In this document: positions 1-64,000 of the stretch, piece after piece | Layout of the letters: every line of letters begins with the position of its first letter | Position numbering within the stretch: position 1 is the first letter of the stretch | Source of the DNA: a phage | Strand: one strand, 5' to 3' | Length of the DNA stretch: 64,000 nucleotides | Sequence record: PZ445134.1 | Made by a program: the position numbers and the translations under genes | Notes under the pieces: generated by a model | Databases searched by the model: none | What the model was told of the DNA's origin: nothing | The model's input: the letters and a program-made list of their open reading frames with translations, nothing else

Positions 1-348
1 GAACAAAGCATTCAAATTAAATTGTCTATTCAATCGAGCATCAATTGAATCACCTAGCGCCGTCACAGCTACAAAATTATAGTCTTCTTTTAGTTTATTG
101 ATAACACGAAGAGCATCCGAATAAGGCGCTAAGTAACGAATAAAATCAGAGCGATTATATTTTTCTATTAATTGTTTACCGAGGTTATCGTCGGTATTGA
201 ATAGTTTACCAGGAGAAATAAATTTTTCGTCCTGAATCATTTTTAAAATATGTTCTAATGGAAGATTATATTTTTGGGCAAAATAAGGAAGTCCAGATTG
301 CCAGCTTAAACATACACCATCAATATCAGTCAAAATAGTAGGTTTCAT
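1..348 (-). CDS. HAD-family hydrolase-like protein (N-terminal part; 3' end lies outside window)
   Basis: Minus-strand ORF, ATG at 348-346 overlapping stop of downstream gene (ATGA); translation MKPTILTDIDGVCLSWQSGLPYF... with DxDG HAD motif I; open to position 1. Confidence 0.5.
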   Translation of the reverse strand, partial: MKPTILTDIDGVCLSWQSGLPYFAQKYNLPLEHILKMIQDEKFISPGKLFNTDDNLGKQLIEKYNRSDFIRYLAPYSDALRVINKLKEDYNFVAVTALGDSIDARLNRQFNLNALF

Positions 349-797
349 AAAGAGTCTCTTAATAGGTTTAACACATCAATAAATTCAGCTTCGGTTAGTA
401 TTGTATCATCTTTTGTTAGGTGGCTGGCCATGCTGTGCTTCAAAATTTTTCCTTTAGAGGCTTGTAAGGCATCACGAAACCCCTTGTTTTGGATCGCGGC
501 TTCAAAATATGCATTTGTGTATAATTCTTTCCACGCTTCGGAGTATCTTGAAAATGGAACTCCTAACCAGAAGAGAGTCCCACGGTCCTGAGCTCTTGCA
601 TAAGACCTTCCGGCTTGCTGTGCAGCCAATCCAGACAACCTAAATATACGTTTTTGTTGTTCAACATTTTTCACCTTACATCCTTGGAGAAATCCTTCAA
701 GTCCTCCGAATTGAATACCATCCATAACAAAAGGCCATTGAGCAAAGTTACTTAATGCACATGACGGCCATGGAAAATTGCTTCTGATTTCAATCAT
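345..797 (-). CDS. NADAR/YbiA-like (DUF1768-type) protein, 150 aa
   Basis: Track ORF; motif SNFAQWPFVMDG...EGFLQGCK matches the YbiA/NADAR N-terminal signature (SNFA.WP...DG....E...Q..K) as I recall it; C-terminal WG motif not seen. Confidence 0.5.
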   Translation of the reverse strand: MIEIRSNFPWPSCALSNFAQWPFVMDGIQFGGLEGFLQGCKVKNVEQQKRIFRLSGLAAQQAGRSYARAQDRGTLFWLGVPFSRYSEAWKELYTNAYFEAAIQNKGFRDALQASKGKILKHSMASHLTKDDTILTEAEFIDVLNLLRDSL

Positions 798-988
798 AGT
801 CTTTTAAGGCTTTTGATAATTTCTAATTCAGAACTCATGCGAACGTCTTCAGTTCCATCGACCCATAGGACGGTGTAGGCTTCTTTAATTTGAGTATTAC
901 CTAATTTAAAAGCAGGTAGAACCTTTGAAATCATTCCAGGAATACCTATGCCTTTTAACTGGACCGTTTGCGATAAAAATAGTTGCAT
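794..988 (-). CDS. hypothetical protein, 64 aa
   Basis: Track ORF, ATG start, 4-nt overlaps with both neighbours (operon-like coupling). Confidence 0.5.
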   Translation of the reverse strand: MQLFLSQTVQLKGIGIPGMISKVLPAFKLGNTQIKEAYTVLWVDGTEDVRMSSELEIIKSLKRL

Positions 989-1308
989 TAGAACCTCATC
1001 TGGAAACCGTGTGATTTAACATTACCACCGTAGATGTCAGAGGTGTTGACTTCACGGGCGGCACTAGGGTCGATATTGATATCGTGGTTGAGCTTAGTGA
1101 TTGCTAAGGTATCACGACCGTTAACAGTACGGAATTCTACCGGGCATACAACATCAGCATAAGCCTTAATAGATTCACGAGTAGGTTGTTTGTCGGCAGG
1201 AACGTCTTTACCTGCTTTAGAGAAAACAACTTCACAGAAATTTTTACGAGTATCGAAATAAGTGGTCATAAACATAATATTTTCCTCAAAGGAGGCCGAA
1301 GCCTCCAT
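988..1308 (-). CDS. hypothetical protein, 106 aa
   Basis: Track ORF in the gene 30.x-equivalent block; coupled to neighbours. Confidence 0.55.
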   Translation of the reverse strand: MEASASFEENIMFMTTYFDTRKNFCEVVFSKAGKDVPADKQPTRESIKAYADVVCPVEFRTVNGRDTLAITKLNHDINIDPSAAREVNTSDIYGGNVKSHGFQMRF

Positions 1309-1316
1309 TTTTAAGA

Positions 1317-1682
1317 TTAGATATCGAATTCGTTAAGAACTACATCAAAGATTGCTTCGAGATGTTCAGGTTTAGCTCGGTTACTCAGGATATGACGAAT
1401 CCAAGTTTTAACCAGAAGTTTACGATTAACACCGTTCCAGCAAGGATGAGTACCTAAATCACGTTGACGGAAATCATCATCTAATGCAATTTTGAAGTTG
1501 GAACCTTCCATCGTGATTGAAACCGTGATGCCATTTTCAAATCGCATATAAACGTAATTAGGAGTCATATACTGCTCAATTTCGCATACTGAACCGTTAT
1601 TATGCTTCCATAAGCAAATTGTATCGATAGAACCAGCAATACCGTTAGAAACATATTTACGTTCGAAGTTGATGTAGTTCAT
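1317..1682 (-). CDS. hypothetical protein, 121 aa
   Basis: Track ORF; GGAG Shine-Dalgarno upstream; early promoter at 1724-1752. Confidence 0.6.
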   Translation of the reverse strand: MNYINFERKYVSNGIAGSIDTICLWKHNNGSVCEIEQYMTPNYVYMRFENGITVSITMEGSNFKIALDDDFRQRDLGTHPCWNGVNRKLLVKTWIRHILSNRAKPEHLEAIFDVVLNEFDI

Positions 1683-1723
1683 TTTATTCTCCAGATGTTT
1701 AAGTTGTTTGTTGGTACAGGTCT

Positions 1724-1752
1724 ATAGTAACACATCCTACAGGAGAGTAAAC
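1724..1752 (-). promoter_or_regulatory. T4-type early promoter
   Basis: minus strand GTTTAC, 17 nt, TTACTAT; precedes SD/ATG of the 121-aa gene. Confidence 0.5.
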
Positions 1753-1788
1753 ATCTTTTTAAACTTTTTCTGCCCTAAACGCACAAAA

Positions 1789-1806
1789 GGGAGACCGAAG
1801 TCTCCC
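1789..1806 (-). terminator. tetraloop hairpin terminator
   Basis: GGGAGACCGAAGTCTCCC perfect 7-bp GC-rich stem, followed by UUUU on the minus transcript. Confidence 0.6.
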
Positions 1807-1811
1807 TAAAA

Positions 1812-1991
1812 TTATGCAACAACCTTTCCAAAACGAGAAGCATCATCTCGAAGAACTGCACGTGCTCTGCGCATGATCTTCTCAACTGTTTGATTAATAC
1901 GAGAGTTCGACCCACGCTTGTATCCAGCGCGTTTAGAGGTACCATCAACTTTCTTTTCTACTGCTTTCTTTGCTTTAGCTTGTTTTGCCAT
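1812..1991 (-). CDS. small basic protein, 59 aa (MAKQAKAKKAVEKK...)
   Basis: Manually translated minus ORF (ATG 1991-1989, TAA 1814-1812), below track size cutoff; hairpin terminator immediately downstream at 1789-1806; weak SD. Confidence 0.4.
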   Translation of the reverse strand: MAKQAKAKKAVEKKVDGTSKRAGYKRGSNSRINQTVEKIMRRARAVLRDDASRFGKVVA

Positions 1992-2260
1992 TATAAATTC
2001 TCTTTAAATGAAAATGCAGGACTTATTGACATTGCCTGCTCAAGCCCTCAAGGGGAACATAGGTTTTGGATATTTAACGACAGGGATAACCATAAACCCG
2101 TCATCATACCGACCACGACTTAGACAGATAACCTTTTTCTGACGCGTGATAGTACAAAATACATTCAAGAGGTACACCGTAAAATTGTCGGGGCGGTACT
2201 TCTAAAACATACCGATTCGCAAATCGATAATCAGACAATTCGACGGCTCCTCGATTTAAC

Positions 2261-2509
2261 TTACTTCAGGGTAATAACAAAATGACGAACTGCTTTACGT
2301 GCTGCAGAAGCCAGAGGCTTAGCATATTTCAATTCATCTTTCTGAACCAGGATATCGCGAAGATCGGCTTGTGCTGGATTCAGATGTTTGAAATACTGTA
2401 AGATTTCAAGAGCTTCGGCTTCAACATCAATAGATGCGCCGTAATTGTCATGGCCATTATTCCATGCATGGCGTTGCAGTTCAAGAGCGTGTTGTAATTG
2501 TTTAATCAT
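2261..2509 (-). CDS. rIII: lysis inhibition accessory protein rIII
   Basis: 82 aa; near-identical over most of its length to my recollection of T4 rIII (MIKQLQHALELQR...KAVRHFV.TLK). Confidence 0.9.
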   Translation of the reverse strand: MIKQLQHALELQRHAWNNGHDNYGASIDVEAEALEILQYFKHLNPAQADLRDILVQKDELKYAKPLASAARKAVRHFVITLK

Positions 2510-2633
2510 TTTAAATTCTCAATTCGAGATAATACTTAGTAGCCACGTTCTTCTGAATTTCACTTTCTTTCGACAAGTCTCTCAGTTGTAGGCTACCGCT
2601 TAGAAGAGTGTTCTCTTCATATAGTTATTTATA

Positions 2634-2966
2634 TCACTTATAAAGACATGGAATAGCTTTATAGTGGCATGTTACGAATTTCTGTTTAATTTCTTTAGGT
2701 TGTTTAAGTCCCAAAGCCACAAATGGATGTGGAACATTTCGAATTTGTCCAACTGGTAGTGGAGTCAAATCACCGACTTCAACAAAACCTTCAGGAACAT
2801 CAGGACCTACAGAATGAACTACACATAGTTCAGGAACTTCACCTTGAACACGTTTACCAATCACAAGTCCTGATTCGGTAACTTCTTCATCACCTGCTTG
2901 AGCTGGTTCAGAAACCAGAATGACATATTCACCAACAGCACGAATTGGGAGTTGTACTTCAGACAT
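2634..2966 (-). CDS. 31: gp31 co-chaperonin (GroES analogue)
   Basis: 110 aa; matches recalled T4 gp31 sequence ([34 protein letters not shown]...). Confidence 0.9.
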
Positions 2967-3023
2967 CTTATTTCCTTGTTGTTTGACGATAGATTAATAA
3001 TACTATACTATTCGTAAAGCATA

Positions 3024-3332
3024 TTACATAAGAAGCAAACGTTCCACCGGAGTACCATCAACCGAAATTACTTTATCAAGGCGGAAAGAACGCCACTGAC
3101 CTAACTTGGTGTCGAATGCTCGAACTGATTCACGAGGTTCATAACGAACTTCTGTTGCCGGATTGTTATTTTCATATTTGACTTCAAGTTCATCGCGCGA
3201 AGCAAACATAGTGCGTACCTCACCGTTAGCCTTTTCAAATACAACACAATGAACGCCTACAGACAGAATAGTTTTAATACGTTCACGAAGAACCATAGTT
3301 TCTTGTTCAGTTAAAATCATATTATTCACCAC
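3024..3332 (-). CDS. hypothetical protein, 102 aa
   Basis: Track ORF between cd and 31 (T4 cd.x position). Confidence 0.55.
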   Translation of the reverse strand: MVNNMILTEQETMVLRERIKTILSVGVHCVVFEKANGEVRTMFASRDELEVKYENNNPATEVRYEPRESVRAFDTKLGQWRSFRLDKVISVDGTPVERLLLM

Positions 3333-3903
3333 AAAAGTTTCGGATTTGTTCCCAATTCAGAGAACGAAGATTATTACGAGAGTACTGAATTACTTCAATA
3401 CCGGCTTGTTTTAGAATGTCTGCCCAATTTTCAGGAGATCTGTCATATAATTCTGCGTATACAACCTTTTTAATACCTGACTGCGTAATAGCTTTAGTGC
3501 AATCAGGACACGGAGAAAGCGTCGTATATAACGTAGCACCTTCAATAGAATTACCTTTACGAGCTGCAAACAAAATTGCGTTCAATTCCGCATGGATTTC
3601 GTTATTAGCAGACCATGCACTATGAGCGGCCCGATGTTCTTTAGCCAAAACAAAATTATCTGCCCGTCCAAATGCTGTAGTGCCTTCTTTATGACCAGCA
3701 ACGATGACCGGGCTTGGTTTATTCTTCAACCAACCGTTTTCGGATGCATGTTCGCAACAGTTTGTACCACCTGAAGGAGAGCCATTATAACCTGTAGAAA
3801 TAATGCGTCCATCTTTTTCAATGACGGCACCAACTTTCCATGAACAACATTTTGATTCTTGAGAAATCAGATATGCAATCTGAAGGTATGTGCTAGCTTT
3901 CAT
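3322..3903 (-). CDS. cd: dCMP deaminase
   Basis: 193 aa, same length as T4 Cd; cytidine/dCMP deaminase zinc motifs HAELNAI and SPCPDC. Confidence 0.9.
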   Translation of the reverse strand: MKASTYLQIAYLISQESKCCSWKVGAVIEKDGRIISTGYNGSPSGGTNCCEHASENGWLKNKPSPVIVAGHKEGTTAFGRADNFVLAKEHRAAHSAWSANNEIHAELNAILFAARKGNSIEGATLYTTLSPCPDCTKAITQSGIKKVVYAELYDRSPENWADILKQAGIEVIQYSRNNLRSLNWEQIRNFCGE

Positions 3904-4895
3904 TATTGAACCTTATTAATATAAGTTAACAGCTCTTTAGTTTGTTCCCAACTGATGCACGCATCGGTAATGGAAACGCCATAGGACATATTATCAGAAA
4001 TTTTTTGATTTCCTTCATGTAGGAATGATTCTATCATAATTCCTTTGACCAAATCATTAGCTGCTAAATTTTTACCAATACCAATTTGATTGCTATAATA
4101 CCCATCAGCGTTTGCATGGCTACAGTCAACCATTACATAATGATTCAGACCTAATGCACTTGCTTTGTTAGAAGCTTCTTGAATATCAGAAGAATGATAG
4201 TTCGGGCCGTTAGTCCCGCCACGCAATACGATATGCGTATTCTGATTACCTTCAGCTTCAACAATGCCTACAGTACCATCGACGTCCATACCCATATACC
4301 GATGAGGCCAGGCGGCACTATACATCGCGTCTGTAGCTACTTTAATAGAACCATTGGTTGCGTTCTTGAAGCCTACGCACATCGGTAGACCTGAAGCAAT
4401 TTCACGATGTGTCTGACTTTCAGTCGTACGGGCGCCAATAGCAACCCATGAGAAAATACCAGAAAGATACTTAATCGTGAATGGGTCTAATACTTCAGTT
4501 GCTAATGGAAGTCCCATACGTAGAAGTTTACGACACAATGTTCGTGCAACTATAAGACCGTGGTTCATATCAAAACTTCCGTCAAGATATGGATCATTTA
4601 CAAGACCTTTCCAACCTACGGTAGTTCGAGGCTTTTCAAAATAAACGCGCATCACTAACAGAACATTAGGAAGACGAGTTTGAAGTTCAGCCAGACGTTT
4701 GCCATATTCAACAGCAGCAATAGGGTCATGAATTGAACAAGGACCTACAACAATAAGTTTGCGTGGGTCTTCACCGTTCATAATCGAATTAACTTGTTCG
4801 CGATGAGAAGCCACTTGTGATGCGTAAGCTTCCGACAAAGGAATAATCTCAGCCAGTTCTTTTGGAGAAATAAGTTTTCTGATGACAGGTAACAT
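3903..4895 (-). CDS. 3-deoxy-7-phosphoheptulonate (DAHP) synthase, class I AroG-type
   Basis: 330 aa; motifs RVYFEKPRTTVGWKGL and GARTTESQTHRE.ASGL are hallmark AroG/AroF segments; AAGGA SD; start/stop overlap with cd. Confidence 0.85.
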   Translation of the reverse strand: MLPVIRKLISPKELAEIIPLSEAYASQVASHREQVNSIMNGEDPRKLIVVGPCSIHDPIAAVEYGKRLAELQTRLPNVLLVMRVYFEKPRTTVGWKGLVNDPYLDGSFDMNHGLIVARTLCRKLLRMGLPLATEVLDPFTIKYLSGIFSWVAIGARTTESQTHREIASGLPMCVGFKNATNGSIKVATDAMYSAAWPHRYMGMDVDGTVGIVEAEGNQNTHIVLRGGTNGPNYHSSDIQEASNKASALGLNHYVMVDCSHANADGYYSNQIGIGKNLAANDLVKGIMIESFLHEGNQKISDNMSYGVSITDACISWEQTKELLTYINKVQ

Positions 4896-5015
4896 AACAA
4901 TCCTTAGGAGATATAAACAGATTCTGATTCAACAATACCTTTAACCGGATTAGACAGGCTAAGTTGGTAGTGCTCAGATTTATGACCATTCTCGATAGTA
5001 ATGAGATAACTCTCA

Positions 5016-5252
5016 TTATAGTGTTCCATATACTCGAGTTGCTTCAACAAGACCATCACTGCCTAATTTAAGATTAGTAATTTGGTCACCATCTTTAGGA
5101 TTAACGATTATGAGAAAAGAACGAGGAGATTCTTGAATAACTCGTAATGTTGCATCCTGGAAACGTTCAGACACTTTATTGATGAGTGCTTGAGCGAATT
5201 CTTTTACTTTAATCTGAAATTCGTGTACTGTAATTGGATTTTCACTTAGCAT
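5016..5252 (-). CDS. hypothetical protein, 78 aa
   Basis: Track ORF; early promoter 5281-5310 upstream. Confidence 0.5.
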   Translation of the reverse strand: MLSENPITVHEFQIKVKEFAQALINKVSERFQDATLRVIQESPRSFLIIVNPKDGDQITNLKLGSDGLVEATRVYGTL

Positions 5253-5280
5253 TTCGATTTCCTCATTTGTTGGTAGAGTT

Positions 5281-5310
5281 ATAGTATCACAACTCTACTG
5301 TGTTGTAAAC
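5281..5310 (-). promoter_or_regulatory. T4-type early promoter
   Basis: minus strand GTTTAC, 18 nt, TACTAT. Confidence 0.5.
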
Positions 5311-5586
5311 TTAAATTGCAAAACATTTAATTTCTTGTGAATCGAAATCAACCTCACATTGAATTACTAGATCAGCGTCAAGTCCAAACACAACAATCAC
5401 ATGAGCCGAGCTTGGCAACAGTGTAACAGACACAGAATCCACTTGGTCCGGCACCAGCGTATTCAAAACGTAAAGTAGTTCAGAGTGGATCTTAAGCTCG
5501 GTGGCCGTATCCGGCTTATCAAAGAAATGATTTGCGATAATCTGACTAAAAACTACCTTTACAATTTCAGAATATTTAGGGAACAT
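5311..5586 (-). CDS. hypothetical protein, 91 aa
   Basis: Track ORF in pseT-cd intergenic block. Confidence 0.5.
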   Translation of the reverse strand: MFPKYSEIVKVVFSQIIANHFFDKPDTATELKIHSELLYVLNTLVPDQVDSVSVTLLPSSAHVIVVFGLDADLVIQCEVDFDSQEIKCFAI

Positions 5587-5593
5587 AATTACC

Positions 5594-5818
5594 TCAGTGT
5601 ACAGTATTTACTTTAACTCGAACAACAAATTGCTCGGTCGGTTCGCCTACAGGAACAAACTCTACATGATATTCGCCTTTGTAACGAGTATTCAGGTCGT
5701 TACGAATTTCGGTAAGCTTGTTGATTAATGTAGAACTCATATTAAGTCCCACTAATTTACGAAGCATTTTGTATGCTTCATCTTCGATTTCACGATGTTT
5801 ATCGTACATAGTTTTCAT
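5594..5818 (-). CDS. hypothetical protein, 74 aa
   Basis: Track ORF. Confidence 0.5.
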   Translation of the reverse strand: MKTMYDKHREIEDEAYKMLRKLVGLNMSSTLINKLTEIRNDLNTRYKGEYHVEFVPVGEPTEQFVVRVKVNTVH

Positions 5819-5964
5819 TTAACCATTCAATTGCCTGGTCGACGTTATCAAATATACTGCCGTCCAACCATTCTTCATGTTCATAGTCCAGCACATCAAT
5901 ACCGAACCGTCCATTTACTAAAGGCCATACTACAAACAAATATTCTTTATGCTGTTCGATGGCC

Positions 5965-5990
<26 letters not shown>
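5799..5990 (-). CDS. hypothetical protein, 63 aa (start lies inside copy 1 of the 77-bp tandem repeat)
   Basis: Track ORF; ATG 5990-5988 preceded by TAA derived from duplicated pseT 3' end. Confidence 0.45.
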
Positions 5991-7153
<1,163 letters not shown>

Positions 7154-7154
<1 letters not shown>

Positions 7155-7453
7155 TATTTTATTCCTAAGAAAGTTTCAAGAATACGAATGTTATGCTCGC
7201 GCCGGTCTTTATTAATTTCAGCAACGTTTTTATTAATTGACGTACTTCTAACGTTTGAAGAAATAAATTTAATCATATGACTTTTGAGTTGTTGCAAATC
7301 CAACCCTTTTTCTTTAGCAGCTTTACGAAGAGCTTTACCTGCTTCATCTAGTGCCTTTGCAGCATCTTTGTCATAGATGTCAAGTGACGTTCCACGGCAG
7401 ATATCAATATACTCATCAGACCGTTTGATGTAATTCTCTAGTAATGTTTTCAT
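7154..7453 (-). CDS. hypothetical protein, 99 aa
   Basis: Track ORF; early promoter 7482-7511 directly upstream. Confidence 0.55.
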
Positions 7454-7481
7454 TTAGATTTCCTCAATTATCCATAGGAGC

Positions 7482-7511
7482 ATTATACTCTGCTCCCGAG
7501 AGTTTGTAAAC
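7482..7511 (-). promoter_or_regulatory. T4-type early promoter
   Basis: minus strand GTTTAC, 18 nt, TATAAT. Confidence 0.6.
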
Positions 7512-7735
7512 TATTTTACTAAAGATTCGATATACTCATGAAGAGCTTTAGTTGCTACTGCCCACTTATTCTGATATTCATTTTTCAGATTAGCACGAGA
7601 CTGAACTAACAAGCGGTCGTTAGTCGGAGGCAAAGATTCTAATCGTTGAATCTGACGGCCATAAATCATAGCCGCCATTTCAGAGTCATAGATAAGTCCT
7701 TTAAGGTATTCATGCTGTTCTTTAGTCATTGGCAT
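7511..7735 (-). CDS. hypothetical protein, 74 aa
   Basis: Track ORF. Confidence 0.5.
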   Translation of the reverse strand: MPMTKEQHEYLKGLIYDSEMAAMIYGRQIQRLESLPPTNDRLLVQSRANLKNEYQNKWAVATKALHEYIESLVK

Positions 7736-8016
7736 TTTTCCTCTTTTAAACCACTACGATAATAACATAACATAGTCTTCTGGTCATGTACATATCTTTT
7801 TACGTCGTTTAACCAGATACGAAATTCTTGAGAGTCTTCAAATGGCATTCCAACCCACGGATTACCATCAATAACCTTTACTTGCCATTTCTGGTTATAT
7901 TCAACAATAGATTCTGGCCATGGCGGATGTAAAGTTTCTTTAGGGCTTAAGGGCACATCCTGGGCACATCCGGCTAAAATGCCAATAGATAATACAACTG
8001 CGGTTAATTTAATCAT
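7726..8016 (-). CDS. putative lipoprotein, 96 aa
   Basis: N-terminus MIKLTAVVLSIGILAGCAQ has signal peptide plus lipobox (LAGC). Confidence 0.55.
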   Translation of the reverse strand: MIKLTAVVLSIGILAGCAQDVPLSPKETLHPPWPESIVEYNQKWQVKVIDGNPWVGMPFEDSQEFRIWLNDVKRYVHDQKTMLCYYRSGLKEEKCQ

Positions 8017-8369
8017 TCTGAGAGCTTCCTGAGGTCTTCTGCAAAGGAATCGAAGGACCTGTTGATTTGTTTTTCGACCAATCCTGGTTTACTTGCCACC
8101 ACGTTCTTCTTCTTCGAATCCTTACGGAGCTTTTCATTTTCGGCCTTAAGTTGGTCAACTAAAACACGGTTCTTATAAGTCATTTCTTCGATTGACTGAT
8201 ATTGAACCTTGAAGTCGTCTAATACTTTAGCATTGTTTTTAGCTGTCTCTTTGACAGAAGCTAATTCAGTATTCAACGAATCAACTTTGTTGTTTAAGAC
8301 AACTATTGTTACCGTAGAAGCTAGAGCAAAAGCTGCTACTATAGCATAAATCGGATTTACTTTAAGCAT
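8013..8369 (-). CDS. membrane-anchored coiled-coil protein, 118 aa
   Basis: Hydrophobic N-terminus (IYAIVAAFALASTVTIVVL) followed by charged heptad-like region. Confidence 0.55.
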   Translation of the reverse strand: MLKVNPIYAIVAAFALASTVTIVVLNNKVDSLNTELASVKETAKNNAKVLDDFKVQYQSIEEMTYKNRVLVDQLKAENEKLRKDSKKKNVVASKPGLVEKQINRSFDSFAEDLRKLSE

Positions 8370-8857
8370 GTTTTAATAATCTCAATGATTTCATCTCGGG
8401 ATAATCCATTGATAAGAACGGTTTTCGGACCATCACACTGGATTTTGTACGATTCAAACAATACACACAACTCTTCTGCTGTATGATACGGACTTGAAAT
8501 TCCGAGGCGGTTGAATTTGTCGGTAAGAGGGTCGCAAATAATGTAGAATTTTATACCTGCGATATGTACGTTTGGTTGACTAATATTAATGAACACATTA
8601 GCGTCATATTTAGTCAAATTATTTTGAAGAAATTCTACCATGGCATTAACTGCTTCTGGCATCGCTTCACGTTTCTCTTCGGTGTAACGTGTTGAATATT
8701 CCTTTTGCTTTAACTTCTTTTTAAGATTTTTGGCCAGTGTAACACGTAGGTCAGTAAGATAGCCAACTGGACGTCCTTTCTTAAAGACTCGGATTCCATC
8801 TGTAGAATCACCAAATGCTGCCACAACCATATCATTAGTAATCAATTGCATATTCAT
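8357..8857 (-). CDS. alc: Alc (blocks transcription of cytosine-containing DNA)
   Basis: Position between pseT and rnlA as in T4; 167 aa from the ATG at 8857, which has a GAGGAG SD and lies downstream of promoter 8888-8917; track ORF extends to 8920 (187 aa). Confidence 0.7.
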   Translation of the reverse strand: MNMQLITNDMVVAAFGDSTDGIRVFKKGRPVGYLTDLRVTLAKNLKKKLKQKEYSTRYTEEKREAMPEAVNAMVEFLQNNLTKYDANVFINISQPNVHIAGIKFYIICDPLTDKFNRLGISSPYHTAEELCVLFESYKIQCDGPKTVLINGLSRDEIIEIIKTCLK

Positions 8858-8887
8858 AATTTTCTCCTCGTGTTGTTGATAAAAGCC

Positions 8888-8917
8888 ATAGTAACACCTT
8901 CCTTGGTGTTTGTAAAC
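8888..8917 (-). promoter_or_regulatory. T4-type early promoter (upstream of alc, inside rnlA 3' end)
   Basis: minus strand GTTTAC, 18 nt, TACTAT. Confidence 0.5.
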
Positions 8918-8919
8918 CA

Positions 8920-10053
<1,134 letters not shown>

Positions 10054-10071
10054 TCAGTTAGTTTTTTTTAA

Positions 10072-10101
10072 ATTGTACCACAATCCTTGTGGTATGTAAA
10101 C
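10072..10101 (-). promoter_or_regulatory. T4-type early promoter (rnlA)
   Basis: minus strand GTTTAC, 18 nt, TACAAT. Confidence 0.55.
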
Positions 10102-10511
10102 TACTTTTTCTTATGTTGGATATTCCAAGGCGGGTTGAACTTTTTGATAAAAAGTGGTTCTTCAAGGTCCATTGTTGCGATGGCCATTGAACCAAGTTCG
10201 TTAGTGACTGAAAGGTCAAAACATTGGCGGGCCCAGAATTCAACCTTTTTGCCTTGCATTAAGGCATCCAAAATCATAAGTGATTTTCTTGAATCTGAAG
10301 TCTGGTCTTTTCGATTTATGGCTGTTCGATAATAGTTAATGCGTTTCTTTAAATTCTTGGTTTTACCAATATACACAAGTTCGTCATCTATAGCAATAGC
10401 GTATATGACATTTTTCTTATTAGGGGCATCAATGGTTTTAATTGTTGCATCTTCTAATAGCTCCAATTCTATATATTTAATAAAGGAATATTCGGCGGCA
10501 ATATCTTTCAT
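10101..10511 (-). CDS. denA: endonuclease II (GIY-YIG)
   Basis: 136 aa, same size and map position as T4 DenA; GIY-YIG-like VYIGKT...R motif. Confidence 0.8.
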   Translation of the reverse strand: MKDIAAEYSFIKYIELELLEDATIKTIDAPNKKNVIYAIAIDDELVYIGKTKNLKKRINYYRTAINRKDQTSDSRKSLMILDALMQGKKVEFWARQCFDLSVTNELGSMAIATMDLEEPLFIKKFNPPWNIQHKKK

Positions 10512-10519
10512 AATAAAGT

Positions 10520-10533
10520 GGGACCGAAGTCCC
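10520..10533 (-). terminator. hairpin after nrdB
   Basis: GGGACCGAAGTCCC; sits between nrdB stop and denA start. Confidence 0.5.
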
Positions 10534-10537
10534 GTCC

Positions 10538-11716
10538 TTAGAAATATTTTTTGTATGAATTGATTACATTTTGGTCTACATCATTATCAATTTGTGCGAC
10601 AAGATAAGAACTGATTTCAACTTCCTGAGGAGCTGCTTGAACTAAATCAGAGTTCAGATATTCACGAATCCAAGGATATGGATGCTTGGTCGGAGCATCA
10701 GTGATTGGGCAGGGTAAACCACACTGTTTCATACGAGACACAGTCAAGTAATCAACAAAAGCACACATACTCTGCGTATTGATACCTGGACATGTACCGT
10801 CTTTAAAGAGGTGTGCAGCCCATTCCTTCTCTTGTCTATTTACTTCCATAAAAATGTCAACTGCTTCTTGTTCACATTCTTTAGCAATTTGAACCCACTC
10901 ATCACCATCAGTACCAGATTGAAGTTGACGGATAATGTACTGAGTACCCTTGAGGTGGAGTTGTTCGTCACGAGCAATGAACTTCATAATCTTTGCATTA
11001 CCTTCCATAATTTCCATATTTTTATGGAAGTTGAAAGTACATGCAAATGATACGTAAAAACGAATAGCTTCTAAGGCGTTGATAACATGCAAACAGAGAT
11101 AAAGAGACTTCATTAAATCACGCTTAGCAGCGGCTTCTTGCTTAATAGCACGTTCTAATTGAAGGTCTGCATTAATTGACGCTTTGGCTAGTTCCGTGAA
11201 TTCTTTCTGGTTTTCCCAATGGCGAGTCTTGACTAGAACATCATCGTAATATTTACCTATTGATTCAGCTCGTTTCATGATTGCTTCGTCTAATACAATC
11301 TCATCAAATACCTTAGATGGATCGGTATAAAGATTTCGCATAATATGAGTATACGAACGAGAGTGAATAGTTTCACTGAATGTCCATGTTGCAACCCACG
11401 TATCTAATGAAGGGTCAGAAATCAGTGCCATAAGTACCGCAGATGGGGCCCTGCCTTGGATAGAATCTAATAATGATTGATATTTAAGATTGTTTGTAAA
11501 GATGTCCTGTTGGAACTGAGGAAGCTTATTGAACTGCGCAGAGTCCAACATCAAGTTTACCTCTTCAGGACGCCAGAAAAACGACAATTGCTTTTCAATA
11601 AGTTCTTCGAAAACTTTATGACGCTGAATATCATACCGTGCGAGGCCAAGACCAGAACCAAAGAACATCGGTTCATTCAAAACATCGACTTGTTGCGTGT
11701 TAAAAACTGTACTCAT
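10538..11716 (-). CDS. nrdB: ribonucleotide reductase small subunit
   Basis: 392 aa; diiron-tyrosyl R2 family features; uninterrupted (no intron). Confidence 0.92.
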   Translation of the reverse strand: MSTVFNTQQVDVLNEPMFFGSGLGLARYDIQRHKVFEELIEKQLSFFWRPEEVNLMLDSAQFNKLPQFQQDIFTNNLKYQSLLDSIQGRAPSAVLMALISDPSLDTWVATWTFSETIHSRSYTHIMRNLYTDPSKVFDEIVLDEAIMKRAESIGKYYDDVLVKTRHWENQKEFTELAKASINADLQLERAIKQEAAAKRDLMKSLYLCLHVINALEAIRFYVSFACTFNFHKNMEIMEGNAKIMKFIARDEQLHLKGTQYIIRQLQSGTDGDEWVQIAKECEQEAVDIFMEVNRQEKEWAAHLFKDGTCPGINTQSMCAFVDYLTVSRMKQCGLPCPITDAPTKHPYPWIREYLNSDLVQAAPQEVEISSYLVAQIDNDVDQNVINSYKKYF

Positions 11717-11770
11717 TATATTTTCTCACTTAGTTATAACTCATCCATGAGTAAATTATAATCAAAAGTC

Positions 11771-14026
11771 TTAAAGCTTACAAGCAGAACAATCTTCAGC
11801 TTTAGGTGTTTCTAATTCATAGTCATCTGTGCCTGACCCATCACGAGTGTTATGATAGTAGAGGTTTTTTCCGCCAAAGTACCAGAAGTAAAGCAGATCG
11901 TCAAGCATTACCGACATTGGCACTTTACCTTTCTCAAATACTGCAGGGTCATAGTAAGTATTAGCAGAAGCAGATTGGCACACCCATTTCAACATGATAG
12001 CAACTTGGGTCAAATAAGGTTTATTACCTTTCTTAGCAAGTTTCCACGCGTAGTCGTAAAGATTCATGTTATGTTCGATATTAGGAACAACCTGTCGGAA
12101 GTTGCCTTCTTTAGATTCTTTAATACTTACTGGACCGCGTGGGGGCTCAATCCCGTTTGTAGAGTTTGATACTTGACTGCTTGACTCACATGGCATGAGT
12201 GCAGACAACGTCGAGTTACGAATTCCATGTTCTTTGAGTTCAGCTCGAAGTTCTTCCCAGTCACAGACGTAGTTCGGGGCTGCGATTTGGTCAATCTTTT
12301 TATTGTACCAGTCGATAGGTAATTCGCCTCTAGACCATTTAGTGTCTGAATAATACTCGCAAGGTCCTTTTTCTTTGGCGAGTTTGATTGAAGCTTTAAT
12401 AAGGCCATATTGCAATCTCTCAAACAATTCATGAGTCAAATCGTTAGCGTCTTCATATGAAGCAAAGTTAGAAGCTAACCATGCAGCATAGTTCGTCACA
12501 CCGACACCGAGATTTCGACGCTTTTTAGCTTTTAAAGCTTCTGGAACCGGATAATCTTGATAGTCTAACAGGTTATCAAGTGCACGTACTTGTACTTCAG
12601 CAAGTTCATTAATTTTATCTTGGTCTTGCCAATCAAATTTATCTAATACAAAAGCAGATAACGTGCATAAACCAATTTCAGCATCAGGACCATTCACATC
12701 ATTAGTTGGAATAGCGATTTCACAACATAAGTTACTCTGACGAATTGGAGCTTTTTCACGAATAAATGGAGTGTAGTTATTCGTGTTATCAACAAACTGT
12801 GGATAAATTCGAGCAGTACCAGAACGTTCAGTCATGAACAATTCAAAGAGTTCTAGTGCTTTGATTCTTTTCTTTCTGATTGTCGGGTCTTTTTCAGCTT
12901 TCTCATAAAGCTCACGGAATTTATCTTGATCTTCAAAGAACGAGTAGTATAGTTCGCCTGACATTTCGTGAGGGCTAAATAAAGTAATATAATCATTTTT
13001 ACCAAGGCGTTCCATCATGAGGTCATTAATCTGAATTCCGTAGTCCATATGTCGAATACGGTTTTCATCCACGCCTTTGTTATTTTTCAGAACTAATAGG
13101 TTCTCTACTTCTAAGTGCCACATCGGATAATACGCTGTAGCAGCACCACCACGAATACCACCTTGAGAACAAGATTTTACTGCAGTTTGGAAATGTTTCC
13201 AGAACGGAATAACACCCGTATGTCGAACTTCGCCCATACCGATCTTAGAACCTTCTGCACGAAGCATACCAACGTTGATACCGATACCAGCTCGTTTAGA
13301 AATATATTCAATAATTGATGCTGAAGTTTTGTTAATAGATTTTAACGAATCACCGGCTTCAATAACTACACAACTAGAGAACTGGCGAGTCGGAGTACGA
13401 GCACCTGCCATAATTGGGGTTGGCAATGAAACTTGATGAGTAGAAACGGCATCATAAAAACGAATAATATGTTTCAAACGGTCATGAGTTTCGTCTTGAT
13501 GTAAGGCCATACCAATAGCCATGATAGCAAACTGTGGAGTTTCATAAATCTTCCCAGTTGTTTTATCTTTAACTAGATATTTTTCTTTAAGCTGCATAGC
13601 ACCAGCATAAGTCAGGTCAAAGTCTCGTTCATGTTTAATCTGTGAATCGAGATAAATGATTTCTTCTGCTGAATATTGAGACAACAACTCAGGGTCGTAT
13701 TTACCTTCATTAACACAGTAAGAAATATGGTCGATAAAAGCAGGCGGTTCAAACTGCCCGTATACATCTTTACGAAGTGCAAACATTAATCCTTTAGCGG
13801 CGACATACTGATAATCAGGTTCTTCGACAGAAATCAAGTTAGCTGCAACTTTAATACAAATCTTCTGAATATCTTTGGTGCTCATCCCGTCGACAAGATG
13901 GGTTTTAATTTCTTCGTACAATTCATATGGGTCAATTTGTGTTCCTTCACATTGCCAAGTTAAAACTTGAATAATTTTCTGTGCATCAAAATTTTGGGAT
14001 ACCCCACTGCTCTTAATTACTTGCAT
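11771..14026 (-). CDS. nrdA: ribonucleotide reductase large subunit
   Basis: 751 aa class Ia R1; C-terminal CxxC redox pair (CSACKL); GAGGAAT SD. Confidence 0.93.
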   Translation of the reverse strand: MQVIKSSGVSQNFDAQKIIQVLTWQCEGTQIDPYELYEEIKTHLVDGMSTKDIQKICIKVAANLISVEEPDYQYVAAKGLMFALRKDVYGQFEPPAFIDHISYCVNEGKYDPELLSQYSAEEIIYLDSQIKHERDFDLTYAGAMQLKEKYLVKDKTTGKIYETPQFAIMAIGMALHQDETHDRLKHIIRFYDAVSTHQVSLPTPIMAGARTPTRQFSSCVVIEAGDSLKSINKTSASIIEYISKRAGIGINVGMLRAEGSKIGMGEVRHTGVIPFWKHFQTAVKSCSQGGIRGGAATAYYPMWHLEVENLLVLKNNKGVDENRIRHMDYGIQINDLMMERLGKNDYITLFSPHEMSGELYYSFFEDQDKFRELYEKAEKDPTIRKKRIKALELFELFMTERSGTARIYPQFVDNTNNYTPFIREKAPIRQSNLCCEIAIPTNDVNGPDAEIGLCTLSAFVLDKFDWQDQDKINELAEVQVRALDNLLDYQDYPVPEALKAKKRRNLGVGVTNYAAWLASNFASYEDANDLTHELFERLQYGLIKASIKLAKEKGPCEYYSDTKWSRGELPIDWYNKKIDQIAAPNYVCDWEELRAELKEHGIRNSTLSALMPCESSSQVSNSTNGIEPPRGPVSIKESKEGNFRQVVPNIEHNMNLYDYAWKLAKKGNKPYLTQVAIMLKWVCQSASANTYYDPAVFEKGKVPMSVMLDDLLYFWYFGGKNLYYHNTRDGSGTDDYELETPKAEDCSACKL

Positions 14027-14113
14027 ATATTCCTCAGTATAGGTTGATAGACATTACTCCAAACGGGATAGTATTTATCCCGTTAATTTATTATACACTT
14101 TTAAACTGAAGCG

Positions 14114-14368
14114 TTAATTATCATCAGCAATAATTTCTTTGTATTCTTTAGGTGTCAAGACTGTGATATCGAAATAAACCAATGGTTCTTTTTCTATACC
14201 GTAACCACCACAAAATTCACGATATTCATAAATTCGTTCGTGTGAATAGCAAATAAATCGTTCACCTTTAACTGTGATTTCACTATTCGGTGAAGGGATA
14301 TCCAGTTCACTTGGATTTTTCATTTCAAAAATTGTGGTGCCATATGAATTAATAAAACGTAAAATCAT
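14114..14368 (-). CDS. hypothetical protein, 84 aa
   Basis: Track ORF between td and nrdA; stem-loop at about 14063-14088 follows it. Confidence 0.5.
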   Translation of the reverse strand: MILRFINSYGTTIFEMKNPSELDIPSPNSEITVKGERFICYSHERIYEYREFCGGYGIEKEPLVYFDITVLTPKEYKEIIADDN

Positions 14369-15229
14369 TTATACCGCCATTTTAGCTTTGATAGTTGGAT
14401 GAGATTCGTAATTTTTAAGAACGAAATCAGAATGTGTCATCGTTCCAGTAACCCAGTCCATTTGGATTTTTGTAGGCCAATTCTCAAAATTACTAGGCCA
14501 ATTAATTTCAAGAGAACATAGCTCTTTAGGTTCACGACGAAGAACTTCTTTGCATTGTTCTACATGATTGCTGTAGATATGCGTGTTGCCGCCTGAGAAC
14601 ACTAAATCACCCGGGATAAGGTTACACATCTTCGCTACAATATGAGTCAAGGCAGCGTACGAGGCAATGTTGAACGGCAGGCCCAAGAAAACATCTACAC
14701 TGCGTTGATACCATTGTAAATCAAGATGACCATTACGCACATTAAATTGATAGAACATATGACAAGGAGGAAGAGCCATTTGGTCAATTTCGGCCGGGTT
14801 CCATGCAGAAACTATTTGACGACGATCATTAGGAAGAGCTTTAATACGGTCGATAGTTTTGACCAATTGGTCTACACCGCCGAAATCACGCCATTGCTTA
14901 CCATAAATAGGACCAAGTTCGCCGCTATGATATCCAAGGTCTTTTGCCTGATTTTCATAGTTGTCGTCCCAAATAGTTTTACCTTGAATAAGACTACCAT
15001 GAGTACGAATACGCAAATCATTAACATTGGTAGAACCAGACATGAACCACAGCAACTCAGCAATACAAGCTTTCCATGCTAATTTCTTAGTTGTTACTGC
15101 AGGAAATCCTTTAGTAAGGTCCCATCTCAATTTAGTTCCGAATAGAGCAATAGTGCCGGTACCTGTACGGTCGTCTGTTTCATAGCCATTTTCTAAGATA
15201 TCTTTAATCAAATCTTGATATTGTTTCAT
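14369..15229 (-). CDS. td: thymidylate synthase
   Basis: 286 aa, same as T4 Td; ends HPTIKAKMAV; continuous ORF, no group I intron. Confidence 0.92.
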   Translation of the reverse strand: MKQYQDLIKDILENGYETDDRTGTGTIALFGTKLRWDLTKGFPAVTTKKLAWKACIAELLWFMSGSTNVNDLRIRTHGSLIQGKTIWDDNYENQAKDLGYHSGELGPIYGKQWRDFGGVDQLVKTIDRIKALPNDRRQIVSAWNPAEIDQMALPPCHMFYQFNVRNGHLDLQWYQRSVDVFLGLPFNIASYAALTHIVAKMCNLIPGDLVFSGGNTHIYSNHVEQCKEVLRREPKELCSLEINWPSNFENWPTKIQMDWVTGTMTHSDFVLKNYESHPTIKAKMAV

Positions 15230-15244
15230 TTAACACCTATATAA

Positions 15245-16442
<1,198 letters not shown>

Positions 16443-16460
16443 TTTTATTTGATAGGGCTA

Positions 16461-16489
16461 CTATAACATAGCCCTATCTTGTTATAAAC
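16461..16489 (-). promoter_or_regulatory. T4-type early promoter
   Basis: minus strand GTTTAT, 17 nt, TTATAG, embedded in a 10-bp-arm inverted repeat (GATAGGGCTA/TAGCCCTATC). Confidence 0.45.
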
Positions 16490-16881
16490 TACTTTTTAAA
16501 AGTTTTTTGCAAAAGTTTGATGATTTCGTCGACGTTGGTTTCATCTACGATACAATGGATTTTTGTTACACCTAAAGCTATACCTTTGTTAGTAGATTGA
16601 GGCTTTACTAAATCTACCTCAGTAAAGTATTTGAACTCGTCAGGATAAATCTCAAAATAAGTTTCAATTTCACCACCGGCAGAACATACAGTACCGTCTT
16701 CCATAGTTACACTTACTACGTTTGACGTATCGCTATCATAATCAGGTTCCATTCCGTTTACAACAAAACTAGGCCCGTGGAGTTCAATCAATTTTAACAT
16801 CTTAGCGTTATTGTGTGGTGCTTCTTGAACAAAGTCGTCTTTAAACAAAGGGTTAATGATATAAGATTTTCCAATTTCCAT
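16489..16881 (-). CDS. hypothetical protein, 130 aa
   Basis: Track ORF trimmed to internal ATG 16881 (MEIGKSY...), which has a GAGGAAA SD and removes an 89-nt overlap with the upstream gene. Confidence 0.55.
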   Translation of the reverse strand: MEIGKSYIINPLFKDDFVQEAPHNNAKMLKLIELHGPSFVVNGMEPDYDSDTSNVVSVTMEDGTVCSAGGEIETYFEIYPDEFKYFTEVDLVKPQSTNKGIALGVTKIHCIVDETNVDEIIKLLQKTFKK

Positions 16882-16891
16882 TTTGATTTCC

Positions 16892-17143
16892 TCATTTGTT
16901 GATGTGTTGTAATAAAGATTCTGCAAACATCTCATATGATTCCAGGTGTTCTTCTTTAATGCGAACTGCATGATTATCACCCGAAGAATAGAACATCTGT
17001 ACGATAAGAGCTTCGTAATCAGACGAAATACATGCTACGTTTTCCGGCTTCAGGCATTCATTGTATGTAGCAACCGGGTCAGTGAAAGCTGCAACGTTTT
17101 TGCTACCGCAGTAATCCATACTTCTTTGAATAATAAAAATCAT
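16892..17143 (-). CDS. hypothetical protein, 83 aa
   Basis: Track ORF; GAGGAAA SD; promoter 17174-17202. Confidence 0.5.
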   Translation of the reverse strand: MIFIIQRSMDYCGSKNVAAFTDPVATYNECLKPENVACISSDYEALIVQMFYSSGDNHAVRIKEEHLESYEMFAESLLQHINK

Positions 17144-17173
17144 TTTATTTTCCTCTCATTTGTTGATAAGTCT

Positions 17174-17202
17174 ATAGTATCATGTTTAAATGAAAAGTAA
17201 AC
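17174..17202 (-). promoter_or_regulatory. T4-type early promoter
   Basis: minus strand GTTTAC, 17 nt, TACTAT. Confidence 0.55.
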
Positions 17203-17233
17203 AACTTTTTCAGCAATTTACAGATACTCAAAA

Positions 17234-17251
17234 GGGAGACCGAAGTCTCCC
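17234..17251 (-). terminator. tetraloop hairpin terminator after gene 32
   Basis: GGGAGACCGAAGTCTCCC, same sequence as 1789-1806, followed by UUUU. Confidence 0.6.
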
Positions 17252-17257
17252 AATTTA

Positions 17258-18157
17258 TTATAGACCAGCTAACAGGTCATCGAGGTCGCCATCGTCAGAA
17301 GACGAGGAACTCATGAAGTCATCTTCAGTTTTTGCAGAACTAAAGGCTTCCATGTCTTTATCAAAATCGTCAAGGTCAGAAGCAACTTTATCAGCAACAG
17401 AAGCTGCTGCGGCTGCTGCACCACCAAGAGCGGCAGTACCAAGAACTTGTTTAAATTTAGTATTCAATTCTTCAAACGATTTGAACTTATCTTTAGAAGT
17501 CATTTCAGAAAGGTCAACCATTTGTTCGAACAATTCTTTCTGGAAAGATTCATCATCAATGTTTGGAATCGCAGATTGATTCAGGAATTTAGATTCGTCG
17601 TAATTACTGAAACCAGAAACCTGTTTAACTTTCAGCACAAAGTTAGCACCTTCCCATGGGCAAGTTACATCAACAGGAGTTTCACCCATTTCGGTATCGA
17701 CTGCAATCATTGCATTGATTTTGTCCCAAATCTTTTTACCAAAACGGTATTTGAATACTTTACCTTCATTATCTGGAGCTTGTGGGTCTTTAACAACCAG
17801 GATATTAGCCCAATAAGAAGTTTTACGTTTCAGTTGAGAATATTCTGTTTTGTTTGTATTGTACAGATCATTTTTACTAATGTACTGACATACCGGACAA
17901 GAGTCATAATCGCCGTGTGTAGATGAACAGGTTTCAATATACCATTTGCCGTTTTTCTTGAACCCGTGGTTAACAAGAATTGCAAACGGAAGTGCGTCAT
18001 CTGTTTTTGCCGGCAGGAAACGAATTACCGCTTGACCATTACCGGATGCATCGAGTTTCAGCTTCCATTCACCTTTATCTTCTGAAGAGAAACCTTTGTT
18101 ACCATTCAGTTTAGCCATCTGAGCTGCGAGGTCTGCGGTACTTTTACGTTTAAACAT
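17258..18157 (-). CDS. 32: single-stranded DNA-binding protein gp32
   Basis: 299 aa; matches recalled T4 gp32 N-terminus ([35 protein letters not shown]...) and acidic C-terminal tail. Confidence 0.93.
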
Positions 18158-18235
18158 TTTATTTGCCTTTATTTAGATTATTAATTAAATTTTACAGTTG
18201 GTTGCTACGACACTTATACCTCGTAGCTGGTATGT
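18158..18235 (-). promoter_or_regulatory. gene 32 leader: AU-rich tract plus upstream hairpin (candidate autoregulatory translational operator)
   Basis: mRNA-sense run UUAAAUUAAUUAAUAAUCUAAAUAAAGG immediately 5' of the gp32 start; stem GCTACG/CGTAGC at about 18203-18228. Confidence 0.4.
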
Positions 18236-18237
18236 TT

Positions 18238-18245
18238 TATTTATA
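18238..18245 (-). promoter_or_regulatory. late promoter TATAAATA (gene 32)
   Basis: exact TATAAATA on minus strand about 80 nt upstream of the gp32 ATG. Confidence 0.4.
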
Positions 18246-18274
18246 CGGTAATTCTACCACACAAGAAATAAAGC

Positions 18275-18928
18275 TTAATACTTACATGATTTGATTGTTT
18301 CTATGAACAATTTCTTAGCAGCATTTCCATCGATTTGAAGTATTTTTCGATACGCCTTTAATTTGGTAGAATAATTTTGCCAGACTAAGTTATCGGTGAG
18401 TTCGTCGTGCTTATCTATAATATTCAAAAATGAGTCCAACAATAAGAAAGTCTCAAATGAAATTATATTGCTTTGTAGCAATTTGAATATGTAGCTCGAC
18501 TGAACGTTGTTATTATAATCAAATATCTCTTGAAGCGCACTAACTTCAACTTTCTTACTGAAATAGTAGATGTTACGTACGTCTTCAGCAAACGTCTCCT
18601 TGGCTTGTTTGAGACGTCCAATATATTCCCTATAGAAAACTAATGCATCAGCGTCTGATATCTCACCAATCCATGCGTCTTGGTTAGCAACTAAGTTGCT
18701 TATGAATATCAAGGTGAGTTCCTTCAATTTATATTTCTCTGCTAGTTTTTCAAAGAAATATTTATCTCGGCGTTTTTGATACGCATTATCCGAAACACGC
18801 ATGCACCAGTTATATTTGATTACGTCATACCGACCACCAAAGTGGTTTTTGCACATCAAATATAGTTTGTATACCGATTTTCCGTTAATATAACGTTCTC
18901 CGTCAGGAGGCATGCGTATTTTAATCAT
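18275..18928 (-). CDS. 59: helicase loader gp59
   Basis: 217 aa, same as T4 gp59; near-identical blocks (KYFF.KL.EKYKLKEL.LIFISNLVANQDAWIG). Confidence 0.92.
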   Translation of the reverse strand: MIKIRMPPDGERYINGKSVYKLYLMCKNHFGGRYDVIKYNWCMRVSDNAYQKRRDKYFFEKLAEKYKLKELTLIFISNLVANQDAWIGEISDADALVFYREYIGRLKQAKETFAEDVRNIYYFSKKVEVSALQEIFDYNNNVQSSYIFKLLQSNIISFETFLLLDSFLNIIDKHDELTDNLVWQNYSTKLKAYRKILQIDGNAAKKLFIETIKSCKY

Positions 18929-19263
18929 AATAAGAAATCTAACGTATTAGTTTTTTCACCACGAGCAACTGATGGGCGAAGCATGTTTTCGTCAATTGCT
19001 TCGCTTGTAATTTTTTCAACAATTCCTGTAGGAATAAATTTAGCAAATTGTGTTTCTGGAATAGAATTTTCTTCCAAGAAAGCAGTTGTTGCTTCTAAAT
19101 AAGACATACCAAATTGTTCAACCATGGATTCGATAATGAATCCGTTTTCTTGTCGGTCAAGCAATTTAGCGATATCATCTTTATCGTGTTTTACTGCTAA
19201 TTCTTGTTCAGATAAACCGGCCTCATCAACCGGCTTAATATCACTTAGTGAAAACTGTGTCAT
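18925..19263 (-). CDS. 33: late transcription co-activator gp33
   Basis: 112 aa; matches recalled T4 gp33 (MTQFSL.DI.PVDE.GLSE.EL...TNTLDFLL). Confidence 0.9.
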   Translation of the reverse strand: MTQFSLSDIKPVDEAGLSEQELAVKHDKDDIAKLLDRQENGFIIESMVEQFGMSYLEATTAFLEENSIPETQFAKFIPTGIVEKITSEAIDENMLRPSVARGEKTNTLDFLL

Positions 19264-19510
19264 AAAGCTCGACTACCTCTTCGTTTTCAGCTTCAAATTG
19301 GTCACGAGCGTCTTTATGATAAAGAGCTAACAAACGATTAAACATTTTTCCATCGACGCCAAGCTCTTCTTTAGCACGAGTACGAATGTCTTTAATCAGT
19401 TCATTATAACCAGAAATTTTAAGTTTGTTATCGGAAGCTTCCTTGACTAGTTTAGCCAGTTCTTCACCATGCACATCTTGATTAAATTCAACTGCTTCTT
19501 TCTTAGCCAT
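19241..19510 (-). CDS. dsbA: double-stranded DNA-binding protein DsbA
   Basis: 89 aa from ATG 19510 (MAKKEAVEF...), GAGGT SD; matches recalled T4 DsbA; track ORF starts 18 nt further upstream. Confidence 0.88.
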   Translation of the reverse strand: MAKKEAVEFNQDVHGEELAKLVKEASDNKLKISGYNELIKDIRTRAKEELGVDGKMFNRLLALYHKDARDQFEAENEEVVELYDTVFTK

Positions 19511-19517
19511 GTTTACC

Positions 19518-20435
19518 TCAGAATTCATTAATTACACTTGTTAATTTAGAAAGACCAGATTTTACAAAGTATGAATAAATCTTGCCTTTAGGTTGTTGTT
19601 TATATGAGTTATAATACTCTATAATGGTTGAAGCAATATTATCAGGGATATAATCAAAATCAATGAGAACCAAATTTTCTTGGTACCGTTTATATTCTTC
19701 TGCACTTAATAATACTTCAGCTTGAGAACGGTCGTTGGCAATTGCTTCAATGATCGTTGTTTTCATGCTCGGAGTTCGTTCGCCTTCAACTCGAGTAAAC
19801 CAGAAATCACCACGAACTCGAACAGACGCAACACCATCTTTACGGTCACCTTTAAGAATTTTAGTCATGCAATCAATTTCGGCAGAACCGTTCTTAATTT
19901 TAACCCATTTTTTCTGTGGTGGCGACCACTGTTTAACGTTAGGATATTTGTGTAATTGTGTAAAGTCACCATCTGATGCAACAATACATACCTTATGTCC
20001 AGCTAATGACAAATATTTAGTTAATACACCGATATGGTCATCCGCTTCATACTTGTCAATATCCATTACAACGTATGGCATGTATTTCTTAATCTCATCA
20101 ACAACTTGACGGAGCGCAGTAAAATATCCTTCCCAATCCCACTTTGAAGCTTCACGATCGGTTTTACGATTTTTCTTGTAATAGTAAGCAAAGTCACGAC
20201 GCCAATAACCTGAAGTAGCATTATCCATACACAATACAAATTTTGTATAGCCTTGCTTACGGAACATCACTACGTTTTTACGAATTGAATTCAAGATTAC
20301 ATGGCGAACCATTGGAACGGTAATTTTATCACCATCTTCAAAGTTGTTTAATGCAGCTGCCAATGCAATGTTACTAAAGTCTGCAAGCGCAATACCTTCT
20401 TTGTAATCTTCATCCAACATCATTTCTAAATCCAT
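19518..20435 (-). CDS. rnh: RNase H (5'-3' exonuclease)
   Basis: 305 aa; matches recalled T4 Rnh throughout (MDLEMMLDEDYKEGI...SYFVK.GLSKLT..INEF). Confidence 0.92.
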   Translation of the reverse strand: MDLEMMLDEDYKEGIALADFSNIALAAALNNFEDGDKITVPMVRHVILNSIRKNVVMFRKQGYTKFVLCMDNATSGYWRRDFAYYYKKNRKTDREASKWDWEGYFTALRQVVDEIKKYMPYVVMDIDKYEADDHIGVLTKYLSLAGHKVCIVASDGDFTQLHKYPNVKQWSPPQKKWVKIKNGSAEIDCMTKILKGDRKDGVASVRVRGDFWFTRVEGERTPSMKTTIIEAIANDRSQAEVLLSAEEYKRYQENLVLIDFDYIPDNIASTIIEYYNSYKQQPKGKIYSYFVKSGLSKLTSVINEF

Positions 20436-20513
20436 ATGAACCTCTTGTTCAGTTAGTCAACTTAGACCATAGTAACATACTAGTTCGAAAGCGTAAATAG
20501 TCTTTTACTCATT

Positions 20514-20521
20514 TATAAATA
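20514..20521 (+). promoter_or_regulatory. late promoter TATAAATA (gene 34)
   Basis: exact TATAAATA 35 nt upstream of the gp34 ATG. Confidence 0.65.
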
Positions 20522-20555
20522 GTAAAATAGAACACATAATGATAAGAGGACTACC

Positions 20556-23500
20556 ATGGTTGACATCAAACGTAAGTTCAGGGCCGAAGATGGTCTTGAC
20601 GCAGGCGGTGATAAGATAGTTAACGTTGCGCTTGCTGACCGCACAGTTGGCACCGATGGCGTGAACGTTGACTTTTTGGTGCAAGAAAACACCGTACAGA
20701 ATTATGACGAGACGCGCGCGTATACAAAAGATTTTATTGTTCTTTATGATAATCGTTTTTATCAAGCTTTAAGCGATATTCCAGCTCCGGCAGGCCCTTT
20801 CTCTTTGGCTAAATGGAAGGCAACTCGTACAGATGCAGAATGGATTACAGTTCAAGGCGGAGATTTCCAATTATCAGTAGGTAACTCTATTGCGGTTGAT
20901 ACTTCAGCTGGCACTGATATTAATTTCACTTTGCCTCAAAATCCTTTAGATGGCGATACAGTTATTTTGTCTGATATTGGCGGTAGAGTAGGCTATGTAA
21001 AAGTTCAAATTACTGCAGCGGCTCAAAGTATTGTAAACTTTAGAGGACAACAGGTTCGTTCAGTTTTAATGACGCACCCAAAATCTAAAATGGTCTTCAT
21101 TTTTAGCAACCGCCTATGGCAAATGTATGTTTCTGATTACGAACGTAATGCAGTCACAGTAACTCCTGCTAAGCCATATCAAGCACAACCTAACGATTTT
21201 ATCATTCGACATTTTACATCAGCCGCTCCTATTAATATTACATTGCCTCGTAATGCTAATAATGGCGATATTATTAATTTAGTGGATTTAGACAAATTAA
21301 ACCCATTATATCACACAATTGTCAAAACTTACGATGATACAACTTCTATACGAGAAGCTGGTGTTCATGTAGCAGAAGGACGTAATACTGCGGAAGCATT
21401 CTTTGTTTATGATTCTGCCAATAGTTTATGGCGTGTTTGGGAAGGTGACCAGAAATCTCGTTTACGTATAGTTCGTAATGATACTGATTTACGCCCTAAT
21501 GAAGAAGTTCTTGTTTTTGGAACTGATAATAATACAATCTCGACGGTAAATCTTACTTTGCCTACAGATATTTTGTCTGGCGATACTGTTAAAATATCGT
21601 TGAATTATATGCGTAAAGGGCAAACTGTAAAAATTAAAGCTGCTGAAGGCGATACAATTGCTAGCAGTATTTCTTTATTACAGTTCCCAAAACGTTCTGA
21701 GTATCCACCTGATGCACAATGGGTTTCTGTTAGTGAGCTGGAATTTAATGGTGATACTTCGTATGTACCTGTACTTGAGTTATCTTATATAGAAGATTAT
21801 TCATCTGAAACAAAATATTGGGTAGTTCAACAAAACACCGTAACCGTCGAACGAGTCGATGCATCTAGCAATAACACTCGAGCTCGTTTAGGTGTTATTG
21901 CTCTTGCTTCTCAAGAGCAAGCAAATGTCGATTTAGAAAATGCTCCTGGTAAAGAACTGGCTATTACTCCTGAAACATTAGCAAATCGTACAGCAACTGA
22001 AACTCGTCGTGGTATTGCTCGTATTGCAACAACTGCACAAGTTAACCAGAATACCGATTTTGCATTCCAAGACGACTTGATTATTTCTCCTAAGAAATTG
22101 AACGAACGTACAGCAACTGAAACCCGTAGAGGTGTTGCTGAAGTTGCAACTCAGGCTGAAACTAATGCTGGAACAGATGACACCACTATTATTACTCCTA
22201 AGAAATTGGATGCCCGTCAAGGTTCTGAAGTTTTATCCGGTATTGTAAAATACACATCTACGACTGGTACTACAGCTGCTACTATTCGCGGTAATGCTGG
22301 GACTAACGTTTATAACAAAGCCGTAGATAATTTAACTATTTCTCCAAAGGCTCTTGACCAGTATAAAGCTACCCCTACTCAGCAGGGTGCAGTAATTCTT
22401 GCTATTGAAAGTGAAGTTATCGCTGGCGAATCACAAGCCGGTTGGGCTAATGCTGTAGTGACCCCTGAAACTCTGCATAAGAAAACTTCTACTGATGGAC
22501 GTATTGGTTTAATTGAAATTGCTACGCAAGCAGAAACTAACACTGGAACTGATTATACTAGAGCAGTAACGCCTAAGACGTTAAATGATAGGAAAGCTAC
22601 GGAAGGATTATCTGGCATAGCCGAAATTGCTACGCAAGTTGAATTTGATACTGGAACTGACGATACTCGTATCTCGTCTCCACTGAAAATTAAAACTCAT
22701 TTTGATTCTTCTGACCGTACCAGTGTTAATTCTGATTCCGGACTTATTGAAGAAGGAACCTTGTGGAACCATTATACTCTTGATATTTCTAAAGCAAATG
22801 AAACACAACGCGGTACACTTCGCGTAGCGACCCAGGCAGAATCTAATGCAGGAACTTTAGATGATGTTCTTATTACTCCTAAAAAGCTTTTAGGGACTAA
22901 GTCCACTGAAACGTCTGAAGGCGTGATTAAGGTTGCTACTCAGGCTGAAACTGTAACAGGAACTTCTGCTAATACTGCTGTATCACCTAAGAATTTAAAA
23001 TGGATTGTTCAATCAGAACCATCATGGACTGCTACTACGGCAATTCGTGGATTCGTTAAAACTTCATCTGGTTCTATTACATTTGTCGGTGACGATACTC
23101 AAGGTAATACCCAGGATTTGAATCTTTATGAGAAAAATAGTTATGCTATTTCTCCATATGAATTAAACCGTGTACTTGCTAACTACTTACCGTTGAAAGC
23201 TAAAGCAGCTGATAGTAATTTGTTAGATGGTCTAGATTCTCTTCAGTTCATCCGTAGAGACATCGACCAGACGGTTAATGGTTCTTTAAGTTTTACTAAA
23301 CAGACCAACCTGAGTGCTCCTTTAGTATCTACAAGCACTGCTTCTTTTGGTTCCGAAGCATCTGTTACTCGTAGATTAACTCTTAATGACTCTAGCGGTT
23401 CCGAAATAATTTTCACTAAAGGAACCCAATCTCTTAGTAATAAAGAGAATTTCGTTGTTAGAGCATGGGGTAATAGCGCTACAGATGGTGCCCGTGATAC

Positions 23501-24389
23501 AGTATTTGAAGCGGGTGACGAAACCGGATACCATTTCTATTCTCAGCGCGCTGCTGATAATAGAGTATCATTTAATATTAATGGAACACTTTATTCAACA
23601 GGTATTGTTTCTACAAATGGATTAAATGTTACAGGTGTTTCTACCTTTACCGGGCCTATTAGTGCTACAGGCGAAATTGTTTCTAGTTCTCCTATTGCAT
23701 TCAGAGCTATTAACGGTAACTATGGTGTTATGCTTTATAATGCTGGTAACAGTTCTTATATTGCATTAACTAACTCAGGTGACCAGACCGGGACGTTTAA
23801 TAACTTACGCCCGATCACGATTAACAATGCCACAGGATTAGTTCGTCTTGACAACGGCGTTCAAATCACAAGTGGTGCAACAATAACTACCGGTGGGTTA
23901 ACTGTAAATAACAGAATTATTTCTAACGGCGTTAAAACTGCCACTGTTTATACCGATAAACCAACAGCTTCTACTGTAGGTTTTTGGTCTATTGACATTA
24001 ACGATTCTGCTGTATATAGCCAATTCCCTGGATACTGGACGCGTGATAACAAAGGTAACCGTGACCAAGAAATTAAATATCCTGGTACTTTGACTCAATT
24101 TGGTAATAGCTTAGATTCGCTTTATCAGGATTGGATTTGTTATCCTACAGGTGCAAATGGTGGTAGTATTCGTTATACTCGTACCTGGCAGAAAAATAAA
24201 GATGCTTGGACTTCATTTGCAATGGTATTTGATAGTGGCAACCCACCTTCACCTAGCGATGTCGGTGCTATCCCATCTGATAATGCTGTTATTGGAAACC
24301 TTACTATTCGAGACTTCTTACAATTAGGAAATGTGAGAATTGTTCCGGACCCGGTTAACAAAACAGTTAAATTTATATGGGTTGAATAA
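20556..24389 (+). CDS. 34: long tail fibre proximal subunit gp34
   Basis: 1277 aa; first gene of the plus-strand late module; late promoter TATAAATA at 20514-20521 and AGAGGA SD. Confidence 0.93.
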   Translation: MVDIKRKFRAEDGLDAGGDKIVNVALADRTVGTDGVNVDFLVQENTVQNYDETRAYTKDFIVLYDNRFYQALSDIPAPAGPFSLAKWKATRTDAEWITVQGGDFQLSVGNSIAVDTSAGTDINFTLPQNPLDGDTVILSDIGGRVGYVKVQITAAAQSIVNFRGQQVRSVLMTHPKSKMVFIFSNRLWQMYVSDYERNAVTVTPAKPYQAQPNDFIIRHFTSAAPINITLPRNANNGDIINLVDLDKLNPLYHTIVKTYDDTTSIREAGVHVAEGRNTAEAFFVYDSANSLWRVWEGDQKSRLRIVRNDTDLRPNEEVLVFGTDNNTISTVNLTLPTDILSGDTVKISLNYMRKGQTVKIKAAEGDTIASSISLLQFPKRSEYPPDAQWVSVSELEFNGDTSYVPVLELSYIEDYSSETKYWVVQQNTVTVERVDASSNNTRARLGVIALASQEQANVDLENAPGKELAITPETLANRTATETRRGIARIATTAQVNQNTDFAFQDDLIISPKKLNERTATETRRGVAEVATQAETNAGTDDTTIITPKKLDARQGSEVLSGIVKYTSTTGTTAATIRGNAGTNVYNKAVDNLTISPKALDQYKATPTQQGAVILAIESEVIAGESQAGWANAVVTPETLHKKTSTDGRIGLIEIATQAETNTGTDYTRAVTPKTLNDRKATEGLSGIAEIATQVEFDTGTDDTRISSPLKIKTHFDSSDRTSVNSDSGLIEEGTLWNHYTLDISKANETQRGTLRVATQAESNAGTLDDVLITPKKLLGTKSTETSEGVIKVATQAETVTGTSANTAVSPKNLKWIVQSEPSWTATTAIRGFVKTSSGSITFVGDDTQGNTQDLNLYEKNSYAISPYELNRVLANYLPLKAKAADSNLLDGLDSLQFIRRDIDQTVNGSLSFTKQTNLSAPLVSTSTASFGSEASVTRRLTLNDSSGSEIIFTKGTQSLSNKENFVVRAWGNSATDGARDTVFEAGDETGYHFYSQRAADNRVSFNINGTLYSTGIVSTNGLNVTGVSTFTGPISATGEIVSSSPIAFRAINGNYGVMLYNAGNSSYIALTNSGDQTGTFNNLRPITINNATGLVRLDNGVQITSGATITTGGLTVNNRIISNGVKTATVYTDKPTASTVGFWSIDINDSAVYSQFPGYWTRDNKGNRDQEIKYPGTLTQFGNSLDSLYQDWICYPTGANGGSIRYTRTWQKNKDAWTSFAMVFDSGNPPSPSDVGAIPSDNAVIGNLTIRDFLQLGNVRIVPDPVNKTVKFIWVE

Positions 24390-24397
24390 GAGGTTAT

Positions 24398-25522
24398 ATG
24401 GAAAAATTTATGGCAAGGTTTGGACAGGGATACGTCCAAACGCCGTTTTTATCGGAAAGCAATTCAGTTAGATTTAAGCTAAGTATAGCGGGTTCATGCC
24501 CGCTTTCAACAACTAATCCGTATATTTTGTTCCAAAACGAGCCTTTAGGGTTGCAGTCTTTTGGTATTGGACTAAATGTTAGGGTGATAAATCCGGAAAA
24601 TGGAACTATAGTTGATAGTAAATTATACAATTTTGCGCCTACAAATAATGCAACTTCAGCTGCATTTATTTCGTTTGTTAATACATACGCAGATAATTTC
24701 ATTTTCGCATTTATTTCTAATAACAAATTTAATTTGCCGCCGGAAATAATTGAATGGTTTAAAGCTGCTGGGAGTTCAGTTATACCGTCAATTGAAGTTG
24801 CTAGTCTTGTTGATATTTCATATTCAGCGTTTTATGTTTCAGGTAAAAATACTATTGCATTAGAACACATAAAATACAGTAATAAGAAAACAATTTCTGA
24901 TTACGCAACTCCATTAGATATTGTATATGACTCTATTGCTGATATAGGTGCTACCGGCTATCCTAGACGTACATATGAAGCTCTAGAAACGTTTTTATCT
25001 CATGTTGGAAGAACTAACAATGAAATAAAAAGGATGCCTACATCATCCCTTGTTACTCCTATCGCAAACTATGGATTAAAGCCTACAGATTTTCTTTATT
25101 TGAAATTTCAATTAATGGCTGATGAAGAATTATTAGAGGAAGGAACCACAAGACTTTCAATTCGTTTCTTTAAGTCTCCATCTAGCTCTCCTATATCATC
25201 TAAAGATATAAACTTTGATGGAACTGCCGGGGAGTGGAAGCTATATGAAGAATACGTTGAAATACCAGCTGAAGCTGATGGCTTTACAGTATATTGTTAC
25301 CGTACGGCCTCAGTCGGTCAAGGTGGACTAAGAAATGTTATTTTCACTGAAGTATCATGTAACGGAAGTATAGCAAAACCAGCCGAGTTTGGTATAAACG
25401 GTATTCGTGTTAATTACATTGATGAATCATTAACCGGTAATGATATAATGGACTTGCCTACTCAGTTATCTAACGACACAGGTAAGGTATTTGGGCAGGA
25501 ATTTAAAGAGTACACAGAATAA
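24398..25522 (+). CDS. 35: long tail fibre hinge connector gp35
   Basis: 374 aa; position and size as T4 gp35; AAGAGG SD. Confidence 0.9.
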   Translation: MEKFMARFGQGYVQTPFLSESNSVRFKLSIAGSCPLSTTNPYILFQNEPLGLQSFGIGLNVRVINPENGTIVDSKLYNFAPTNNATSAAFISFVNTYADNFIFAFISNNKFNLPPEIIEWFKAAGSSVIPSIEVASLVDISYSAFYVSGKNTIALEHIKYSNKKTISDYATPLDIVYDSIADIGATGYPRRTYEALETFLSHVGRTNNEIKRMPTSSLVTPIANYGLKPTDFLYLKFQLMADEELLEEGTTRLSIRFFKSPSSSPISSKDINFDGTAGEWKLYEEYVEIPAEADGFTVYCYRTASVGQGGLRNVIFTEVSCNGSIAKPAEFGINGIRVNYIDESLTGNDIMDLPTQLSNDTGKVFGQEFKEYTE

Positions 25523-25540
25523 AGGAGGCTTCGGTCTCCT
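25523..25540 (+). terminator. hairpin after gene 35
   Basis: AGGAGGCTTCGGTCTCCT followed by TTTTCG. Confidence 0.5.
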
Positions 25541-25547
25541 TTTCGCG

Positions 25548-25555
25548 TATAAATA
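25548..25555 (+). promoter_or_regulatory. late promoter TATAAATA (gene 36)
   Basis: exact TATAAATA between the post-gp35 hairpin and the gp36 SD. Confidence 0.6.
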
Positions 25556-25581
25556 CTTTAATATTAATAAGGAGACACGAA

Positions 25582-26238
25582 ATGGCCGATTTAAAAGCCG
25601 GAAGTACAGTTGGTGGTTCCGTCATATGGCATCAAGGCAATTTTCCTTTAATGCCAGCTGGCGATGACATCCTATATAAAACATTTAAATTATACACCGA
25701 ATATAACAAGCCAAAAGCGGCTGATAACGATTTCGTATCTAAAGCAAACGGTGGGACATATCTCAAAAAGGTAATCTTTAACGAAGGTGTTGCAGTCAAA
25801 ACAACAGATGACCAAACGAATGGTATTTTTTCTGGTGGTGGTGACGCCGCGACATTCGACCAAACAAACATGGATATTGTTTCGTGGTATGGTATTGGGT
25901 TTAAATCATCTCAAGGTACAGGTGAAAGAACTGTTGTAATTGATACTCGCACCGGTAATATAAGTTCTAAAGGCGTTATTGAAGCATCTCAATTCAGAGC
26001 CACAACGTTAGCACCTTTAAATAATTACGACCTTACTCGCAAAGATTATGTTGATAGTCAAATAAATACAGTTAATGCTAATGCAAACAGTCGTGTACTC
26101 CGTTCAGGAGATACGATGACCGGCGCGCTAACCGCCCCAAACTTTTTCTCACAGAATCCTGCATCTCAACCCTCGCATGTTCCACGATTTGACCAAATTG
26201 TTATTAAGGATTCTGTTCAAGATTTCGGCTATTATTAA
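25582..26238 (+). CDS. 36: long tail fibre distal connector gp36
   Basis: 218 aa; late promoter 25548-25555; AAGGAG SD. Confidence 0.88.
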   Translation: MADLKAGSTVGGSVIWHQGNFPLMPAGDDILYKTFKLYTEYNKPKAADNDFVSKANGGTYLKKVIFNEGVAVKTTDDQTNGIFSGGGDAATFDQTNMDIVSWYGIGFKSSQGTGERTVVIDTRTGNISSKGVIEASQFRATTLAPLNNYDLTRKDYVDSQINTVNANANSRVLRSGDTMTGALTAPNFFSQNPASQPSHVPRFDQIVIKDSVQDFGYY

Positions 26239-26246
26239 GAGGACTT

Positions 26247-29200
26247 ATGGCTACTTTAAAACAAATACAATTTAAAAGAAGCAAAACTGCAGGAGCACGT
26301 CCTGCTGCTTCAGTATTAGCCGAAGGTGAATTGGCTATAAACTTAAAAGACCGTGTACTTTTTACTAAAGATGACCAAGGAAATATTATTGATCTGGGTT
26401 TTGCTAAAGGTGGTAGTATTGACGGGAATGTTATTCATACTGGCAATTATAACCAAACTGGCGATTATACTTTAAATGGAACCTTCACTCAGACAGGTAA
26501 TTTTAATTTAACTGGTATTGCTCGAGTAACTCGCGATATTATTGCCGCCGGGCAGATTATGACCGAAGGCGGAGAACTTATTACAAAAAGTTCAGGTACA
26601 TCACATGTTCGTTTTTTCGATGGCAATAGCCGCGAACGTGGCATTATCTTTTCGCCAAATAATGCTGGAGCGACCACTCAGGTAGTTAATATTCGCGTAC
26701 AAGATTATGCCGCTGATAGCGAAAGCATTTATGCGTTTTCAGGCAACGGTGTATTTTCTTCACCTGAAGTATCGGCACGGAAATCTATTTCGTCTCCACA
26801 AATTCTGACCAATAAAGTTATTACAGATGGGAAGAAGACAGGCGATTATGATATCTATTCATTAGCAAATAACACTCCATTGGCAGAAAGCGAAACGGCT
26901 ATTAACCACCTCCGCGTTATGCGAAATGCCGTAGGATCTGGTATATTCCATGAAGTTAAAGATAACTACGGGATAACCTGGTACGCCGGTGACGGGTTAG
27001 ATGCCTATCTTTGGTCGTTTACCTGGTCCGGTGGATTGAAAGCAGGCCATTCTGTTTCTATAGGTCTTCCAGGTGGCTCTAAAGGATACTCTGAACTAGG
27101 GACTGCTTCGATTGCTCTTGGTGATAATGATACCGGATTTAAATGGCATCAGGACGGATATTTTCATACAGTAAACAACGGAACAAGAACTTTCGTTTAC
27201 GGTCCTGCGGAAACACAAAGCCTTAGAAAAATGGTTATGGGTTATTCTCCGGATGGGATTCTTATGACAACGCCACCGACAGAAAACTATGCATTAGCCA
27301 CTGTTGTTACTTACCATGATAATAACGCGTTTGGAGATGGTCAGACTCTTTTGGGATATTATCAAGGCGGTAACTATCATCATTATTTCCGCGGCAAGGG
27401 TACCACAAACATTAATACTCATGGCGGTTTGTTAGTTACTCCAGGTAATATTGATGTTATTGGCGGTTCTGTTAATATTGATGGTCGTAATAATGCTTCT
27501 ACGCTGATGTTTAGAGGTAACACAACTGGTAGCAGTTCAGTTGATAATATGACAATTTCTGTATGGGGTAATACGTTTACTAATCCTAGTGTAGGTAATC
27601 GTAAAAATGTCATGGAAATTTCTGACGCAACTAGCTGGATGAGTTATATTCAAAGACTTACTACCGGTGAAGTAGAAATGAACGTCAATGGTTCATTTGA
27701 ATCATCCGGTGTTACTGCTGGAAATAGAGGAGTTCACACAACAGGCGAAATTTCATCTGGAGCAGTTAATGCGCTTCGCATTTGGAATGCAGATTATGGA
27801 GCCATTTTTAGACGTTCAGAAGGCAGTCTTCATATTATTCCAACTGCTTACGGTGAAGGTAAACATGGCGATATCGGTCCACTTCGCCCGTTTAGTATGG
27901 CTTTAGATACTGGTAAAGTTACTATTCCAGATTTACAATCAAGTTACAATACGTTTGCTGCTAACGGTTATATTAAATTTGTTGGTCATGGAGCGGGTGC
28001 CGGCGGTTATGACATTCAATATGTTCAAGCAGCTCCTATTTTCCAGGAAATTGATGATGATGCTATAAGCAAATATTATCCTATTGTTAAACAGAAGTTT
28101 TTAAACGGCAAAGCTGTTTGGTCTTTAGGTACTGAAATTAATTCGGGTACATTCGTTATTCATCATCTGAAAGAAGATGGTTCACAAGGCCATACGTCTC
28201 GTTTTAATCAAGACGGTACTGTTAACTTCCCAGATAACGTTTCTGTCGGCGGTGGTGAAGCTACTATTGCTCGCAATGGTAATATCTGGTCTGATATCTG
28301 GAAAACGTTTACTTCAGCAGGCGACGTAACTAATATTCGCGATGCAATAGCTACTCGTGTTGCTAAAGAAGGCGATACGATGACCGGCACTCTTTGGATT
28401 AATAAAGATGCTGCCGGAATAGTTCTTAATCCTCCTTTGGCTAGTGATTCGTCATTTATTCGTTCTGATACGGCCGGGGCCAATAATTGGTATATTGGTA
28501 AAGGCGGTGCCGACAATGGTCTAGGTTTTTACAGTTACATTACACAAGGCGGTGTATACATAACAAATAACGGCGAAATATCGCTTTCTCCTCAAGGTCA
28601 AGGAACATTTAATTTTAATAGAGACCGCCTTCATATAAACGGTACACAATGGGTTGCGCATAAATCTGGCGCCTGGGGTGACCAATGGGGTTTAGAAGCT
28701 CCTATATTTGTAGATTTTGGATCCGTCAGCAATGACTGCTATTATCCTATTATTAAAGGAAAATCTGGTATTACTAACGAAGGATATTTTTCCGGCGTAG
28801 ATTTTGGTATGCGACGCATTACTAATAACTGGGCACAAGGTATTATTCGTGTAGGTAACCAGGAAAATGGCCATGACCCACAAGCTATATATGAATTCCA
28901 TCATAACGGCACTTTTTATTCTCCTAACATGGTTAAAACCGGCGCAAGACTATCAGCTGGTGGTGGTGACCCGGTATGGACTGGACCATGTCTTGTTATT
29001 GGTGATAATGACACTGGCTTAGTATGGGGTGGCGACGGTCGAATAAATATGGTTGCCAATGGTATACATATTGCAAACTGGGGAGCAGGCTATCAATCTC
29101 ATCCTGGGCTTTGGGATTCAACCGGCGCTTTTTGGACAGAAACTGGAAGAGCTATCGTTTCTCATGGGCATCTCGTTCAGGCAAATGATAGTTATTCAAC

Positions 29201-29561
29201 GTATGTCCGTGATGTTTATGTCCGTTCTGATATTCGCGTTAAAAAAGACCTTGTTAAATTTGAAAATGCTTCTCAGAAGCTTTCTAAAATTAACGGTTAC
29301 ACTTATATGCAGAAGCGAGGCCTAGATGAAGAAGGCAATCAGAAATGGGAACCTAACGCAGGTTTGATAGCTCAAGAAGTTCAAGCTATTTTACCTGAAT
29401 TAGTTGAAGGTGACACTGATGGCGAAGCTTTACTTCGTTTGAACTATAACGGTGTAATTGGTTTAAATACAGCTGCAATCAATGAGCATACTGCAGAAAT
29501 TGCAGAACTTAAGTCAGAGATTGAAGAGCTTAAAAAATTAGTTAAATCATTGTTAAAATAA
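26247..29561 (+). CDS. 37: long tail fibre distal subunit gp37, with C-terminal intramolecular-chaperone-like domain
   Basis: 1104 aa; C-terminal about 113 aa (SDIRVKKDL...GLIAQEVQAILPELV...LRLNYNGVIGLNTAAINEH...coiled coil) resembles autoproteolytic chaperone domains of phage fibres. Confidence 0.9.
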   Translation: MATLKQIQFKRSKTAGARPAASVLAEGELAINLKDRVLFTKDDQGNIIDLGFAKGGSIDGNVIHTGNYNQTGDYTLNGTFTQTGNFNLTGIARVTRDIIAAGQIMTEGGELITKSSGTSHVRFFDGNSRERGIIFSPNNAGATTQVVNIRVQDYAADSESIYAFSGNGVFSSPEVSARKSISSPQILTNKVITDGKKTGDYDIYSLANNTPLAESETAINHLRVMRNAVGSGIFHEVKDNYGITWYAGDGLDAYLWSFTWSGGLKAGHSVSIGLPGGSKGYSELGTASIALGDNDTGFKWHQDGYFHTVNNGTRTFVYGPAETQSLRKMVMGYSPDGILMTTPPTENYALATVVTYHDNNAFGDGQTLLGYYQGGNYHHYFRGKGTTNINTHGGLLVTPGNIDVIGGSVNIDGRNNASTLMFRGNTTGSSSVDNMTISVWGNTFTNPSVGNRKNVMEISDATSWMSYIQRLTTGEVEMNVNGSFESSGVTAGNRGVHTTGEISSGAVNALRIWNADYGAIFRRSEGSLHIIPTAYGEGKHGDIGPLRPFSMALDTGKVTIPDLQSSYNTFAANGYIKFVGHGAGAGGYDIQYVQAAPIFQEIDDDAISKYYPIVKQKFLNGKAVWSLGTEINSGTFVIHHLKEDGSQGHTSRFNQDGTVNFPDNVSVGGGEATIARNGNIWSDIWKTFTSAGDVTNIRDAIATRVAKEGDTMTGTLWINKDAAGIVLNPPLASDSSFIRSDTAGANNWYIGKGGADNGLGFYSYITQGGVYITNNGEISLSPQGQGTFNFNRDRLHINGTQWVAHKSGAWGDQWGLEAPIFVDFGSVSNDCYYPIIKGKSGITNEGYFSGVDFGMRRITNNWAQGIIRVGNQENGHDPQAIYEFHHNGTFYSPNMVKTGARLSAGGGDPVWTGPCLVIGDNDTGLVWGGDGRINMVANGIHIANWGAGYQSHPGLWDSTGAFWTETGRAIVSHGHLVQANDSYSTYVRDVYVRSDIRVKKDLVKFENASQKLSKINGYTYMQKRGLDEEGNQKWEPNAGLIAQEVQAILPELVEGDTDGEALLRLNYNGVIGLNTAAINEHTAEIAELKSEIEELKKLVKSLLK

Positions 29562-29563
29562 TA

Positions 29564-29580
29564 GAGGGGCTTCGGCCCCT
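29564..29580 (+). terminator. hairpin between genes 37 and 38
   Basis: GAGGGGCTTCGGCCCCT (UUCG loop), directly after the gp37 stop. Confidence 0.5.
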
Positions 29581-29591
29581 TGGAGGTTTAT

Positions 29592-30365
29592 ATGGCAGTT
29601 GAAGGACCGTGGGTAGGATGGTCTGCAAGGGTACAGACTGGAGATCCTTGGATGGGTGGTGCCGCACAGAGATTAAGAATGGGCATTCCGTTCTGGATGA
29701 GTAATATGATAGGTCGATCTGTTGAAGTAATTCACACACTTGGAGCAGACCATAACTTCAATGGTCAATGGTTCCGAGATAGATGTTTTGAGGCAGGCAG
29801 TGCACCTATAGTGTTTAATATCACTGGAAATTTAGTATCATATAGTAAAGATGTTCCATTATTCTTTATGTATGGCGATACACCAAATGAATATGTTACT
29901 TTGAATATTCATGGTGGTGTTCATATGTGGGGCCGAGGTGGTAATGGTAGCGTAAATGGAAGCCCAGGCACAAATGGCGGCGATGTAATCCAAAATGATA
30001 TCGGCGGAAGACTTCGTATTTGGAACTACGGCGTTATTGCATCAGGTGGCGGTGGCGGTGGTGCAGTGTCGTTAAAGAATAGCTGGCCTGCAAATTCTAC
30101 AGCAGGTGGCGGTGGTGGTAGACCATTTGGCATCGGCGGTGGCGGCGTTAATTGGCCTGGTGGTAATGCTAGTTATGACGGTCCAGGTGGTGGTGGTGGT
30201 ACAAGTCAATATGGCGGTGGGCGTGGCGGTGATGCTGGAGGTTGGGGCGGAGATGGATGGGGTAAGAACTTGTCCAGATCTGGCGGTGGTGCTCCTGGCA
30301 GAGCAGTATTCGGAAGTTCACCGTCATGGGGTGCTACAGGCACAATCTACGGCTCCTGGATTTAA
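29592..30365 (+). CDS. 38: tail fibre adhesin gp38 (T2-type, glycine-rich motifs)
   Basis: Start set at ATG 29592 ([10 protein letters not shown]...) after GGAGG SD (track begins at an upstream TTG); conserved N-terminal region then poly-Gly motifs separating variable segments. Confidence 0.85.
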
Positions 30366-30383
30366 ACGATAATACCTCTCAAT

Positions 30384-30391
30384 TATAAATA
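30384..30391 (+). promoter_or_regulatory. late promoter TATAAATA (holin t)
   Basis: exact TATAAATA 20 nt upstream of the t ATG. Confidence 0.6.
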
Positions 30392-30410
30392 TTGATAAAT
30401 GGGAGGTAAT

Positions 30411-31070
30411 ATGGCAGCACCAAAAGTATCATTTTCGCCTAGTGATATTTTATTTGGGTTGCTAGACCGCATTTTCAAAGATAACGCCTCTGGAAATATT
30501 CTTATTTCAAGAGTTGCTGTTGTAGTTCTTTTGTTCCTAATGGCACTAATATGGTACAAAGGGAATATTTTTATGGATTATTACGTGAGGTCTAAATATG
30601 ATACTTACACAGAAGTAATTCAAAAAGAAAGAAATACACGATTTGAATCTGCGGCTTTAGAGCAACTACAAATAGTCCACGTCACATCAAGGGCGGATTT
30701 TAGTTCGGTGTATTCTTTCAGACCTAAAAATCTAAATTATTTCGTCGACCTTATTGCGTATGAAGGTAAGTTACCTAGCACAGTAACTGAAAAATCTATG
30801 GGAGGATTTCCTGTTGATAAAACGACAGCAGAATATTCAGTCCATTTAAGTGGACTTCACTTTACTTCTAAAACAGATTTTGCTTTCTTACCTACCAAAT
30901 CAAAAACTCCGGAACTGGCGTATATGTATAGTTGTCCTTACTTCAATTTGGATAACATATATGCTGGAACTGTTTCTATGTATTGGTATAAGGGGTCGGA
31001 TGTGTTAAATGAAGAACGCTTGGCTGCAATATGCAACCAAGCAGCAAGGATATTAGGGCGGGCTAAATAA
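30411..31070 (+). CDS. t: holin T
   Basis: Start at ATG 30411 (MAAPKVSFSPSDILFG...) after GGGAGGT SD; matches recalled T4 holin; late promoter 30384-30391. Confidence 0.92.
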   Translation: MAAPKVSFSPSDILFGLLDRIFKDNASGNILISRVAVVVLLFLMALIWYKGNIFMDYYVRSKYDTYTEVIQKERNTRFESAALEQLQIVHVTSRADFSSVYSFRPKNLNYFVDLIAYEGKLPSTVTEKSMGGFPVDKTTAEYSVHLSGLHFTSKTDFAFLPTKSKTPELAYMYSCPYFNLDNIYAGTVSMYWYKGSDVLNEERLAAICNQAARILGRAK

Positions 31071-31343
31071 TTAGTTGTTAGAATACATCGTCAAATGGCG
31101 ATAAATATTTTCAAAACCTTCATTGAATTCACTAATCAGTGTTTTCTTTTCTTCGGCAGTTAAATTTGTAATTAGTTTTCTGAACGAATTCTGATTTAGC
31201 TGCCGACCATCTTTTTTAATTCCAATCTCATTCAAGAATCCGATGAAATTTGCTCGGTCTTCAACAATATCTTCCCTCGAGAATTTAATCAAAATAGAAG
31301 CAACCGTAATAATTTCACGTACAATTTCAATATCTTTATTCAT
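31071..31343 (-). CDS. asiA: anti-sigma70 factor AsiA
   Basis: 90 aa; near-identical to recalled T4 AsiA (MNK.I..VREIITVASILIKFSREDIVE.RANFI.FLNEIG...). Confidence 0.92.
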   Translation of the reverse strand: MNKDIEIVREIITVASILIKFSREDIVEDRANFIGFLNEIGIKKDGRQLNQNSFRKLITNLTAEEKKTLISEFNEGFENIYRHLTMYSNN

Positions 31344-31389
31344 AACGTTTTATTCATTCCATTTTGTTGATATGAGTATAGTACCATTA

Positions 31390-31551
31390 TCAGTGTTGAT
31401 TGTAAACAGCTTTTTCTACACTTTTAACGTAATCAGTGTAGTCTTCCTGTTCATACGAGTGTAAGGCCAAGAACGTGGCTAATAGTTCATTATAGACTAA
31501 AGCCTCACGCTCACGTTCTGCCTCTACTACGTTCTGAAGATTATGGCTCAT
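31390..31551 (-). CDS. hypothetical protein, 53 aa
   Basis: Track ORF trimmed to ATG 31551, which has an AGGAA SD and avoids a 65-nt overlap. Confidence 0.4.
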   Translation of the reverse strand: MSHNLQNVVEAEREREALVYNELLATFLALHSYEQEDYTDYVKSVEKAVYNQH

Positions 31552-31840
31552 ATCGTTCCTTATAACTATCAATGTAGTCCTGTATGTCAAAGAATGACAT
31601 TTCATATTCTAGGGCATTAAGAGCCCGTTCTTCAGTATAGTCAGAACCAAATACGATAGTGATTTCACCAGGCTTCATATGATTGAAATCGACACTAAAA
31701 GGAATACGAGAACATACTTCGTCTGCCATATCTGCAACAACACTACGATACACTTCTCGGTTAACCTGATAAAGCTCTGAGAGTTCTTCACAACGAATAA
31801 CAAGTTCAGTGGCAGGTTTTTCTTTGATTTTAGTAAACAT
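31541..31840 (-). CDS. hypothetical acidic protein, 99 aa (arn-position)
   Basis: Track ORF trimmed to ATG 31840 (MFTKIKEK...) with AGGGTA SD; upstream track extension is low-complexity. Confidence 0.5.
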   Translation of the reverse strand: MFTKIKEKPATELVIRCEELSELYQVNREVYRSVVADMADEVCSRIPFSVDFNHMKPGEITIVFGSDYTEERALNALEYEMSFFDIQDYIDSYKERYEP

Positions 31841-31923
31841 AGTCTTTACCCTTATGTTTTTGTTTGCGTTTAGATTGAAGTTCTGATTTCTTCTTGTCCT
31901 TATGAACAGAAGCCTTATTGAAA

Positions 31924-32142
31924 TCATGTTTTGCTACAAGATTGTTCATAATGCTTTATAACCTCATTTAGACATTTATCGGTAAAAGAAAACTTTTTAG
32001 CCACAGAACATTCGATAATGTGCTCTTTCAAATCTTTAGAGTCGGTATATCCCATCTCAGTAATAAAGCGGCGAATTAAAGCTTTATTCTTATCATTAAC
32101 AGAATTAAAATAATCTACTTTAGAATCAATTATTCTCATCAT
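31924..32142 (-). CDS. hypothetical protein, 72 aa
   Basis: Track ORF, coupled to neighbours. Confidence 0.5.
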   Translation of the reverse strand: MMRIIDSKVDYFNSVNDKNKALIRRFITEMGYTDSKDLKEHIIECSVAKKFSFTDKCLNEVIKHYEQSCSKT

Positions 32143-32407
32143 CTAATTTCCTTAATTGATATTGCAACGAGCTAATAATTTCTTCGTTCATTTTAATATA
32201 CATATCACGCAAGAAAGGTTTTAACCCATCACGAATAATTGCTAATGTATCACCTTTACATAAATTAACCAAATAAGGATGATCTAAAGCATCCCAACCA
32301 GGCTGATTAGCATACATACCATAGTTTTCTTCCATCATATGATTAAGACGTTTGATATCTTGGATACGTGATTCAATAGCATCTTTCTGGAGTTGTTTAA
32401 TATTCAT
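32126..32407 (-). CDS. hypothetical protein, 93 aa
   Basis: Track ORF. Confidence 0.5.
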   Translation of the reverse strand: MNIKQLQKDAIESRIQDIKRLNHMMEENYGMYANQPGWDALDHPYLVNLCKGDTLAIIRDGLKPFLRDMYIKMNEEIISSLQYQLRKLDDENN

Positions 32408-32868
32408 TAATAAAGGTCCTCTGAATAAAGTTCTTTCTCACTTCCGCCACGTTCAATACGCACCTGTCCAGCATACGTTGCAATAATCATTGCTTCTTCA
32501 CGAGTCCAGTAATTAGAGTATTGGTCGATAAAGCCTTGGTCGTCACCACAAACTTGTTGCGAGACTAATTGAGGACCAACTATATCAAGTACTTCAGCCA
32601 TATCTTTAGAGTAATGACGAACTCCAGGAATAACCAGAGTTCCACCACTCTTCAATTTAAACCTATTAGCTGCACATACTATAACACGTTGAACTTTTTG
32701 GTCATTATTCCAATAGCACGTTTGCCAACAGATTTCAGGAACTTCATTCATTATATCATCAGCAGAATAATTATAACCGTAGGACTGGAATTTTTCTGCT
32801 AGACTTTCAGGAGTCTCACGAGACAAGGCCAAATCTAATAGCTCTAAACGTTCTTTAAATGATTTCAT
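32407..32868 (-). CDS. hypothetical protein, 153 aa
   Basis: Track ORF; globular-looking with conserved-type motifs (VIVCAANRF...[11 protein letters not shown]...QGFID...REEAMIIA) but no family recognised. Confidence 0.55.
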
Positions 32869-33209
32869 TTAAACCATTCCTTAATACGTTGCCAAATAGA
32901 TTTTTGTGCTTGTTTATTTACACCAATCGAACGAATAACAGGTTGTGACTGCTGATATTCTTTATAATCTTCTTTATAGATTTCGTAAGCTGCATCAACA
33001 AATGAACTGATCGCTGCCATAAAGTTTTTACGTATACCGCCAGGAGCTACTCCATTAGGGAATTCAGAATTTTCGCGAATAATTAAATATAACCCAGCTT
33101 TAACTTTAACTATAGTTCCAAGATAAGCCCCGTGGTACCAAATATCCCATCCTTCCTGAGTAGGTTCTGCACATTTACGAAGTTCGTTAATAATATTCAG
33201 CTTATTCAT
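32865..33209 (-). CDS. hypothetical protein, 114 aa
   Basis: Track ORF. Confidence 0.55.
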
Positions 33210-33219
33210 TATGTATTCC

Positions 33220-33852
33220 TCACAGTACGTTAGTTACAAGGGTAATGATTTCTTTGGACACATTAGGGAAGTCAATGTAAGTATATTTACCACCGATCTT
33301 AATCTTAACATCATTTTCAAGAGAAGTAAACAGCTTTGATTCAGTTTCTGACATGTTGTATGCAAAGATTCTAAGAGAACCATTTCGACGAATTTCGATC
33401 TGACGAATACCTAGAACTCGTTTTGCAAATCGAACTTCCAAGTTACTACGGTTTTCACCAATTTCTTTAACTTCAACTTTATCTTTAATATTTTCAAAAA
33501 CAAAGTTTGCTAGTTCATGCATTTCAGGAGTAACTCCACGTGCTTTTCTGGTGTTACGTTTCTGAAGAAGTTCTGGAGCATTTTCTTGGGCAAAGAGGTC
33601 TGCAGCTTTTTGGATAATATCCATTGCTTCGCCTGTTGCTATAAGTCCATCACCAGATTTTTCGACTAAACCTTTCTTAATCAATACACCAATGTTAGAG
33701 TTAACAACTGATGCATTGTATTCCGCTTCCAGAGCTTCACGGACATTGGCAGCAGTGGTGAAGTTGTTCTTAATGATATAAACCATTATTGCAGCAGTTT
33801 TTTCATTCAGAGCGTTTTCAGAAGCTTTGATGATGTAAGTAACTTTAGACAT
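33220..33852 (-). CDS. motA: middle transcription activator MotA
   Basis: 210 aa; matches recalled T4 MotA (MSKVTYIIKAS...NSNIGVLIKKGLVEKSGDGLI.TGEA...); early promoter 33890-33918. Confidence 0.9.
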   Translation of the reverse strand: MSKVTYIIKASENALNEKTAAIMVYIIKNNFTTAANVREALEAEYNASVVNSNIGVLIKKGLVEKSGDGLIATGEAMDIIQKAADLFAQENAPELLQKRNTRKARGVTPEMHELANFVFENIKDKVEVKEIGENRSNLEVRFAKRVLGIRQIEIRRNGSLRIFAYNMSETESKLFTSLENDVKIKIGGKYTYIDFPNVSKEIITLVTNVL

Positions 33853-33889
33853 TTTATTTCTCCAAATTAGTATTTGTTTTGATAGGTCT

Positions 33890-33918
33890 ATAATATCATG
33901 TTTGAAGCAAAAGTAAAC
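33890..33918 (-). promoter_or_regulatory. T4-type early promoter (motA)
   Basis: minus strand GTTTAC, 17 nt, TATTAT. Confidence 0.6.
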
Positions 33919-33955
33919 TTTATTTTGGGCTCTTTTTCAAAAGCCCTGGTAAAAT

Positions 33956-34171
33956 TTACAAACTCATTTCTTTAATAAGGCTAATAAGTTTTGCCTTTTT
34001 AGAACGAAGCTTTTCTAAATGATGTCCATTTGAACCACGAACCACTAAAGAATTGATTTCAACTTCTAAGAAATTTAATTCTTCAACAAGTGCTTTACGT
34101 GGAGCATTCATACCAGGTTTAACTTTACCAAAACGAGTAGTTGTGTTTTGGGTTAATTTCATTTTAGACAT
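33956..34171 (-). CDS. hypothetical basic protein, 71 aa
   Basis: Track ORF; own copy of the motA-type promoter at 34211-34239. Confidence 0.5.
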   Translation of the reverse strand: MSKMKLTQNTTTRFGKVKPGMNAPRKALVEELNFLEVEINSLVVRGSNGHHLEKLRSKKAKLISLIKEMSL

Positions 34172-34210
34172 TTTATTTCTCCAATTTGGTTGTTTTGTTT
34201 TGATAGGTCT

Positions 34211-34239
34211 ATAATATCATGTTTGAAGCACATGTAAAC
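34211..34239 (-). promoter_or_regulatory. T4-type early promoter (duplicate of motA promoter module)
   Basis: minus strand GTTTAC, 17 nt, TATTAT; about 38 nt identical to 33873-33910. Confidence 0.6.
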
Positions 34240-34265
34240 TGTTTTGTGAGAAAAAATGCACAAAA

Positions 34266-34283
34266 AGGAACCCGAAGGTTCCT
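34266..34283 (-). terminator. hairpin terminator
   Basis: AGGAACCCGAAGGTTCCT with U-runs on both sides. Confidence 0.5.
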
Positions 34284-34387
34284 TACTTTTTAAAGTGAGC
34301 TGCTATTAAACCTATAGCTAAGCCCGTTGCCAGGCCTAGGATAACAGCAAAGATACAGAGTAACAAGAACTCGACTCCAAGGCTCAT
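34283..34387 (-). CDS. hydrophobic micro-protein, 34 aa
   Basis: Manual translation MSLGVEFLLLCIFAVILGLATGLAIGLIAAHFKK; ATG overlaps gp52 stop (ATGA); hairpin 34266-34283 immediately after. Confidence 0.35.
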   Translation of the reverse strand: MSLGVEFLLLCIFAVILGLATGLAIGLIAAHFKK

Positions 34388-35709
34388 AGAGCCTCCAAGT
34401 CTTTAGTGTACTCTGTCACAACATCAGTAGACTTCCAATACTCATTTTCTTCTTTCTTAGCTTTAGCTTCTTCTGCCAGTTTACGCGCTTCGTCGGAAGT
34501 GATATGGAAGATGTTAAGGCCTACCAGTTTATCGACATGTTCTTTATACATTTCGATTTGTGCTAGCTCTTCAGTCAAAGCTTTACGAGTCTTGCCCTGA
34601 ATCACAATTTCACCGTTGATAACTTTTTTGATGAAGTGTGCCTTAGCAAAAGCAAGTTTAAATGCTTTTTCGGATTCAAGGATTTTGTTGTCAATACGTT
34701 TCTGAACGTAAGTCTTACGGACTTCAACAAAATCTTTGATTAAGTCCACTACGTTATCGTAGACAGCTAATTTACCCTTTTCATTAATCACTGTGATATT
34801 TTGTGAACGACGTTCGATGAGACTAAAATCTTTCATGATTTTTTCATGACGTAGCTCTTCATCATCAGGAAGCGAGTACTCTTTACGGAACTTCACTTTA
34901 AACCCAAAGCCGTGTTCACCACAATCATCTTCCCATGAGATTAGACCTTTGTCTTCCAATGGGTCAAGAACCTTACTCACATATGTTTCACGGTCGAATT
35001 TATATGGGATTTCAGTTATCTGCATTTGAGTGCGAGATGTGAACTTATATGTTCCGTGAATCTCATAACGTCCATCAACTTCATGTACTTCACCACGGAA
35101 TTCCGGGAATTCAACTTTTGGCTTAGTGACATTTTTACCTTGAAGAGCTTGTAATACAGCCTTTTTGACTGATTTAAAACTATGAGGCAGAATATTTGTT
35201 GCGTAACCGGTTGCAATACCAGAGACACCATTCAAAAGAACTGTTGGAATAATAGGAAGATAGAATTTTGGTGGAATGTGTTCTTTATCTTCATGAGCTG
35301 GAGCATATTCAGTATCTTTATATACGTTATAGAAATTTTTACTTACACGAGCAAAAATATAACGAGATGCTGCAGCTTTTTGGACTGTTCTAGAACCAAA
35401 GTTGCCTTGGCCATCTAACAGTGGATAGTTGTTGTTCCATGTGTTAGCCATCAATGCACCTGCATCTTGTGCAGAAGATTCACCATGGTGATAACCTAAA
35501 TCTGCAACACCGCCTGCAATTGACGCAAGTTTATGAAATTTTTCTTTATTACCACGAGCCAAATCTAACGCACGATGAACCACAAAACGTTGAACCGGCT
35601 TAAATCCATCAATCATGTTTGGGATTGCACGGTTTTCAACGGTGTACATCGCATATGCTAAGGCTTCGTTATCAATAATACTTTTTAGATTACGAGAATT
35701 CAATTCCAT
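34384..35709 (-). CDS. 52: DNA topoisomerase II medium subunit gp52
   Basis: 441 aa; matches recalled T4 gp52 (NRAIPNMIDGFKPVQRFV..RALDLARGNK.KFHKLASIAGGVADLGYHHGE). Confidence 0.93.
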   Translation of the reverse strand: MELNSRNLKSIIDNEALAYAMYTVENRAIPNMIDGFKPVQRFVVHRALDLARGNKEKFHKLASIAGGVADLGYHHGESSAQDAGALMANTWNNNYPLLDGQGNFGSRTVQKAAASRYIFARVSKNFYNVYKDTEYAPAHEDKEHIPPKFYLPIIPTVLLNGVSGIATGYATNILPHSFKSVKKAVLQALQGKNVTKPKVEFPEFRGEVHEVDGRYEIHGTYKFTSRTQMQITEIPYKFDRETYVSKVLDPLEDKGLISWEDDCGEHGFGFKVKFRKEYSLPDDEELRHEKIMKDFSLIERRSQNITVINEKGKLAVYDNVVDLIKDFVEVRKTYVQKRIDNKILESEKAFKLAFAKAHFIKKVINGEIVIQGKTRKALTEELAQIEMYKEHVDKLVGLNIFHITSDEARKLAEEAKAKKEENEYWKSTDVVTEYTKDLEAL

Positions 35710-35713
35710 AATT

Positions 35714-35854
35714 TTACCATACTAGTGAATGAATAGCCATAATAACATCGGAAATAAAAAGCACAACTTGAATTATCCCGAACATTACTCCATAATACAG
35801 CGCTACCAATAAAGCAGCAAGGGCTAACGAGTAGCCCAAGATTTTATTAATCAT
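35714..35854 (-). CDS. hydrophobic micro-protein, 46 aa
   Basis: ATG 35854 (MINKILGYSLALAALLVALYYGV...) overlaps the stop of the upstream 53-aa ORF; track version starts at a TTG at 35902. Confidence 0.35.
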   Translation of the reverse strand: MINKILGYSLALAALLVALYYGVMFGIIQVVLFISDVIMAIHSLVW

Positions 35855-36008
35855 TTTTAATCGTCTTAAGTAAACCGACAAAAGTAGAAAGAACCCAACC
35901 AATAAGCAGAAAACTTAAGAATATCGGACCAGGGGCCCACACACCTAAAAAGAAGCAAACCGAACAGACTATAGCCGTAATAAGTTCAATAAAAACTACG
36001 ATAATCAT
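35847..36008 (-). CDS. hydrophobic micro-protein, 53 aa (ac/stp position)
   Basis: Manual translation MIIVVFIELITAIVCSVCFFLGVWAPGPIFLSFLLIGWVLSTFVGLLKTIKND; GAGGAAA SD. Confidence 0.4.
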   Translation of the reverse strand: MIIVVFIELITAIVCSVCFFLGVWAPGPIFLSFLLIGWVLSTFVGLLKTIKND

Positions 36009-36094
36009 ATTTTCCTCATTAGCGTCCGAAGACGCCTTTAGTTTTAAGATTGTTACGATAGAACTGCATCACATGTTCGTTATGGAAATACTCA

Positions 36095-36541
36095 TTAGTA
36101 AGCCTGCAGGATGAATTTAAAGTTATCAGCCAACATACGGTTCATTTCAGTGAGTGTTTGATATTCTGATGTATGATTGCGAGTGAATGCCAGAGCCAAT
36201 TGACCTTTACCATAACCAGTGGTCAGCGGTTTCATGTTCTTAGCTGCAACAAAGATTACATCGTATTCAATATTGTTAGTGCCCATAGTACGGGCTAGTT
36301 GCGAACGACCTTGACGAATGTGAGAAAGAATTGCATCCAACCCTTGTTTAGAACGTTGACGTCCTACAAAGAATCGTGCTGCTACTTGTCGCCAATCAGA
36401 TGAACCTTTAACAAAGAAGTAAAAACCTTCACGAGAACGAAACTCTTTAGAAACTTCAGAACCGTATTCGCCATTACGAACTACTGCAACAACTTCACCA
36501 CCAACTGCCAGAAGGTCTTTACGAGTTAAATATTTAGACAT
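36095..36541 (-). CDS. ndd: nucleoid disruption protein Ndd (probable)
   Basis: 148 aa (T4 Ndd 151 aa); map position between 52 and denB; GAGGAA SD; promoter 36586-36615. Confidence 0.6.
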
Positions 36542-36585
36542 GCTAATTTCCTCAATTGATTAATGTTTTTGTAATCCATGAGAGC

Positions 36586-36615
36586 ATTATACTCTGCTCT
36601 CAAGAGTTTGTACAA
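36586..36615 (-). promoter_or_regulatory. T4-type early promoter (ndd)
   Basis: minus strand TTGTAC, 18 nt, TATAAT. Confidence 0.5.
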
Positions 36616-36617
36616 TT

Positions 36618-36818
36618 TTATTCGGTTATATCAGAACGTTCAAAAAGCTCTTCAACAGTTAAACATTCGGTGTCATCCTCAATAAAGAATCGGGTCCAAC
36701 ACGTTGGGGCGATGCAGTTATGAGTTTGGCCAGCTATAGAAGCTACACGAATAAGCTGCTGGCCATTATTCAGGACAAATTTTTCACCAATTTCAACATC
36801 TTTAAAAAGCTTAGCCAT
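36618..36818 (-). CDS. hypothetical protein, 66 aa
   Basis: Track ORF; promoter 36847-36876. Confidence 0.5.
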   Translation of the reverse strand: MAKLFKDVEIGEKFVLNNGQQLIRVASIAGQTHNCIAPTCWTRFFIEDDTECLTVEELFERSDITE

Positions 36819-36846
36819 TTTGTATTCCTCATGTTTTGATAGGACT

Positions 36847-36876
36847 ACTATACCATAATCCTACCTTGATGTAAAC
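36847..36876 (-). promoter_or_regulatory. T4-type early promoter
   Basis: minus strand GTTTAC, 18 nt, TATAGT. Confidence 0.5.
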
Positions 36877-36878
36877 AA

Positions 36879-36989
36879 TTAAATTACATTAAAATATGTT
36901 AAAGCCAACCATGTTCCAGTGAACGAACATGCGATGTAAAAACCCGTATCGCAAATTGTTCTTAGTACAATAAGAAGTGCATTTTTCAT
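36879..36989 (-). CDS. hydrophobic micro-protein, 36 aa
   Basis: Manual translation MKNALLIVLRTICDTGFYIACSFTGTWLALTYFNVI; ATG overlaps stop of the upstream 28-aa ORF. Confidence 0.3.
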   Translation of the reverse strand: MKNALLIVLRTICDTGFYIACSFTGTWLALTYFNVI

Positions 36990-37072
36990 AAGTACCTCAA
37001 TACAATTGAAAATATTATACAAATCATAGGGATACTAAGCAACCATATTCCGATCCACATTTTAGAACTCAT
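36986..37072 (-). CDS. hydrophobic micro-protein, 28 aa
   Basis: Manual translation MSSKMWIGIWLLSIPMICIIFSIVLRYL; ATG overlaps stop of the 87-aa gene (ATGA). Confidence 0.3.
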   Translation of the reverse strand: MSSKMWIGIWLLSIPMICIIFSIVLRYL

Positions 37073-37332
37073 ATCTCAACTTCCGCGAGTTCCATATATC
37101 CTTTGTTGATAACCTCTTTAAGGTCTTTAGAAAGAATAACATTAAAATGGTCGTTCATATGTCCATTAACTAAACGAGTTATTTCGGCTTCAGATGACAT
37201 ATAAGGCACGTCTGAGTCCCAATGAGATAGACCCAAATGGGTATAAATCATCCCTTCGTCATCTGCAGTGTTGTACATTGAAACAAATTCGCCTGTTACT
37301 TTATGTTTTGCGTAGAAAAATTTAAATTTCAT
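37069..37332 (-). CDS. hypothetical protein, 87 aa
   Basis: Track ORF; promoter 37359-37388. Confidence 0.5.
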   Translation of the reverse strand: MKFKFFYAKHKVTGEFVSMYNTADDEGMIYTHLGLSHWDSDVPYMSSEAEITRLVNGHMNDHFNVILSKDLKEVINKGYMELAEVEI

Positions 37333-37358
37333 GATGTTATCCTCTTTTAGATAGGACT

Positions 37359-37388
37359 ACTATATCATAGTCCTACTTAGTTGTAAAC
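37359..37388 (-). promoter_or_regulatory. T4-type early promoter
   Basis: minus strand GTTTAC, 18 nt, TATAGT. Confidence 0.5.
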
Positions 37389-37400
37389 ACTTTTATGAAA

Positions 37401-37958
37401 TTAAAGATGAAGATACCAGCCGTTGTAGTTGCTCTTGCGGACGATTTTCTTTAGGTCTTCATGGTCTCCCACGAACTTTATAGAATAAGAGAAGACGTCA
37501 GGTGAGGTTTCTTTGACATTCAATATAATAATACAGTCTGCAACTCGATGATTCAGGAATGGCCCTATGTTGATTCCGTTGCCACCCGGATAATCACCAC
37601 TGTATCCTGTGGTAACAGAAATCCATTTAGAATCCATCTGATGTGTCTTGACTTCTACACGAATTCCACAATATTTGGGATGGGCTAACACGTCCCATGC
37701 ATACGTGTACGGGTCTTCTACGTCTTCAATACCTTTATTAACATATCCGTCTAGCCAATTTGCTACTACATACTCTGCAAAGACCGCAACCTTACAACGT
37801 CGAACTACATCTTCTTTGTTTTGGTCAGGATTTTGGCTCAGGGAATACCGAGCAGTGTCAGCAATCTTCACCTTCATTTCACTAGTCAAAAACTCATTCG
37901 ACAGGATAAATGTCGGAAGATTCTTCAGTCTCAACAGTCCCAAGTTCGTCTTTACCAT
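37401..37958 (-). CDS. denB: endonuclease IV (probable)
   Basis: 185 aa from ATG 37958 (MVKTNLG...), which has a GAGGT SD, same length as T4 DenB; map position between rIIB and ndd; track ORF extends to 38021. Confidence 0.5.
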   Translation of the reverse strand: MVKTNLGLLRLKNLPTFILSNEFLTSEMKVKIADTARYSLSQNPDQNKEDVVRRCKVAVFAEYVVANWLDGYVNKGIEDVEDPYTYAWDVLAHPKYCGIRVEVKTHQMDSKWISVTTGYSGDYPGGNGINIGPFLNHRVADCIIILNVKETSPDVFSYSIKFVGDHEDLKKIVRKSNYNGWYLHL

Positions 37959-38181
37959 AGATACCTCTGATGTGTAGTTCGCCAAAATAAATGCGGTCTC
38001 CTTCTTCAAGATAGTTAGCATCTACCGGTGGGATTTCAATAACAACTTCGTCGCATTCTAACCAGCCGTAGTGTGCATCACCAGGATGTTTTACCAATTT
38101 AGCGCAATAAACTGATTTACACTTATGATGACCACGAAGATTAGCAATTTTGGATTCTGATACGTCAAATGGATGAATCAT
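37894..38181 (-). CDS. hypothetical protein, 95 aa
   Basis: Track ORF; single Met, so it overlaps the denB start by 65 nt. Confidence 0.4.
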   Translation of the reverse strand: MIHPFDVSESKIANLRGHHKCKSVYCAKLVKHPGDAHYGWLECDEVVIEIPPVDANYLEEGDRIYFGELHIRGIYGKDELGTVETEESSDIYPVE

Positions 38182-38202
38182 AATTACCCCTAAAGAAAAA
38201 AA

Positions 38203-38217
38203 GGGACCGAAGTCCCC
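38203..38217 (-). terminator. hairpin after rIIB
   Basis: GGGACCGAAGTCCCC preceded by A-run on plus strand (U-run on minus transcript). Confidence 0.55.
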
Positions 38218-38222
38218 AATTA

Positions 38223-39158
38223 TTATTCTGCAAATAATTCAGTAACGTCTGAAATTACTTCATAACGACAAGTACGCATCTTAGCATCACCATAGTCAAC
38301 CGGGATGGATACAACATCACGTGGATGAACTTTAACCTTAACAACTTTATCTGAGCTTGAACCAAAGTGGCGAATATAAGATTTAGCACAAACGTGGAGA
38401 CCGCGAGAACAGGTTTGAGTATCATCGTCGTTAACTCGAGTACGAGGCATTGAAACAACTTTACCTGGGGAGTTATCAAATGTGCCGCTATAGCAATCTA
38501 AATAGTCTTTACGAACTACTTTCCACGCATAGAAATGCCCATCTTCAGTGATTTCAATATCGTTTGCAACCAAGAAGTCGAATAAACGTTGTACAGCTTT
38601 TTCACTTGGGTTTTCTAACAGGTTTTCAAGGAACGGCAGATAGAATTTAAAGTCTTCGCCTTTTTCCATGGAATCAATAATACGATTAACCAGTCCTGAA
38701 CGAATTTCTATACCTTGATAAAATAAACTACCACCTTCAATAGTAACATTACCATCAACAAACTTACTAATAGCTTTCTTGATGTTAATAAGTTCGACAG
38801 CTTTACTAAGGTTTCCTGCGACCAGATTAGCTTTAATTTCTTCAAAATTTGCATGACTTGATGGGGTCGCATTGTATGCTACGCGTCCTTCAATAATTGA
38901 AATAAATTTAGATGACGCGTTCCATACGATTTCTGGACGATGTCCGCCGATAATAGGTTCATCATTTTCTGGAACCTGTTCTTCGTCTTCAAATTCAGCG
39001 GCTTTCTCTTCAGCTTTAAAATTCTTAACAATCTTACGAAGAGTGTCAGTGGAAATATTGAAGTAATCAGCAATTTCCTGACGAGTCCATTGGCCTGATT
39101 TAACCAGATCGTAAGCTTCTAACTGTTCTTCTTGAGACAAGCATTTAATATTGTACAT
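38223..39158 (-). CDS. rIIB: rIIB membrane-associated protein
   Basis: 311 aa; matches recalled T4 rIIB, especially the C-terminal half (DDDTQTCSRGLHVC.KSYIRHFGSS.D.VVKVKVHPRDVVSIP). Confidence 0.92.
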   Translation of the reverse strand: MYNIKCLSQEEQLEAYDLVKSGQWTRQEIADYFNISTDTLRKIVKNFKAEEKAAEFEDEEQVPENDEPIIGGHRPEIVWNASSKFISIIEGRVAYNATPSSHANFEEIKANLVAGNLSKAVELINIKKAISKFVDGNVTIEGGSLFYQGIEIRSGLVNRIIDSMEKGEDFKFYLPFLENLLENPSEKAVQRLFDFLVANDIEITEDGHFYAWKVVRKDYLDCYSGTFDNSPGKVVSMPRTRVNDDDTQTCSRGLHVCAKSYIRHFGSSSDKVVKVKVHPRDVVSIPVDYGDAKMRTCRYEVISDVTELFAE

Positions 39159-39167
39159 AATGTTTCC

Positions 39168-41381
39168 TTATTTGGCTGCTTCCACAGCCTTCATGAATTT
39201 AACGATTTGAGCGACTTGTTCTTTAGAAAGAGTACCACGTCGTCCCATGTATTCTGACACAATATGATAATTGGTTTCGAATTCAATAACCATTTTATCA
39301 TCATTATCGTAAGCATTATCTTTAAGCTTATCGAAAATTTTAGCACACAATTCTAACTTCCTGTTCAGGTCTCTGTTAGTAGCACCTGAGAATCGATTCC
39401 ATCCCCAACGATTATTTACTGATGAGAGTTTTGCAAAATCTTTACTGATTTCTTTGTTCTTAGAGCTAAAATACTTACTAAGGAAGTTAAGCTCTTCATT
39501 ACGAGTAATATGATTCAAATAAGGCTGTGCTCTACGACTTGGTGATACATACTCATCATAATCCACTTTATCAATTAGCGTAATATAGTCATTAATTGAT
39601 TTTTCGAACAAGCATTCTACTTCACCAAGTTTACGAACTTTCTTAGCGATCTGTGGACGGACTACAGTGAACTCTTTAATACCTGACAAATCAGCAATAC
39701 GGGTCAAGAAATTAGAGTCATAGTTCAACCAACCTTTATCTGCGTCAAGACATTCGGCATTAGAACGATTACGAACTATAGCATAACCTTGGATTTCATC
39801 AGCTTCACTCGCTGGAATAAAGAGATCTTCTGATACCCAAACATCGTTTTCATTCTTAAAGAACCGATGAGCACTCGGGGATTTAGGACGAGGCCCATTA
39901 GAACGAGTCTTGACTTCAATCCATGGCTTAACGATTTGTAAAAGCTCTGAAGTCTTGTACATGTTAATGGTGTCGCCATCAAAGATAACTTTAAGGCGTT
40001 CCAGAAGTTTCATTGCATCTTCGTCTGTAGGGTCAACGAATAGTACGCTTTTACCAAAACCGCGTGGAACTTTACCGGTTAATTTAACCTCGTCTTTAGA
40101 CATTTCAATTGAATTAAGAGCTCGCATTAATGGAACACGTCCCTTAACGTCGTCAATAACAATTTCAACGTTTTTAATGTTAATGCCAATCAGACTGTTA
40201 ATTGAAATAGTTGCAGATGAGCTACCACTTTCACGAATACGACGAAGACGAGGGTCTTCAATGATATCGTATACGACGCCGAGATTACACCATTCAGGTC
40301 CCATTTTAAAACGTTTGTACAACTCAGAATAAGTTAGTTGTTCTTTAGAGTATTTCAGTGATTCAATATTAGACCCGGCCTTTTCCATGTATTTACGAGC
40401 TGTATAGCCAAGAGAATCAATTTCACGGAACACATGACGCGGGTATTTACAATCAATCCATTTCTTAGAATCTTCAGCGAACAATTTAGCATCGATTTCT
40501 GCAACGCGTTTATGGATATTTGCTACTGTACGTTTATCAAATGACAATGCTTCACGAGACGGGGCTACATCTAGTTCACCCATAGGGAATTTAATATAAG
40601 CTGTAGTGCATCGCGTCATCATCCATGTTTGTTCTTTAATAACACTTCCAATTGGATATACAATACCACCATAAACAGCCATGATATTACCACGTTCACC
40701 CCATGGAGCTTCCTTGGCTAAATAAACATCATCGAATTCCGGGAAGTATTTAATATCTTTAACACCACGAACTTCTGCAATATCACCTAGAGGACGCATA
40801 ACATATGCAATTTCAGATGCGAACTTTTCAAAATCTTCTGGGTTAACAGGCACAACTACTTCAACGCCGGTCCGGTCATCAGGACCCATCTTATCTACAA
40901 AGGTTGGCTTAATCTGTGGACCTGTGTCATCTTGATAAATTACATAACCACGAACTTCACCGTTGTGATAAGACGTAAGGTTAAACGTATCGGTATATGC
41001 TAGTGGAGCTTTAGAACCGAGACCGAATCCACCAATGAAATCGTTACTCGATGTTTTAGTTGAAGCAAAATATGAGTTATAGATTCCTGGCTCTTCGTCA
41101 TTACCTCGAATGGTGAAATCACTCATACCAGGACCAAAGTCTCGAACTACAAAACGTGGATCTAAACGACCTGGCGCCTGAACAATAAACTTATCAGTGC
41201 AACCATTAAGAATTTGTCCATCGATACAGTTTGTGATTAATTCACGTACACAAGCCAATTCTTTGTTTGTATAAAGGTCGTTAGACAAAATCTTATAAAC
41301 TTTGCTATTGCCTTGAATAGTAAATGCTGTGCTCTTACCGCCTGAACCAATAATCGTTTCTTTAGCCGTTTCAATAATCAT
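39168..41381 (-). CDS. rIIA: rIIA protein (GHKL ATPase-like N-terminus)
   Basis: 737 aa; N-terminal third matches recalled T4 rIIA (LYTNK...VRELITN.ID...FGPGMSDF...FIGGFGLGSK). Confidence 0.93.
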   Translation of the reverse strand: MIIETAKETIIGSGGKSTAFTIQGNSKVYKILSNDLYTNKELACVRELITNCIDGQILNGCTDKFIVQAPGRLDPRFVVRDFGPGMSDFTIRGNDEEPGIYNSYFASTKTSSNDFIGGFGLGSKAPLAYTDTFNLTSYHNGEVRGYVIYQDDTGPQIKPTFVDKMGPDDRTGVEVVVPVNPEDFEKFASEIAYVMRPLGDIAEVRGVKDIKYFPEFDDVYLAKEAPWGERGNIMAVYGGIVYPIGSVIKEQTWMMTRCTTAYIKFPMGELDVAPSREALSFDKRTVANIHKRVAEIDAKLFAEDSKKWIDCKYPRHVFREIDSLGYTARKYMEKAGSNIESLKYSKEQLTYSELYKRFKMGPEWCNLGVVYDIIEDPRLRRIRESGSSSATISINSLIGINIKNVEIVIDDVKGRVPLMRALNSIEMSKDEVKLTGKVPRGFGKSVLFVDPTDEDAMKLLERLKVIFDGDTINMYKTSELLQIVKPWIEVKTRSNGPRPKSPSAHRFFKNENDVWVSEDLFIPASEADEIQGYAIVRNRSNAECLDADKGWLNYDSNFLTRIADLSGIKEFTVVRPQIAKKVRKLGEVECLFEKSINDYITLIDKVDYDEYVSPSRRAQPYLNHITRNEELNFLSKYFSSKNKEISKDFAKLSSVNNRWGWNRFSGATNRDLNRKLELCAKIFDKLKDNAYDNDDKMVIEFETNYHIVSEYMGRRGTLSKEQVAQIVKFMKAVEAAK

Positions 41382-41393
41382 ATTTTTCTCTCA

Positions 41394-41594
41394 TCACAAG
41401 TTACGTTTAAAAATTTCTGCTACTTCAAGAAGTTCTTCTTTAGTAGCTGTATCGGTTTGTATTTTATATCGAATTTCTTTAAAGCGTTCTTTAAAAGACT
41501 CTGCCGACTCGATATCAAAAAATCGTTGGATAAGCCGGAATTCCCGGAGCACCGCTTTATCAAAAAGGTCCAAGTCCACGTTATATGTTCTCAT
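41394..41594 (-). CDS. hypothetical protein, 66 aa (rIIA.1 position)
   Basis: Track ORF. Confidence 0.5.
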   Translation of the reverse strand: MRTYNVDLDLFDKAVLREFRLIQRFFDIESAESFKERFKEIRYKIQTDTATKEELLEVAEIFKRNL

Positions 41595-41686
41595 AATATT
41601 CTCTTCAGTAGATTCCTAGGGCACTATTACTAAAGACCATATAATCTATCATCTTATGTGTAATAGCGCCTCAGGCTATTCAGGAT

Positions 41687-42787
41687 TTACGCTGTGAAGA
41701 TTTTATCCCACATCGCAACAACTGCATCTCGGTTATACTTCTTCCATACTGCTTCAGCACGTTTAACTCGAGCTTCGTATGTGTCAGTGAATTCTAATAC
41801 AGCTTTTGTGTAAAGCGCAACTACTTCTTTCTTAGGAGTAGAGGAATCAATTTCTACACGCACAGTATCTGGGTCGTATTCGAATGTCGCATGAGGATAA
41901 TCCTTAAAAACTAACTGGATTACAGGGACACCTTTAGAAATGGCTTCAATAGAACTATTCTCTACTGTACCTGTGTCAGGACACGTATTAATAAGTGCTT
42001 TAGCTGTTTTAAGACGTTCCATGATTTCACTGTGTGGAGCATCAATAATAACAGGATATTTAGCTGGTGGTGCCCATTTACTAGGACAGTATCCTGCACC
42101 GTTTTCGCCTAGTGCTTTAATCGCTTCAAGAGCAACATCGGCGCGACGCATTTTAGTGTCATAACGTTGTGCACTAATAATCAGATCAGTCGCCGGAAGA
42201 ACTTCAGGTTTCTCATTCAAACAAATAACCGGATAATCTTCGGCTTCAAACAACGGATTTGCTCGCCAATAATCATAATCAATTTTGTCAGTCAGAGCTG
42301 AAGTCATATGGCAATATTTACGTTCAAATTCACGGAAGGCTTTAGTAGGAGCATAACTCTTACCACCATTCTTATGAATTTGAATAGTCTGGTCCCAAAT
42401 TTGAACAATGCCACGAGATACCGGTTCAAATGGTGTTGCCATAAAATTCTTATGAACTTTAGAGAGACCTGCGTCTTTAATTGCCTGAACGGTTAGTTTA
42501 GTCGGTTCCATAGTAACAACAAAATCGTATTCATGGATGCCGGCTAGTTCAACAATCTTACGAGCCATAGTATAACTCATACCTAGACTGAATTTAGTCA
42601 GATGACCAACAGGATGGTGTGTAACTTTCCAGTCACCAAACGTGTCATTATCAAAGCCGATATAATCAATATCAGCACCAATAGAAACTAAATATTTCAA
42701 CACATTTAAATGTACTGCTTCAAGGCCACCTTGTACACGGTCAGGATTAAATGGGACTGCACGAGATGGGATAAACATAACTTTCAT
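41687..42787 (-). CDS. putative glycosyltransferase (GT-B-like), 366 aa
   Basis: N-terminus MKVMFIPSRAVPFNPDRVQGGLEAVHL and C-terminal ENSSIEAISKGVPVI resemble GT4-type donor-binding motifs; sits between rIIA and gene 39. Confidence 0.45.
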   Translation of the reverse strand: MKVMFIPSRAVPFNPDRVQGGLEAVHLNVLKYLVSIGADIDYIGFDNDTFGDWKVTHHPVGHLTKFSLGMSYTMARKIVELAGIHEYDFVVTMEPTKLTVQAIKDAGLSKVHKNFMATPFEPVSRGIVQIWDQTIQIHKNGGKSYAPTKAFREFERKYCHMTSALTDKIDYDYWRANPLFEAEDYPVICLNEKPEVLPATDLIISAQRYDTKMRRADVALEAIKALGENGAGYCPSKWAPPAKYPVIIDAPHSEIMERLKTAKALINTCPDTGTVENSSIEAISKGVPVIQLVFKDYPHATFEYDPDTVRVEIDSSTPKKEVVALYTKAVLEFTDTYEARVKRAEAVWKKYNRDAVVAMWDKIFTA

Positions 42788-42813
42788 AATTAAGCCTTAT
42801 TAAAATTAAAATG

Positions 42814-42831
42814 AAGCTCCCGAAGGAGCTT
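42814..42831 (-). terminator. hairpin after gene 39
   Basis: AAGCTCCCGAAGGAGCTT overlapping the gp39 stop codon. Confidence 0.45.
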
Positions 42832-44647
42832 AGGACATCCATTCTTTACGAAGTTCTGAATCGTCACCCAACAACATTTCAAAGAGTTCTTTCCAATTTT
42901 CAGGAAGTTTAACTACGTCGTACACAGGGTTCTGAATCATTTCACGATATTCTGACTTTTCAAGGGAGCCTAATCCCTTGATGTATCGAATACTATGCTT
43001 AGGAAGTGTATCTTTAGCTTCTTCATACTCAGCTACAGTATAAAACCATTTTTGAGTTTTGCCAATTTGTGCAATAATTACAGGCGTTTTAACAAAGCGA
43101 ATACGTCCTTGTTCAAACAATTCGGGCCAATTACTAAAGAAAGCAAGCAAAGCTGGATAAATACTTCCAAGACCGTCATGATCGGCATCGGTCATAATTG
43201 CAATATTACGATAGTTTGTATTCTCTGCCTTTTCACCAAGAATAAGACCTGTGATAGCACAGATATCAAAGAGCTCTTTATTCTTCATCATATCAGCATA
43301 TGACATACCCCAGCTATTCATCACCTTACCACGTAATGGGAATCCGCCGTGTAGTTCACGGTCACGAACATCAATGAGATAACCAATTGCAGAATCACCT
43401 TCTGTTAAGAACAATGTCGTATCTGCATCTTTACCACATTGGTTAGCTTTAATATGTTTATGAACCTTAGCTTTAGTTGCCTTTTTAGCTGCTTTAGTTT
43501 CTGCAGCCTTTTCTGCTGCCAATTTACGAGCTAATGCTGCTTCAACAATAGGCATAATCAAGGCTTCGTTTTTAAGAAGCGCCTGAGCAATTTTCTTAGC
43601 ATCTAATTGGATATGATTACGAATATCACCATACGTTGACGTTAAACGTTCTTTAGTCTGAGAATCAAAACGCATGTTGCTCATGTCTCTAATAAACATC
43701 AACATTGTGAGACATTCTTTAACACGAGCTTTAGTGACTTCAATACCCTTATATTTCTTTTTAATACCCGGCAAAAGATGTTCGCAGATATCATCCATTA
43801 CACATTCAACATGATGACCACCATTTTTAGTATGGATGTTATTCACATAAGTTAAATGACGAAAGCCATCTGGTGATGTTGTGAATGCTATAGAGACTTT
43901 ATCATTTTCTTGAATGATGTTATCTTCGCCAAATTGTTTAGCAAATCGTTTAAAATTACCATCAACCTTTTTACCATTAAATGTGAACTTGATATCAGGA
44001 TAAACGACTGCCAATGTTTGAAGTCGGTCTAAAGTAATATCTAAATAAATTTGAGATAAATTATGTTCTTCAAATGAAGAGAAATCAGGAGTGAAGATTA
44101 CTTTAGTGCCTTTACCTTTAGATTTCTTAGATGACCATGATTTGTTTTCCATTCCGTTTGAACAGTTAACAGTGATTTCATTTTCGCCATCTGACGTGAT
44201 GCCTGTAAACAACGTAGAGAAGATATTAGTTAAACTACTCCCGACGCCGTTCATACCACCGGTTTTACGTTCAGAGTCATCACCAAAGTTACCACCGGCC
44301 TTTGGAATAGTCCAGGCTGCTACAGGCCCAGGAATTTGTTCACCATTTTGGTCGGTGACCATTGCTTGAGGAATACCACGTCCGTTATCTTCAACAGAAA
44401 CTTGATTATTTTTAATTTGCACATCAATTTTATTTGCAAACTTAAATGATGTACGAATAGCTTCATCAACCGAGTTGTCAATAATCTCATCGATTAATTT
44501 AACCAGACCAGGAACATATTCAACTTGTTGATATTTACCAAACAAAAAACGCTCGTGGGCTTCTTTGGCCGAAGAACCAATATACATGCCACTTCGTTTC
44601 TTAATATGTTCTACATCTGACAATACCTTAATTTCATTTTTAATCAT
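42830..44647 (-). CDS. 39: DNA topoisomerase II large (ATPase) subunit, single 605-aa gp39 with no separate gene 60
   Basis: GyrB-type ATPase and TOPRIM content in one uninterrupted ORF; GAGGAGAC SD. Confidence 0.92.
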   Translation of the reverse strand: MIKNEIKVLSDVEHIKKRSGMYIGSSAKEAHERFLFGKYQQVEYVPGLVKLIDEIIDNSVDEAIRTSFKFANKIDVQIKNNQVSVEDNGRGIPQAMVTDQNGEQIPGPVAAWTIPKAGGNFGDDSERKTGGMNGVGSSLTNIFSTLFTGITSDGENEITVNCSNGMENKSWSSKKSKGKGTKVIFTPDFSSFEEHNLSQIYLDITLDRLQTLAVVYPDIKFTFNGKKVDGNFKRFAKQFGEDNIIQENDKVSIAFTTSPDGFRHLTYVNNIHTKNGGHHVECVMDDICEHLLPGIKKKYKGIEVTKARVKECLTMLMFIRDMSNMRFDSQTKERLTSTYGDIRNHIQLDAKKIAQALLKNEALIMPIVEAALARKLAAEKAAETKAAKKATKAKVHKHIKANQCGKDADTTLFLTEGDSAIGYLIDVRDRELHGGFPLRGKVMNSWGMSYADMMKNKELFDICAITGLILGEKAENTNYRNIAIMTDADHDGLGSIYPALLAFFSNWPELFEQGRIRFVKTPVIIAQIGKTQKWFYTVAEYEEAKDTLPKHSIRYIKGLGSLEKSEYREMIQNPVYDVVKLPENWKELFEMLLGDDSELRKEWMS

Positions 44648-44669
44648 GTTGTCTCCTCGTTATGAAGGT

Positions 44670-44697
44670 ATTCTATCATCCGAAATCTAAAGCAAAA
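44670..44697 (-). promoter_or_regulatory. candidate MotA-dependent middle promoter (gene 39)
   Basis: minus strand MotA-box-like TTTGCTTTA, 13 nt, TAGAAT, about 20 nt upstream of the gp39 SD. Confidence 0.4.
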
Positions 44698-44712
44698 AGG
44701 GCCGAAGCCCTT
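44697..44712 (-). terminator. hairpin after the 148-aa gene
   Basis: AAGGGCCGAAGCCCTT. Confidence 0.45.
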
Positions 44713-45157
44713 ATTTAAATTTAATTTTCTGAAGTGCATCAATTGCAGCCAAACGCCCTTGTTCACTTTTAACTGTAATGACCACATCACCTGATACGAT
44801 CACCGAACCATCAACAAATTCTACAGAGCCTTTTTTGAAATCGACAGATGTATCTGGTTCCGGAACTTCTTCAAAGAATTTAAATTCTGCACCATAAATC
44901 AGAATATCACCTTGCATACTATGAATAGTTCGGCCATAATCGCCTACGGCTTCTACAGCAATCACTGAAACACCATGACCAATCATCTCTTCCACAATAA
45001 AATCTTTGGACAATAAAGTAGTATGCAGATTAGTATTAAGACGTTTACCAGTCGTATTAAGAATTCTCAAGAAATTATCTTCCTGTCCTTTGATAATACG
45101 ATATTTCTTACCAACTTCAAAACCTTTAAAATCTTTAAAAGCCGTATTAAAAGCCAT
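44711..45157 (-). CDS. hypothetical protein, 148 aa
   Basis: Track ORF; hairpin directly after its stop. Confidence 0.55.
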   Translation of the reverse strand: MAFNTAFKDFKGFEVGKKYRIIKGQEDNFLRILNTTGKRLNTNLHTTLLSKDFIVEEMIGHGVSVIAVEAVGDYGRTIHSMQGDILIYGAEFKFFEEVPEPDTSVDFKKGSVEFVDGSVIVSGDVVITVKSEQGRLAAIDALQKIKFK

Positions 45158-45159
45158 AA

Positions 45160-45339
45160 TTAACCCTTCTTAAGTAAGTCGTAAAAACCACCATTCACAT
45201 GTTTAGGAGCAGAAACCCGACGAGTAGACAGACGATGACATTCAGGGCAAACATCGTTTTCTCGTTCAGAAATCCTTTTAATTTTTTCATATTCATGACC
45301 ACAATCTTCAGATTGGCATTTATAGTCGTATAACGGCAT
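45160..45339 (-). CDS. FmdB-family zinc-ribbon protein, 59 aa
   Basis: Manual translation MPLYDYKCQSEDCGHEYEKIKRISERENDVCPECHRLSTRRVSAPKHVNGGFYDLLKKG; two CxxC pairs. Confidence 0.55.
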   Translation of the reverse strand: MPLYDYKCQSEDCGHEYEKIKRISERENDVCPECHRLSTRRVSAPKHVNGGFYDLLKKG

Positions 45340-45341
45340 TA

Positions 45342-45752
45342 TTATTCCTTAAAGTGAGCTTTCAACATTTGATACAAAGACCATGCCTGGTCGTTATTTT
45401 TGATAGTAATCGTCATCGCAGGAAATTCAGACAATTCGTCAAGTTCATCAGAATCTTGCTCTTCAGACGCTTGATATGGATTTTCAACTTCGTCAAAGAA
45501 CTCTGCTTCATTCGTGGAGAGCCAGATAAAGTTTTCATCAAGGATATCACCGCCTGTCGCGTATCCAACCGTGCCAGTAGATGTCACAATTTTAGTAGGA
45601 CGGCCAAGATGGTCAACATCTAATACTTTAAATGGTTCCATGCCAAGACGTCGTGCATAAATCCCATTATCAGTGTGGTCTTTAATAAACTCTTCTCGGG
45701 CACGTTTATCTATAAATTGGTACCATGAGTTAACGCGGAATTTATTAGCCAT
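45342..45752 (-). CDS. hypothetical acidic protein, 136 aa (goF position)
   Basis: Track ORF trimmed to ATG 45752 (MANKF...), overlapping the upstream stop (TAATG). Confidence 0.5.
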
Positions 45753-45979
45753 TAGTAAGTTTCCTTCCAATAAGTTGTACCGTTTTCAGTGATTTCACGG
45801 AAGATACCATAGATAGGCATTTCATCACCGAGTTTTTCGTAAACGTAAACCACTTCGGTGTAGCATAAAAATTCGGTCCAGTTTTTCTGTACAACAACTA
45901 AATCAGGATTAAACAGAACATCTTCAAACTCATCGATGTTTGAATCGGTAGTTACGTTTTTAATGATTTGACGTTTCAT
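45752..45979 (-). CDS. hypothetical protein, 75 aa (cef position)
   Basis: Track ORF trimmed to ATG 45979 with GAGGAG SD; longer track start lies inside promoter 46008-46036. Confidence 0.5.
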
Positions 45980-46007
45980 AATATTCTCCTCTTGTTTTGA
46001 TAGGTCT

Positions 46008-46036
46008 ATAGTATCATAGACCATAGTTGTTGTACA
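46008..46036 (-). promoter_or_regulatory. T4-type early promoter
   Basis: minus strand TGTACA, 17 nt, TACTAT within palindrome GGTCTATAGTATCATAGACC. Confidence 0.45.
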
Positions 46037-46561
46037 TCATTTTAGCAAAATAAAATCAACTTGTTCTGCCAATGAACGTCTAAACATTAATTGACAACTT
46101 CCGAGGATGAAATCAGGTGCTTCATAGACCGCGATGTAGTATCCTTTAGCTTTCAAGAGTTCAACATCCACCTGGTCATCAAACCATGCATAAACCGCAT
46201 CAACACTTTCAAATCCAAAATAGAACCCTTTAGCCCAATCTTCACTCAATTCAAATGTGTGCTCAATTCTATAGTATCTTAAGATATTTTGTTCAAGGAG
46301 TTTGTCTTCGTTTACTGTAGGACGATTAGGGACATTATAGTTGTCGCCGTGATGGTAGAAGTTACCTGAGAGTATTCCATGCTTATCAAGGAACTCCCAT
46401 GTTTCTTCAGAGTTGTCGGTGCCCGACCAACCGTATGGCGAGCGAGGTTCTTTATTCCAAGAGGTTTCCCAAATTCTGACGGCTTTACCGTCTTCGATAG
46501 CAATTCCTGGCAATGATTCACATTGAGTACAAAAACTACGTTCTACGCGGTAAACTAACAT
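46037..46561 (-). CDS. hypothetical protein, 174 aa
   Basis: Track ORF; GAGGAGAATAAT SD; promoter 46588-46616. Confidence 0.55.
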   Translation of the reverse strand: MLVYRVERSFCTQCESLPGIAIEDGKAVRIWETSWNKEPRSPYGWSGTDNSEETWEFLDKHGILSGNFYHHGDNYNVPNRPTVNEDKLLEQNILRYYRIEHTFELSEDWAKGFYFGFESVDAVYAWFDDQVDVELLKAKGYYIAVYEAPDFILGSCQLMFRRSLAEQVDFILLK

Positions 46562-46587
46562 ATTATTCTCCTCTGGTTGATGTGGTT

Positions 46588-46616
46588 ATAATATCAAAAC
46601 CAGAGGAGAAGTAAAC
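46588..46616 (-). promoter_or_regulatory. T4-type early promoter
   Basis: minus strand GTTTAC, 17 nt, TATTAT, flanked by 11-bp inverted repeat CTCCTCTGGTT/AACCAGAGGAG. Confidence 0.55.
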
Positions 46617-46620
46617 AACT

Positions 46621-47040
46621 TTATGCAAAAGACGCTGGACAATATTTTTTGATTTGGAACTCAGGAACTACCATGAACTGACCAGCGAAAACGATGTTAT
46701 AAAGCTTAACACCATCTTCTACCCAACGGTCGCTAATAAATCCGGCGATTTGCTTAGTTTTCCATGGAGACCCATCAGTTGCAGCAGCAATAGTAAATTC
46801 ATGGTCTTTTACAACTAAAACTGATCTGCATAGTCCCCATTTGAACGCTTTTTCTTCTGGTTCAATGAATTGGCTTTTAACATAACCAATATTACCATCG
46901 GCGTCACGAACTTTAACTTCGTTACGTCCAAAAACCGGATCACTCACAGAAAGAACTTCAACCAACTTCCCGGCAACTTTAGAGCGAGAAGCAACAGATA
47001 CATATACGTAATCACCTGTAGAGAGATTTACAATATTCAT
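46621..47040 (-). CDS. hypothetical protein, 139 aa, paralogue of adjacent 151-aa ORF
   Basis: Shares SRSK.AG.LVEV, FKW.LC, GFISD.WVEDG.KLYNIVF.G.F.VV blocks with 47050-47505. Confidence 0.55.
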   Translation of the reverse strand: MNIVNLSTGDYVYVSVASRSKVAGKLVEVLSVSDPVFGRNEVKVRDADGNIGYVKSQFIEPEEKAFKWGLCRSVLVVKDHEFTIAAATDGSPWKTKQIAGFISDRWVEDGVKLYNIVFAGQFMVVPEFQIKKYCPASFA

Positions 47041-47049
47041 AATAATTCC

Positions 47050-47505
47050 TTAAGCTTTACGAGGAGACACATAGCGAGTGATTTCAGATTCTTTAACAAC
47101 TCGGAAGTCACCTAAGAATACGATATTGTATAACTTTTCACCATCTTCAACCCATTGGTCACTAATGAAGCCACACATAGTATCAGTTTTGCTTGGATAA
47201 CCATATTCGTCGATGAAGTCAAATTCTTTATCAGTCTGGAATTCAACACCTTTACACAAGGCCCATTTGAACTGTACATTAGGCTCATTGGAAGCAGAAT
47301 GAGCGCTCACAGGATTTTCCAAGAATTTAGGACTTACATAAGCGAACTGAACATCTTTTTGCCCAAAGTTATAAATGATTCGAACTTTAACTTCTTTAAT
47401 GCGTCCCATGCCATTTGTGCGAAGTCCCACCACTTCAACCAATCGTCCTGCAGCTTTAGAACGAGATACAGGCGATACATACTTAATTTCACCAATAGTA
47501 ATCAT
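47050..47505 (-). CDS. hypothetical protein, 151 aa, paralogue of adjacent 139-aa ORF
   Basis: See 46621-47040; promoter 47535-47564. Confidence 0.55.
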   Translation of the reverse strand: MITIGEIKYVSPVSRSKAAGRLVEVVGLRTNGMGRIKEVKVRIIYNFGQKDVQFAYVSPKFLENPVSAHSASNEPNVQFKWALCKGVEFQTDKEFDFIDEYGYPSKTDTMCGFISDQWVEDGEKLYNIVFLGDFRVVKESEITRYVSPRKA

Positions 47506-47534
47506 AATTTCTCTCTCTTTGTTAAATTGAATTT

Positions 47535-47564
47535 ATTATACTCCAACCATCCTTGGTTGTAAAC
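47535..47564 (-). promoter_or_regulatory. T4-type early promoter
   Basis: minus strand GTTTAC, 18 nt, TATAAT. Confidence 0.6.
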
Positions 47565-47569
47565 TGATT

Positions 47570-48247
47570 TTATCGCTGTTTTACACTTAACGGGTCAGGA
47601 TTCTCAGGGACATCTTCAAGGCCAAGCGCATAACGCTGAGCATATTTTAACATCAAAATATCTTTAGCACAATCATGAATACTATCATGGGCAATGAATC
47701 CTTTTAACGTACCTATCGGTAATGGACACATACTTAATCCTCGTGTCAACGAGTAAGCTTCGATTGCCGTACGAATATCGCGTTGAGCCCAGAATTTAAC
47801 CGGTTCTAATTTATCAGTATCAATCTCTGGTTCAGGAACACCTTCATCACGATAGAGATCACGAATCAAATCGACCAAGATCGGGAAGTCAAAGCTCATA
47901 CCACGACACCACATCTGTGATTTCCATTGGTCAACTTTATTAGCTCGGCAATAATCTAAAAAGATTTTAATGCCTTCAAGCGTAGTGACATCGTCTTCAG
48001 ACGGAGCCAAGTTTTTACGTGCTTCAGCCGATTGTTCTTTCCACCATTTCATAGTGGATTTAGCGAAAACTCGCTTCCCTTTCTGAGAAGCTAAATTAAA
48101 TTTAATTCGCTTACCTCGTTGAACAAGTTCTTCAAATGATTCAACAACTTCAGGGTCGGAATTATATGCAATAACCGCAAGGTCAATAACAGCCGCTTTT
48201 GATGTATTGCCGAATGTTTCAAAATCTATAATAACATCAGTGCTCAT
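47570..48247 (-). CDS. dexA: exonuclease A (DnaQ-like 3'-5' exonuclease)
   Basis: 225 aa; N-terminal IIDFETFG exonuclease motif; map position next to dda. Confidence 0.88.
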   Translation of the reverse strand: MSTDVIIDFETFGNTSKAAVIDLAVIAYNSDPEVVESFEELVQRGKRIKFNLASQKGKRVFAKSTMKWWKEQSAEARKNLAPSEDDVTTLEGIKIFLDYCRANKVDQWKSQMWCRGMSFDFPILVDLIRDLYRDEGVPEPEIDTDKLEPVKFWAQRDIRTAIEAYSLTRGLSMCPLPIGTLKGFIAHDSIHDCAKDILMLKYAQRYALGLEDVPENPDPLSVKQR

Positions 48248-48256
48248 AATTTTCTC

Positions 48257-49570
48257 TCAAATAAAATGGACGTCAAACCGACCACGAGTTGTGCCAACAT
48301 ACAATAACTGTTTAGCTAATTCTGAATCGGCATAATGGATACACGGTGTATAAACAAAGGCCGTGTCAACAGACATACCCTGGGCCTTATGGAAGGTTGA
48401 TACTGGTAGTGCCTTCACCTTAGTGAACATACGTTTAGCATCCCAGAATTCGTTCCATGGAGCTTTACCACCTTTATTCCAAAATTTGTATGTTTCTGCG
48501 GTTTTAGCCAAAAACAAATTGAATTTATAAAGCTCTTCTTCAGAAGAAATAACCTTTATATCTTCGCGGATGTATTCTTCATCATCCCCATATGTTTCTA
48601 CTGTAAGATTCCAGTATCGTATCATATATTCACCTGAAACACCACGTGCTTTAACGAATGTAGACGTTTCTACAGCATCTCGAATACGAACGAATTGGCC
48701 GTTATTGAAAAGCATTTCGGTCATATTTTTACCATCTAGCTTATATGTCTTAGTAAATGGTTCTTGTAGAACAATGACTTCGTCTTTAACAAATGGTTTT
48801 TCTGTTTCAAGAAGTTTTCGGCGAATAATTGAATTTAACTTGTCCACCGACTTATTTGTGAATGCCATCATTCGATTTTCGAAAAGGTCTTCAGGAGTTT
48901 TAACGACGTTAAAATAGTTCATCATATACGATTTAAGGTCTGTATATCCATGAACACCGTGCCCATCAACTACTTTATCGTAAATCCATTTGCCGTTACG
49001 AATATCAGTCGCAACATCAATAATTGGTGCATTGCTACGTTTAACTTCTGTAAGGTTGCATTGCACGAAGTCTTTGTGTGTGAAGAAAGGACTTAGATAC
49101 GCAGTTGATTCGCCTGGGTCTACCGGACGAATCTGGCATCGGTCGCCGATTCCAATTACTGTACACCATTTAGGGATACTAGCTAACATTATTTTAAACA
49201 GAGAACGGTCGCACATTGATGCTTCATCAAATAACAGTACACGACACAAGGCTAAGTCGGGAACCTTTTTCTGTTCAAACAATACGTTTTCTTCGTATGT
49301 AGTCGGGTTGATTTTAAGAATGCTATGAATAGTCGATGCTTCTTGACCTGCGAGTTTGCTTAGAACCTTTTTAGCAGCATGTGTAGGGGCTGCTAAAATA
49401 ATACCTGATTCTCCAGAAGAAATAAGGGCTTCAACGATGAATCTAGTAAGGGTTGTTTTACCTGTACCAGCAGGCCCGTTAATAGTTACGTGATGTTTCT
49501 TTTCTTTAATAGCTTTCATAACAACGTTGAAGGCGTTTTTCTGGCCTTCGGTCAAATCATCAAATGTCAT
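48257..49570 (-). CDS. dda: Dda DNA helicase (SF1B)
   Basis: 437 aa; matches recalled T4 Dda (MTFDDLTEGQKNAFN.VMKAIKEKKHHVTINGPAGTGKTTLT.FI). Confidence 0.93.
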   Translation of the reverse strand: MTFDDLTEGQKNAFNVVMKAIKEKKHHVTINGPAGTGKTTLTRFIVEALISSGESGIILAAPTHAAKKVLSKLAGQEASTIHSILKINPTTYEENVLFEQKKVPDLALCRVLLFDEASMCDRSLFKIMLASIPKWCTVIGIGDRCQIRPVDPGESTAYLSPFFTHKDFVQCNLTEVKRSNAPIIDVATDIRNGKWIYDKVVDGHGVHGYTDLKSYMMNYFNVVKTPEDLFENRMMAFTNKSVDKLNSIIRRKLLETEKPFVKDEVIVLQEPFTKTYKLDGKNMTEMLFNNGQFVRIRDAVETSTFVKARGVSGEYMIRYWNLTVETYGDDEEYIREDIKVISSEEELYKFNLFLAKTAETYKFWNKGGKAPWNEFWDAKRMFTKVKALPVSTFHKAQGMSVDTAFVYTPCIHYADSELAKQLLYVGTTRGRFDVHFI

Positions 49571-49878
49571 CGTAAAGTCCCTGCAATTGGAATACTAACA
49601 ATACGGCCTGTGTCCAGGATTCGTTGATACAATTTTTGCGTCTCCGCATCTAGTTTAATGCGTTTCATTTCAAGCTTATTAAACCAGAACTTACGCGGAG
49701 TTTCGACCATTCTTAGAACTCCCATTTTTAAATCTGTTTTATACTGTGTTTTCAAAGTATCAAAAACTTTATCTGCAATATCCTTTCTAAAAAATACTGC
49801 AGGACGATGCTCATCAAGTGGAACCGGGACAGTAAATCCTTCCATATCTCGATAAACTATTGCATATACATAAACCAT
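49567..49878 (-). CDS. hypothetical protein, 103 aa (dda.1 position)
   Basis: Track ORF, coupled to dda. Confidence 0.55.
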   Translation of the reverse strand: MVYVYAIVYRDMEGFTVPVPLDEHRPAVFFRKDIADKVFDTLKTQYKTDLKMGVLRMVETPRKFWFNKLEMKRIKLDAETQKLYQRILDTGRIVSIPIAGTLR

Positions 49879-49880
49879 AA

Positions 49881-50627
49881 TTAACCTTTAATCAGTTGGA
49901 ATAATGATGCGCTAAGTGGTAGGCCACGTTTCAATTTTAATTTACCAATGAAACCAATCTTTTCAAAACGTTGCAGACCTTGGATAACTTTATCATATGT
50001 ATCGAAAAGCGATTCAGCGTCAGTTAATTTAGTTTTAGTTTTCCAGTCAGAGCCTTTAAGAAGAACGTTGAGTTTAGTAAGTTCATGTCCTTCCGCTTGA
50101 TGTGAGCCGTTAATGCGTGCTTTCAAAGCAACAATTCTAAGTTTAGATTCGTTAGATAAAGGTTGATTTTTCATCATGTTCGCCATATGCTTAACACGAT
50201 TTTCACGTTTTGCTCGGATTTTTAAAATAGTACCATAAACCTTTTTAATTTGGGCCCATTTCTTCTCGTCGAGATTAAGTTTCTCTACTTTACGGGCAGA
50301 AGGATTAGCGATACGCCTTGCAATGGCATCACGTTTCTCAATAAGTTCTTCTAATGTTAAATCAGAACGAGCCGTGTTATATTTTTTCTTAACTGGGATA
50401 ACATTACCTTTAATGTAGCCGATATCGTTATTAAAACGTTCTAAGGATAATTTCTCACCTTCAACAGAGTTATTGAAAGATTCACCTGAGTAAGCGCAGA
50501 CCTTTTGATCAAGAATGTTTTTAAGGTAATTAAAGTCTAAGTTAAAATCCTTAGAGCGTCTCTTCGCAGAAGCTCTAGTGTGGTCAAGACGACGATTGAT
50601 TTTGTTAATTTTATTATTTGATAACAT
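49881..50627 (-). CDS. srd: Srd-like protein (probable), 248 aa
   Basis: Map position between dda and modA and size as T4 srd; basic protein; AGAGGAAA SD; promoter 50678-50706. Confidence 0.5.
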   Translation of the reverse strand: MLSNNKINKINRRLDHTRASAKRRSKDFNLDFNYLKNILDQKVCAYSGESFNNSVEGEKLSLERFNNDIGYIKGNVIPVKKKYNTARSDLTLEELIEKRDAIARRIANPSARKVEKLNLDEKKWAQIKKVYGTILKIRAKRENRVKHMANMMKNQPLSNESKLRIVALKARINGSHQAEGHELTKLNVLLKGSDWKTKTKLTDAESLFDTYDKVIQGLQRFEKIGFIGKLKLKRGLPLSASLFQLIKG

Positions 50628-50677
50628 AATATTTTCCTCTGTCTTACGGACGTTAAGGTCATTTAGCTGATAAGCTT

Positions 50678-50706
50678 ATAATATCATGCCCTCAGGTAGT
50701 GTACAC
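50678..50706 (-). promoter_or_regulatory. T4-type early promoter (srd-like gene)
   Basis: minus strand GTGTAC, 17 nt, TATTAT. Confidence 0.45.
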
Positions 50707-50780
50707 TCTTTTTTCGTAAAATGCTTTAATTTTTTATGTGTTATAATGGTTCTGAGTTCCATCCGGTTATTCCAATCCGG

Positions 50781-51389
50781 TCAGTAACCGACAATAGACA
50801 GATTCCAGATTGTATAACGCCCATCTTGAATAATAGAATCTACACGCAGTGTAGTCCCTATAGGGAGCATAAATTCACATTCGTCAGATATAAGTCTAGC
50901 ATTAGACCGTCTTGTCGCTTCAGGGAAAGCTCCATTGAACTCACAAGATGGTGCAGCCAGAATCATATTAAGCATATGTTCACGGAAGTTGAAAGCAAAT
51001 GGTGCATCTTTGATGCAGAACATATTAAATGTTCCATAAAAATTATATGAAGCGAAGTTACGTGCTACACCAAACACCGGACTAAAGCTCATTACTCTGT
51101 CAAATTTAATAATACTACCAATGCCTTTATCATCGAGTGTGGCCATAGTTTTCTTAGAGATTCCACGATACATTGTCTCAGGAACAGAAGACGTCCAATT
51201 TCTACGAACAATTGCACTTAAATCTTGTTGGATGCTGTCTGGCTTGTTTTCCATACATTGCCATAGTACACTTTGTTCAATGTCGCTGAATTGCTCATCG
51301 ATTTTGTACTGAAGCATATCTTGATAATCCGGGCATTGAGCACGTCGAACCATTTCTTCAATTTCACACTCGTTATACGGCATAAACAT
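50781..51389 (-). CDS. modA: ADP-ribosyltransferase ModA
   Basis: 202 aa; paralogous to the next ORF; R-S-E ART features (YRG, S-x-S/ARNF, E-x-E region); T4 map position. Confidence 0.8.
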   Translation of the reverse strand: MFMPYNECEIEEMVRRAQCPDYQDMLQYKIDEQFSDIEQSVLWQCMENKPDSIQQDLSAIVRRNWTSSVPETMYRGISKKTMATLDDKGIGSIIKFDRVMSFSPVFGVARNFASYNFYGTFNMFCIKDAPFAFNFREHMLNMILAAPSCEFNGAFPEATRRSNARLISDECEFMLPIGTTLRVDSIIQDGRYTIWNLSIVGY

Positions 51390-51417
51390 TTAGATTTCTC
51401 CTGTGGTTGATAAAGGT

Positions 51418-51447
51418 ATAGTATCATCATCGGAAGAGTTTGTACAC
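51418..51447 (-). promoter_or_regulatory. T4-type early promoter (modA)
   Basis: minus strand GTGTAC, 18 nt, TACTAT. Confidence 0.45.
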
Positions 51448-52028
51448 TAAAAATTCAACATTTTCAAATGAATGATTTTGTATAATCGAGATAAAGGGTC
51501 ATATTCTAAGTCTTCAATTTTCACAATCTCAAATCTAGAGATACCTGAGGCCATGTACTCTTGTTCAGATTCAATCATATCTAGGACATCGATACGAGTT
51601 TCTTCCATAACATGCTTAGGGTTCTTTCCGGCAAGTACAATGTTAACCATGTTTTGGTAGTAATCAAAAATGAATGGAGCATTCCTGAGACTAAGAATAG
51701 TGTACGTCTGATATTCCCAGCTCCCGGAGAATTGACGAGCTGTACTGAAATCAGTTGTGAACGATGTTACTCGTCCAGGAGACCAATGACATCCAACAGA
51801 AAGAAGGGAAAGACGTTCTACTTCTTCTGGAGTTACACCGCGGTAGAGTTCTACTGGTACTGTAGAAGTCATATGCTTACGAACAAGATGGTCTAATTCA
51901 TAGTGGAAATCCGGGTCTTCCTTAGAATCAGTGCAAGCCCAGAGAATGTTTTGTTCTTGGCGGGTGAATTTGCTATCAATCAGATTTGTTAGGTATTCAC
52001 GTTCTTGAAGTTCAGATTGACATGTCAT
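51447..52028 (-). CDS. modB: ADP-ribosyltransferase ModB
   Basis: 193 aa; paralogue of modA (..ILW.C...K.D......L...VR...TS.VP...YRG..); promoter 52056-52084. Confidence 0.8.
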   Translation of the reverse strand: MTCQSELQEREYLTNLIDSKFTRQEQNILWACTDSKEDPDFHYELDHLVRKHMTSTVPVELYRGVTPEEVERLSLLSVGCHWSPGRVTSFTTDFSTARQFSGSWEYQTYTILSLRNAPFIFDYYQNMVNIVLAGKNPKHVMEETRIDVLDMIESEQEYMASGISRFEIVKIEDLEYDPLSRLYKIIHLKMLNF

Positions 52029-52055
52029 GATAGACCTCCATTTAAAGATAAGCCT

Positions 52056-52084
52056 ATCATAACACGAGAGGAGGGAATGTAAAC
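52056..52084 (-). promoter_or_regulatory. T4-type early promoter (modB)
   Basis: minus strand GTTTAC, 17 nt, TATGAT. Confidence 0.5.
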
Positions 52085-52248
52085 TACTTTTTAAGCTTTC
52101 CTACTAAAGGTCCATCAGGGCCGGGTTGTTCTAACATGAATAAGGATGCTTTAAAAAGCAATGTCAGCCCTTTCACCATTCGATACCATGTCTCAAAGTC
52201 TTTTTCCTTGATTTCTAGTAAGAATTTCTCTTTAAATTTCTCTTTCAT
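52084..52248 (-). CDS. hypothetical protein, 54 aa
   Basis: Manual translation MKEKFKEKFLLEIKEKDFETWYRMVKG...; ATG overlaps stop of upstream ORF (ATGA). Confidence 0.35.
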   Translation of the reverse strand: MKEKFKEKFLLEIKEKDFETWYRMVKGLTLLFKASLFMLEQPGPDGPLVGKLKK

Positions 52249-52433
52249 TTCCAAGGACTCCATGGTGGAGGGTCGTCATAATAAGAGGCAAGGTCTTTCA
52301 GGGCTTCAACAGGTAAACTAAAGCCGTGACGTTGTATAATACTATCTAGTTCATCAACAAGTTCACTACGATGCACTTTAGGAGCCTCAACTTCGGGCTC
52401 ATCAAACATACTCATCAAGTCCATATTATTCAC
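52245..52433 (-). CDS. hypothetical acidic protein, 62 aa
   Basis: Track ORF. Confidence 0.45.
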   Translation of the reverse strand: MNNMDLMSMFDEPEVEAPKVHRSELVDELDSIIQRHGFSLPVEALKDLASYYDDPPPWSPWK

Positions 52434-52890
52434 CGAGATAAAAACTAGCAGGTTCAGAGAATGTTTCTAGTGCTACGCCTTTTGTCTTAAAAAATTTCCA
52501 AATAGCTCGTTGCAAATGGATTAAATCTGCTAATGATGTAATAAAGTATTTTTTAGCAAAATACTTATGGTCTCGTTTTTCAAACAAATCTAAACGCTTT
52601 TCTGGATTCACATAAACGGCATTTTCCGTAGATTCATAACCTAAGTCCTTTATGCCTTCTTCAAGACTAAATGGAGAATTTTTAGAATGAGTAATAGCTC
52701 CAACTCGCTCTACACGAATTTTGTAACCTTTAGGAATCTGCAATTTGCAGAATTCTTCTACGATATATTGCGGATTATTTAGACTTTTGTTAATGAGAAT
52801 AGCTATTTCTAGTGGAGTCTTATCTTCTACTGGTATATGTTTAAACGACTTGGCTTCAAGCAAATACATTTTAAATAACATAGCATCCAT
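52426..52890 (-). CDS. hypothetical protein, 154 aa (mrh position)
   Basis: Track ORF. Confidence 0.55.
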   Translation of the reverse strand: MDAMLFKMYLLEAKSFKHIPVEDKTPLEIAILINKSLNNPQYIVEEFCKLQIPKGYKIRVERVGAITHSKNSPFSLEEGIKDLGYESTENAVYVNPEKRLDLFEKRDHKYFAKKYFITSLADLIHLQRAIWKFFKTKGVALETFSEPASFYLGE

Positions 52891-53096
52891 TATAATTTCC
52901 TCGATGGTTCACCCATATAAAGTTTTACAATACGTTCGCCTTCATCTTCGATGAGCTTCTCTTCGTGTTTCTGGAATTCTTTAGCCATATTCTCTTCAAG
53001 AACATCCAGCCAATCTTCCGGACCGACACCATCGTCCCAGCTTTTAAACCATCTTACCACTCTGTTCATTCGCAGCTCCCTGAGCTTGAACCACAA
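52890..53096 (-). CDS. hypothetical protein, 68 aa
   Basis: Track ORF. Confidence 0.45.
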   Translation of the reverse strand: MWFKLRELRMNRVVRWFKSWDDGVGPEDWLDVLEENMAKEFQKHEEKLIEDEGERIVKLYMGEPSRKL

Positions 53097-53314
53097 TCAG
53101 AATAACTTGTCCCAGAATCACCAGGCCAAGACGATACGTATGAATGATTATAATCGGAAGAGCTTGAAGCATTAACCTGTTTTGTTTTTGGACGAACAAC
53201 TTCTTCCATCATTCCGTCGCCGATATATTCCCAACTTTTTTCGTGTGTATCAGGAATAGGCATCATACCTTCGCCTGGTTTAACAGCAAACAACTTCTTC
53301 AGCATCGTAAGCAT
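53066..53314 (-). CDS. hypothetical Ser-rich protein, 82 aa
   Basis: Track ORF trimmed to ATG 53314 with GAGGAA SD; start uncertain. Confidence 0.4.
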   Translation of the reverse strand: MLTMLKKLFAVKPGEGMMPIPDTHEKSWEYIGDGMMEEVVRPKTKQVNASSSSDYNHSYVSSWPGDSGTSYSDCGSSSGSCE

Positions 53315-53507
53315 TAATTGTTCCTCGAACAAAACGAACACCACCATCGTCCCAACGGATTTCGGCGTTAAATTTGACGTCTTCACCATCCATCATGAAT
53401 GAGTGTACGACTACATCATCGTAATATCCAAGACCGTATTTCAACGAAACTTCTTGAGCAATCAAAGCACCTAATGTGTTATTAGGTTTAATCCAACGAT
53501 TTAACAT
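53280..53507 (-). CDS. hypothetical protein, 75 aa
   Basis: Track ORF trimmed to ATG 53507 with AGAGGAGA SD; longer version would include promoter 53536-53565. Confidence 0.45.
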   Translation of the reverse strand: MLNRWIKPNNTLGALIAQEVSLKYGLGYYDDVVVHSFMMDGEDVKFNAEIRWDDGGVRFVRGTINAYDAEEVVCC

Positions 53508-53535
53508 ATTGTTCTCCTCTTGAGTAAGTAAGAAT

Positions 53536-53565
53536 ATCTTAACACAGTTTTTAGTGTTTGTAAAC
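53536..53565 (-). promoter_or_regulatory. T4-type early promoter
   Basis: minus strand GTTTAC, 18 nt, TAAGAT. Confidence 0.4.
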
Positions 53566-53580
53566 TGTAGAAACAAAAAA

Positions 53581-53600
53581 AGGAATCCCGAAGGATTCCT
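53581..53600 (-). terminator. hairpin terminator after soc
   Basis: AGGAATCCCGAAGGATTCCT followed by UUUUUUGUUU on the minus transcript. Confidence 0.6.
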
Positions 53601-53608
53601 TAAATTAT

Positions 53609-53845
53609 TTAACCACTTACTGGTGTAGGGGTAAACATTGCAGCATTCTTAGTTTTCCAATCAGCTGCATCAGAAACTACAGTAGAATATGCTGCCTTTT
53701 CTGATGGAAAGATTTGGTAATGAGAATCTGCAATCCGATGTTCGTTTGAATAAATCTCAAACGGCACAGAAACTTCCATACCTTTAACTTCTTTGCCTTC
53801 ACCAGCAGGATGCGTAAAGGTTTTGATGTTTACATAACCACCCAT
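53609..53845 (-). CDS. soc: small outer capsid protein Soc
   Basis: 78 aa; matches recalled T4 Soc (GYVNIKTF...HYQ.FPSEKAAYSTV); minus-strand late promoter 53877-53884 just upstream. Confidence 0.88.
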   Translation of the reverse strand: MGGYVNIKTFTHPAGEGKEVKGMEVSVPFEIYSNEHRIADSHYQIFPSEKAAYSTVVSDAADWKTKNAAMFTPTPVSG

Positions 53846-53876
53846 AATTAACTCCTTTGTTGTTTAATTACAGGTG

Positions 53877-53884
53877 TATTTATA
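53877..53884 (-). promoter_or_regulatory. late promoter TATAAATA (soc)
   Basis: exact TATAAATA on minus strand between gp56 stop and soc start. Confidence 0.6.
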
Positions 53885-53890
53885 ACTTAA

Positions 53891-54412
53891 TCAGTAACCA
53901 TTATCCTGGCGTTCAAAGTTGTGTTGGTTTTTCAAGTAGTAAAGTTTAAAGATTTCTTCAGCGGAAAGACCCAGACCTTGGAACATGTTCAGGACAAAGT
54001 GGAGGATATCAATCATCTCGAATTTAATTTCAAGCTGGTCTTCAGGAGACAGTTCATCGATACGACGATTTCGATATTCAGCGTGTTGCGCCTTCCACGG
54101 TTTCCATACAGAGCTAGCGGCTTTTTCACCATTGCTCATACCACCAAGTGAAGTCAGCAGTTCACGGAATTCATCATCAATATAATCTTTCTGATTACGC
54201 AGCCAATCAACAACATCGCCAGCAGTGGCTAATTCATCAGGATGTTTGTTATGTTCAGGCTTGTCATTTGCCAGACGAACCTGTAAAGATTTCTGCATAT
54301 CAAGCATTACCTGCAGAGGGTCTTTATCTTCGTGAATCAGAGCATTAAAATAAGCTTCTTCTGCTTTATCAACACCAGAAATAAGTTGTGAACATTCGTT
54401 AAAGTGTGCCAT
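53891..54412 (-). CDS. 56: dCTPase/dCTP pyrophosphatase gp56
   Basis: Start ATG 54412 (MAHFNEC...) with AAGGAAA SD; near-identical to recalled T4 gp56 (GGMSNGEK.ASSVWKPWKAQHAE...LSPEDQLEIKFEMIDILHFVLNMFQGLGLSAEEIFKLYYLKN). Confidence 0.9.
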   Translation of the reverse strand: MAHFNECSQLISGVDKAEEAYFNALIHEDKDPLQVMLDMQKSLQVRLANDKPEHNKHPDELATAGDVVDWLRNQKDYIDDEFRELLTSLGGMSNGEKAASSVWKPWKAQHAEYRNRRIDELSPEDQLEIKFEMIDILHFVLNMFQGLGLSAEEIFKLYYLKNQHNFERQDNGY

Positions 54413-54502
54413 TATTTTTCCTTTCAATTTAGTATAAGAGAAGTTAATTCTAACATTAATTTTATAAAGCGTAATAAATAATAAGGTAACTAAGGAGATA
54501 TT

Positions 54503-54700
54503 ATGTTTAAACTTCCATCGTTAATCAACGCTATTAAAGGCAATAAAAAGAAAACTGCTATCGCTGCAATAGTTGTAGGTGGCATTATTTCATGGAACTT
54601 CGGGATTGCGCCATTGTTAGTTGCCCATGGTGTTATGGTTCCTTCTGTTCCATTGGATACTGTAGTTGATTTGGCCTTTGCTATTATAGGGCTTGTTTAA
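54503..54700 (+). CDS. small membrane protein, 65 aa (plus strand)
   Basis: Strong TAAGGAGA SD 5 nt before ATG; two hydrophobic segments; occupies the 56-61 interval. Confidence 0.55.
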   Translation: MFKLPSLINAIKGNKKKTAIAAIVVGGIISWNFGIAPLLVAHGVMVPSVPLDTVVDLAFAIIGLV

Positions 54701-55719
54701 ATCTTAGAATAATGAGATAATCTCATTTTAGCATGCAACCCACTTGAAATATTCTGTTTCATATATTCTAAAATTTCTTGTGGTGTTGCATTTTCTTTCA
54801 TTACCATATCATTCACATCCTTTGATCTCCACGGAGCTCGGTCCCAGAACATGACACGTTCGCCTGCATCAACTAATCGCTTCATGCGAGCTATAGTATC
54901 CGGATGCCTAGGTTCATTATCCATCACCCATACCCGACGTTCTTTAAATGGTACCACATCTAAATCTATTGAGCCGCCTGTAATAGCGATTGCATTGGGT
55001 ATGAATAAACTATCAATAGGGCCTTCCATTACCCAGACGTCTCCTTCCTTAACACGTTCAACACCATAAATTTTTGTTGCAGACTCAAACGCTTTAATAG
55101 TGATATATTTCTGAGGAGCATCTTTACGAAGTGCACGTCCTTGGAATGACTCAGCCTTCCCATCTTTATTAAAAATAGGAATCACTAAACGTGGTTCGGG
55201 AATCTCTTTCTTATACGTACCAGGTTGAATCTTGTTGACCAATTTAGGCCATTCTAATGTGAACCATAATCTGTTCCATGATTCTTTAGGAATGCATCGA
55301 GACTTAACATATTTCACAATAGGATGCTCTTCAGGCAGCTTGTCCAGACGAGAACAAGACGGCAAAGAATTTATAGTCTTTTTCTCTGGCTCTGGCTTAG
55401 CTTCAGGAACCTTTTCAATCTTTGGTTCCATTCTAGCTTTTTCTTTACGAACTTCCATTAGATATTCGCGATAAAGCTCTTCATCATACTCTTTTAAGTA
55501 TCCGGAAATTGTATTGTGGTATTGACAATTATAGCAATGTACATTACCAGGAGTACCGCCATAATACCATCCGCGAGCTTTCATTGCATCTGTCTGGGAA
55601 TCGCCACAAACTGGACATCGAAATGTTAATTTAAATGTGCTTGAATTATTGATTTGTCTAAAACGAGGTAGGTGAGAAAACGCACGATAAGCAAATTCAT
55701 TATCTATCCATTCAGCCAT
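54697..55719 (-). CDS. 61: DNA primase gp61
   Basis: 340 aa; N-terminal zinc ribbon (CPVCGDS...CYNCQYH) and TOPRIM-like core; T4 map position. Confidence 0.9.
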   Translation of the reverse strand: MAEWIDNEFAYRAFSHLPRFRQINNSSTFKLTFRCPVCGDSQTDAMKARGWYYGGTPGNVHCYNCQYHNTISGYLKEYDEELYREYLMEVRKEKARMEPKIEKVPEAKPEPEKKTINSLPSCSRLDKLPEEHPIVKYVKSRCIPKESWNRLWFTLEWPKLVNKIQPGTYKKEIPEPRLVIPIFNKDGKAESFQGRALRKDAPQKYITIKAFESATKIYGVERVKEGDVWVMEGPIDSLFIPNAIAITGGSIDLDVVPFKERRVWVMDNEPRHPDTIARMKRLVDAGERVMFWDRAPWRSKDVNDMVMKENATPQEILEYMKQNISSGLHAKMRLSHYSKI

Positions 55720-55758
55720 AGTATTCTCCAGAGGCCTTAAATTAATAAGGCCATCATA

Positions 55759-56253
55759 TCACAACTTATTAATATTTACTTTAATTCGCTTTCTTTTCTT
55801 GGAAGGAATTTGTTCTGGACCTTTATTTACGACTGCACCTGTAGTTGTTCCTGATGCAATAGCTTGAGGACTACCGCCTGAATCACCAGCAACCATATCC
55901 TCAAATAAAGGGAGTTCTTTAAATATTTCTTTCTGTTGTTCTTCCGTAATGTTATAGCGTGAAGCTACAGCACTCCAGGCAGACATCATTGAGGCCATTC
56001 CATTAAGACCTGGAACAGTGCTCATCATTCGCTTCATTGAACGAACTGAAGCATGAAAAGGTGTATAAGCCGCTTTCTCTTCGGGAGTAGAAGGACGTTT
56101 AAGAACACTTCCACGTTCATCGATGATTTTGGCTTCGTATGCTTTCCATTCGGTAAAAGGTTTTTGCATTAGTCGAATAAACTTATATGCATAAACAGAA
56201 TCTATTGCAGTGTTAATAATACCCATAGGTACCTCCTGAGTATATTTAATCAA
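55759..56253 (-). CDS. hypothetical protein, 164 aa (61.1 position)
   Basis: Track ORF; C-terminal basic tail KKRKRIK. Confidence 0.55.
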   Translation of the reverse strand: MIKYTQEVPMGIINTAIDSVYAYKFIRLMQKPFTEWKAYEAKIIDERGSVLKRPSTPEEKAAYTPFHASVRSMKRMMSTVPGLNGMASMMSAWSAVASRYNITEEQQKEIFKELPLFEDMVAGDSGGSPQAIASGTTTGAVVNKGPEQIPSKKRKRIKVNINKL

Positions 56254-56443
56254 TTACACAGATTGCTTTGTCACCATTTATATCTGTGACTTCATATGTA
56301 GTGCCTTCATACTGCGGAATATTCCAAATTACACCATCATTAGCTTTTACGCTAATATGGTATTGGTGTTTTGAAACAACTTCATAATCTTCAAAACTTG
56401 TAAAAACACTAATTTTAGAACCAGTGCAAATTGCAGTAGTCAT
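56246..56443 (-). CDS. hypothetical protein, 65 aa
   Basis: Track ORF. Confidence 0.45.
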   Translation of the reverse strand: MTTAICTGSKISVFTSFEDYEVVSKHQYHISVKANDGVIWNIPQYEGTTYEVTDINGDKAICVID

Positions 56444-56444
56444 T

Positions 56445-57104
56445 TTAACCTCGATTCATAAATGCGTTAAATATTTGGTCATCAACAGAAATTTCTAATT
56501 CGACTTCAATTGTTTCAGCCTTTTCTTCAGGTGGTAATTCGTATCCACACACTACAATTTTTTCATCGATATCAAAATATACAGAAGCAATACGATTAAT
56601 GTTACTTTCAGTTAAGTCTAAATCAACATCAACATCTTTTTGACCTACACTTAAAGGATAACTAATACGGGTTATTTTATTATCTTTAACAAAGAGTCCA
56701 CCGACATACTCTGTACTATGTTTGAAGCTTACACGTTTCCGAAATGAAAGATATGATGCATCTTTACCGTGAGCTCGGCTCATAGGACATAATGAATAGC
56801 TAGAATAAGAGATGTCAAATCCTACACCTTCAATATGAGCCAACGCGTCATGATTAAACCAATTATAATCATATGCCAAATCCATTATATTGTAATATGT
56901 GAAAGGCACTGGATTAACATCATACGTTGTACCTTTAAAATCTGCCCAGGCAACGATTTCGTTATCTTTAACAATTACAAAAATTACACCAATATGGTAT
57001 CCGTTATTATTTTCATTCGGCGTTATATTATAACATTGTGCATTAGGAAATTTACCATATTTAAATGGTGCGTTTTTGTGCATGTAATAAATCATATTAT
57101 TCAC
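56445..57104 (-). CDS. hypothetical protein, 219 aa
   Basis: Track ORF. Confidence 0.55.
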   Translation of the reverse strand: MNNMIYYMHKNAPFKYGKFPNAQCYNITPNENNNGYHIGVIFVIVKDNEIVAWADFKGTTYDVNPVPFTYYNIMDLAYDYNWFNHDALAHIEGVGFDISYSSYSLCPMSRAHGKDASYLSFRKRVSFKHSTEYVGGLFVKDNKITRISYPLSVGQKDVDVDLDLTESNINRIASVYFDIDEKIVVCGYELPPEEKAETIEVELEISVDDQIFNAFMNRG

Positions 57105-57390
57105 CTGTGATTTCGGTTACGATATCTTTGTTATCGAAATTAGGGTCACAATACAAAACATAGTTGTACTGCATGATACCGCCAGACTTAAGTTGTCCAA
57201 CAACTTTATTAACCATATTAGGACGGTCTCGTTTAGTGATGTTCATGATATCAGAGAAGATTTGTTGTTCAACATCTTCTTGATTTGCAGTCATTGACCA
57301 CTCACAGAGGTCTTTATCATAACCTGCTGTAACTGGAGCTGGTGCACATGATACTGCAAGTAAGATTGCTGCCAATGATAACTTTTTCAT
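57097..57390 (-). CDS. sp: spackle periplasmic protein Sp
   Basis: 97 aa with signal peptide; matches recalled T4 Sp (AGYDKDLCEWSMTA.Q..VE.QI..DIMNI.KRDRP...SGG.MQYNYVLYCD.NF.NK); promoter 57420-57449. Confidence 0.85.
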   Translation of the reverse strand: MKKLSLAAILLAVSCAPAPVTAGYDKDLCEWSMTANQEDVEQQIFSDIMNITKRDRPNMVNKVVGQLKSGGIMQYNYVLYCDPNFDNKDIVTEITGE

Positions 57391-57419
57391 TTTAACTCCT
57401 TAGTTGATTTGATAGGACT

Positions 57420-57449
57420 ACTATACCATAGTCCATCTATAATGTAAAC
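57420..57449 (-). promoter_or_regulatory. T4-type early promoter (sp)
   Basis: minus strand GTTTAC, 18 nt, TATAGT. Confidence 0.5.
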
Positions 57450-57453
57450 AACT

Positions 57454-57702
57454 TTATTCTTTTTCGCGAATAATAATTACTTGTTGAGGCTGCTGGGCAG
57501 ATTTCTTTTCGGCAACGATAGACCAAATTAAAGTTCCAATCCAACCAATCATCGTCCAGTTAAAGAGTAAAGATATAAAGAAGATTGCTGTTGTGCTTTT
57601 TGTGCCACGAATAAGTGCGATTACCCAAGGCAACATGTAAATGATGATTGAACCAATACCTGCGATTAAAACTGCTACTGAACTAGCTACGAATAATTCC
57701 AT
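57454..57702 (-). CDS. small inner-membrane protein, 82 aa (superinfection-immunity-like?)
   Basis: Two TM segments with LLFNWTMIGWIGTLIWS motif reminiscent of Imm-type proteins; promoter 57731-57760. Confidence 0.5.
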   Translation of the reverse strand: MELFVASSVAVLIAGIGSIIIYMLPWVIALIRGTKSTTAIFFISLLFNWTMIGWIGTLIWSIVAEKKSAQQPQQVIIIREKE

Positions 57703-57730
57703 GTTAATTTCCTCTTGATTTGTTATGTTT

Positions 57731-57760
57731 ATAATATCTTGTTTTAACTTTGGTGTAAAC
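57731..57760 (-). promoter_or_regulatory. T4-type early promoter
   Basis: minus strand GTTTAC, 18 nt, TATTAT. Confidence 0.55.
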
Positions 57761-57763
57761 CAA

Positions 57764-58132
57764 TTAATTAAATTTGTTTAAACGTTCAATACACTGGACG
57801 TAGTTATTTGCGATTTGTTTCTGGGTGGGCTCTTTACCAGTTGTTTCAACATAGCGAATGAATGCGATTTCAGTAGCCTGTAGACAATGTTCTTTAACGC
57901 GTTGTTCTTTTGACAATGCTACAGTATCAGAGTCACGATAACGTTGAGCATGGGCATCAGCTTGAATCATTCGATTACCTACAGTAACCGGGTCTTCCAC
58001 TTCAACTTTAGGTTGGTCATACTGTTTAACATTCGGATTGTAAATCAGTTGGCCAACGTTATTAGGGATAAAGCCATGGGCACCACATCCGGTTAATCCA
58101 AATACCATTGCTAAAGCGATTAATTTTTTCAT
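57764..58132 (-). CDS. putative lipoprotein, 122 aa
   Basis: Signal peptide plus lipobox (MKKLIALAMVFGLTGCGA); promoter 58161-58190. Confidence 0.55.
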   Translation of the reverse strand: MKKLIALAMVFGLTGCGAHGFIPNNVGQLIYNPNVKQYDQPKVEVEDPVTVGNRMIQADAHAQRYRDSDTVALSKEQRVKEHCLQATEIAFIRYVETTGKEPTQKQIANNYVQCIERLNKFN

Positions 58133-58160
58133 TTCAATTTCCTCTGTAGTTGATAGAAAG

Positions 58161-58190
58161 ATAGTAACACAGTATGTGGTGCTTGTAAAC
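58161..58190 (-). promoter_or_regulatory. T4-type early promoter
   Basis: minus strand GTTTAC, 18 nt, TACTAT. Confidence 0.5.
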
Positions 58191-58192
58191 AG

Positions 58193-58405
58193 TTATTTTA
58201 AACTTTTGCGAAATTTGCGTTTTTCTTGACGAATCTGTCGTTTAGTCGGACGTACAGCAAATTTAACGAAGTCCACTTTGCCGTGTGGAAACTTTTCAGA
58301 TGCTTCACAGTCCATCATTAGTTCCCATCCTTCCAGAATAAGAGCTTTCCATTGTGTAGTTGATGCAAATTCGTATGTTGATGGTTTAAACACAGTTGAA
58401 TACAT
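58193..58405 (-). CDS. hypothetical basic protein, 70 aa
   Basis: Track ORF trimmed to ATG 58405 with GAGGA SD, removing a 44-nt overlap. Confidence 0.45.
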   Translation of the reverse strand: MYSTVFKPSTYEFASTTQWKALILEGWELMMDCEASEKFPHGKVDFVKFAVRPTKRQIRQEKRKFRKSLK

Positions 58406-58406
58406 A

Positions 58407-58598
58407 TTATCCTCTGAAATCAGCTTCAAAAACTTTCTCGTCATTAACAAATGCTTTAACTAATGCGTTGTTCACTTCAGCAAGTTGTACCGTAACCCAC
58501 TCGATTTCTTCGCGATCACCTGATAACATAATATCTTTAGTGAACATCTCGCCGCTTTTAAACCAACCTATAAAAGTAACTTTAGTTAATTTGCTCAT
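58407..58598 (-). CDS. hypothetical protein, 63 aa (Dmd-size, coupled to upstream Arr-like ORF)
   Basis: ATG 58598 overlaps stop of the 105-aa ORF (ATGA); size and map position near gene 41 recall T4 dmd, but sequence identity could not be verified. Confidence 0.4.
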   Translation of the reverse strand: MSKLTKVTFIGWFKSGEMFTKDIMLSGDREEIEWVTVQLAEVNNALVKAFVNDEKVFEADFRG

Positions 58599-58912
58599 AT
58601 TTCCTCGCAAAATGCCCATTCAGCGTGATAAACTGTAGCACCTTTAGTATCATTCATTTGAACTACGTCTACCGGAGAAATTACTCGATAGAGACGTGGT
58701 TCACCTCCGTAAGAGCGTGCTGCTCGTCCTGCATAAATCTTTGCTAAACCGATATCTTCAGTAAAGAATACCCGATCCAAGTTTTTCTTACGTCCAGTTT
58801 CAGACAGAACTCCTGTTTCTTCAGGAGGACAAAGCATGTTTTCGATGTTAGCTGAACTACTTGAACCGTGATAAAAAATCTTAAATTCTGCTTTACAATC
58901 AATGGTTTTCAT
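58595..58912 (-). CDS. small H-G-S motif protein, 105 aa; Arr/Tpt1-like ADP-ribosyltransferase fold candidate
   Basis: Motif series FYHGSSSS ... VFFTEDIGLAKIYAG ... YRVISPVDVV resembles the H-G-T/S, beta-strand and Y-x-V-x-P signature of Arr/KptA-clan enzymes; promoter 58939-58967. Confidence 0.4.
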   Translation of the reverse strand: MKTIDCKAEFKIFYHGSSSSANIENMLCPPEETGVLSETGRKKNLDRVFFTEDIGLAKIYAGRAARSYGGEPRLYRVISPVDVVQMNDTKGATVYHAEWAFCEEI

Positions 58913-58938
58913 TTTGTTCTCCAGTAGTTGATAGGTCT

Positions 58939-58967
58939 ATAATAACACAACTACTGGAGAAGTAAAC
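58939..58967 (-). promoter_or_regulatory. T4-type early promoter (Arr-like operon)
   Basis: minus strand GTTTAC, 17 nt, TATTAT, flanked by inverted repeat CTCCAGTAGTTG/CAACTACTGGAG. Confidence 0.55.
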
Positions 58968-59342
58968 TTAAAAACGTAATTTAGATACATCTACGTTGAT
59001 TTCGCTTTGGTTTGCGTCGTATGCAATTAAACGAACAGCTTTAGATGGGTCATTCAATGCATAGAAATGATGGAACATTGCTCGAACGATATCACCATTT
59101 ACGAGTTCTACCTGGATAGGAGAACCTTTTTCGAGTTGGAAATGTTCATAAGCTTTGATGGTTCGCAGATAATCAAGTTTTTGATTTCCGGCTCCAACAA
59201 TTTGTACGATACGTTTGCCCATGTTTTCCATACGAGATACAATAGTTTTAGGAGCAAGAATAACGTAGGTTGCCAGCGGAGAAACTACTTCAACAGTTGT
59301 GTTTTCGGTGATTGCAGTAAAAATTGCTTGAGACATATTCAT
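58968..59342 (-). CDS. hypothetical protein, 124 aa
   Basis: Track ORF; promoter 59372-59401. Confidence 0.5.
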   Translation of the reverse strand: MNMSQAIFTAITENTTVEVVSPLATYVILAPKTIVSRMENMGKRIVQIVGAGNQKLDYLRTIKAYEHFQLEKGSPIQVELVNGDIVRAMFHHFYALNDPSKAVRLIAYDANQSEINVDVSKLRF

Positions 59343-59371
59343 AGTGTTTTCCTCTTGGTTTGTGTAAGTAC

Positions 59372-59401
59372 ATCATATCATGCCTAGAGGAAGATGTAAA
59401 C
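59372..59401 (-). promoter_or_regulatory. T4-type early promoter
   Basis: minus strand GTTTAC, 18 nt, TATGAT. Confidence 0.5.
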
Positions 59402-59408
59402 CCCGAAA

Positions 59409-59424
59409 GGAGACCGAAGTCTCC
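59409..59424 (-). terminator. hairpin after gene 41
   Basis: GGAGACCGAAGTCTCC with T-run on the plus side. Confidence 0.5.
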
Positions 59425-59430
59425 TTTTTA

Positions 59431-60873
59431 TTAAAATTTTAACTCATTGGCTAAGCTATCTAGGTCAGCACGTGTTGTTTTGGCTTTACCTACGCGTTCC
59501 GTACGATTCACCTCTGCCTGACGCATCTGGGCACCTGCGTTTTCATTTACTGTGTTAGGTGTGTTCATGCCTTCTTGCTCAATCTCAACCCATTTCTGGT
59601 TGCCTTTACGTACACCCATCAGGAATTTATTCCACTTATTCTTATCACCATACCGTGATTTGATTTGTTTGATAAGTTGTTGTTCAGCTTGTGCAAGTTC
59701 TTCGGTTTCAATTACGGCCAACATGAAATCTGCCGTTGCTGGTAAACCTGCTGATTCTGCAATATCGCTCATGTTCATATCCGAAGCATCCCATGCTGCA
59801 CGTCCTACTTGAGCTGCAGTCCATAGAACTGTTTCAGATTCTACTGCTAATGCACGAAGTTCTTCTGCGATAGCTTTAACTAATGTGTAGCTATTTTCAG
59901 TGTAAACTCTGATACGACAAGACCCACAAATACCTAAGTAATCAACCATGATTACAGATGGCACAAAGTTCTTCTTGAGTTTCAATTCATTAAGCAATGC
60001 ACGGAATGTATTAGCATTAGCTCCGCCAGTAGGATACTGTTTAACTACTAAACGTCCTAATGTTGTTTTTGAACGCCATTTTTCCATCTTGGCTTTATAT
60101 TCAGCATAAGATACGTTACCATCATCGATATCATCGAGCGATACGTCAAGCATGTTTGCATCTATACGCTTAGCACAAACTTCTTCAGCCATTTCCATAG
60201 AAATATAAAGAACGTTATGACCTGTTTGAAGATAATCTGCAGCAAGTGAACAAAGGCCTAAAGATTTACCGACGTTAACACCGGCCATTAAAACATTCAG
60301 TGTACCAGTTTCAGCACCACCTTTAGTGATTTTATTCAGAATGTTTAATTTGAACGGGACCTTACGTGCTTTGTTCAGATAAGAAAGCCAGCGTGCTTCA
60401 TAGTCTTCCATCCAGTCATGTCCAACATAACTATCAAACGAAATTGAAAGTGCTTGACGCATAATATCAGGAATAGCTCCTACGTCAGGCATTTTCTTGT
60501 TACGTTGTTCTGGAGGTAGTTCAGCATTAGACTGAATCTCAATGATTTTAGACGTAGCATTATACATCGCTTTTTGCTGGACATATTTCTCAGTTTCTTT
60601 AACCAACCATTCATGGTCTTCAGGAGTATCAGCCAATTTTTCAATTAGGTCTGAAGTTCCTTTATATTCTGCTTCAGTTAAAGAACTGTTATCTAAAGCC
60701 ACCTTTAATGCATTGATAGACGGCATTGCATTATATTCGTTAACGTGGCTCTTTATAATTTTAAAGACATTTTTTGCCGGTCCACGCTCAAAATACTCAG
60801 AATCCATATAAGGCCAGACCTTAGAAAAATAAGCCTGGTCATATACTAGATGAGACAAAATAATTTCTACCAC
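59431..60873 (-). CDS. 41: replicative DNA helicase gp41 (DnaB family)
   Basis: 480 aa; matches recalled T4 gp41 (MVEIILSHL...LNVLMAGVNVGKSLGLCSLAADYLQ); GTG start with AAGGAG SD. Confidence 0.93.
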   Translation of the reverse strand: MVEIILSHLVYDQAYFSKVWPYMDSEYFERGPAKNVFKIIKSHVNEYNAMPSINALKVALDNSSLTEAEYKGTSDLIEKLADTPEDHEWLVKETEKYVQQKAMYNATSKIIEIQSNAELPPEQRNKKMPDVGAIPDIMRQALSISFDSYVGHDWMEDYEARWLSYLNKARKVPFKLNILNKITKGGAETGTLNVLMAGVNVGKSLGLCSLAADYLQTGHNVLYISMEMAEEVCAKRIDANMLDVSLDDIDDGNVSYAEYKAKMEKWRSKTTLGRLVVKQYPTGGANANTFRALLNELKLKKNFVPSVIMVDYLGICGSCRIRVYTENSYTLVKAIAEELRALAVESETVLWTAAQVGRAAWDASDMNMSDIAESAGLPATADFMLAVIETEELAQAEQQLIKQIKSRYGDKNKWNKFLMGVRKGNQKWVEIEQEGMNTPNTVNENAGAQMRQAEVNRTERVGKAKTTRADLDSLANELKF

Positions 60874-60882
60874 GATAACTCC

Positions 60883-61242
60883 TTAAAAGAATTTAAATTT
60901 TTTCTTGGTCCGTTCATTAAAAGCTTGTTGTACTTGCATTGTAACACATTTTTCAACATGTGGTGCAAGTTCTGCTTTTCTGTCCTGGTCAAGAACTGCA
61001 AAGTCCATTACGATTTTACCATCAACCCAGTCTAGTTTTGTAATATAGACTATATGATGAGAACCATCTTCAAGTGTAATCAGAATCTCTTGAATGACAT
61101 TTTCCATTGCTGAACGGATAATTTTAAGAGATTCATTAAACACTCGTTCTTTGCGAATGTCTTCCCCTTCCGAAGAAGGGGATTCATCAACGATTTCTAG
61201 ATTTAAATCATCGAGATTATTCATCGAAATCTTCCATTTCAT
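60883..61242 (-). CDS. 40: gp40 head-vertex assembly protein (probable)
   Basis: Map position between 41 and uvsX; start set at ATG 61242 (track begins at TTG 61245; alternative ATG at 61224 has a better SD). Confidence 0.55.
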   Translation of the reverse strand: MKWKISMNNLDDLNLEIVDESPSSEGEDIRKERVFNESLKIIRSAMENVIQEILITLEDGSHHIVYITKLDWVDGKIVMDFAVLDQDRKAELAPHVEKCVTMQVQQAFNERTKKKFKFF

Positions 61243-62389
61243 CAAGGTCGTTTTCTATATCTGCTGCAGACGGAGCATCAGAAGTTTTAACCGGAACTTT
61301 AGTTGTTGCTTTGCAATTAATAAGGTCATTAACAGCATCATCAACTTCTTTAATAGAAGAGATAGCACCTAGTTTATATTTAGTTTCAATTGCATCTCGG
61401 AAAGGTTTGTGTTTAAACAACGGCCCCCAGAATTCTACACAATCAGTAGCTTTAGCACGCCATGATTTTTCTTCACGAATCATTTCGCCTGTTTCTTCGT
61501 CAAGGAATTCACGAGCATACCAACCAGCTTTAGGCTTAACTACAAAACCAATTTCAGTTGCCATTTCTAACAAGCCACTGAATGGGTCGATACCACCATC
61601 AAAATTAACAGTGATCGGGAAAGTAGATTTTTCTTTAACGGTGCGAGATTTTTCTGCTTTCAACGTGAAGTCATAACCGGTCAATTCTGTACCTTCTTTA
61701 ACCTGACGTTTAGAGATAAAAAATACCGTGTTGGCAGAATAAAGAATACCTGTACCACCACCCATAATCTCTTTAGGATACAATCCGCCAATTTCCATTG
61801 CTGTATGGTTAATTGCAACACATGGAATATCTTTAATAGTCAGATAAGGAGTCACAATGCGGAACAGAGATTTAAGTGCCTTAGCACGAGACATATCACC
61901 TACGACTTTCTCGTTCAATGCATCTTCAGTTTCTTTCTTAGATGCAGTATTACCGATTGAATCGATAAAGATAATAACTTTATCACCGCGTTCAATCGCG
62001 TCAAGCTGATTAGTCATATCAACTTTAAGTTGTTCGACAGATTGAATCGGAGTATGAACTACACGGTCTAAATCAACACCCATTGAACGAAAATAAGATT
62101 CTGAAGCACCAAATTCTGAATCATAGAACAAACAAATTGCATCTTTATATTTCTTCATATATGCTGCAACCATGGTCAGCCCAAACAACGTTTTAAAGTG
62201 TTTAGAAGGAGCAGCAAAAATAGTTAAGCCTGATTGCAACCCGGCATTCAGTGCACCACCTAATGCAATATTCAACATCGGAATACGAGTAGGGACTTCA
62301 TCACGATTATTAAACAGCTTAGACTTAGTCAAGTCTGCAGTCATTTTAGAAGTAGAAGCTTTAATCAGACGAGATTTTAAATCAGACAT
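61217..62389 (-). CDS. uvsX: UvsX recombinase (RecA-like)
   Basis: 390 aa; matches recalled T4 UvsX (MSDLKSRLIKASTSK...FYDSEFG...REFLDEETGEMIREEKSWRAK). Confidence 0.93.
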   Translation of the reverse strand: MSDLKSRLIKASTSKMTADLTKSKLFNNRDEVPTRIPMLNIALGGALNAGLQSGLTIFAAPSKHFKTLFGLTMVAAYMKKYKDAICLFYDSEFGASESYFRSMGVDLDRVVHTPIQSVEQLKVDMTNQLDAIERGDKVIIFIDSIGNTASKKETEDALNEKVVGDMSRAKALKSLFRIVTPYLTIKDIPCVAINHTAMEIGGLYPKEIMGGGTGILYSANTVFFISKRQVKEGTELTGYDFTLKAEKSRTVKEKSTFPITVNFDGGIDPFSGLLEMATEIGFVVKPKAGWYAREFLDEETGEMIREEKSWRAKATDCVEFWGPLFKHKPFRDAIETKYKLGAISSIKEVDDAVNDLINCKATTKVPVKTSDAPSAADIENDLDEMEDFDE

Positions 62390-62488
62390 TGTATTTTTCC
62401 ATAGGCATCATTATATTTTACTCATGTTTAAAAGATAAGACGATTATATACTAAGGGCTATACAGCATTTAAAACTTTAAACAGGCTC

Positions 62489-63037
62489 TTAACGAGCCCA
62501 TTTGATAATTTCTGTAATCAAATTATTACGTTCGCTTGCATTAAATCCTATAACTTTGTTAGCACCATCATGATTAAGTAATTGATACGTTTGGATTTTG
62601 TTATGAATTGCAAACTCTTCAAAATATGAAATGACTGTATTAAAACCGAATGAAGACAAAGTAATAAGGTCGTCTTCAAAACTTTCAGTCATTTCGTTAC
62701 GTGTTAAAATAATTGTGAACACATCATGGTTTTGGCAAAGACGAACATAATCCTGTTCATAAACGTCAAGAACCGAGTCCACATCTTGTCGAATACGTCC
62801 ATAAACCCAGTTACTAATATATCCACGGTCTAACAGATAAATCTTAGTAGGGTCTAAATAATTCAACATCGTTTCGAAACAGCCAACTTCATTTCGAGAT
62901 TTAACATCGAAACGTCCATCAACTGTTCGTTTAGGGAAATCAATCTTTACATATCTTTCACTAATTTCCATTATGTCATTAATGAAAGTTGTTTTACCAG
63001 CATTATCCGGGCCATCTACTAAAATAATTTTAGCCAT
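62489..63037 (-). CDS. P-loop nucleotide kinase-like protein, 182 aa
   Basis: Walker A MAKIILVDGPDNAGKTT and downstream LLDRGYISNWVYG (DRY/DRH-like) as in thymidylate/deoxynucleoside kinase families. Confidence 0.5.
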   Translation of the reverse strand: MAKIILVDGPDNAGKTTFINDIMEISERYVKIDFPKRTVDGRFDVKSRNEVGCFETMLNYLDPTKIYLLDRGYISNWVYGRIRQDVDSVLDVYEQDYVRLCQNHDVFTIILTRNEMTESFEDDLITLSSFGFNTVISYFEEFAIHNKIQTYQLLNHDGANKVIGFNASERNNLITEIIKWAR

Positions 63038-63038
63038 T

Positions 63039-63938
63039 TTATTCCTCGATTACGACATCTTCATATTTAGGTATATTATACGGTGAAGAAATTAAAGCAT
63101 TAAAGTAGATGAACTCACCAAGACCTGGATGGAATACTTCTTCAGGATTTTCGAAATATTGAATCTTCGGTCTTCCTTTAAGAATTTGATAGTACTCAGT
63201 TTTAGTTGGTTTAAAAATTCGAATCAGCGCTTCTTCAGGATACTTATTTCTGTCGAAGCTATTATTTGGATCGGTTATATAAAGCGGTTGACCTAATTGA
63301 ATTGCACATTCAACCACTTGTTCAAAACGATAACACGGGTCACTAATTCGAAATGGATGAAAAATACCATCTAGATGAATAGGAGCCAAATCACCTACAA
63401 GACGCTGCATGATGGAAGGACGTATAACTTTCTGGGTTACGATAATCTTATTACCATCTGCACCAGCGTTAACCAGCACTTCTTTTTGACGTTCATTCAA
63501 CACAGTAGTTTGAAGTGAACGATTAACCGACAACATGTCGGTTTTTAAGAATTCGTCAATGTAAAAACGTGGTTTATTAGGGTCTGCAGTGATATTGAAA
63601 TTGAATTCTACATCAAAAGCGCCGTCATATCCAGTGATATCTGTGATTAGAAAATCACAATCATAATAAGAAATTAATGAATCAACCACAAATTCATTTT
63701 CAGACCAGAAATATTTACGAGTGTTATACGCGTTATCTTTATACCATAATGGAACAAACTTAAATTCTGGGAAAAGACGTTCGCATTCTTTAATATCAGA
63801 TGCATTACGTGGATATGTAATCACATCACCCGGATTAGCACGGTGCAAATGAAGTTGGAAGTTGCCATCCTTAAGGATAGCATACTGTCCAGTTTCATAA
63901 GACCGCATACTCAAGATAGGTACGCGGAAAATAGCCAT
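63039..63938 (-). CDS. hypothetical protein, 299 aa
   Basis: Track ORF; lies where T4 carries beta-gt; no similarity to recalled T4 beta-glucosyltransferase. Confidence 0.55.
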   Translation of the reverse strand: MAIFRVPILSMRSYETGQYAILKDGNFQLHLHRANPGDVITYPRNASDIKECERLFPEFKFVPLWYKDNAYNTRKYFWSENEFVVDSLISYYDCDFLITDITGYDGAFDVEFNFNITADPNKPRFYIDEFLKTDMLSVNRSLQTTVLNERQKEVLVNAGADGNKIIVTQKVIRPSIMQRLVGDLAPIHLDGIFHPFRISDPCYRFEQVVECAIQLGQPLYITDPNNSFDRNKYPEEALIRIFKPTKTEYYQILKGRPKIQYFENPEEVFHPGLGEFIYFNALISSPYNIPKYEDVVIEE

Positions 63939-64000
63939 TAGTCAAGGAATCCTTTAACATAATCAAAATCACGTTCAAACACATGGGCACTTACCATGGT
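63938..64000 (-). CDS. C-terminal end of an upstream gene (partial; 5' part outside window)
   Basis: Open minus frame ending ...TMVSAHVFERDFDYVKGFLD with TAA overlapping the next ATG (TAATG). Confidence 0.3.
   Translation of the reverse strand, partial: TMVSAHVFERDFDYVKGFLD

Follow-up and report, generated by a model that had tools for sequence, protein, structure and literature searches.

Overlapping micro-genes between denB and ndd.1 in an RB69-like phage: a probable orthologue of T4 Ndd.6 and a genus-restricted companion frame

The window under study is the whole stretch of 64,000 nucleotides of phage DNA (sequence record PZ445134.1). An initial annotation, made from the letters alone, had described an 87-aa gene followed by ORFs of 28 and 36 aa, each ATG overlapping the previous stop as ATGA. 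Both statements were confirmed. The three frames lie on the minus strand at 37332-36879, and the ORF87/ORF28 and ORF28/ORF36 junctions are both ATGA, the start codon sharing 4 nt with the preceding stop. The features of the locus are the following:

37350..37388, minus strand: upstream cassette, a 10-bp stem-loop combined with an early sigma-70-type promoter; upstream limit of the module
37341..37344, minus strand: Shine-Dalgarno sequence of ORF87, GAGG, 8 nt 5' of the ORF87 ATG (read from the sequence)
37332..37069, minus strand: ORF87, 87 codons, ATG to TGA, the soluble lead gene of the tricistron
37072..36986, minus strand: ORF28, 28 codons, ATG to TGA
36995..36998, minus strand: Shine-Dalgarno sequence of ORF36, GAGG, inside the Leu25 and Arg26 codons of ORF28 (TTG AGG), 5 nt 5' of the ORF36 ATG
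36989..36879, minus strand: ORF36, 36 codons, ATG to TAA
36838..36876, minus strand: downstream cassette, starting 3 nt after the ORF36 stop; promoter of ndd.1 and downstream border of the module

The product of ORF28, MSSKMWIGIWLLSIPMICIIFSIVLRYL, has a strongly hydrophobic character, with a GRAVY of 1.61 and a Kyte-Doolittle maximum of 2.62 over 19 residues, and its hydrophobic core is flanked by K4 and R26. The product of ORF36, MKNALLIVLRTICDTGFYIACSFTGTWLALTYFNVI, is moderately hydrophobic (GRAVY 1.07), with a best 19-residue window of 1.56, about the usual transmembrane threshold, into which R10 and D14 fall. Both had been described as single-helix hydrophobic peptides, a description that is clear for ORF28 and marginal for ORF36. 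The Shine-Dalgarno sequence of ORF28 is weak, with just weak purine stretches 5' of the start. ORF36 leaves no spare room in its interval: it begins at the ATGA and stops 3 nt short of the downstream cassette. No known RNA element was detected by Rfam at E ≤ 1 in positions 36000-38200, and the RNA around the junctions showed no excess of structure over shuffled sequences (z +0.95).

Judged by its sequence, the window is from an RB69-like Mosigvirus: the region shares 98.7% identity with phage RB69 and is contained in 153 Mosigvirus records. The gene order is rIIB, ORF272c, denB, ORF87-ORF28-ORF36, ndd.1, ndd, ac, 52.1 and gene 52, and the order denB, ORF87, ORF28, ORF36, ndd.1, ndd is common to the window and RB69. 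In T4 and T2 the order is denB, ndd.6, ndd.5 ... ndd. Gene order and the comparisons described below identify the chain as the RB69-group version of the T4 ndd.6/ndd.5 pair, a correspondence overlooked by the initial annotation. In the RB69 annotation, ORF87 appears as RB69ORF270c and is followed by about 250 nt without a gene; ORF28 is unlisted. With 87 nt, ORF28 is slightly below the usual 90-nt cut-off of common gene callers. Most of the Mosigvirus records examined annotate ORF36 at most, as a hypothetical protein, and phage 55 (OQ599310) has both ORF28 and ORF36 annotated as putative transmembrane proteins, with ribosome-binding sites marked. The three products belong to PHROG families phrog_2390 (ORF87), phrog_8851 (ORF28) and phrog_18561 (ORF36). 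The feature must be considered already known because the T4 counterparts have been annotated for decades, PHROG families exist, and some Mosigvirus records list the genes. Tiny overlapping genes are thus an ordinary, previously catalogued part of the T4-type early region.

The idea that such coupling is unlikely by chance was examined with 20,000 dinucleotide-preserving shuffles, in which ORFs opening at a fixed ATG were counted when they reached 25 codons or more. A single ORF of this kind arose in 20% of the shuffles, and a second one of the same minimum length, coupled by ATGA, in 0.2%. The rarity of the coupled pair, as opposed to a lone ORF, indicates that the chain is not accidental. Coupling is, however, common in this genome: of the 76 coding-strand ORFs in the window that reach 80 aa or more, 22 have a stop overlapped by an ATG (14 of the ATGA type and 8 of the one-base type). 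Coupling is therefore normal gene packing here, not special to the locus; the improbability holds for the pair of small frames, not for the overlaps as such.

Both borders of the module are formed by copies of a 39-nt cassette motif that occurs four times in the window on the coding strand, with none expected by chance; two of the four copies bracket the module, and both of these fold into stems. The upstream copy carries a -35 TTTACA, a 17-nt spacer and a TG-extended -10 TATAGT (a 10/12 match in a promoter scan), and its fold has an energy of -13.5 kcal/mol (z -2.7). They match the PeSL (promoter-early stem-loop) elements that have been proposed as agents of gene shuffling where T4-like phages vary (Comeau et al. 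2014, PMC4122927). The content of this module differs by genus, in line with the description of ORFs flanked by PeSL elements in such hyperplastic regions (Arbiol et al. 2010, PMC2839356; Comeau et al. 2014, PMC4122927). The copies described here differ from PeSL elements in that the stem-loop overlaps the -10 hexamer and is not followed by a T-run; terminator activity is therefore not evident. The module nevertheless has the traits of a PeSL-bracketed variable module, with cassettes on both sides and with a lead gene and a slot after ndd.6 that differ between genera, and PeSL-type borders fit the turnover of both. No discussion of RB69 or of the ndd.6 locus was found in the searched text of the two papers.

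ORF28 is very probably a true orthologue of T4 Ndd.6 (ndd.6, T4p275, NP_049886, UniProt P39248, phrog_8851). It matches phrog_8851 over positions 1-28 of the 28-position profile (hmmscan E 3.7e-11), and has the same length as T4 Ndd.6, 28 aa. The two sequences align without gaps with 15 of 28 residues identical, giving a BLOSUM62 local score of 88 (z 11.5) that none of 2000 shuffles equalled, and about 46% of the residues differ. Their common residues include M1, S3, W6, W10, I14, P15 and C18. The arrangement is shared as well: ndd.6 and ORF28 lie on the same strand between denB and ndd, both have ATGA overlaps upstream and downstream, and both carry a GAGG in their last codons. A difference is found upstream, where the partner of ndd.6 in T4 is an 8-codon remnant and the partner of ORF28 is a full 87-aa gene. 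ORF28 also shows the traits that characterize the Ndd.6 family, namely 28-29 residues, a single hydrophobic helix with short polar ends, and a location on the early-gene strand in the denB-ndd interval.

Conservation of the frame was examined in 27 loci from IMG/VR, retrieved with Ndd as anchor, and in 4 annotated records. A frame of 28-29 codons resembling Ndd.6 was found in six lineages: Mosigvirus, Tequatrovirus, Dhakavirus, the CGG4-1 group (the lineage that includes Salmonella phage CGG4-1), Kanagawavirus and a Yersinia phage whose copy has a truncated C-terminus. At the nucleotide level the lineages are 57-76% identical to one another, yet frame, length and start position are constant and the motif MSSK.WC.IW...IP.IC..FS persists. 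Comparisons across genera give a dN/dS of mostly 0.2-0.45 in frame versus about 0.9-8 in the two alternative frames; T4 paired with contig L015 is a noisy exception without in-frame excess of synonymous change. Within Mosigvirus, ORF28 is matched full length at ≥90% identity in all 153 records, and 20 genomes show 5 synonymous changes, 2 conservative changes and no indels (pN/pS 0.09). We conclude with high confidence that ORF28 should be regarded as a real protein-coding gene. The seven residues shared with T4 that are named above are those invariant across five genera (n = 7). Conservation concentrates on one face of the helix (mean score 4.95 versus 0.90; shuffle P 0.04), a modest effect drawn from five lineages. 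As W6, W10, I14, P15 and C18 lie on that face and the other face is variable, a specific contact fits better than bulk hydrophobicity.

T4 Ndd.5, T4 Ndd.6 and phrog_8851 carry the label "outer membrane protein", which derives from computational prediction, given that the T4 product names read "hypothetical predicted". In an outer membrane protein one would expect an export signal plus a mature domain, or a lipobox, or a sequence able to form a beta-barrel; a 28-aa single hydrophobic helix has none of these. A lipobox consists of small residues before the cysteine. The conserved C18 is preceded by P-x-I and lacks one, and a lipoprotein was discarded for this reason. The label is thus almost certainly wrong for a 28-residue Ndd.6, which is better read, from its composition, as a putative small inner-membrane peptide. 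Pfam, NCBIfam and PADLOC models gave no match to ORF87, ORF28 or ORF36 except for a chance-level Pfam hit (E 0.22), and PDB sequence searches with ORF28 and ORF36 gave no meaningful match. As a working analogy one may think of AcrZ, MgrB and MgtS, small single-pass proteins of E. coli that regulate larger membrane proteins. Ndd.6 resembles them in size class, in having one hydrophobic helix and in its conserved face, but there is no sequence relationship, and Ndd.6 has no known partner.

The lead gene, ORF87, matches phrog_2390 (E 8e-43) and has a pN/pS of 0.11 in frame versus 1.3 and 1.05 out of frame. Its AF2 model has a pLDDT of 88.5; a fold search with the model gave no PDB match, and the BFVD matches were uncharacterised T4-like proteins only. 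In Mosigvirus, many Tequatroviruses, Dhakavirus and the Yersinia phage, a gene of the ORF87 family stands directly upstream and shares 4 nt with the Ndd.6 frame; the upstream CDS of Kanagawavirus overlaps Ndd.6 likewise, its kinship to ORF87 being unclear. The overlap recurs as ATGA or TTGA. Most Dhakaviruses, Kanagawavirus and the Yersinia phage start Ndd.6 with the TTG of TTGA, preceded by a stronger AAGAGGTG. In the CGG4-1 group there is another upstream gene, separated by a 9-nt gap, and Ndd.6 has its own AGAGG. Conservation of the overlap, together with the weak Shine-Dalgarno sequence of ORF28, fits termination-restart.

T2 and T4 lack ORF87 and retain its last eight codons (MKI[AV]EIEL*), which end in an ATGA on ndd.6. 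The T4 arrangement is that of T2 minus one gene, with the junction at a TAAAATG repeat. It is tempting to view the remnant as proof of selection for coupling. We rejected this view: as the junction lies at a repeat and the remnant carries the sequence just before the ndd.6 start, its retention may reflect a recombination site. Two individual variants deserve mention. In one Mosigvirus contig (L007), a stop interrupts ORF87 at codon 38 and both ORF28 and ORF36 are intact, and in an assembled variant (P0005) ORF87 is fused in frame with Ndd.6, although this is a single sequence and a possible assembly error.

The distribution of ORF36 is much narrower. The product matches phrog_18561 (E 1.4e-29); tblastn at E ≤ 10 retrieved only the 153 Mosigvirus records and no Tequatrovirus, and an exhaustive HMMER search of 1.84 billion representatives yielded a single cluster. 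The initial annotation had proposed conservation of the reading frames in related phages as a check: it was found for ORF28 in six genus-level lineages and, weakly, for ORF36 within one genus. In T4 the slot directly after ndd.6 is occupied by ndd.5 (T4p274, UniProt P39247, phrog_5011), and in T4 and T2 ndd.6 (28 aa) and ndd.5 (32 aa) overlap by 4 bases. T4 ndd.5 and ORF36 share the ATGA start, a GAGG 5 nt upstream and an early promoter directly downstream, and both encode small hydrophobic products, of 32 aa and 36 aa respectively. The sequences themselves show no such likeness. Identification of ORF36 as a diverged Ndd.5 was rejected (z 0.84; shuffle p 0.21), its family being phrog_18561 rather than phrog_5011, and no paralogue was detected among the other T4 ndd-region, ac, 52.1 and stp peptides (all z <1). 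The genus range differs too: Mosigvirus alone for ORF36 and, among the loci examined, Tequatrovirus alone for Ndd.5. On present alignments, ORF36 and Ndd.5 are best described as positional analogues, not demonstrable homologues.

In the other four lineages the ndd.6 stop leads directly to the next promoter, with no downstream coupled ORF, and ndd.6 ends in TGG-AAA-...-TAA or similar. A GAGG-N5-ATGA at the end of ndd.6 is found only in the two lineages with a coupled downstream ORF, Mosigvirus and Tequatrovirus (T4 and T2). This restriction speaks for real translation of the downstream ORFs.

Published experiments bear on the T4 homologues. Peptides as short and hydrophobic as these are easily missed by shotgun proteomics. 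In a time-resolved omics study, ndd.5 and ndd.6 transcripts were classed as early and neither protein was detected (PMC9697503, Table S2). Among the literature matches listed for T4 ribosome profiling there was no phage-infection dataset. In a dCas13d knock-down screen, values of about -0.25 for ndd.5 and about -0.23 for ndd.6 were obtained, and both genes were classed as "Not Fit" (PMC11879866, supplement). The T4 deletion sa-delta-9, which removes 52.1 through denB, still yields 50% of wild-type progeny, and infection with it no longer stimulates phospholipid synthesis (PMC6071114). The same source lists the products of ndd.1 to ndd.6 as uncharacterised; "host takeover", a role raised by the initial annotation, is there only a generic label for non-essential immediate-early genes of T4. 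T4 ndd.5 and ndd.6 are therefore dispensable under laboratory conditions; as the knock-downs have no fitness effect and sa-delta-9 is viable, there is no phenotype to anchor function.

With these data in hand, the reading that we favor, with a probability of roughly 0.6, is that the module is an immediate-early tricistron that supplies translationally coupled, accessory inner-membrane micro-proteins, and that Ndd.6 has a specific membrane partner. Host RNA polymerase would initiate at the early promoter near 37388-37350, and ribosomes would load at the strong GAGG of ORF87. Upon termination at the UGA within AUGA, they would restart on ORF28, whose own Shine-Dalgarno sequence is weak. The 28-residue peptide would span the inner membrane as a single helix, and its conserved face (W6, W10, I14, P15, I17, C18, F21) would pack on a specific membrane partner. 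Ribosomes that finish ORF28 would then start ORF36, aided by the GAGG in the last codons of ORF28, producing a second, less hydrophobic peptide present in Mosigvirus only, which may be a younger, lineage-specific companion of Ndd.6. Both peptides might play an accessory part in adjusting the host envelope at an early stage of infection, and the phage could do without them in laboratory hosts. That the peptides act through a specific membrane partner is the more tentative part of this proposal, and taken by itself we consider it somewhat short of an even bet.

The case for coding is weaker for ORF36 than for ORF28, and the conservation of ORF36 admits more than one explanation. ORF28 might be the only gene, ORF36 being a fortuitous frame in the 3' untranslated tail before the next cassette; its apparent conservation would then merely reflect the close similarity of all Mosigvirus genomes. 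One fifth of the shuffles yield an ORF of this size from a fixed ATG; ORF36 is found in one genus, where no copies differ by more than 5% in DNA; its hydrophobicity is borderline; and four other lineages do without such an ORF between ndd.6 and the promoter. Its pN/pS of 0.38 in frame compares with 0.63 and 0.96 in the other frames, the former not far from the in-frame value, and at least 3 of 153 genomes carry frameshifts (PECP20, KAW3E185 and F2). All three frameshifts, however, fall within homopolymer runs and may have arisen in sequencing, and at least 8 records share an in-frame 3-nt deletion. The changes observed within Mosigvirus, 10 synonymous and 13 mostly conservative, amount to a synonymous excess (binomial P 0.023) in a sample picked for the most divergent proteins, which biases the ratio upward, against coding. 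The GAGG at ideal spacing from an ATGA start, an arrangement limited to lineages with a downstream ORF, and the exact fit of the frame to its interval also argue against accident. Altogether, these observations suggest that ORF36 is probably coding, and we view the fortuitous frame as a rather unlikely alternative. A different proposal retains the chain and reduces the importance of its products: the act of translation would matter, with ribosomes shielding a short early transcript from Rho or RNases until the next stem-loop. Beginning with the lead gene, coupled frames do follow one another without a break as far as the next cassette, T2 and T4 retain a relay made of the 8-codon ORF and two micro-ORFs, and the downstream slot holds unrelated sequences in different genera. 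Such shielding leaves unexplained the amino-acid conservation of Ndd.6 across six lineages, and in four of these the transcript ends right after ndd.6; the proposal could still hold for ORF36 alone, but for the module we give it little credence.

If the peptides themselves matter, their mode of action may be conceived in other ways. Ndd.6 might be a membrane anchor or obligate partner of the ORF87 protein, made in fixed proportion through coupling, so that both would form one inner-membrane complex. The 4-nt overlap kept in Mosigvirus, many Tequatroviruses, Dhakavirus and the Yersinia phage, the compact folded domain that the AF2 model predicts for ORF87, its strong purifying selection and the P0005 fusion would all suit an anchor. 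However, T4, T2 and the CGG4-1 group keep Ndd.6 without ORF87, the contig with a truncated ORF87 has both micro-ORFs intact, and the fusion may be an assembly error as noted above; an anchor thus seems unlikely. Bacterial small hydrophobic toxins resemble the peptides in size and composition, and one may imagine unspecific membrane-damaging agents, similar to type I toxins or holins, that depolarise the inner membrane and help host shutdown. Many small immediate-early genes of T4 are lethal when cloned (Kutter et al., PMC6071114). A toxin of this kind would not demand one conserved face with invariant W6, W10, I14, P15 and C18 and a free opposite face, and the searches with Pfam, NCBIfam and PADLOC models yielded no usable match; in addition, the promoters are early rather than late and no lysis genes are found nearby. 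We consider general toxicity quite improbable. A holin or lysis peptide in the strict sense, which would be expressed late, linked to an endolysin and equipped with a charged C-terminal tail, was discarded, as the promoter is of early type, the neighbours are denB, ndd.1 and ndd, and the C-termini are RYL and NVI. Lastly, the peptides might keep the DNA of later phages from entering, the superinfection-exclusion role suggested by the initial annotation, for which early expression at the membrane would be fitting. Exclusion in T4 is ascribed to Imm and Sp, which are early envelope proteins. For the peptides described here, no annotation, phenotype or family link points to exclusion (PHROG, Pfam/NCBIfam, T4 knock-down and sa-delta-9 data), and this role appears highly improbable.

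A bolder version of the preferred reading, coupled micro-proteins with a specific membrane partner, is offered as a long shot. Ndd.6 might bind a specific host inner-membrane enzyme or sensor through one face, and the slot after ndd.6 might be a cradle for micro-genes. A candidate would be the factor in the sa-delta-9 interval that drives the stimulation of phosphatidylglycerol synthesis by T4. Ndd.5 in Tequatrovirus and ORF36 in Mosigvirus would then have arisen independently, perhaps de novo, using terminating ribosomes.

Nothing in this locus will surprise a T4 specialist, and the value of the analysis lies mostly in annotation and context: the RB69 reference leaves the micro-genes in a stretch without listed genes. 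The sole phenotype mapped to the block is the lost stimulation of phospholipid synthesis in T4 sa-delta-9, for which the micro-proteins are reasonable, if unproven, candidates. Ndd.6 is one of the better conserved among some 100 uncharacterised small early genes of T4, and the comparative data provide experimental handles on it: the invariant residues, the conserved face and the conserved AUGA/UUGA restart.

T4 and T2 carry an unannotated ORF of eight codons (MKIAEIEL or MKIVEIEL, followed by a stop), which is the C-terminal remnant of an ORF87 homologue and ends in an ATGA on the ndd.6 start:

T4 (NC_000866; locus L005), record positions 166993-167020: eight-codon ORF
T2 (locus L004), positions 1478-1504: eight-codon ORF

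A GGAG lies upstream of this ORF in T4, where the leader in front of the ORF is almost the same as that of imm.1 (off-target list, supplement of PMC11879866).

In locus L007 (IMGVR_UViG_3300029310_000125), codon 38 of ORF87 is changed from TGG to TAG; this nonsense change truncates ORF87, yet the downstream ORF28 and ORF36 are intact, and a 43-codon frame that starts at an internal ATG keeps the coupling to ORF28. An assembled protein variant of 115 aa (Logan assembly, P0005) is an in-frame fusion of the ORF87 homologue and Ndd.6 (...AEIGT-MSSLWWCFVWLISIP...). Because only one such sequence was found, the fusion is ambiguous: it may be a hint of joint function of ORF87 and Ndd.6 or an assembly error. 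In locus L019 (IMGVR_UViG_2974742932_000001, 2040-2291), the terminal GAGG of ndd.6 carries a GG insertion, and the lengthened frame of 83 aa reads on across ndd.5 and the next promoter. Either the normal C-terminus has been lost naturally, or the homopolymer was sequenced incorrectly.

Questions of annotation concern the following features:

Window 36986-37072, minus strand: ORF28
Phage ST2 (L002), 2386-2475: ST2 locus
Window 36526-36615, minus strand: 29-codon ORF with a TTG start
Window 37401-38021, minus strand: denB

Including its stop codon, ORF28 is 87 nt long, slightly too short for common gene callers, which require at least 90 nt. This is probably the reason that most Mosigvirus and Dhakavirus records lack an annotation of this conserved gene. 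In the ST2 record, annotated with PHANOTATE, the ORF28 counterpart is not called, and nearby ORFs of 90 and 111 nt are. The 29-codon ORF, annotated as a gene in ST2 only, overlaps the promoter region preceding ndd and is probably a gene-caller artefact. Counted from the first ATG, denB has 206 open codons; the annotated protein has 158 aa in the RB69 RefSeq record versus 185 aa in T4 and ST2, and the RB69 start has probably been called too far downstream. A longer denB would overlap RB69ORF272c (37894-38181).

A 39-nt composite early-promoter/stem-loop cassette (GTTTACA-N6-TAGGAnTATGnTATAGTAGTCCTATC) is found four times in the window, with 0 copies expected by chance:

16451-16489, minus strand: cassette copy
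36838-36876, minus strand: cassette copy
37350-37388, minus strand: cassette copy
57411-57449, minus strand: cassette copy

Their stem of 10-11 bp overlaps the -10 hexamer. The four cassettes look like PeSL (promoter-early stem-loop) elements of T4-like phages, which serve in recombination and regulation.

Follow-up and report, generated by a model that had tools for sequence, protein, structure and literature searches.

An apparently old tandem pair of motB genes forms a predicted early unit and a putative mobile cassette in T4-like phages

Introduction

We asked what two adjacent, related genes in the motB region of a T4-like phage encode, how the pair arose, and why both genes are kept. MotB is one of the few early host-takeover proteins of T4 that have been linked to the host chromatin protein H-NS, and it has been studied only in T4, which has a single copy. 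The stretch of phage DNA analyzed here (64,000 nucleotides of record PZ445134.1, referred to as the window) contains adjacent ORFs of 151 and 139 amino acids at this locus. An earlier note on the sequence described several blocks shared by the two ORFs, proposed that they arose by duplication and divergence, assigned an early promoter to each, and left their likeness to MotB as a guess.

The existence of such a pair is already known. The RB69 reference record lists RB69p011 as motB and RB69p010 (139 aa) as similar to T4 MotB. RefSeq and pharokka-type annotations call both proteins "MotB-like transcriptional regulator", and Patterson-West et al. (2021, PMC7827196) mentioned the "two copies of motB" of RB69 in one sentence. 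The additions reported here are incremental: the cassette behavior of the pair, the compact form of the second copy, natural fusions of the two genes, and the loss of motB.1 by promoter-repeat recombination. Our overall reading, to which we assign a probability of about 0.8, is that the locus holds an ancient tandem motB pair, transcribed as one early unit, that encodes two-barrel DNA-coating proteins, is maintained by selection on both copies, and travels as a mobile cassette.

Results

Family membership of the two ORFs

We confirmed that the two ORFs lie side by side on the minus strand between gene 39 and dexA (Table 1), as the earlier note had placed them. Along the direction of transcription, the window reads dda, dexA, the 151-aa gene, the 139-aa gene, a 174-aa ORF, cef, a goF homologue, a 39.2-type zinc-ribbon ORF, a 148-aa ORF, and gene 39. 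BLASTP with compositional adjustment aligned the two proteins with 64 identities in 145 positions (44%, 97.8 bits, E 7e-32). Each of the blocks that had been quoted (SRSK.AG.LVEV, FKW.LC, and GFISD.WVEDG.KLYNIVF.G.F.VV) appears in this alignment, and the similarity is far beyond chance. The copies diverge mostly in the middle of the protein, also as described before: in the 139-aa copy, an N-domain hairpin is about 6 residues shorter and the interdomain linker of roughly 10-20 residues is missing. At the nucleotide level, the longest identical run is 14 nt. We built a profile from family members and searched all six frames of the window. Only the two ORFs of the pair matched (E 4e-54 and 5e-50); no additional family copy was found in the six frames, where the third-best match had an E-value of 4.2. 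Short ORF length is the only point in favor of a chance or compositional likeness between unrelated small ORFs, and that reading is already refuted by an E-value of 7e-32 obtained despite compositional adjustment, by the match of both ORFs to a single curated Pfam model far above its cut-off, and by a profile search that picks exactly these two ORFs.

The Pfam model is PF17613, which has a gathering threshold of 25 bits. The 151-aa copy scored 120.2 bits and the 139-aa copy 75.8 bits, and both copies also matched phrog_1671. In an alignment of 13 sequences that included T4-, RB10-, and VR20-type MotB, the invariant columns spelled SRSKxAG and EVKVR in the N-domain and FKW and DxWVEDGxKLYNxVFxG in the C-domain. 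Identities of the 151-aa protein are 47% with T4 MotB, 76% with RB10 MotB, and 86.8% with its RB69 counterpart; those of the 139-aa protein are 38% with T4 MotB and 91% with the 139-aa protein of RB10. By synteny, the pair sits in the dexA-cef segment of the early region between gene 39 and dda, behind a match to the early promoter consensus, which confirms the locus as the T4 motB region. These results indicate that both ORFs are true paralogues within the MotB family, so the guess that they are MotB-like was correct. The identities to the T4 and RB10 proteins further identify the upstream 151-aa gene as orthologous to T4 motB and the downstream 139-aa gene as a second, diverged copy.

We considered two other T4 genes as counterparts of the second copy and rejected both. 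T4 motB.2 matches the neighboring 174-aa ORF instead (34% identity). T4 motB.1 matches a 164-aa gene of O157 typing phage 3 (O157tp3) and RB69 that is not in the window. When either ORF of the pair was compared with T4 MotB.1 or the 164-aa O157tp3 protein by BLASTP, just the C-terminal 30-40 residues or so aligned. The N-domains of the pair bear the SRSK motif of MotB and not the N-terminal LSm/FeoA-like barrel of T4 MotB.1, GoF, and Frd.2. No MotB.1-type gene was found in the window.

Table 1. Features of the motB locus in the window, and fused single-copy chimeras from other assemblies
Feature	Positions	Strand	Details
dexA	47570-48247		
Promoter of the pair, single early-type sigma-70 (predicted)	47535-47563	minus	GTTTACA...17 nt...TATAAT, 11/12 consensus
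Spacer between dexA and motB	47506-47569	minus	Exact hybrid (see text)
motB orthologue, 151 aa	47050-47505	minus	PF17613 1e-34, profile positions 2-157 of 162; phrog_1671 1.5e-61
Junction of the 151-aa and 139-aa genes	47041-47052	minus	TAA stop overlapping AAGGA Shine-Dalgarno, 9-nt spacer, then ATG
Compact motB paralogue, 139 aa	46621-47040	minus	PF17613 4.5e-21; phrog_1671 3.7e-51
Predicted promoter of the 174-aa gene	46615-46588	minus	GTTTAC...TATTAT
Downstream boundary hairpin (predicted)	46562-46620	minus	CUCCUCUGGUU / AACCAGAGGAG, encloses the promoter of the next gene
174-aa ORF	46037-46561	minus	T4 motB.2 homologue; PF26820 in relatives
cef, mechanical ORF	45752-46024	minus	90 aa from the first ATG
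goF homologue	45342-45770	minus	phrog_622 8.6e-39
148-aa ORF	44711-45157	minus	phrog_622 4.6e-22
Gene 39	42830-44647		
Chimera P0028			151-type N-domain and linker joined to 139-type C-domain at FKW; overlap 10 nt; 3.8-kb contig
Chimera P0029			T4-type N-half joined to RB10-type 139 C-domain; overlap 14 nt; contigs from four read sets
Chimera P0031			Crossover in the WVEDG block; overlap 58 nt; one 1.1-kb contig

Transcriptional layout of the pair

A consensus scan of positions 45900-48400 ranked the site upstream of the 151-aa gene (TTTACA-17-TATAAT) first, and a motif search recovered its GTTTAC and TATAAT elements. We found no separate promoter for the 139-aa gene between 47505 and 47040, using a sigma-70 scan and searches for the T4 late motif TATAAATA, a MotA box with a minus-10 element, GTTTAC, and TATAAT. 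A second predicted promoter lies 3' of the 139-aa gene, reads TTTACT-16-TATTAT with a TG extension in the consensus scan, and serves the 174-aa motB.2 homologue. This is probably the second promoter that the earlier note had in mind. Its claim that each gene of the pair has its own early promoter is therefore contradicted: one promoter precedes the pair, the gap between the genes is 9 nt, and the second site serves the gene downstream. The junction sequence, GCTTAAGGAATTATTATG, is the same in the window and in RB10. A single promoter, a 9-nt spacer, and an AAGGA sequence over the stop codon together predict, from consensus matches, that the pair is one early operon.

The hairpin at the downstream boundary has an 11-bp stem and a folding energy of -21.7 kcal/mol (z -4.69); none of 200 shuffled sequences folded as well. 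The -10 element of the promoter for the 174-aa gene falls inside the hairpin loop, and the 3' arm bears the GAGGAG ribosome-binding site of that gene. Transcripts that read through from the motB pair could mask this site, whereas transcripts initiated in the loop could not.

Predicted structure and charge

We modeled both proteins with AlphaFold2 from a 26-sequence alignment. Each model is predicted to contain two small five-stranded barrels, in line with the two-domain plan of the MotB family. In the model of the 151-aa protein (pLDDT 87.0, pTM 0.49), a KOW-like N-terminal barrel is followed by a flexible linker (residues ~64-80, with residues 68-75 below 50 pLDDT) and a C-terminal beta-barrel that carries the GFISDQWVEDGEKLYNIVF motif. 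The model of the 139-aa protein (pLDDT 88.7, pTM 0.75) retains both domains, lacks the linker, and has a shorter hairpin in the N-domain. Both models agree with the published HHpred view of MotB as a KOW N-domain and a beta-barrel C-domain (PMC7827196). No PDB chain matched the sequence of the 151-aa protein at E-values up to 1. The higher pTM of the compact copy (0.75 vs 0.49) suggests that the linker-less form holds its barrels in a fixed mutual orientation, and the barrels of the 151-aa form are predicted to sit on a flexible tether of variable length.

The copies are much less basic than T4 MotB. Each has a net charge of +1 and a pI of 7.7, compared with +6 and 9.2 for the T4 protein. The charge is also distributed differently in the two copies, with +5 in the N-domain and -4 in the C-domain of the 151-aa protein and -1 and +2 in the corresponding domains of the 139-aa protein. 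DNA affinity may therefore differ from that of T4 MotB or be divided between the copies.

Distribution of the pair and its movement between genera

We surveyed copy number in relatives by searching 50,697 phage records. Translated searches found the 139-type protein (at least 80% identity) in 208 records and the 151-type protein (at least 60% identity) in 202. A 171-nt probe for the junction matched 207 records, none of them below 90% identity. Any form of MotB was present in ~775 of the 50,697 records, and the pair occurs in ~205 of these MotB-bearing genomes, which belong to Mosigvirus and some Tequatrovirus; T4 has a single copy. The Tequatrovirus carriers include RB10, RB51, Sf23, ime09, and teqhad, and the junction TAAGGAATTATTATG is identical. 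The whole family amounts to 35 representatives at E-values up to 0.001 among 1.84 billion representative proteins, and it is confined to T4-like phages.

Over the 2.3 kb that surround the pair, the window shares 95-97% identity with many Mosigvirus (RB69-like) coliphages, and the phage is itself a Mosigvirus. Comparison of the window with RB10 gave a dS of 0.53 and 0.69 for the two genes of the pair and 2.0 for dexA, and the 174-aa gene was saturated. Among Mosigvirus genomes, diversity in the pair exceeds that of its flanks several-fold. The low dS of the pair relative to dexA and the 174-aa gene, together with its high diversity within Mosigvirus, indicates that the pair has its own history and has moved between genera as a cassette.

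Age of the pair and selection on its genes

We compared the two copies with each other and obtained a dN of ~0.5, a dS of 1.2-1.7, and third-position identity of 41-46%. Synonymous sites are near saturation, so the dN/dS ratio between the paralogues is uninformative, and we substituted comparisons among orthologues. Across nine genomes (35 pairs for each gene), the 151-type had a summed dN/dS ratio of 0.21 and the 139-type one of 0.15, similar to the 0.13 of dexA and the 0.135 of goF. The downstream copy is 139 aa long in all nine genomes, and the upstream copy ranges from 151 to 165 aa through variation in the linker. These results indicate that both copies are under purifying selection and that neither is decaying.

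We constructed neighbor-joining trees with bootstrap support for the full-length proteins, the N-domain, and the C-domain. The 139-aa clade received 100% support. MotB proper (the 151-type, T4-type, VR20-type, and P0046 sequences) was monophyletic to the exclusion of the 139-aa clade with 72% support in the full-length tree and 88% in the N-domain tree. The C-domain tree was an unresolved star, with ~43-48% identity between allele types. Synonymous saturation and the position of the 139-aa clade outside all alleles of MotB proper argue that the duplication is old.

The same trees bear on a different origin for the second copy. The 139-aa gene might have come from another T4-like lineage as a divergent motB allele, taken up beside a resident motB through recombination during co-infection, and then have spread as part of the cassette. 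We regard this as a credible minority reading. It would account for the placement of the 139-aa N-domain, and it is consistent with the short-linker forms of MotB (142-158 aa) found in metagenome-only lineages (P0052-P0058), one of which, P0052, joins the 139-aa C-domain with weak support (38%). The region is also prone to exchange, as seen in the mosaic sequence P0032, in a gene order that varies by genus, and in recombination at promoter repeats. However, an increase in rate after duplication would yield an identical tree, and with the C-domain types roughly equidistant, these trees fit either origin. The totals of 208, 202, and 207 records nearly coincide, so their comparison does not indicate a 139-aa type that serves as the sole MotB of a phage.

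The preferred reading remains an ancient tandem pair, and a recent duplication is very improbable. Adjacent, co-oriented genes with shared blocks would most simply be read from the raw sequence as a local tandem duplication in this phage, now diverging, with one copy possibly decaying. We consider that reading already refuted by the synonymous saturation and the distribution of the pair. A dS of 1.2-1.7, with third-position identity below 50% and no identical run longer than 14 nt, argues against a recent event, as does the presence of the pair and its spacer in ~205 genomes that include the Tequatrovirus phages RB10, RB51, and Sf23. Low dN/dS ratios for both copies and the invariant length of the 139-aa protein argue against decay. 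Descent of the ~205 genomes from one recent ancestor is contradicted by the dexA dS of 2.0 between genera. Thus, the paralogy proposed in the earlier note stands, but a local and recent event does not.

Fused single-copy chimeras

Metagenome and read-archive contigs contain single-copy genes in which the C-domain of the 139-aa paralogue is fused to the N-half of one paralogue or of the T4-type allele (Table 1; loci L006 1373-1894, L007-L010, and L011 555-1073). The crossovers lie in the conserved FKW and WVEDG blocks. On its contig, P0028 is flanked by a motB.1-like gene and cef. Neither P0028 nor P0029 was found in isolate genomes among the 50,697 phage records, where their best matches were 80% and 76% identical, and a P0031-type chimera was likewise absent from these records. 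Logan assemblies use k = 31. The overlaps of 10-14 nt in P0028 and P0029 are too short for an artefact of a 31-mer assembly graph, so these two are probably real recombinants. For P0031, whose overlap is 58 nt and whose contig is 1.1 kb long, assembly could have produced the fusion.

One could speculate that the single motB gene of T4 is itself a collapsed fusion of such a pair, and the flank after the T4 motB stop codon does match the flank after the stop codon of the RB10 139-aa gene. We set this idea aside since T4 MotB is close to neither parent type (~43-48% identity in the C-domain).

Genes and remnants around the pair

In O157 typing phage 3, RB69, and many Mosigvirus, the 164-aa motB.1-type gene lies between dexA and motB. 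We compared the dexA-motB spacer of the window with two loci (L002 4490-5160 and L016 5300-5970). The spacer is an exact hybrid in which GTTTACAACCAAGGATGGTTGGAGTATAAT, the repeat upstream of motB.1, is joined to the leader that begins AAATTCAATTTAAC. In relatives that carry motB.1, this leader is the sequence downstream of the second promoter repeat. The promoter of the pair likewise combines parts of both promoter repeats found on either side of motB.1 in relatives. Because the spacer is an exact hybrid, we conclude that motB.1 was lost here through recombination between two direct promoter repeats, as in PeSL cassettes.

The motB.1 gene is disrupted in two reference phages. T4 motB.1 (119 aa; NC_000866, locus L003 3642-3850, minus strand) ends in GGWVTDQWIGRWR followed by a stop codon, and the +1 frame goes on with LEDGVELLNVVHAGEYSVVPRSAVVAILN to another stop. 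The latter sequence is the conserved C-domain, which RB10 (145 aa) and P0072 (144 aa) retain intact, so the T4 reference gene carries a frameshift within its WIEDG motif. RB69 motB.1 is also split in this motif, into a 132-aa ORF and the 29-aa ORF RB69p012, which explains the 29-aa "Category 3" peptide of Patterson-West et al. (2021).

The T4 spacer between motB and cef (170 bp; L003 2983-3154) also holds a remnant. Compared with the RB10 locus (L004 3900-4300), it retains the opening codons (MEN...) and ~17 terminal codons (ending in FAKGVDTLLKRIAPLFN and a stop) of an 89-aa ORF of RB10. Since both ends of this ORF remain and the flank after the motB stop codon matches that of the RB10 139-aa gene, we conclude that the T4 spacer carries a deletion scar. 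The 174-aa motB.2 homologue follows the motB pair in the window. In T4 and RB10, motB.2 comes directly after dexA, so Mosigvirus and Tequatrovirus order the genes of this segment differently.

Two further observations concern genes closer to gene 39. The 148-aa ORF and the goF homologue both match phrog_622, and they look like a second pair of paralogues, of the GoF/LSm-like type, that flanks the 39.2-type zinc-ribbon ORF. The mechanical cef ORF is longer than the 75 aa annotated in relatives, and the Pfam T4_Cef match begins at its residue 16. The true start of cef is probably an internal ATG near 45979.

Discussion

Functional expectations for the pair come from T4. According to two studies (PMC6070864, PMC7827196), T4 MotB binds unmodified and modified DNA tightly and without sequence specificity, co-purifies with H-NS and StpA, and is toxic when overexpressed. 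In these studies, MotB also has a dominant effect on the proV footprint of H-NS, 75 host genes are up-regulated, about one-third of them repressed by H-NS, and burst size is affected 2-fold. In the comparison of motB-amber and wild-type T4 transcriptomes given there, early and middle genes were unaffected. By homology, we assign activity of the T4 MotB type to the 151-aa protein with moderate confidence and to the 139-aa protein with lower confidence. The analysis itself establishes the paralogy, the family, the class of fold, the selection, the distribution, and the layout of promoters in the sequence; we infer DNA binding, H-NS antagonism, co-transcription in vivo, and any division of labor between the two copies.

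We propose the following model. One sigma-70 early promoter would drive the 151-aa gene and then the 139-aa gene, whose Shine-Dalgarno sequence overlaps the first stop codon. Each protein would fold into two small SH3-like beta-barrels: the N-domain, which is KOW-like, bears SRSKxAG, and the C-domain bears WVEDGxKLYNxVF. Both proteins most probably coat DNA early in infection, without sequence specificity. Coating would displace or remodel H-NS and StpA on the DNA and modestly raise burst size. The two copies may have non-redundant roles, as suggested by the fact that both are kept by selection and travel together as a cassette.

A more tentative form of this model, and one that we consider unlikely as it stands, treats the pair as a two-component unit. 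A flexibly tethered MotB and a rigid, linker-less MotB would act jointly on the same or different nucleoid proteins, for example H-NS versus StpA/Hha, or on chromatin-based defence. The two might do so as a heteromer or as complementary DNA coats, perhaps. This arrangement would explain the co-occurrence of the copies, the movement of the cassette with a near-invariant junction, and the occasional fusions that swap C-domains.

It is improbable that the proteins are sequence-specific regulators of transcription. The names "modifier of transcription" and "MotB-like transcriptional regulator" imply such a role, many records annotate them in this way, and KOW domains are found in NusG/Spt5. Against this, the T4 studies report DNA binding without detectable sequence specificity and early and middle genes that are unaffected in the motB-amber mutant (PMC6070864, PMC7827196). 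We found no helix-turn-helix or other domain for specific DNA reading in the proteins of the pair. We continue to favor nonspecific DNA coating as their probable activity.

A conserved two-gene version of motB in about one-quarter of the sequenced MotB-bearing T-even phages means that T4 is not representative. The pair also provides a natural experiment on the roles of the linker and of each barrel.

Several known systems resemble parts of this locus. PeSL cassettes were defined in RB49 and phi1, and their stem-loops proved to be transcription terminators (Arbiol et al. 2010, PMC2839356). In the window, a predicted strong early promoter and a predicted stem-loop likewise lie at the border of a gene module. 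The window differs in that the -10 element falls in the loop and the next gene has its ribosome-binding site in the 3' arm. The MotB.1 family combines an LSm-like N-domain with a MotB-type C-domain (Kim et al. 2025, PMC12152347). T4 MotB.1 shares with the pair a C-terminal module, GW(V/I)(S/T)DQW(V/I)EDG..L.N(V/I)V, but its N-domain is LSm/FeoA-like, whereas those of the pair are KOW-like with SRSK.

T4 MotB (NP_049626) belongs to the same family as the pair and has the same two-domain plan, the same SRSKAAG, EVKVR, FKW, and WVEDGxKLYNxVF motifs, the same dexA-cef neighborhood, and an early-type promoter. T4 has one copy of 162 aa, whereas the window has two that are much less basic. RB69 is a closer match: RB69p011 (motB, 151 aa) and RB69p010 (RB69ORF010c, 139 aa) are orthologues of the pair in the same order, with a 174-aa motB.2 homologue next to them. 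In the interval from dexA to motB, RB69 keeps a frameshifted motB.1 together with a 29-aa remnant ORF, whereas the window has no trace of that gene. In Tequatrovirus of the RB3 type, RB10_011 (motB) with RB10_010, RB51ncORF010c, and the "motB-like protein" of ime09 represent the same cassette with the same junction. There the order is dexA, motB.2, motB.1, motB, the 139-aa gene, the 89-aa ORF, and cef, in contrast to dexA, motB, the 139-aa gene, the motB.2-like gene, and cef in the window.

Follow-up and report, generated by a model that had tools for sequence, protein, structure and literature searches.

Between sp, which encodes Spackle, and the gene 41 helicase, the window (that is, the whole 64,000-nt stretch of phage DNA analyzed here) carried six open reading frames (ORFs), namely imm, imm.1, 61.4, dmd, and homologs of RB69ORF040c and RB69ORF041c. 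When 2.5 kb spanning these genes was used as a query, DNA identity was 98.3% to RB69 and 99.2% to Escherichia phages AV112 and AV113, and about 155 Mosigvirus records were at least 95% identical to this query; by these similarities we assign the source phage to the RB69-like members of Mosigvirus. The window differed from RB69 by strain-level substitutions only, with AV112 and AV113 being the closer relatives. Every gene in the region was on the minus strand, and the ORFs were identical in order to those of the RB69 GenBank record (AY303349, 2003), that is, 41, ORF041c, ORF040c, dmd, 61.4, imm.1, imm, sp, and 61.2. Specifically, gene 41 (59431-60873) was followed by the homologs of ORF041c (124 aa; 58968-59342) and ORF040c (105 aa; 58595-58912), and by dmd, which occupied 58407-58598 with the RB69-annotated start, or extended to 58619, and matched PF17587 (5.7e-21) and phrog_2102. 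Gene 61.4 (70 aa; 58193-58405), imm.1 (122 aa; 57764-58132), and imm (82 aa; 57454-57702) came next, and then sp (gp61.3; 57097-57390), recognized by PF25676 (T4_Spackle; 3.7e-42), phrog_1586, and the RB69 annotation, and 61.2 (56445-57104).

The three minus-strand ORFs that an earlier, sequence-only reading had singled out as additional envelope-targeted genes were found where it had placed them and correspond to imm, imm.1, and 61.4. Because each is kept in hundreds of phage genomes and has an above-threshold match to a curated family, these are not chance ORFs, and that possibility was dropped for all three. The genes were in fact already known, having been named in RB69's 2003 record (imm, AAP75938; imm.1, AAP75939; 61.4, AAP75940), where they are alike in order and lengths. 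We found no paralogs of the three within the window, and neither NCBIfam nor PADLOC added to the annotation of the region, while searches with Rfam returned no credible RNA in 56500-59600.

The 82-aa protein matched the Imm_superinfect family (PF14373) at 57.0 bits, against a gathering cut-off of 27.9, across residues 21-62 and the full 42-position model, and it also matched phrog_1039, described as 'immunity to superinfection' (1.1e-30). Aligned end to end with T4 Imm (83 columns, one gap), it showed 65% identity, and we assign it as the ortholog of that protein. The description from sequence alone, of a two-TM protein with an Imm-like motif for which an Imm_superinfect profile search was proposed, was therefore right and, with respect to the motif, understated: the motif LLFNWTMIGWIGTLIW was present, the profile search gave a match above threshold, and a Kyte-Doolittle analysis recovered two hydrophobic segments, at residues 1-34 and 40-59. 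The T4 and window proteins have in common the two hydrophobic helices, the motif LPW..AL.RG.KS...IFF..LLFNW..IGW, and a C-terminal IIIREKE tail. Searches of PDB sequences with Imm gave nothing usable.

By analogy with its T4 counterpart, this Imm would be a two-helix inner-membrane protein that keeps superinfecting T-even DNA from crossing the cytoplasmic membrane, such that the DNA is stranded in the periplasm; the blocking activity of the RB69-type protein is assumed here from its identity to T4 Imm. T4 Imm has been described as barring the DNA of superinfecting phages from passage through the inner membrane, and T4 Sp as inhibiting the gp5 tail lysozyme in the periplasm (PMC7677548). Lysozyme inhibition by Sp forms the second arm of T-even superinfection exclusion, and the sp gene adjoins imm here. 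Spackle is a soluble periplasmic protein that acts by another mechanism and is not homologous to Imm or to Imm.1. With sp, imm, and imm.1 being contiguous, a set of envelope and superinfection genes is present in the region, as had been suggested.

The 122-aa protein encoded by imm.1 scored 37.3 bits with DUF5481 (PF17578), for which the cut-off is 27, and also matched phrog_1754 (5.1e-29). It was 99.2% identical to RB69 Imm.1 (tblastn) and 32% identical to T4 Imm.1, and can be assigned as the Imm.1 ortholog. It had been called a lipoprotein, with prediction of a signal peptide and lipobox offered as the check, and the prediction was positive, with a signal peptide and the lipobox LTG/C (L-T-G-C) at residues 13-16, the last being Cys16. 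T4 Imm.1, too, is a lipoprotein with a lipobox and of comparable size, has the YNPNVK motif and two conserved C-terminal cysteines, and is encoded directly upstream of imm, although its lipobox reads LAG/C rather than LTG/C. Homologs from other genera are longer (145-167 aa), carry an inserted segment, and score too low for the Pfam DUF5481 model but match phrog_1754; only the T4 and Mosigvirus versions reached the Pfam model. The number of homologs recovered depended on the method, with three from a single-sequence word-indexed search and 24 from a profile query, and one metagenomic homolog (P0002) was without the lipobox cysteine. Both C83 and C114 were invariant in an alignment of seven Imm.1 sequences, and C114 was also invariant in an alignment of 23.

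In E. coli, lipoproteins that do not have an aspartate at position +2, after the lipid-modified cysteine, are predicted to be sorted to the outer membrane. Aspartate was absent from this position in the Imm.1 lipoproteins of all six genera considered below, and for this reason outer-membrane sorting is predicted for Imm.1, which is thus probably an outer-membrane lipoprotein. An AlphaFold2 (AF2) model built from the 23-sequence alignment was moderate overall (mean pLDDT 63), with residues 1-48 disordered and helices at residues 48-98 and 104-121. The C-terminal helical hairpin, which holds both conserved cysteines, was confidently modeled (pLDDT 80-92 over residues 70-120). Imm.1 may therefore be pictured as an exported protein, lipidated at Cys16, with a flexible tether of about 30 residues leading to a C-terminal helical hairpin, which a predicted Cys83-Cys114 disulfide probably staples. 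Searches for a fold neighbor in the PDB with Foldseek (best E-value 1.8) and for a relative among PDB sequences with a profile each found none, and our literature search found no paper describing the function of Imm.1. In some RefSeq records the protein is called 'iduronate sulfatase', a label for which we found no support.

The 70-aa protein scored 72.1 bits with DUF7279 (PF23945; cut-off 24.5), also matched phrog_2375, and was 57% identical to T4 gp61.4. We assign it as the conserved T4 gene 61.4, located at its normal place after dmd. The T4 and window versions share a basic RPTKRQIRQ.KR.FRK tail and an identical 1-nt dmd/61.4 junction. T4 gp61.4 is, however, 85 aa in length, with a C-terminal extension that the window protein does not have, and the gene downstream of 61.4 is sp in T4 whereas it is imm.1 in the window. 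The sequence-only reading had termed this protein both basic and envelope-targeted. The former held (pI 9.87, with 15 K+R versus 8 D+E). The latter did not, since the window protein showed no signal peptide, lipobox, transmembrane segment, or N-terminal hydrophobic stretch, with no 19-aa window reaching a Kyte-Doolittle value of 1.6 and a GRAVY of -0.68. That reading had also named the alternative that would overturn it, in which the ORFs prove to be conserved T4 61.x genes of known cytoplasmic function; for this ORF the first part is what we found, and not the second, as our literature search recovered no paper on the function of 61.4. Gene 61.4 would accordingly encode a small, basic, cytoplasmic protein made in tandem with the antitoxin Dmd, without an envelope role. 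The family is narrow, given that an exhaustive search of representatives found three matches; the initial homolog search gave two. A single-sequence AF2 model of the protein was poor (pTM 0.27), and PDB sequence searches with 61.4 and with ORF040c gave nothing usable. Some RefSeq records carry the label 'DNA polymerase' on 61.4, and no support for it was found.

With respect to transcription, the window held 19 copies of the T4-type early-promoter motif GTTTAC-N17-19-TANNAT, where 0.71 were expected, and 18 of the copies were on the minus strand. Both imm and imm.1 had a copy of the motif 28-31 nt ahead of the start codon, followed by a GAGGA ribosome-binding site; these putative promoters are GTTTACA-N17-TACTAT for imm.1 (58161-58190) and GTTTACA-N17-TATTAT for imm (57731-57760). 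Only a near-match preceded sp, this being the early-promoter-like site TTTACA-17-TATAGT with a G before it (57420-57448). The situation differed for 61.4. Its ATG (58405) and the stop codon of dmd (58407) were 1 nt apart, a junction that held no copy of the motif, so that transcription of 61.4 is assigned to the predicted early promoter at 58939-58967, which would serve a single ORF040c-dmd-61.4 unit with dmd as the upstream partner; the same spacing marks 61.4 as translationally coupled to dmd. Hence, the notion that each of the three genes sits behind its own early promoter applied to imm and imm.1, but not to 61.4. The window also differs from T4 in this regard, in that imm has an early promoter of its own, while in T4 the imm.1-imm gap is only 7 nt, leaving that phage without a promoter before imm. 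As in T4, Imm and Sp would be made right after infection from early promoters.

Why, then, does the interval between sp and gene 41 hold more than it does in T4? There, the corresponding interval contains only 61.4 and dmd, in line with the one or two small ORFs that the earlier reading gave for T4 at this place. The T4 imm gene is instead part of the series 43 > imm.1 > imm > 42.1 > 42, and not next to sp as in the window. Moreover, imm was located directly downstream of gene 43 in the Gaprivervirus EAWsc9, the Jiaodavirus vB_KpnM-JEC, the Dhakavirus dhaeg, and the Gelderlandvirus S16. Using the window Imm as a tblastn query, we recovered a single imm place in each of 1035 phage records, and no second imm or imm.1 was present near gene 43 in RB69 or in the 155 close relatives searched. 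In the IMG/VR collection of viral contigs, only two of 80 Imm-encoding loci had sp within 3 kb of imm, both of them Mosigvirus-type.

The corresponding site was read from RB69, as the interval between genes 42 and 43 falls outside the window for the phage studied here. In RB69 this interval comprises ORF045c-055c, from which imm is absent, and includes a region implicated in arabinosyl-hmC modification (PMC6024577). It also contains ORF054c, a 36-aa homolog of T4 42.1 (57% identity over 30 aa), which we interpret as the footprint of the former imm locus. At the receiving end, the alignment of the 61.4-imm.1 spacer was composite, with its 5′ half resembling the T4 61.4-sp spacer and the sequence from the promoter onward resembling the T4 43-imm.1 spacer, which, in one short alignment, hints that recombination at the early promoter created the new junction.

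From these comparisons of gene order and sequence, we conclude that the imm.1-imm pair was relocated beside sp in the Mosigvirus lineage, leaving an exclusion set as large as that of T4, and that the additional content between sp and gene 41 is present because the pair moved there from the gene 43/42 interval. In such a scenario, the ancestral site would have been just downstream of the DNA polymerase gene 43, from which imm.1 and imm moved jointly to the spacer between 61.4 and sp, with a probable break at an early promoter, and genes for arabosyl-hmC DNA modification would have filled the old imm site. The outcome is that Sp, Imm, and Imm.1 are now encoded contiguously, each with its own early promoter. 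We consider it very probable that the region as a whole represents three named T4-family early genes, being a relocated imm.1-imm pair together with a cytoplasmic 61.4 that stayed in place. Our literature search found no paper discussing the relocation of imm in RB69-type phages. If correct, Mosigvirus offers a clean case of a two-gene early cassette that moved between promoter-bounded slots, with DNA-modification genes filling the slot left behind.

The association of imm with imm.1 was pursued across other phages. In six genera, among them those of T4 and the window, the gene next to imm on the same strand encoded a lipoprotein of 122-167 aa with a lipobox. The lipoboxes were LAGC in T4, LSGC in EAWsc9, LTGC in JEC, LSGC in dhaeg, and LAGC in S16, and the imm-adjacent lipoproteins of all five genera other than that of the window (T4 included) belonged to phrog_1754 (E-values between 1e-15 and 2e-52). 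The order of the two genes was variable, with imm.1 lying upstream of imm in four genera (Tequatro-, Mosig-, Jiaoda-, and Gelderlandvirus) and downstream in the other two (Gapriver- and Dhakavirus); in the window they are co-oriented and separated by 61 nt. We also scanned the 80 IMG/VR loci, which had been found with the Imm alignment, using an HMM built from the lipoprotein sequences. An Imm.1-family ORF was located beside imm, on the same strand and on either side, in all 21 T4-like loci, which were on contigs of T4-like size, and in none of the 59 other Imm loci, which were on smaller, mostly temperate-type contigs. Synteny across T4-like genomes in general may account in part for the adjacency of the two genes.

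That the pairing is conserved despite flips in gene order and a change of address constitutes context evidence for a link between Imm.1 and Imm, and the constancy of the adjacency, together with the joint move, suggests a functional partnership. This is a modest new point that is absent from the annotation, the gene arrangement itself being that of RB69 and already publicly annotated. As a possible mechanism, Imm.1 may assist or tune Imm-dependent immunity from the periplasm.

It is nevertheless quite possible, in our estimation, that Imm.1 is unrelated to immunity, being instead a periplasmic or outer-membrane lipoprotein with a role in the envelope, in lysis timing, or at a receptor, which lies near imm by inherited synteny. 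The early regions of T4-like phages are broadly syntenic, the Imm homologs of temperate and small phages do without Imm.1 (0 of 59 loci), and no paper on its function emerged from our literature search. Furthermore, T4 imm cloned alone reportedly gives immunity (Lu & Henning, 1989), in which case Imm.1 would not be indispensable. Inherited synteny alone does not, however, readily accommodate a pair that remains adjacent and co-oriented through order flips across genera, and that was kept together at a new genomic address in Mosigvirus, when the surroundings (42, b-gt, and the arabinosylation genes) are highly variable.

A more specific form of the partnership is that Imm.1 represents an unrecognized third component of T-even superinfection exclusion, the candidate being an outer-membrane-tethered, disulfide-stapled hairpin that works with Imm; we regard this as rather unlikely. 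In that capacity, Imm.1 might bridge the periplasm at the site of DNA entry or stabilize Imm. If true, it would explain both the constant adjacency and the joint move to the spackle locus in Mosigvirus. The strict imm/imm.1 pairing makes Imm.1 a candidate partner of Imm that could be tested cheaply.

Very unlikely, in turn, is that Imm.1 acts as a receptor blocker of the T5 Llp or Cor type, anchored in the outer membrane and inactivating a porin receptor from the periplasmic side. Although Imm.1 is a small early lipoprotein without aspartate at +2, for which outer-membrane sorting is predicted, and its gene is near two known exclusion genes, the match to phrog_1119 involved the signal peptide only (residues 1-18 of relatives, E 0.014-0.025), and the PDB fold and sequence searches were without a match. 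During T-even superinfection, moreover, secondary phages still adsorb and eject their DNA into the periplasm, so that adsorption is not blocked. Membership of Imm.1 in the Cor/Llp group was dropped, given no sequence likeness past the signal peptide and no PDB match.

Finally, the idea that the exclusion or envelope arsenal has been enlarged past the T4 set, for instance by the addition of an Imm paralog, a lipoprotein, and a basic envelope protein, draws on the six ORFs between sp and 41 versus two in T4 and on two of the three products being envelope proteins, but is extremely improbable, since each of the three ORFs has a T4 ortholog, imm was single in every one of the 1035 records and without paralogs in the window, the T4-type imm.1-imm site is empty in RB69 save for the 42.1 remnant, and 61.4 has no export signal. 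We dropped paralogous expansion on the strength of the single-imm records and the lack of paralogs in the window, and with it the expanded superinfection-exclusion or envelope module proposed in the sequence-only reading. The genes that had seemed extra are RB69-type versions of T4 imm, imm.1, and 61.4, the first two having moved as a pair.

Relative to T4, the ORFs of the sp-41 interval that are truly without a counterpart at that place include the homologs of RB69ORF041c (58968-59342, minus strand; 124 aa, phrog_10668) and RB69ORF040c (58595-58912, minus strand; 105 aa, phrog_2110). Neither had a Pfam match, and a PDB sequence search with the RB69ORF040c homolog also returned no match. The RB69ORF041c homolog has an early promoter of its own, at 59372-59401, and the RB69ORF040c homolog is the first gene of an ORF040c-dmd-61.4 unit and overlaps the start of dmd. 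Conservation of the latter protein is unusually high. Approximately 610 phage records matched it, with identities of 65-90% in T4-like phages of Klebsiella, Acinetobacter, Aeromonas, and Vibrio among the matches listed, and no Tequatrovirus was present among the 25 matches listed. The label 'putative ADP-ribosyl transferase' was attached to it in a few records.

On the other side of sp, and directly downstream of it with an 8-nt overlap, we found gene 61.2 (56445-57104, minus strand), encoding the anti-DarT factor AdfA (PF23813, 1.9e-118). The neighbourhood of sp therefore combines exclusion genes (sp and imm) with anti-defence genes (adfA and dmd). Across the whole window, the T4-type early promoter motif GTTTAC-N17-19-TANNAT occurred 19 times against an expected 0.71, and 18 of these copies were on the minus strand; by this motif count, the window represents a long early-transcribed block.

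A trace of the former imm location was recognized outside the window, in the RB69 locus (L004 7424-7534, corresponding to RB69 29823-29933). There, T4 42.1 has a truncated homolog, RB69ORF054c. In T4 itself, 42.1 is small and hydrophobic, and the ORF overlaps imm at the end of that gene. The RB69 remnant stayed behind near gene 43 once imm.1-imm had moved. In contrast to the truncated RB69 version, a full 42.1 homolog of 47 aa is located immediately after imm in Gaprivervirus EAWsc9.

Finally, the RefSeq re-annotation of phage HX01 (NC_018855) gives the name 'iduronate sulfatase' to the ortholog of Imm.1 (57764-58132 in the window) and the name 'DNA polymerase' to that of 61.4 (58193-58405 in the window). 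Pfam and NCBIfam offered no support for these names, and both consequently look like spurious label transfers. A metagenomic Imm.1 homolog (P0002, 46% identical) has LAGF where the lipobox LAGC was expected, and, unless LAGF is a sequencing error, this protein would be a secreted version of Imm.1 rather than a lipid-anchored one.

Follow-up and report, generated by a model that had tools for sequence, protein, structure and literature searches.

The stretch of DNA analysed here (64,000 nt of the phage sequence record PZ445134.1, hereafter the window) comes from an RB69-like Mosigvirus, and the locus under study is 98.5% identical to that of RB69 and 99.2% identical to that of phage AV112. The genes of the locus are located on the minus strand and, listed in the direction of transcription, begin with the gene 41 helicase (60873..59431), followed by a 124-aa ORF of unknown function (59342..58968; RB69ORF041c, phrog_10668), which possesses a promoter motif of its own at 59401. 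Then comes a 105-aa ORF (58912..58595; a homologue of RB69ORF040c, phrog_2110), for which we predict a minimal ADP-ribosyltransferase (ART) related to Arr, then a 63-aa ORF (58598..58407), assigned below to dmd, and finally a homologue of gene 61.4 (58405..58193), a DUF7279 protein according to its match to PF23945 (E-value 5e-20) and to the annotation of RB69. Only 1 nt separates the stop codon of dmd from the start codon of 61.4. Past 61.4, the order on the minus strand continues with the imm.1 lipoprotein, Imm, Spackle and 61.2/AdfA. The interval between gene 41 and dmd, which is filled by the RB69ORF041c homologue and the 105-aa ORF in the window, is empty in T6; the two ORFs are best read as an insertion between gene 41 and dmd relative to T6, unless T6 has lost both of them. 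The variable helicase-primase (41–61) interval is the site of the ART gene in many lineages, and the neighbours of the ART form a cluster of counter-defence and superinfection-exclusion genes, comprising Dmd, AdfA, Imm and Spackle.

The 63-aa ORF was described in the first-pass annotation as Dmd-sized and close to gene 41, and this description can be sharpened to Dmd itself. The profile HMM analysis matched its sequence to the Dmd family PF17587 (E-value 4e-21; 75.6 bits against a cut-off of 27; profile positions 3–60 of 60) and to phrog_2102 (E-value 8e-34), its position after gene 41 is syntenic with RB69 and T6, and its counterpart in RB69 is annotated as dmd. The predicted product is an antitoxin-like inhibitor of the RnlA/LsoA RNases. 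Automatic ORF calling yields a 70-aa version of this ORF, starting from an upstream in-frame ATG; the 63-aa version was taken here, because both the RB69 annotation and the Dmd profile agree with its start, which is preceded by a Shine-Dalgarno sequence GAGG at 58606..58603 (minus strand). The overlap of the two ORFs, reported earlier as a shared ATGA, is indeed present: the start codon of the 63-aa ORF (58598..58596) lies inside the stop of the 105-aa ORF, whose TGA occupies 58597..58595 (...GAGGAAATATGA, read on the minus strand). According to a crude gene call, exact 4-nt overlaps occur in 8 out of 85 adjacent same-strand pairs of the window, overlaps of any length in 21 out of 85, and pairs that overlap or abut make up nearly half of the total; an ATGA overlap is no distinctive feature in this window.

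The 105-aa ORF was also suggested to possess its own promoter, and a promoter of the T4 early (sigma-70) type can be recognized at 58967..58939 on the minus strand, with GTTTAC as the -35 element, a 17-nt spacer carrying the TG of an extended -10 element, and TATTAT as the -10 element. A generic sigma-70 scan revealed no enrichment over shuffled sequences (15 matches found vs 12.6 expected). We judged the strict T4 early motif (GTTTAC-N15-18-TAnnnT) to be more telling; it is found 21 times on the minus strand of the window vs 2 times on the plus strand, and of 56 distinct regions upstream of the ART homologues 18 contain it, compared with 0.011 occurrences expected per 125 nt. No strict early motif is present between 58967 and 58190, and because the next one downstream is found only at the latter position, the ART gene, dmd and 61.4 probably belong to a single early transcription unit. 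The promoter region also contains a 14-bp hairpin (58961..58917, minus strand), whose 5' arm (58961..58948) lies within the promoter spacer, while the 3' arm (58930..58917) holds the Shine-Dalgarno sequence GGAG of the ART gene. The RNA fold calculated for the 81-nt stretch 58975..58895 has an energy of -24.7 kcal/mol (z-score -4.5), with none of 200 shuffled sequences being as stable, and pairing of the TCTCC/GGAGA type was seen again in related loci.

The 105-aa ORF is a genuine gene, because its homologues are found in 610 phage records, the family exhibits 25 invariant residues (35 members aligned), and the dN/dS ratio calculated against its relatives is only 0.08–0.10. The protein sequences are 60–70% identical among phages of Escherichia, Klebsiella, Acinetobacter, Aeromonas and Vibrio (about 65% between the Vibrio and Acinetobacter versions). 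The motifs on which the first-pass annotation based its assignment are all present, namely FYHGS (aa 13–17), VFFTED (aa 48–53) and YRVISP (aa 75–80). Searches initiated with the single 105-aa sequence returned no meaningful match from Pfam (E-value ≤10), NCBIfam or the sequences in the PDB, and the Arr models PF12120 and NF033144 gave no match to it at E-value ≤10. The AlphaFold2 model built from the 35-sequence alignment (pLDDT 85.7, pTM 0.77), in which only the N-terminus and the loop 31–47 are weak, was compared with solved structures and exhibits the split β-sheet ART fold. Its nearest solved structures are Tpt1/KptA and Arr, the two families named in the first-pass annotation, followed by diphtheria toxin, DarT, PARPs and RES toxins; the Foldseek ranking places Arr first and Tpt1 next, and a search of the BFVD identified a siphovirus protein of 94 aa that bears the name 'Ms Rifampin ADP-ribosyl transferase' (TM-score 0.75–0.83).

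An exhaustive profile search against 1.84 billion representatives revealed 222 relatives, many of which are modules of larger proteins. Among 51 remote multidomain homologues, 31 match the Arr-ms family PF12120 (best E-value 1.8e-9), and a fusion of the ART domain with a primase exceeds the Arr-ms cut-off. A diversified profile, comprising 116 diverse members including the remote representatives, identified a relationship with Arr-2/Arr-ms over residues 7–84 (Prob 96.5%, E-value 8e-10), while its match to the NAD lobe of Tpt1 is weak and falls short of sequence homology (Prob 16%). The profile of the shallow 35-member alignment gave Prob 14% for Arr and 0.8% for Tpt1, i.e. the decisive link to Arr comes from the diversified profile only. 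The proposal that the protein is Arr/Tpt1-like is therefore to be divided: the likeness to Arr has gained a link at the sequence level, and the likeness to Tpt1 has gained only a weak one. Together, the profile comparisons and the structural model suggest that the family is a sequence relative of Arr, which resembles Tpt1 mainly in structure.

The alignment of the 116 members contains a set of conserved residues that map to the predicted NAD+ pocket. H15 and G16 are present in all members, and position 17 is invariably Ser or Thr (116/116); E38 is found in 113, R41 in 112, T51 in 113 and Y60 in 115 of them, F49 is found in 113 and replaced by Tyr in the other 3, R or K occupies position 63 in 97% of the members, and G69-G70 are likewise conserved. 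H15-G16-S17 lies on strand 1, and in the profile alignment H15 corresponds to H19 of Arr-ms, E38-x-G40-R41 to the E-x-G-R of Arr, and F49 to Y49 of Arr-ms. F49 and Y60 are separated by 11 residues, their positions having been assigned by the alignment to Y49 of Arr and not by coordinates; we take this spacing to be like the Y-X10-Y nicotinamide sandwich of the diphtheria-toxin-type ARTs. In Arr, Y49 forms a hydrogen bond with NAD+ (PMC6092378), whereas 97% of the phage family exhibit Phe at the aligned position. On this comparison the predicted NAD+ pocket, made up of H15-G16-S17, E38-x-G-R41, F49 and Y60, appears to be kept. Of the two outcomes named in the first-pass annotation as refuting its assignment, a non-ART fold and a lack of conserved residues in the NAD pocket, neither was observed.

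The residue that carries out catalysis in the H-Y-E enzymes and in Arr (D84) is located in the C-terminal third of the protein; in the H-Y-E and R-S-E clades it is a Glu, Asp or Gln on strand 5. No acidic or amide residue is conserved after residue 84 throughout the 116 members of the phage family; E103 was considered as a candidate catalytic residue and rejected, as it is invariant in the close relatives but not conserved in the wider family. Tpt1 and related enzymes transfer ADP-ribose without a catalytic Glu, and because Tpt1 works without such a residue, its lack in the phage family does not preclude activity, although a role confined to binding would then also be conceivable. A strongly basic character is seen in the loop G-R-K-K-N-L, which contains a two-residue insertion relative to Arr (K42-K43).

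Among the ARTs of T4-type phages, Alt, ModA and ModB likewise act early and use the host NAD+ for takeover. They are enzymes of the R-S-E clade with a length of about 200–680 aa (PMC9503650), whereas the protein studied here would be an Arr-type H-G-S domain of about 100 aa. No sequence relation between them was detected; the first-pass annotation had suggested that the 105-aa ORF encodes an ART-like protein beyond ModA and ModB. The phage anti-CRISPR protein AcrIF11 is also an ADP-ribosyltransferase, but it differs from the 105-aa ORF in its host range and genomic context, and the corresponding NCBIfam model (NF052490) gave no match to the phage protein.

We consider it fairly probable (roughly 0.6) that the 105-aa ORF encodes an early, NAD-dependent minimal ART engaged in takeover of the host or in counter-defence, with a conserved acceptor other than rifamycin; the gene itself, its fold and homology, the conservation of its pocket, its promoter and its distribution are shown by the analysis, whereas its catalytic activity, the kind of its acceptor and its role are what we infer here. 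The protein would consist of a minimal ADP-ribosyltransferase domain that stands alone and shares homology with the NAD-binding core of Arr, and its gene, equipped with a sigma-70-type promoter of its own, would head a small operon that continues with dmd and 61.4 and is transcribed early. The enzyme would bind NAD+ and move ADP-ribose to an acceptor, for which the genomic context and the domain fusions lead us to guess at either a macromolecule of the host or a group of the nucleic-acid or phosphate kind. Its role would be in the early takeover of the host or in counter-defence, and its adjacency to dmd would reflect shared early expression in a variable region of counter-defence genes that is bounded by genes 41 and 61. 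Whatever the acceptor, it should be well conserved, because the ART sequences of Vibrio and Acinetobacter phages still share about 65% identity.

The composition of domains in the larger homologues is informative in this respect. The ART domain lies C-terminally of a DnaG-type primase/Toprim in both a jumbo-phage contig and one further protein. Elsewhere it is flanked by a portal domain and a 2H/Acb1-like phosphoesterase, neighbours a NUDIX hydrolase as well as a second ART (ART-PolyVal) in a polyvalent-type protein of 1955 aa, or is combined with GNAT domains. Architectures of this kind are typical of effectors that are delivered, or produced, when infection begins. A comparative survey (PMC9503650) describes the 2H and NUDIX enzymes as processing the ADP-ribose products of Tpt1-type reactions. 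The counter-defence surroundings, the fusions and the basic loop all speak for a transferase that is active and whose acceptor may be a phosphate or a nucleic acid.

Other functions have to be weighed against this reading. The sequence homology to Arr, as well as the name 'rifampin ADP-ribosyl transferase' given to the gene in some GenBank records, would fit a true Arr enzyme, which would inactivate rifamycin-type antibiotics and thereby keep the host RNA polymerase usable by the phage. The defining features of Arr are its HGT motif, Y49, the catalytic D84 in the DPN motif, and the rifampicin segments 87–95 and 126–133 (PMC6092378, PMC8492726). The Arr enzymes (Arr-ms, 2HW2; Arr-2, 9IBA; PF12120) comprise about 140–150 aa as compared with 105 aa in the phage protein, in which the alignment ends at residue 84 and is followed by 21 residues vs 61 in Arr-2. 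D84 and the DPN[VL] motif have no counterpart, no conserved DPN-like motif follows the aligned core, and both rifampicin sites are absent, which makes the inactivation of rifamycins highly improbable. An alternative modelled on Tpt1/KptA would be the transfer of ADP-ribose to phosphates of RNA or DNA (for example, removal of a 2'-phosphate or capping of a 5'-phosphate) in the course of repair or protection. Tpt1/KptA possesses about 100 residues before the HGT motif, whereas only 12 residues precede strand 1 in the phage protein, from which the N-terminal RNA lobe with Arg-His-Arg, i.e. three of the four catalytic residues of Tpt1, is wholly absent. With only the above-mentioned weak match to the C-lobe profile of Tpt1, and with no 2'-phosphate arising from the repair by the T4-type Pnk/Rnl1, we regard a Tpt1-like function as very unlikely. 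Because its NAD pocket is kept while the catalytic Asp and the rifampicin sites are missing, the 105-aa protein is predicted to be related to Arr and to be neither Arr nor Tpt1. Or perhaps it could be a non-catalytic binder with the ART fold, acting as a sponge or decoy that captures NAD+ or an immune signal derived from ADP-ribose, or as a regulatory subunit? The very small size of the protein, its counter-defence surroundings, the lack of a conserved catalytic Glu, Asp or Gln, and the replacement of the NAD-bonding Tyr of Arr by Phe would all be in line with such a role. However, transfer by the Tpt1-type enzymes does not depend on a catalytic Glu, H-G-[ST], E38, R41 and Y60 are near-invariant in more than 100 divergent members, including those from the enzyme-rich polyvalent proteins, and the adjoining NUDIX and 2H modules point to the formation of ADP-ribose products and their subsequent processing; we therefore find a purely binding role unlikely.

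The adjacency of the ART gene and dmd raises the question whether the two proteins form a toxin-antitoxin pair, as was suggested in the first-pass annotation, which regarded the ATGA overlap as an arrangement like that of effector/partner or toxin/antitoxin pairs. The same arrangement as in the window has been described by Iyer, Burroughs, Anantharaman and Aravind in 2022, who report a predicted ART of the 'p0068-family' directly paired with Dmd in phages of Escherichia, Shigella and Salmonella and propose that the pair acts as a toxin-antitoxin system, whose target may be RNA (PMC9503650). The p0068 family is apparently the ART family of the window, an equation that rests only on the Dmd pairing which the article describes; the locus tags of Aeromonas phage 25 gave no match to 'p0068'. 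A phage-borne module resembling the type II toxin-antitoxin systems, with the ART as the toxin and Dmd as its cognate antitoxin, would be in line with the overlap and with the promoter common to both genes. It would also fit the status of Dmd as a proven protein antitoxin against the host RnlA/LsoA (as cited in PMC9503650), and the presence of a second, unrelated Mod-like ART beside Dmd in some Klebsiella phages, which would be a convergent association (also reported there). The phylogenetic distribution of the two families speaks against it. Of the 610 records of the ART, 216 come from phages of Escherichia, 116 from those of Klebsiella, 68 from Acinetobacter and 62 from Aeromonas, with Enterobacter, Cronobacter, Vibrio and others also represented, while the 799 records of Dmd come almost entirely from phages of Escherichia, Shigella, Yersinia or Salmonella, so that the hosts are mismatched and overlap little beyond the Escherichia-group phages. 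Even in the phages of Escherichia, 597 records of Dmd face 216 of the ART; most phages with Dmd (the Tequatrovirus group) lack the ART, as exemplified by T6, in which dmd directly follows gene 41, and conversely the ART is present without dmd in phages of Acinetobacter, Aeromonas, Vibrio and Klebsiella. In IMG/VR, Dmd was found within 3 kb of the ART in just 10 of 62 loci, with the Dmd HMM included in the search. The gene downstream of the ART is variable and elsewhere encodes a 55–60-aa membrane peptide (phrog_7619), a Spackle-like protein, or unrelated ORFs. The 55–60-aa downstream ORFs of the Slopekvirus/RB43-like group were considered as a possible divergent Dmd and searched with the Dmd HMM and Pfam; they are not Dmd and belong to another family, phrog_7619, which is annotated as a membrane or signal peptide in KLB1. 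Because the ART and Dmd are mostly found in different phages, the toxin-antitoxin pair is not supported, and with 4-nt overlaps being common in the window and the downstream gene varied, we find such a module distinctly unlikely. The adjacency of the ART gene and dmd is best read as lineage-specific synteny combined with shared early expression, and not as mutual dependence.

Returning to the preferred reading, in which the 105-aa protein is an early transferase with a conserved non-rifamycin acceptor, a broader version of it may be put forward tentatively, although we hold it to be doubtful. According to this proposal, the Arr-type module of about 100 residues would represent a widespread class of phage enzymes for counter-defence or takeover, which modify a non-protein acceptor (for example the ends of nucleic acids, primers, or a nucleotide that serves as an immune signal) by a Glu-independent chemistry, as in Tpt1 and Arr. 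This proposal would explain the recurrent fusions with primase/Toprim, 2H/Acb1-like and NUDIX domains, the presence of the module in ejected polyvalent proteins and in proteins fused to a portal, and the unusual degree to which it is conserved across Straboviridae.

The gene already bears the name 'ADP-ribosyl transferase' or 'rifampin ADP-ribosyl transferase' in several GenBank records, and the finding of an ART at this locus has been predicted in silico before and is not new. Our literature searches found no experimental work on the 105-aa protein. The present analysis corrects two over-readings: despite its name in some GenBank records, the gene is not to be taken for a rifampicin-resistance gene, and its pairing with Dmd does not provide good evidence of a toxin-antitoxin module. 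Few viruses have been studied as well as the T4-type phages, and the ARTs known from them, Alt, ModA and ModB, are textbook tools of host takeover. The family described here would add to them a fourth, unrelated and very strongly conserved predicted ART, which hundreds of Straboviridae possess but T4 itself lacks. It will be interesting to determine the identity of its acceptor, which could reveal a new reaction of host takeover or anti-defence, and which could also show the function of the Arr fold prior to its recruitment to antibiotic resistance.

A 14-bp hairpin (58917-58961, minus strand) overlaps the promoter (58939-58967, minus strand) of ART, the predicted minimal Arr-related ADP-ribosyltransferase of 105 aa; the hairpin arms are formed by the promoter spacer UUCUCCAGUAGUUG and the ART ribosome-binding region CAACUACUGGAGAA. 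RNA folding of the 81-nt stretch that contains the hairpin yielded -24.7 kcal/mol (z -4.5), and TCTCC/GGAGA-type pairing was found again, with altered sequence, in related phages. The predicted consequence is that in transcripts reading through from the upstream promoter at 59401 the ART Shine-Dalgarno sequence would be sequestered by the hairpin, while in transcripts initiated at ART's own promoter, with a predicted +1 near 58932, the hairpin 5' arm would be missing. This layout is similar to that of the T4 genes e, soc, 49 and I-TevI, which are known for such a hairpin/promoter arrangement.

The promoter at 59401, also of the GTTTAC type, belongs to a homolog of RB69ORF041c (phrog_10668), a 124-aa ORF located between gene 41 and ART (58968-59342, minus strand), for which Pfam, NCBIfam and PHROG provided no informative annotation. 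This ORF is missing from T6, and in some relatives (loci L011, L015 and L016) a different ORF of 100 aa is found in its place. On the other side of ART, downstream of dmd, lies a compact cluster of counter-defence and exclusion genes (56445-58450, minus strand), comprising 61.4 (DUF7279), the imm.1 lipoprotein (DUF5481), Imm, Spackle and AdfA, the anti-DarT factor A (E-value 2e-118). Imm is placed within this cluster and does not adjoin gene 42, the position that it presumably occupies in T4. In the window as a whole, matches to the strict T4 early-promoter motif (GTTTAC-N15-18-TAnnnT) number 21 for the minus strand and 2 for the plus strand, and of 98 crude gene calls about 87 fall on the minus strand; the window is essentially one long leftward transcription region, early or middle.

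In the ART locus of phage HX01 (RefSeq NC_018855), the product names look unreliable: a 70-aa homolog of 61.4 is labelled 'DNA polymerase', and the name given to the imm.1 lipoprotein is 'iduronate sulfatase'. Because of this, the label 'ADP-ribosyl transferase' in the same record does not count as independent evidence. In Klebsiella phage KLB1 (Slopekvirus), the gene after ART, here too with a 4-nt overlap, encodes a membrane or signal peptide of 58 aa (phrog_7619); RNA ligase 2 is encoded five genes downstream, followed by an MCP/YpsA-like (SLOG) protein, and a zeta-toxin-like gene is located upstream on the opposite strand.

The ART domain is also found fused to other modules. Two jumbo-phage contigs, 461 kb and 230 kb long (L061:1447-3303 and L062), encode a 618-aa protein that combines a DnaG-type primase/Toprim region (residues ~290-475) with a C-terminal ART domain (518-611) that scores above the Pfam Arr-ms threshold, and the same Toprim-ART order, with an additional GNAT domain, is seen in protein P0177. 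Many metagenomic multidomain proteins with ART at their end (P0132, P0158, P0159, P0167, P0176, P0178 and others) have in common a short conserved motif at a module junction, roughly G-[TS]-x-G-G-V-x-Y-[FY]-Q-M-G-[GS]-S-L-P-D-x-L-Y-N ... K-K-x-K-R-W-Y-E-K, placed between otherwise unrelated modules; it has the appearance of a linker or a processing site in modular proteins of the polyvalent or ejected kind. An 850-aa phage protein (L060:2455-5007) with an ART domain at residues 183-274 may possess two different ART modules, since its residues ~648-763 exhibit weak Tpt1- and AcrIF11-like matches. Finally, P0166 (954 aa) comprises a lambda-type portal domain (94-410), an Arr-like ART domain (692-784) and a 2H/Acb1-like phosphoesterase (833-930), and would represent an ART associated with the virion whose partner is product-processing or anti-CBASS-like.
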